This document shows positions 1 to 5,477 of a stretch of DNA of 5,477 bases, in pieces. The notes under the pieces were generated by a model. That model was not told the DNA's origin and did no database searches. It saw only the letters and a list, made by a program, of their open reading frames with translations. Both the position numbers and the translations under genes were made by a program. The stretch's first letter is position 1; every line of letters begins with the position of its first letter. Location: contig JACPWU010000017.1 of the NCBI GenBank assembly GCA_016196885.1, positions 1-5,477 of the forward strand, read 5' to 3'. The stretch is from Chlamydiota bacterium (GTDB lineage: Bacteria; Auribacterota; JACPWU01).

Positions 1-1
1 T

Positions 2-238
2 ATTCAGGCTCCCCCTGCGATTGCCTATTTTGTGGGAGATGATGGCTATTTGGTGACAGAGGCATTAGAGGCCTTTCCTGTTCCTGCTGGAAGGGAATTG
101 ACGCATGAACAAAGATTAGATCTTGTGACCTTAATTCTTCTAACAGGATTAAGCGATGTATACCCCCGCAATCTTTTGGTTCCCTTGGGTTCGCCTTCTT
201 CGGTGATTTACGCTGTCGACTTTGCACGGCTCGAACCG
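2..238 (+). other. Domain: protein-kinase-like / PI3-PI4-kinase-like catalytic core (only the part inside the window; the N-lobe would lie upstream)
   Basis: The translation reads ...AYFVGDDGYLVTEALEAFPV...HEQRLDLVTLILLTGLSDVYPRNLLVPLGSPSSVIYAVDFARLEP. DVYPRN (nt 155-172) has the D-x2-P-x-N / D-x4-N spacing of the kinase catalytic loop (compare DLKPEN, or DRHxxN in PI3/4K). It is followed by hydrophobic LLV and, 16 residues after the Asn, by VDFA (nt 215-226), which is DFG-like. The preceding hydrophobic helix ending in a G-containing turn resembles the YvLGiGDRH context of PI3/4-kinases. This is motif-level evidence only. Confidence 0.4.
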
Positions 239-3200
239 GATGATTGGCTTAAGCTACTCGAGAAGCTTTATATGTTAAGTACGTTAAGGTTGGGTCAGGA
301 ATGGGATTCCTCTCCAGATCTATGGGAGAGTGGGCTATCGCAATTATGTCCTTTTCTGAATGTCAAATCTTTCGAAGAAAATGAAGCGGTTTTAGAGGCC
401 GCTTTCGAAAGGTTTGAAGACCCGGCCGCCCTTCGTGATTTAGTTTGGAGAATTGGACAGCGATTGCGATCGGCCAATTTTCCCCCAGCAGAGGTTGAGC
501 AATATCTCGGACATCTTCAGGATAACTTTGAAGTAATGCTAAAAATTTTGCTCAGGATCTTTAATGAAGGAAATATTCTCATTCGGCGGTATATTCAGCC
601 AGATAATGAACATTCCCATTTTGAACTTTTGAGATATGTCGATGGCAAGGATTTTTCGGTGACATTAATGGGCGAGGAGGGTGAGTCTAAAACTTTTACA
701 GATCCTAAGCTGGTTCGGGAGTGGATAAGCTCCACGAAGGATCAGGGTACAGGAACCAGGATCCAGCAGCCAGAAAAAGAAAATGTCAAGGCTTATTCTT
801 TAGGCCTGGGAGATGGCCAGTCCATTACGCTTCAACTGGCGGGCCATTTCCAGCAAGGGTATCAGAGTGCTGAAGAGTGGGAAGCTTTACTAGAGCAAGC
901 GCTAGCGAGGGAGGGAAGATCGTTAACAGATCTTGCCCAGCTTCCAGATCGAACCCTGACGATTATTTTGGCGGATACCTACACACATCTTGCTGGAAAT
1001 TGCACAAAAGATGGCATTGTTATTCTGGATCGAAAAATTTTCGAGAGGCCAAAGAAGTTTTTTGAAAATAATTCTGCTGCGGCTGCTGTGGTAAGTCAAA
1101 TTCTTGTCCTTTCCTCTCTAGCGCATGAGCTAGGAGCCCATGAGTTGACGGGGGAAGGGAATGAAGCGCATACCCCAGAGCGTCATGAAAAAGATCTGGC
1201 CAATCTTGTTGCCTTTGCAGGTAAAGATTATCATTTGTCGGTCTTAGGCCAATTCTTAAGTCAGCCGGGTTTGCTTGTCCATCCTCTTGGTATTGAGAAA
1301 CTGATCAAAAAGAAATTTCTAAAATCCCCGTTCTTTAACGTTCTCGTCATTTCAGCTTTTGCTGTTGTGTTTTATTATTTGGGATTCATGTCTCTTGGTT
1401 TTGAATCGGGCATATGGAAGTGGGTGGAGCATTACGGCGAAGGCATGTTTAATTTTGTTTTTTTCTCTATTCTTTCCGATGCGCTGACGAAGAGAAGTTT
1501 GAATAAACCTATCAGCCACGACAGTATTTTTGGAGCCTCAAAATCAGGTTTAATCTCGGGGCTTTTTGCGATGACCTTTATTGATTTGATTAATTTGATT
1601 CCTGGTATTCCGGGTGCGATTTTGCGGCCTCTACTTATCACCGTTTTATTGGCATGGATTAGAACCAAAATCATGCGTATTTTTATTCGGACCGAAGATG
1701 AGAAGAAAGAAAAGGGACATCAAAACAAGAAAGAAAAAACGCAAGAAGAAAAGGATAAGGACAACCGTCAAGATGAGATGTATTGGCAGAGCAGATCTTG
1801 GGCGCTCATCAAGAATGGCATTGTTCAAAATTTGCCTTATGTGATGCGGGGTCCAATAGAGTCCGCCGCTACTCAATGGTTTCAGCAATACTTTAGTTCG
1901 GCGTTGCATTTACAGAGACCTTCTCTTGTTTCAAGACCTGATTGGTTTAAGGCCATTCAAGGTGTCTTTAAACATCGCGGCCTTTCCCTCATCGTTTATG
2001 GTTTTCTTGAACCTCTTGGAGTGGGGGTGATTTATGTTTTGAAAGGATTGAATCAGATCAGGTATTTAGTCGTTTCCGGATTCGTTCGAGAGTTAATCAA
2101 TACCCTTCTGAAATGGGGAAGACAAAAATTACCCGCTCTGAAAAGTCACATCGGTGCGGTCCTTCTCAGGTTAGACAAACGCCTTCCCAAGGGATTTTTC
2201 TTCAATGGCATCGTCATTACTGTTTTTGGTGTTTTGTTTTATTCATTGGGTTTGATGACCGTGGATAACACAGATGTTCTTTGGAAATGGGTCGAATACA
2301 CGTTGGAAAATGTTTTCACTTTCACTTTCTTCTCTGTTTTATCGGATATTTTGGCCAAAAGAAGCATAAATGAACCGCTTTCGCGTCGTGCGTTTTGGGG
2401 GGCAGTAGCTTCGGGTGCGATTAATGGGGTAGTTACGATTATATTCTTCGCCTTGATTAACTTCATTCCAGGCCCAAAAGGTTTTACTGCTTTCGTCAGG
2501 ATGATTTTAGTCATGTTCGCGTTGGTTCCATCGAGAAATCGGATTTATCGCCTCCTCTTTCATGTTGAAGGGAAGGAAAAGAAAAAAGGAGATATCGCTA
2601 ATCGTGAATATGAAATGTTTTTCATGAGTCGGCCATTCTCTTTTGTCAAAAACTCTCTGATTCAGGGTTTTTTACCTTTGGCATTGCGTGGGGGCGCCGA
2701 ATCCTTGGTGAATCAATATTTTCAGCAATATTTTGCCTGGGCGCTCAATGTTGATAAACCTTCTCTTGTGAATCGGCCGGACTGGTTGGGTGCGATTCAA
2801 AGATTTGTAAGGTATCGGTGGGTCGCCTTAATAATCTATACTTTCATTGCGTTTCCTCATTATTGTATGAGTGGTTGGTTACTGGGTAATCGCGTCAGTA
2901 AAGTTCAATCACAAACTTCTGGTCGTGACAAAAAATCTGGGATGAGAAAAGGAAATCTTTTCATGTGTCTCTACGATTTTATTGAACAAGAGAGAGTCTC
3001 TCCTAATTTTTCTGTGACTGCACGAGAGTTTCAGGAACATTTAGAGAAATTTTGGCCACCTCAAAGGCGGTTTTCTCGTTCTACGATTCAGAATGAACTT
3101 CGAGGGCTTTGGCAAATAGGTTTCTTAGAAAGGGAGAGGGTGGGTCGTTCTTATCGGTATACCTTGCCTTCTTGGTTGAAAAAAGCAGCTCATTTCCTAC

Positions 3201-5476
3201 CAGCCTATGAATGGGAAAAGAAATTGAATCCAGATGATCCCCATGCCCTTCCTCGCTTGAAGGTGCTTCAGATTTGGCGTCTACGTAGCCCTGAGCAAAG
3301 AGAGGCGCTTTTGCAAGTTGTTGAACAATGGAAAAAAGCTCTCGAATTTTCTGAAGACACTATCCCTAATGATCAGGACGGGCTTTTGAGTACCTTGCTT
3401 CGTTTTGATATAAAAAATGAAGCCTATTTAAATGAAGTTTATGGAGTTTATGCTTCGAATGAATACTCAGAAGAGATGGGAGCAGATTTTCGAGGATATA
3501 AAGGCTATGCAGCACTTTATGACTTAATCCTTTACTATTTAAAACGATATGCCTCTCCTCTCACAGGTAAACGCATTTTAGAAGTGGGCCCCGGATCAGG
3601 AGTGTTCCTACTGGCCCTGAGAGATTTTGGAGTGAGAGTGGAAGGTCTAGAAATGAATTCAGAGCTCGTTACACTTGCTCGAAGTCAGGGGCTGGCGGTA
3701 ACGGAGGGAAATCTTCGCTCTCCGCCGGAAACCCTGTTAAGAGAACCTTACGATATCACCTTCAGTCATTACGTTCTGGATGTTCCTGTCATTGAGGCTC
3801 ACGAAGAAGAACTCACTCCAGAGGTGCACACCCAGGGTCTTCAAATGCTTGAGCAACTCGCCCGCTTAACCAAAATGGGGGGCCTGAGTATTCATCAAAC
3901 CGAGAGAGGATGGCCTTTTAAGGATGAAGATGTGATCCATGCAGGCTTTGAAATTCTTGACGGTGGTGTGTCTTATGGTTTTATGGTGTTAAGGCGTGTG
4001 GCCCCTAAAATCGTCACAGAATTTTCAAATGCCTTGGATGAATTTGAAAGAGATTTTGGAGAATGGGAAGAGGCATCAAAAAATTGGGATGGGCCAGCGG
4101 CACGAGATTATATGGATGGGTGGGGGAAGTGGGTCGAAGACAAGCAAAATAGATTTTTCCTGCCTTGGGGAAAGGGTTGGGTGGTCCCTCGTTCCGAGAT
4201 AGCCGGGGTGCTAGAACCTCTGATGGTAAGATTTCTCCAACTCACCGAACGGGCTGCCTCTCTTTTTCAGCAGAAGGATTTAGATCCGAGCTTGACGGTC
4301 GGCCTTGCCTACATTCAGGCAGCGCATTTTTATCATTTTCTATGGGGGGACACGAATCGGGCTTTGGAATATTACGCCCATGCGCCTGAAACCCAGCGAC
4401 AAGCGTATCTCATGATGTCTTTTGCAGCACCCCTTCTCCAGGCCTGGGGGGCGAGGCAACTTGAAGTATTGAATGGGATTGTCCGTCCCATTTCTTCCAA
4501 CATCGCCTGCGGGACGATGACAGAAGAAAGCGATCGCATCTTGGGAATGCAGCTTGAGAGTCAGTTTAATTTGTTAAGGAATATTTATAACAGCGGGATC
4601 TCTCAGGATCTAAAAAGTTGGATCGAGTCTCAGTATCCTCAAGCCCCATTGAGAGAGGTCATCCCTAAAGGTGAGGCCTTGACAGAGTGGGAGGCCGATG
4701 TGGCCTTGTTCTTGAAAAGAGATTCAGGCTTGAGTTGGGAAGACGATTTTGAAACGCTTCAAAGCTTAAGAAGCAATATTCATGAATTAGCAGAGTATCA
4801 GGCAGTTCAAAAAAAGCTCGGTCGAGGCATTGAATTTTTCTTTGTCTCTCCTGAAACGGGGACCGAACTTTTCTGGGATTTATCGAGAGGTTTGGAAAAG
4901 GCAACTTATGCCGCTGGCCATCTGAATACCCGTCGCACCCGGATTTTTATTTCGCTCCCCATTGCTGTCAGTTATTCAGAGATTCCTCTGGAAATTGCCC
5001 GTCATGATTTGATACATGCGCTGAGGGATGTCCATGATCCTTCTTTGGACGAGAAAATGGAGGGGATCGCAGATTCAGATCGTCGGATGCTCGAGGTCAT
5101 GAGAAAAGACCCTGGGCATGGGACTTCAGAAGAGAAACACCCTGTCGGAAGTCAAGAAATGCCTCTCCGTGAAAAGGCCGTCTCCGGGAGCGACGCCTCT
5201 TCTCCTTTCGTTTTAGCTCAGGGGGGCGTTCCTTCGTCGGGTGTAGATGAACCGATCAGGGCGATTCATGCCCTTTTGAAGGCTTCAGACGAAGTTGGAT
5301 TTCGTACGCGAAAGATTTCGCTGGTGGATTTAAAAGCCCGTTTGTACCTGGCAAGCAACATTCAATTTGTTAAAGGGATGGAAAGAAAAGCATCCCTCCC
5401 AGGCTTGCTTCCCTTCTATCTCGAGGATCTGGGTGAAAGGGTCCCTCGCTTCAATGATTATTTACGAGCGCTGCTC
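2..5476 (+). CDS. Internal fragment of a single giant multidomain ORF (>=1825 codons, truncated by both window edges); predicted membrane-anchored mosaic protein
   Basis: Hand translation of + frame 2 from nt 2 (ATT CAG GCT...) to nt 5476 (...GCG CTG CTC) meets no stop codon. At uniform composition about 85 stops would be expected in 1825 codons (3/64 per codon). The other five frames are fragmented; the longest Met-ORF in the track is 91 aa. None of the track's + ORFs (starts 877, 1614, 3996, 4165) is in frame 2. The translation contains coherent protein motifs: ILEVGPGSG, hydrophobic helices, and an internal protein-level duplication. No start codon or RBS can be assigned because the ORF enters the window already open. 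Confidence 0.93.
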   Translation, partial: MQAPPAIAYFVGDDGYLVTEALEAFPVPAGRELTHEQRLDLVTLILLTGLSDVYPRNLLVPLGSPSSVIYAVDFARLEPDDWLKLLEKLYMLSTLRLGQEWDSSPDLWESGLSQLCPFLNVKSFEENEAVLEAAFERFEDPAALRDLVWRIGQRLRSANFPPAEVEQYLGHLQDNFEVMLKILLRIFNEGNILIRRYIQPDNEHSHFELLRYVDGKDFSVTLMGEEGESKTFTDPKLVREWISSTKDQGTGTRIQQPEKENVKAYSLGLGDGQSITLQLAGHFQQGYQSAEEWEALLEQALAREGRSLTDLAQLPDRTLTIILADTYTHLAGNCTKDGIVILDRKIFERPKKFFENNSAAAAVVSQILVLSSLAHELGAHELTGEGNEAHTPERHEKDLANLVAFAGKDYHLSVLGQFLSQPGLLVHPLGIEKLIKKKFLKSPFFNVLVISAFAVVFYYLGFMSLGFESGIWKWVEHYGEGMFNFVFFSILSDALTKRSLNKPISHDSIFGASKSGLISGLFAMTFIDLINLIPGIPGAILRPLLITVLLAWIRTKIMRIFIRTEDEKKEKGHQNKKEKTQEEKDKDNRQDEMYWQSRSWALIKNGIVQNLPYVMRGPIESAATQWFQQYFSSALHLQRPSLVSRPDWFKAIQGVFKHRGLSLIVYGFLEPLGVGVIYVLKGLNQIRYLVVSGFVRELINTLLKWGRQKLPALKSHIGAVLLRLDKRLPKGFFFNGIVITVFGVLFYSLGLMTVDNTDVLWKWVEYTLENVFTFTFFSVLSDILAKRSINEPLSRRAFWGAVASGAINGVVTIIFFALINFIPGPKGFTAFVRMILVMFALVPSRNRIYRLLFHVEGKEKKKGDIANREYEMFFMSRPFSFVKNSLIQGFLPLALRGGAESLVNQYFQQYFAWALNVDKPSLVNRPDWLGAIQRFVRYRWVALIIYTFIAFPHYCMSGWLLGNRVSKVQSQTSGRDKKSGMRKGNLFMCLYDFIEQERVSPNFSVTAREFQEHLEKFWPPQRRFSRSTIQNELRGLWQIGFLERERVGRSYRYTLPSWLKKAAHFLPAYEWEKKLNPDDPHALPRLKVLQIWRLRSPEQREALLQVVEQWKKALEFSEDTIPNDQDGLLSTLLRFDIKNEAYLNEVYGVYASNEYSEEMGADFRGYKGYAALYDLILYYLKRYASPLTGKRILEVGPGSGVFLLALRDFGVRVEGLEMNSELVTLARSQGLAVTEGNLRSPPETLLREPYDITFSHYVLDVPVIEAHEEELTPEVHTQGLQMLEQLARLTKMGGLSIHQTERGWPFKDEDVIHAGFEILDGGVSYGFMVLRRVAPKIVTEFSNALDEFERDFGEWEEASKNWDGPAARDYMDGWGKWVEDKQNRFFLPWGKGWVVPRSEIAGVLEPLMVRFLQLTERAASLFQQKDLDPSLTVGLAYIQAAHFYHFLWGDTNRALEYYAHAPETQRQAYLMMSFAAPLLQAWGARQLEVLNGIVRPISSNIACGTMTEESDRILGMQLESQFNLLRNIYNSGISQDLKSWIESQYPQAPLREVIPKGEALTEWEADVALFLKRDSGLSWEDDFETLQSLRSNIHELAEYQAVQKKLGRGIEFFFVSPETGTELFWDLSRGLEKATYAAGHLNTRRTRIFISLPIAVSYSEIPLEIARHDLIHALRDVHDPSLDEKMEGIADSDRRMLEVMRKDPGHGTSEEKHPVGSQEMPLREKAVSGSDASSPFVLAQGGVPSSGVDEPIRAIHALLKASDEVGFRTRKISLVDLKARLYLASNIQFVKGMERKASLPGLLPFYLEDLGERVPRFNDYLRALL
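950..1195 (+). other. Domain: possible minimal zincin-like (metallopeptidase-like) module with non-canonical HELGAH(E) motif
   Basis: The translation reads RTLTIILADTYTHLAGNCTKDGIVILDRKIFERPKKFFENNSAAAAVVSQILVLSSLAHELGAHELTGEGNEAHTPERHEKD. It shows the pattern beta-strand, AG-x turn, beta-strand (GIVILD), helix ending in a His-Glu motif, which is typical of small zincin folds. The motif at nt 1124-1141 is H-E-L-G-A-H (HExxxH), one residue longer than canonical HExxH. Downstream acidic residues (E, E, E) could supply a third ligand. Confidence 0.3.
1331..2005 (+). repeat. Protein-level tandem repeat, copy A: polytopic membrane module (about 4 hydrophobic spans, a charged soluble insert, then a fifth hydrophobic span)
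   Basis: Sequence: FFNVLVISAFAVVFYYLGFMSLGFESGIWKWVEHYGEGMFNFVFFSILSDALTKRSLNKPISHDSIFGASKSGLISGLFAMTFIDLINLIPGIPGAILRPLLITVLLAWIRTKIMRIFIRTE-[K/E linker]-MYWQSRSWALIKNGIVQNLPYVMRGPIESAATQWFQQYFSSALHLQRPSLVSRPDWFKAIQGVFKHRGLSLIVYGF. It aligns along its full length with copy B. Shared blocks are FFN, FY.LG.M, WKWVE, F.F.FFS.LSD.L.KRS.N.P, SG.I.G, LIN.IPG, E(M)..SR, KN..Q, FQQYF..AL...PSLV.RPDW..AIQ, LI.Y.F. Confidence 0.85.
1694..1777 (+). other. Lys/Glu-rich low-complexity linker encoded by a polypurine tract
   Basis: The 28 residues EDEKKEKGHQNKKEKTQEEKDKDNRQDE are encoded by almost pure A/G (gaagatgagaagaaagaaaagggacatcaaaacaagaaagaaaaaacgcaagaagaaaaggataagg...). The equivalent linker in copy B (nt 2567-2614, EGKEKKKGDIANREYE) is 12 residues shorter. 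Confidence 0.7.
2198..2846 (+). repeat. Protein-level tandem repeat, copy B of the polytopic membrane module
   Basis: Sequence: FFNGIVITVFGVLFYSLGLMTVDNTDVLWKWVEYTLENVFTFTFFSVLSDILAKRSINEPLSRRAFWGAVASGAINGVVTIIFFALINFIPGPKGFTAFVRMILVMFALVPSRNRIYRLLFHVE-[short K/E linker]-MFFMSRPFSFVKNSLIQGFLPLALRGGAESLVNQYFQQYFAWALNVDKPSLVNRPDWLGAIQRFVRYRWVALIIYTF. The offset to copy A is 867 nt at the start and 840 nt at the end; the net 9-codon difference is +2, -12, +1. By eye, identity is roughly 40% in the membrane part and roughly 55% in the FQQYF...PDW part. Residual nucleotide identity remains: accttctcttgt at 1918-1929 and 2758-2769, and tttcagcaata at 1880-1890 and 2720-2730. Confidence 0.85.
2954..3166 (+). 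other. Domain: winged-helix-turn-helix-like module (MarR/ArsR/PadR-style)
   Basis: The translation reads NLFMCLYDFIEQERVSPNFSVTAREFQEHLEKFWPPQRRFSRSTIQNELRGLWQIGFLERERVGRSYRYTL. It shows helix 1 (LYDFIEQE), helix 2 (TAREFQEHL), and a recognition-type helix (RSTIQNELRGLWQIGFLERE). A basic beta-hairpin wing (RVGRSYRYTL) follows, which is the usual ...GlveRe..Gr...Y.lt signature. Pattern recognition only. Confidence 0.45.
3494..4000 (+). other. Domain: class I (Rossmann-fold) SAM-dependent methyltransferase
   Basis: Motif I is GKRILEVGPGSGVFLLAL (nt 3566-3619; core ILEVGPGSG at nt 3575-3601). The acidic end of beta-2 is VRVEGLEMNSELVTLARSQGL. The beta-4 block is PYDITFSHYVLDV. The later block LQMLEQLARLTKMGGLSIH matches the usual L..l.rlLkpGG.l pattern. 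The order and spacing match the Methyltransf_11/25-type fold. The substrate cannot be inferred. Confidence 0.8.
4061..4180 (+). other. Trp-rich acidic segment
   Basis: EWEEASKNWDGPAARDYMDGWGKWVEDKQNRFFLPWGKGW contains 6 Trp in 40 residues, several in G-W/K-W/W-G contexts. This is a compositional observation only. Confidence 0.5.
4292..4390 (+). other. Possible single TPR-like helical hairpin
   Basis: LTVGLAYIQAAHFYHFLWGDTNRALEYYAHAPE is 33 aa, with small and aromatic positions resembling the TPR consensus (A..a..y...gd...Al.yY..A). The flanking sequence looks helical, but further repeats are not obvious. Confidence 0.25.
4826..5038 (+). other. Domain: second possible zincin-like module with HDLIHALRDVH motif (metzincin-like His spacing, Glu replaced by Asp)
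   Basis: The translation reads GIEFFFVSPETGTELFWDLSRGLEKATYAAGHLNTRRTRIFISLPIAVSYSEIPLEIARHDLIHALRDVHD. It has the same strand / AG-x turn / strand (RIFISL) / helix layout as the module at 950-1195. At nt 5003-5035 the motif H-D-L-I-H-A-L-R-D-V-H places His at positions 1, 5 and 11, as in metzincin HExxHxxGxxH. However, it has Asp for the catalytic Glu and Arg for the Gly. Confidence 0.3.
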
Positions 5477-5477
5477 A

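Follow-up and report, generated by a model that had tools for sequence, protein, structure and literature searches.

Omnitrophota and related PVC bacteria make some of the longest proteins known, and many transmembrane (TM) helices are interspersed in the multi-enzyme giants of Omnitrophota, for which the question has been raised how domains get to, or are held at, the membrane (10.1101/2023.11.21.568195; 10.64898/2026.06.07.730766). How such giants enter the membrane, how they are organised and whether they are cut is an open question of both papers that describe them. The locus considered here, a stretch of 5,477 nucleotides referred to as the window, raises this question at one precise place, since a membrane region recurs in tandem within one uninterrupted reading frame. 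What is this region, does it belong to a known family and what could it do? The preferred explanation, to which as a whole a probability of about 0.5 is given, is that of a membrane-docking cassette, present in the window as a fused pair of like orientation.

The window protein, identical to the NCBI hypothetical protein HYS08_10590 (partial) of a MAG labelled Chlamydiae bacterium by its submitter, leaves both ends of a 5478-bp contig, which the window covers almost completely, and is thus at least 1825 aa long. The other five frames contain 78–114 stops each, and the chance expectation for a stop-free frame +2 is ~1e-47. Its main parts are the following.

2..5476, + strand: single open reading frame, cut at both ends, 1825 codons without a stop in frame +2.
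1124..1141, + strand: HELGAH (HExxH-type) motif, read in the translation, ~60 aa upstream of copy 1.
1307..2173, + strand: repeat unit 1 (aa 436–724, 289 aa), copy 1 plus a 42-residue tail; from alignment A1, hmmsearch domain 1 and the AlphaFold model.
2174..2944, + strand: repeat unit 2 (aa 725–981), copy 2; hmmsearch domain 2.
3014..3163, + strand: weak winged-helix-like match (aa 1005–1054) downstream of copy 2; Pfam Penicillinase_R, E 0.089, below threshold.
3509..3811, + strand: class I SAM-dependent methyltransferase-like domain (aa ~1170–1270); Methyltransf_23, E 3.3e-5, 24.1 bits against a cut-off of 27.

A word-indexed similarity search with the whole window protein returned the window protein alone, and Pfam and NCBIfam gave sub-threshold methyltransferase and winged-helix (wHTH) matches, all outside the membrane module. 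The methyltransferase-like stretch (nt 3509–3811) carries a motif I, ILEVGPGSG (nt 3575–3601), and is also matched by three further methyltransferase families and by NCBIfam and PDB methyltransferases. No Pfam or NCBIfam family matched the HELGAH region, and Pfam found no SecA-like domain in the protein; neither an Rfam family nor a tRNA nor a long-period tandem repeat was found in the window. A conserved HExxH domain upstream of the module was considered, the window and the relative P0006 being alike by eye, and was rejected: BLAST gave no support and other hosts do not keep it. With an HExxH region, two TM modules, a wHTH-like stretch and a methyltransferase-like domain in one frame, the window protein combines many domains with interspersed TM helices, as do the giant multi-enzyme proteins of Omnitrophota, and the window holds only part of a far longer multi-domain protein.

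The first-pass annotation had claimed that nt 1331–2005 (aa 444–668) and nt 2198–2846 (aa 733–949) align end to end, as two tandem copies of a polytopic membrane module, ~280–290 aa in length, with some 40–55% identity by eye. Alignment of the units supports this, with 98 of 213 aligned residues identical (46%) and a Smith-Waterman score of 472 versus 33.2 ± 5.1 (maximum 64) for 300 shuffles (z ~85); identity is 43% over the full repeat units (nt 1307–2173 versus 2174–2926). Both offsets that had been noted are real: 867 nt at the start (1331–1390 versus 2198–2257, 77% nucleotide identity), falling to 840 nt once a K/E-rich insertion of 12 codons in copy 1 and three additional codons in copy 2 have been passed. 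The motifs listed were likewise found in both copies, namely WKWVE, SILSDALTKRS or SVLSDILAKRS, LIN.IPG, FQQYF and PSLV.RPDW. The homology even outruns the ends first proposed, by ~8 residues upstream (the basic N-flank) and into the last hydrophobic helix (aa 659–689 and 939–960). There is hence little doubt that nt 1307–2944 code for one integral-membrane domain twice in a row, within a single very long protein.

In the aligned codons of the two copies nucleotide identity is 54%, and the duplication is no longer detectable by Tandem Repeats Finder. Internal repeats with decayed nucleotide similarity are reported to be typical of such giants (10.64898/2026.06.07.730766). Nonsynonymous divergence (pN 0.35) is well below synonymous divergence (pS 0.83), as the functional constraint supposed at the outset would have it. 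Since synonymous sites are saturated at this pN, the duplication is, judged from the sequences, old and lineage-specific, with both copies kept by purifying selection. Neither copy has a closer relative than the other one (sisters in 198/200 bootstraps). That the similarity is not real, but comes from hydrophobic composition or from an assembly or duplication artefact, has nothing in its favour beyond the caution that TM segments look alike in general, and is extremely improbable in view of the z-score against composition-preserving shuffles, the non-hydrophobic motifs kept in both copies, the independent homologues from other samples, and the 54% nucleotide identity, which excludes an assembly artefact and, with saturated synonymous sites, a recent duplication.

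The domain is in all probability made of four hydrophobic helices, a charged linker, an amphipathic three-helix block and a last, proline-kinked hydrophobic helix, distributed as follows.

1328..1378 (copy 1, aa 443–459) and 2195–2245 (copy 2), + strand: helix 1 (TM1), from the model helices.
1412..1498 (copy 1, aa 471–499) and 2279–2365 (copy 2), + strand: helix 2, with an interfacial WKWVE start, then F..FFS.LSD.L.KRS.
1517..1684 (copy 1, aa 506–532 and 541–561) and 2384–2557 (copy 2), + strand: helices 3 and 4, from model helices, hydrophobicity and charge counts.
1685..1774 (copy 1, aa 562–591), + strand: K/E-rich charged linker, 12 residues longer than that of copy 2, charges +10/-10; alignment A1.
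1775..1969 (copy 1, aa 592–656) and 2612–2809 (copy 2), + strand: conserved amphipathic block, not TM-like on hydrophobicity scales.
1976..2068 (copy 1, aa 659–689) and 2816–2881 (copy 2), + strand: last hydrophobic helix, H9, with a conserved YG.(I/L).P kink.
2078..2170 (copy 1 only, aa 693–723), + strand: basic amphipathic tail helix joining the two copies, charges +7/-1, not TM-like; alignments A1 and A2.

The TM1 segments are the most hydrophobic of the window protein, and the flank before them is basic, with a charge of +4 (copy 1) or +3 (copy 2). Helix 2, of marginal hydrophobicity, bears an invariant Asp (Asp493 in copy 1, Asp782 in copy 2). In copy 1, helices 3 and 4 are joined by an uncharged IPGIPG turn and end in a basic RTKIMR. 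The amphipathic block follows the pattern E.(Y/F)W.SR ... KN..VQ.LP ... Q.FQQYF ... PSLV.RPDW, and H9, which the copy 2 model breaks at the Pro, equals helices 3 and 4 in hydrophobicity. Copy 2 and most homologues lack the tail helix of copy 1, and model confidence is very low just before it.

A search for single-module homologues had been suggested, with both copies combined into a profile. It does find them, including a stand-alone gene (P0015), and an exhaustive profile search of 1.84 billion proteins yielded 18 representatives. Two matched stretches occur only in the window protein, the other 17 representatives having one canonical copy each; a 13-sequence profile likewise gives one strong copy per relative, with a possible second, very divergent copy in P0004 (hhalign E 3.5e-4, probability 37%). 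A word-indexed search with this 13-sequence profile came back empty despite the existing family, for which K/E-rich low-complexity words are the suspected cause. Metagenome-contig and viral-contig scans gave no match to the module, nor did a genome-contig scan with the window segment; with a closer alignment, the latter found the P0002 locus only. The description of the family as unrecognised has stood, the module having no Pfam, NCBIfam, PDB-sequence or Foldseek match: in a Pfam scan of 13 members that allowed E values up to 10, no family recurred in a second member, and a PDB sequence-profile search with the module gave nothing significant.

The hosts range from 681 to 6608 aa, many of them partial. 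P0002, a complete gene of 4632 aa in a Candidatus Omnitrophota genome, has transketolase/E1, Methyltransf_28 and RidA domains; P0004 (3853 aa) has 2-hydroxyacid dehydrogenase, E1 and phosphoglucomutase; P0009 (6608 aa) has PGK, SecA_DEAD and SecA_PP_bind; in P0018, AceK comes right after the module. P0015 is a 333-aa gene with its own Shine-Dalgarno sequence and start codon. The module is the sole part common to different hosts, and no neighbouring domain is consistent across them. Specific coupling to the downstream methyltransferase was rejected, because what follows the module in the window protein is unrelated to what follows it in P0002, and flanks are not kept across hosts. The relatives P0010, P0011 and P0017, taken at one time for signal-peptide-bearing half modules, are fragments starting inside helix 4. 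Two named relatives come from Omnitrophota. Altogether, the module almost certainly defines a small undescribed family, which is mostly a self-contained cassette with unrelated soluble enzyme domains on either side, in giant multi-enzyme proteins of Candidatus Omnitrophota.

The AlphaFold model of a single module is compact and all-helical, with nine helices (pLDDT 82.6, pTM 0.75), and a Foldseek search of it against PDB and BFVD gave no match; the best result for either model, single or two-copy, is E 0.9 with TM ≤0.28. In the two-copy model, copy 2 has the helix pattern of copy 1 (pLDDT ~80–90) and no confident packing between copies (pTM 0.48, linker pLDDT <50). Because alignment depth lies on copy 2 only, this low pTM is not counted against packing.

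Conservation within the family places the invariant residues. In helix 2 the Asp is kept in 12/12 members, the Phe and the Leu in 11/12 and the Arg in 9/12; in the amphipathic block Arg598 and Pro612 are kept in 13/13, Glu592 in 12/13, the Gln in 11/13 and the Trp in 10/13; the Pro of H9 is kept in 11/12, and Arg107 (numbering of alignment A3) is nearly invariant. A conserved buried Ser-Asp had been noted, and this has to be corrected: the Ser is not conserved family-wide, and the Asp is not deeply buried, lying near the membrane boundary as it precedes by 4–5 residues the Lys/Arg that end helix 2. The invariant Glu, Trp, Arg, Pro and Gln sit in amphipathic helices that are not TM-like, while mid-membrane positions of helices 1, 3 and 4 conserve hydrophobicity only. 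Neither a nucleophile (His, Cys or Ser) nor a metal-binding motif is conserved in the family.

As regards topology, the N-flank and the ends of helices 2 and 4 together hold 11 Lys and Arg residues in copy 1 and 9 in copy 2, compared with 1–2 in the two opposite loops. The copies are thus not an inverted (antiparallel) repeat, the same loops carrying the bias in both (11 versus 1 and 9 versus 2), so that the same membrane orientation is expected for both. Domains dependent on SAM, NAD or ATP come directly after the module in the window, P0002, P0004 and P0018, which fits a cytoplasmic C-side. Two observations sit uneasily with this scheme. Five segments per copy (TM1, the marginal TM2, TM3, TM4 and H9) are hydrophobic enough for membrane embedding, and if all five cross, the odd number of crossings per unit together with the non-TM tail conflicts with like orientation. 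Signal-peptide-like N-termini are present in P0002, P0015, P0016 and P0018, and in P0015 and P0018 they directly precede the module with no hydrophobic segment between, in conflict with an N-in orientation by the positive-inside rule.

The docking mechanism that these features suggest is tentative and is put at somewhat less than even odds. The helices of the cassette would embed in the inner membrane and hold the neighbouring cofactor-dependent enzyme domains at its cytoplasmic face. The charged site at the membrane–cytoplasm boundary (the Asp of the helix-2 end, with Glu, Trp and Arg of the first amphipathic helix) might serve fold stability or bind a lipid head group or a partner. The two copies would be oriented alike, the tandem form being most simply seen as the covalent fusion of a pair into which single-copy modules may self-associate. 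In favour of docking, the invariant residues lie at the basic-side boundary and in non-TM-like helices; against it, the invariant Asp, Glu, Arg, Pro and Gln exceed what a passive anchor needs, and the pair is not borne out by confident packing in the two-copy model (pTM 0.48).

The strongest competing explanation, although unlikely, is a pseudo-symmetric transporter or channel in which each module provides half of a path lined by the helix-2 Asp and the Arg at the start of helix 4, single copies acting as homodimers and the tandem pair as a fused dimer. Fused tandem halves are common among transporters, and charged conserved residues in or next to hydrophobic helices (Asp and Arg107), the compact nine-helix model and the stand-alone P0015, which implies that the module can act alone, would all suit this view. 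On the other hand, no transporter or channel family was matched by Pfam (13 members), PDB profile or Foldseek, no confident inter-copy packing appears in the two-copy model, within the limit of its alignment depth, and helices 1, 3 and 4 lack mid-membrane conservation beyond hydrophobicity. The pseudo-symmetric pore, transporter or enzyme imagined in the first-pass annotation is disfavoured by the same placing of the invariant polar residues, at one boundary and in non-TM helices, and by the single copy in the other 17 representatives.

Somewhat less probable still is a polyprotein, in which the module would be a membrane protein of new fold, either a small homodimeric transporter or an interface enzyme, cleaved in Omnitrophota-type organisms from bacterial polyproteins at lineage-specific junction peptides (G-A-R-L, RSELR, A-[AS]-S-L-G and SSSP), the window holding a fused-dimer version. 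In several hosts the module is flanked by recurring junction peptides; none was found in the window protein.

An enzyme acting at the membrane interface, with a cluster of Asp, Glu, Arg, Gln and Tyr at the cytoplasmic boundary as active site for a lipid or lipid-linked substrate, is improbable. It draws support from the few polar residues that are invariant and lie at a single boundary, from hosts that are chains of metabolic enzymes, and from a module–AceK link seen twice in one clade (one fusion, one adjacent gene), but such an active site would have to do without a conserved His, Cys or Ser nucleophile or a metal-binding motif, there is no similarity to an enzyme family, and no neighbour domain recurs across hosts.

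Lower yet stands a topogenic or secretion-coupling element, which would set the membrane side of the following domains or dock fused SecA-like ATPase domains. SecA_DEAD and SecA_PP_bind lie a few hundred residues past the module in P0009, and the signal-peptide-like N-termini of four relatives would agree with it. West-Roberts et al. observe that SecA domains in giant proteins lack the parts that normally anchor them in the membrane, and propose that neighbouring TM regions may take over this role (10.1101/2023.11.21.568195). Against this, in the available sequence a SecA-like domain occurs in one host only and not in the window protein, and none accompanies the stand-alone P0015 on its 4.9-kb contig.

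The membrane-docking cassette can be compared with several known systems. Family hosts share with the giant Omnitrophota proteins, among them the 'multi-enzyme metabolic cluster' class of Nielsen & Lui (10.64898/2026.06.07.730766), interspersed TM helices, unrelated enzyme domains, SecA_DEAD, phosphoglucomutase and methyltransferases. The papers on these giants count TM helices and define no conserved TM domain family (10.1101/2023.11.21.568195; 10.64898/2026.06.07.730766). In contrast to those TM segments, the present cassette is a specific unit of ~240 aa with residues that are invariant, and it also exists as a separate gene and, in one case, as a tandem duplicate. Proteins of the literature classes reach 10,000 aa or more, and for the window protein 1825 aa is a lower bound. 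Although the window MAG is labelled Chlamydiae, the named relatives and the P0002 genome are Candidatus Omnitrophota; the contig carries no marker genes.

SemiSWEET dimers and 3+1+3 SWEETs exemplify half-size proteins and their fused tandem forms, a linker TM helix keeping the SWEET halves parallel. By analogy, the module is single in most proteins and a fused pair in one lineage, with both copies under selection. Unlike in SWEETs, the 31-residue linker helix of copy 1 is basic, amphipathic and not TM-like, and there is no sequence or fold similarity; no SWEET-like hydrophobic linker helix was found between the repeats by hydrophobicity, in a place where model confidence is low. CysZ/EI24 (PF07264; PDB 6d79) is likewise a bacterial inner-membrane protein of ~250 aa with TM helices and partly inserted hairpins, and 6d79 has the highest target-normalised TM-score of the PDB matches to the single-module model, at noise level (E 7.2, TMq 0.27, TMt 0.33). 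Membership was rejected, Pfam EI24 reaching E 2.2 in 1/13 members without common motifs. Chlamydial Inc proteins resemble the module in the tight helix 3/4 hairpin around an uncharged PG.PG turn and in the Chlamydiae label of the MAG, but the relatives are Omnitrophota giants, and the module has at least 4 hydrophobic helices and a conserved amphipathic block, whereas the bilobed domain is the only membrane element of Inc proteins, which also have a type III secretion signal at the N-terminus, a part that the window fragment does not include; the module was not assigned to them.

The tandem duplication by itself is an ordinary evolutionary event, and the value lies in the family now delimited and in its context. 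A recurrent cassette with invariant residues and without described relatives marks where the polypeptide meets the membrane, and offers a concrete handle in two forms, the expressible 333-aa P0015 and the naturally fused pair of the window.

That the GARL motif arose at the nucleotide level, as an RBS-like element, was ruled out, since its codons vary synonymously. In relatives, lineage-specific junction peptides such as GARL bracket domains and may represent cleavage sites.

The membrane module present twice in the window (copy 1, nt 1307-2173; copy 2, nt 2174-2944) represents a new, rare domain family within a class of protein that has been described before, the giant multi-enzyme proteins studded with transmembrane (TM) segments. 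Both copies lie in one open frame: all 1825 codons of frame +2 are stop-free, a run with a chance of ~1e-47 given the composition of the window, and each of the remaining frames of the six-frame translation carries 78-114 stops. A listing of complete ORFs lacks a long ORF because the real one exits the window at both ends. The frame +2 translation is identical to the NCBI entry 'MAG: hypothetical protein HYS08_10590, partial [Chlamydiae bacterium]' and, since the window is essentially the entire contig (5478 bp), the encoded protein is part of something larger. Scans of the window for Rfam families, tRNAs and long-period tandem repeats were all negative, and Pfam and NCBIfam searches of the whole protein returned sub-threshold methyltransferase and weak winged-helix matches alone.

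Features flanking the module in the window (frame +2)
nt 1124-1141, HELGAH (HExxH-type) motif, ~60 aa before copy 1, below curated thresholds
nt 3014-3163, weak BlaI/MecI-like winged-helix (wHTH) match after copy 2, below curated threshold
nt 3509-3811 (aa ~1170-1270), class I SAM methyltransferase-like domain with motif ILEVGPGSG, sub-threshold in Pfam/NCBIfam

The first-pass annotation had proposed that two adjacent segments, offset by 867 and 840 nt, are homologous and functionally constrained, and both claims hold. An alignment of residues 444-668 (nt 1331-2005) with residues 733-949 (nt 2198-2846) needs no large gaps and has 98/213 identities (46%) and a Smith-Waterman score of 472, far above the 33 +/- 5 (maximum 64) of 300 shuffles; over the full repeat units (nt 1307-2173 versus 2174-2926), identity is 43%. 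At the 867-nt offset, a 60-nt stretch retains 77% identity, and the shift to 840 nt is explained by indels, namely 12 inserted K/E-rich codons in copy 1 and, in copy 2, three additional codons. The copies share 54% of their nucleotides, with synonymous differences at saturation (pS 0.83) and non-synonymous ones limited (pN 0.35); the duplication is therefore real and old, with both copies selectively maintained. Because 198 of 200 bootstrap trees join the two copies as sisters, the duplication took place within the lineage of the window, after the split from other family members. The tandem duplication itself is an ordinary ancient event.

An exhaustive search of 1.84 billion representative proteins with a two-copy profile (E <= 0.001) matched 18 proteins, with a double match in the window protein only; a broader 13-sequence profile finds one strong module copy per relative. 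This search, suggested earlier as a way to find stand-alone homologues, recovered the single-module protein P0015. That the family matches none already recognised was borne out in the libraries searched: Pfam at E up to 10 gave no family matching more than one of 13 members, the family profile had no match among PDB sequences, and the confident copy 1 model had a best Foldseek hit in the PDB at E 0.89 (TM <= 0.28) and nothing significant in BFVD. CysZ appeared twice (Foldseek, Pfam), both times at noise level, and is not counted as a relative.

Modelled by AlphaFold2 with the 13-sequence family alignment, copy 1 is confidently all-helical (mean pLDDT 82.6, pTM 0.75).

Anatomy of one unit (copy 1 model, frame +2)
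before helix 1, basic N-flank
aa 443-459, helix 1, followed by an acidic loop
aa 471-499, long helix 2, starting WKWVE and ending F..FFS.LSD.L.KRS
aa 506-532, helix 3, then an uncharged IPGIPG turn
aa 541-561, helix 4, ending RTKIMR, followed by a K/E-rich linker
aa 592-656, conserved amphipathic block (E.YW.SR, KN..VQ.LP, Q.FQQYF, PSLV.RPDW)
aa 659-689, last hydrophobic helix, H9, with a conserved YG...P kink
aa 693-723 (nt 2078-2170), basic amphipathic tail helix of 31 residues, joining the copies, copy 1 only

The two-copy model gives copy 2 the same helix pattern. The tail helix is absent from copy 2 and most homologues, and the low-complexity K/E-rich linker of copy 1 (nt 1685-1774) is 12 residues longer than theirs. 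Kyte-Doolittle values and a crude sum on the Hessa scale class four helices (1, 3, 4 and H9) as membrane-like in each copy. Helix 2 is a borderline case, and neither the amphipathic block nor the tail helix looks like a TM segment. A per-column count over the family alignment shows Asp493 to be invariant (12/12), with Phe488, Leu495 and Arg498 conserved around it; the Ser varies across the family, so that only the Asp of the 'Ser-Asp' noted earlier is a family feature. Also conserved are a basic residue at 589, Glu592 (12/13), Trp595, Arg598 (13/13), Pro612 (13/13), Gln625, Tyr630 and Pro671 (11/12). GKWVED in the soluble C-terminal region (nt 4125-4142, aa ~1375-1381) recalls the loop motif WKWVE and matches the copy 2 site (nt 2283-2300) at 16/18 nucleotides, a likeness possibly due to chance.

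Lys and Arg fall on the same loops in both copies (N-flank, ends of helices 2 and 4), totalling 11 on that side versus 1 on the other in copy 1 and 9 versus 2 in copy 2. By the positive-inside rule, the Lys/Arg-rich side would be cytoplasmic and the copies co-oriented, in agreement with what comes right after the module in the window protein, P0002, P0004 and P0018, namely domains dependent on SAM, NAD or ATP. In the simplest model the chain crosses the membrane four times, and the amphipathic block and kinked H9 lie at the cytoplasmic leaflet or dip into it. Two observations are at odds with this model. H9 equals helices 3 and 4 in hydrophobicity and, if membrane-crossing, would make the count odd. 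Signal-peptide-like N-termini precede the module in P0015 and P0018 (aa 1-30 in each), P0002 (aa 1-45) and P0016 (aa 12-30); in P0015 and P0018 no other hydrophobic segment intervenes, which conflicts with the N-in orientation that the rule implies. That of P0002 would put ~3500 aa of enzymes that need cofactors outside the cell.

Likeness of the window protein to other hosts is confined to aa ~391-983 and the flanks are unrelated from host to host, so the module is a discrete, shuffled cassette.

Hosts of the module
P0002, 4632 aa, complete gene (contig L002, 1860-15758) in a Candidatus Omnitrophota MAG: transketolase/E1, Methyltransf_28, RidA
P0004, 3853 aa: 2-hydroxyacid dehydrogenase, E1, phosphoglucomutase
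P0009, 6608 aa: phosphoglycerate kinase, SecA_DEAD plus SecA_PP_bind
P0018, aa 111-1007: module fused upstream of AceK
P0012: WD40 propellers

Relatives bearing a taxonomic name are Omnitrophota. Bacterial SWIB domains are mostly seen in Chlamydiae, and a SWIB-domain gene near that of P0002 (L002, 20848-21102), in the Candidatus Omnitrophota MAG, may be relevant to the Chlamydiae label given to the MAG of the window. The hosts are of the giant multi-enzyme type with many TM segments described by West-Roberts et al. (10.1101/2023.11.21.568195) and Nielsen & Lui (10.64898/2026.06.07.730766), neither of which defines this TM domain. P0015 is a stand-alone 333-aa gene (contig L004, 2646-3647) lying 14 nt past the end of an AceK gene (2-2632); the latter ends in TAA, which is followed by a GAGGA Shine-Dalgarno and, 8 nt on, the ATG of P0015. 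With the P0018 fusion, a link between the module and AceK (isocitrate dehydrogenase kinase/phosphatase) is thus seen twice in one clade. P0008 probably belongs to a larger fusion gene instead of being a protein of ordinary size; its contig (L001, 2x coverage) carries overlapping ORFs and a glutamate dehydrogenase divided between two neighbouring ORFs of one strand (3381-6010), which suggests frameshift errors.

The favoured reading, with a probability of roughly 35-40%, is that the module would be a membrane-embedding docking cassette holding adjacent enzyme domains at the membrane, its conserved charged boundary site serving either the structure or the binding of a lipid or partner, and the tandem a fused same-orientation pair. 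It is preferred because the conserved polar residues sit at one boundary instead of being spread through the bilayer, because the cassette stands between unrelated soluble domains and because nothing ties the module to transport or catalysis. A transporter or channel, the pore suggested earlier from the duplicated core and its buried Ser-Asp, is unlikely, this boundary placement and the lack of a known-family match leaving the idea unsupported. The two-copy model (pLDDT 69.6, pTM 0.48, inter-copy linker at very low confidence), built from a MAFFT alignment with all homologues on one copy, matched nothing in the PDB and speaks neither for nor against a pseudo-dimer. An enzyme acting at the interface is improbable, and a topogenic or SecA-docking element slightly more so; an assembly artefact is excluded as the source of the duplication.

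Relatives also contain short peptides that recur far above expectation, flanking the module on each side and separating Pfam domains: G-[AG]-R-[LFM] is present 10 times in P0002 and 11 times in P0004 (~0.3 expected), RSELR three times in P0018, A-[AS]-S-L-G two to four times in P0012, P0014 and P0016, and SSSP four times in P0007. They are lineage-specific, and a search of the window protein yielded none. The codons at GARL sites differ synonymously, which places the signal at the peptide level. The cleavage points of giant proteins are stated to be unknown by West-Roberts et al. (10.1101/2023.11.21.568195), and a literature search found no paper treating Omnitrophota and polyproteins together; the recurring peptides are candidate polyprotein cleavage, processing or junction sites. 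GGRL/GARL peptides also bound a second membrane segment of P0004 (aa 980-1294), which aligns weakly with the module profile over a stretch that starts at helix 3 and takes in the VQ..LP / Q.Y block (37% probability and E 3.5e-4 in hhalign); on this sequence likeness, the giant proteins may hold more divergent paralogues of the module.
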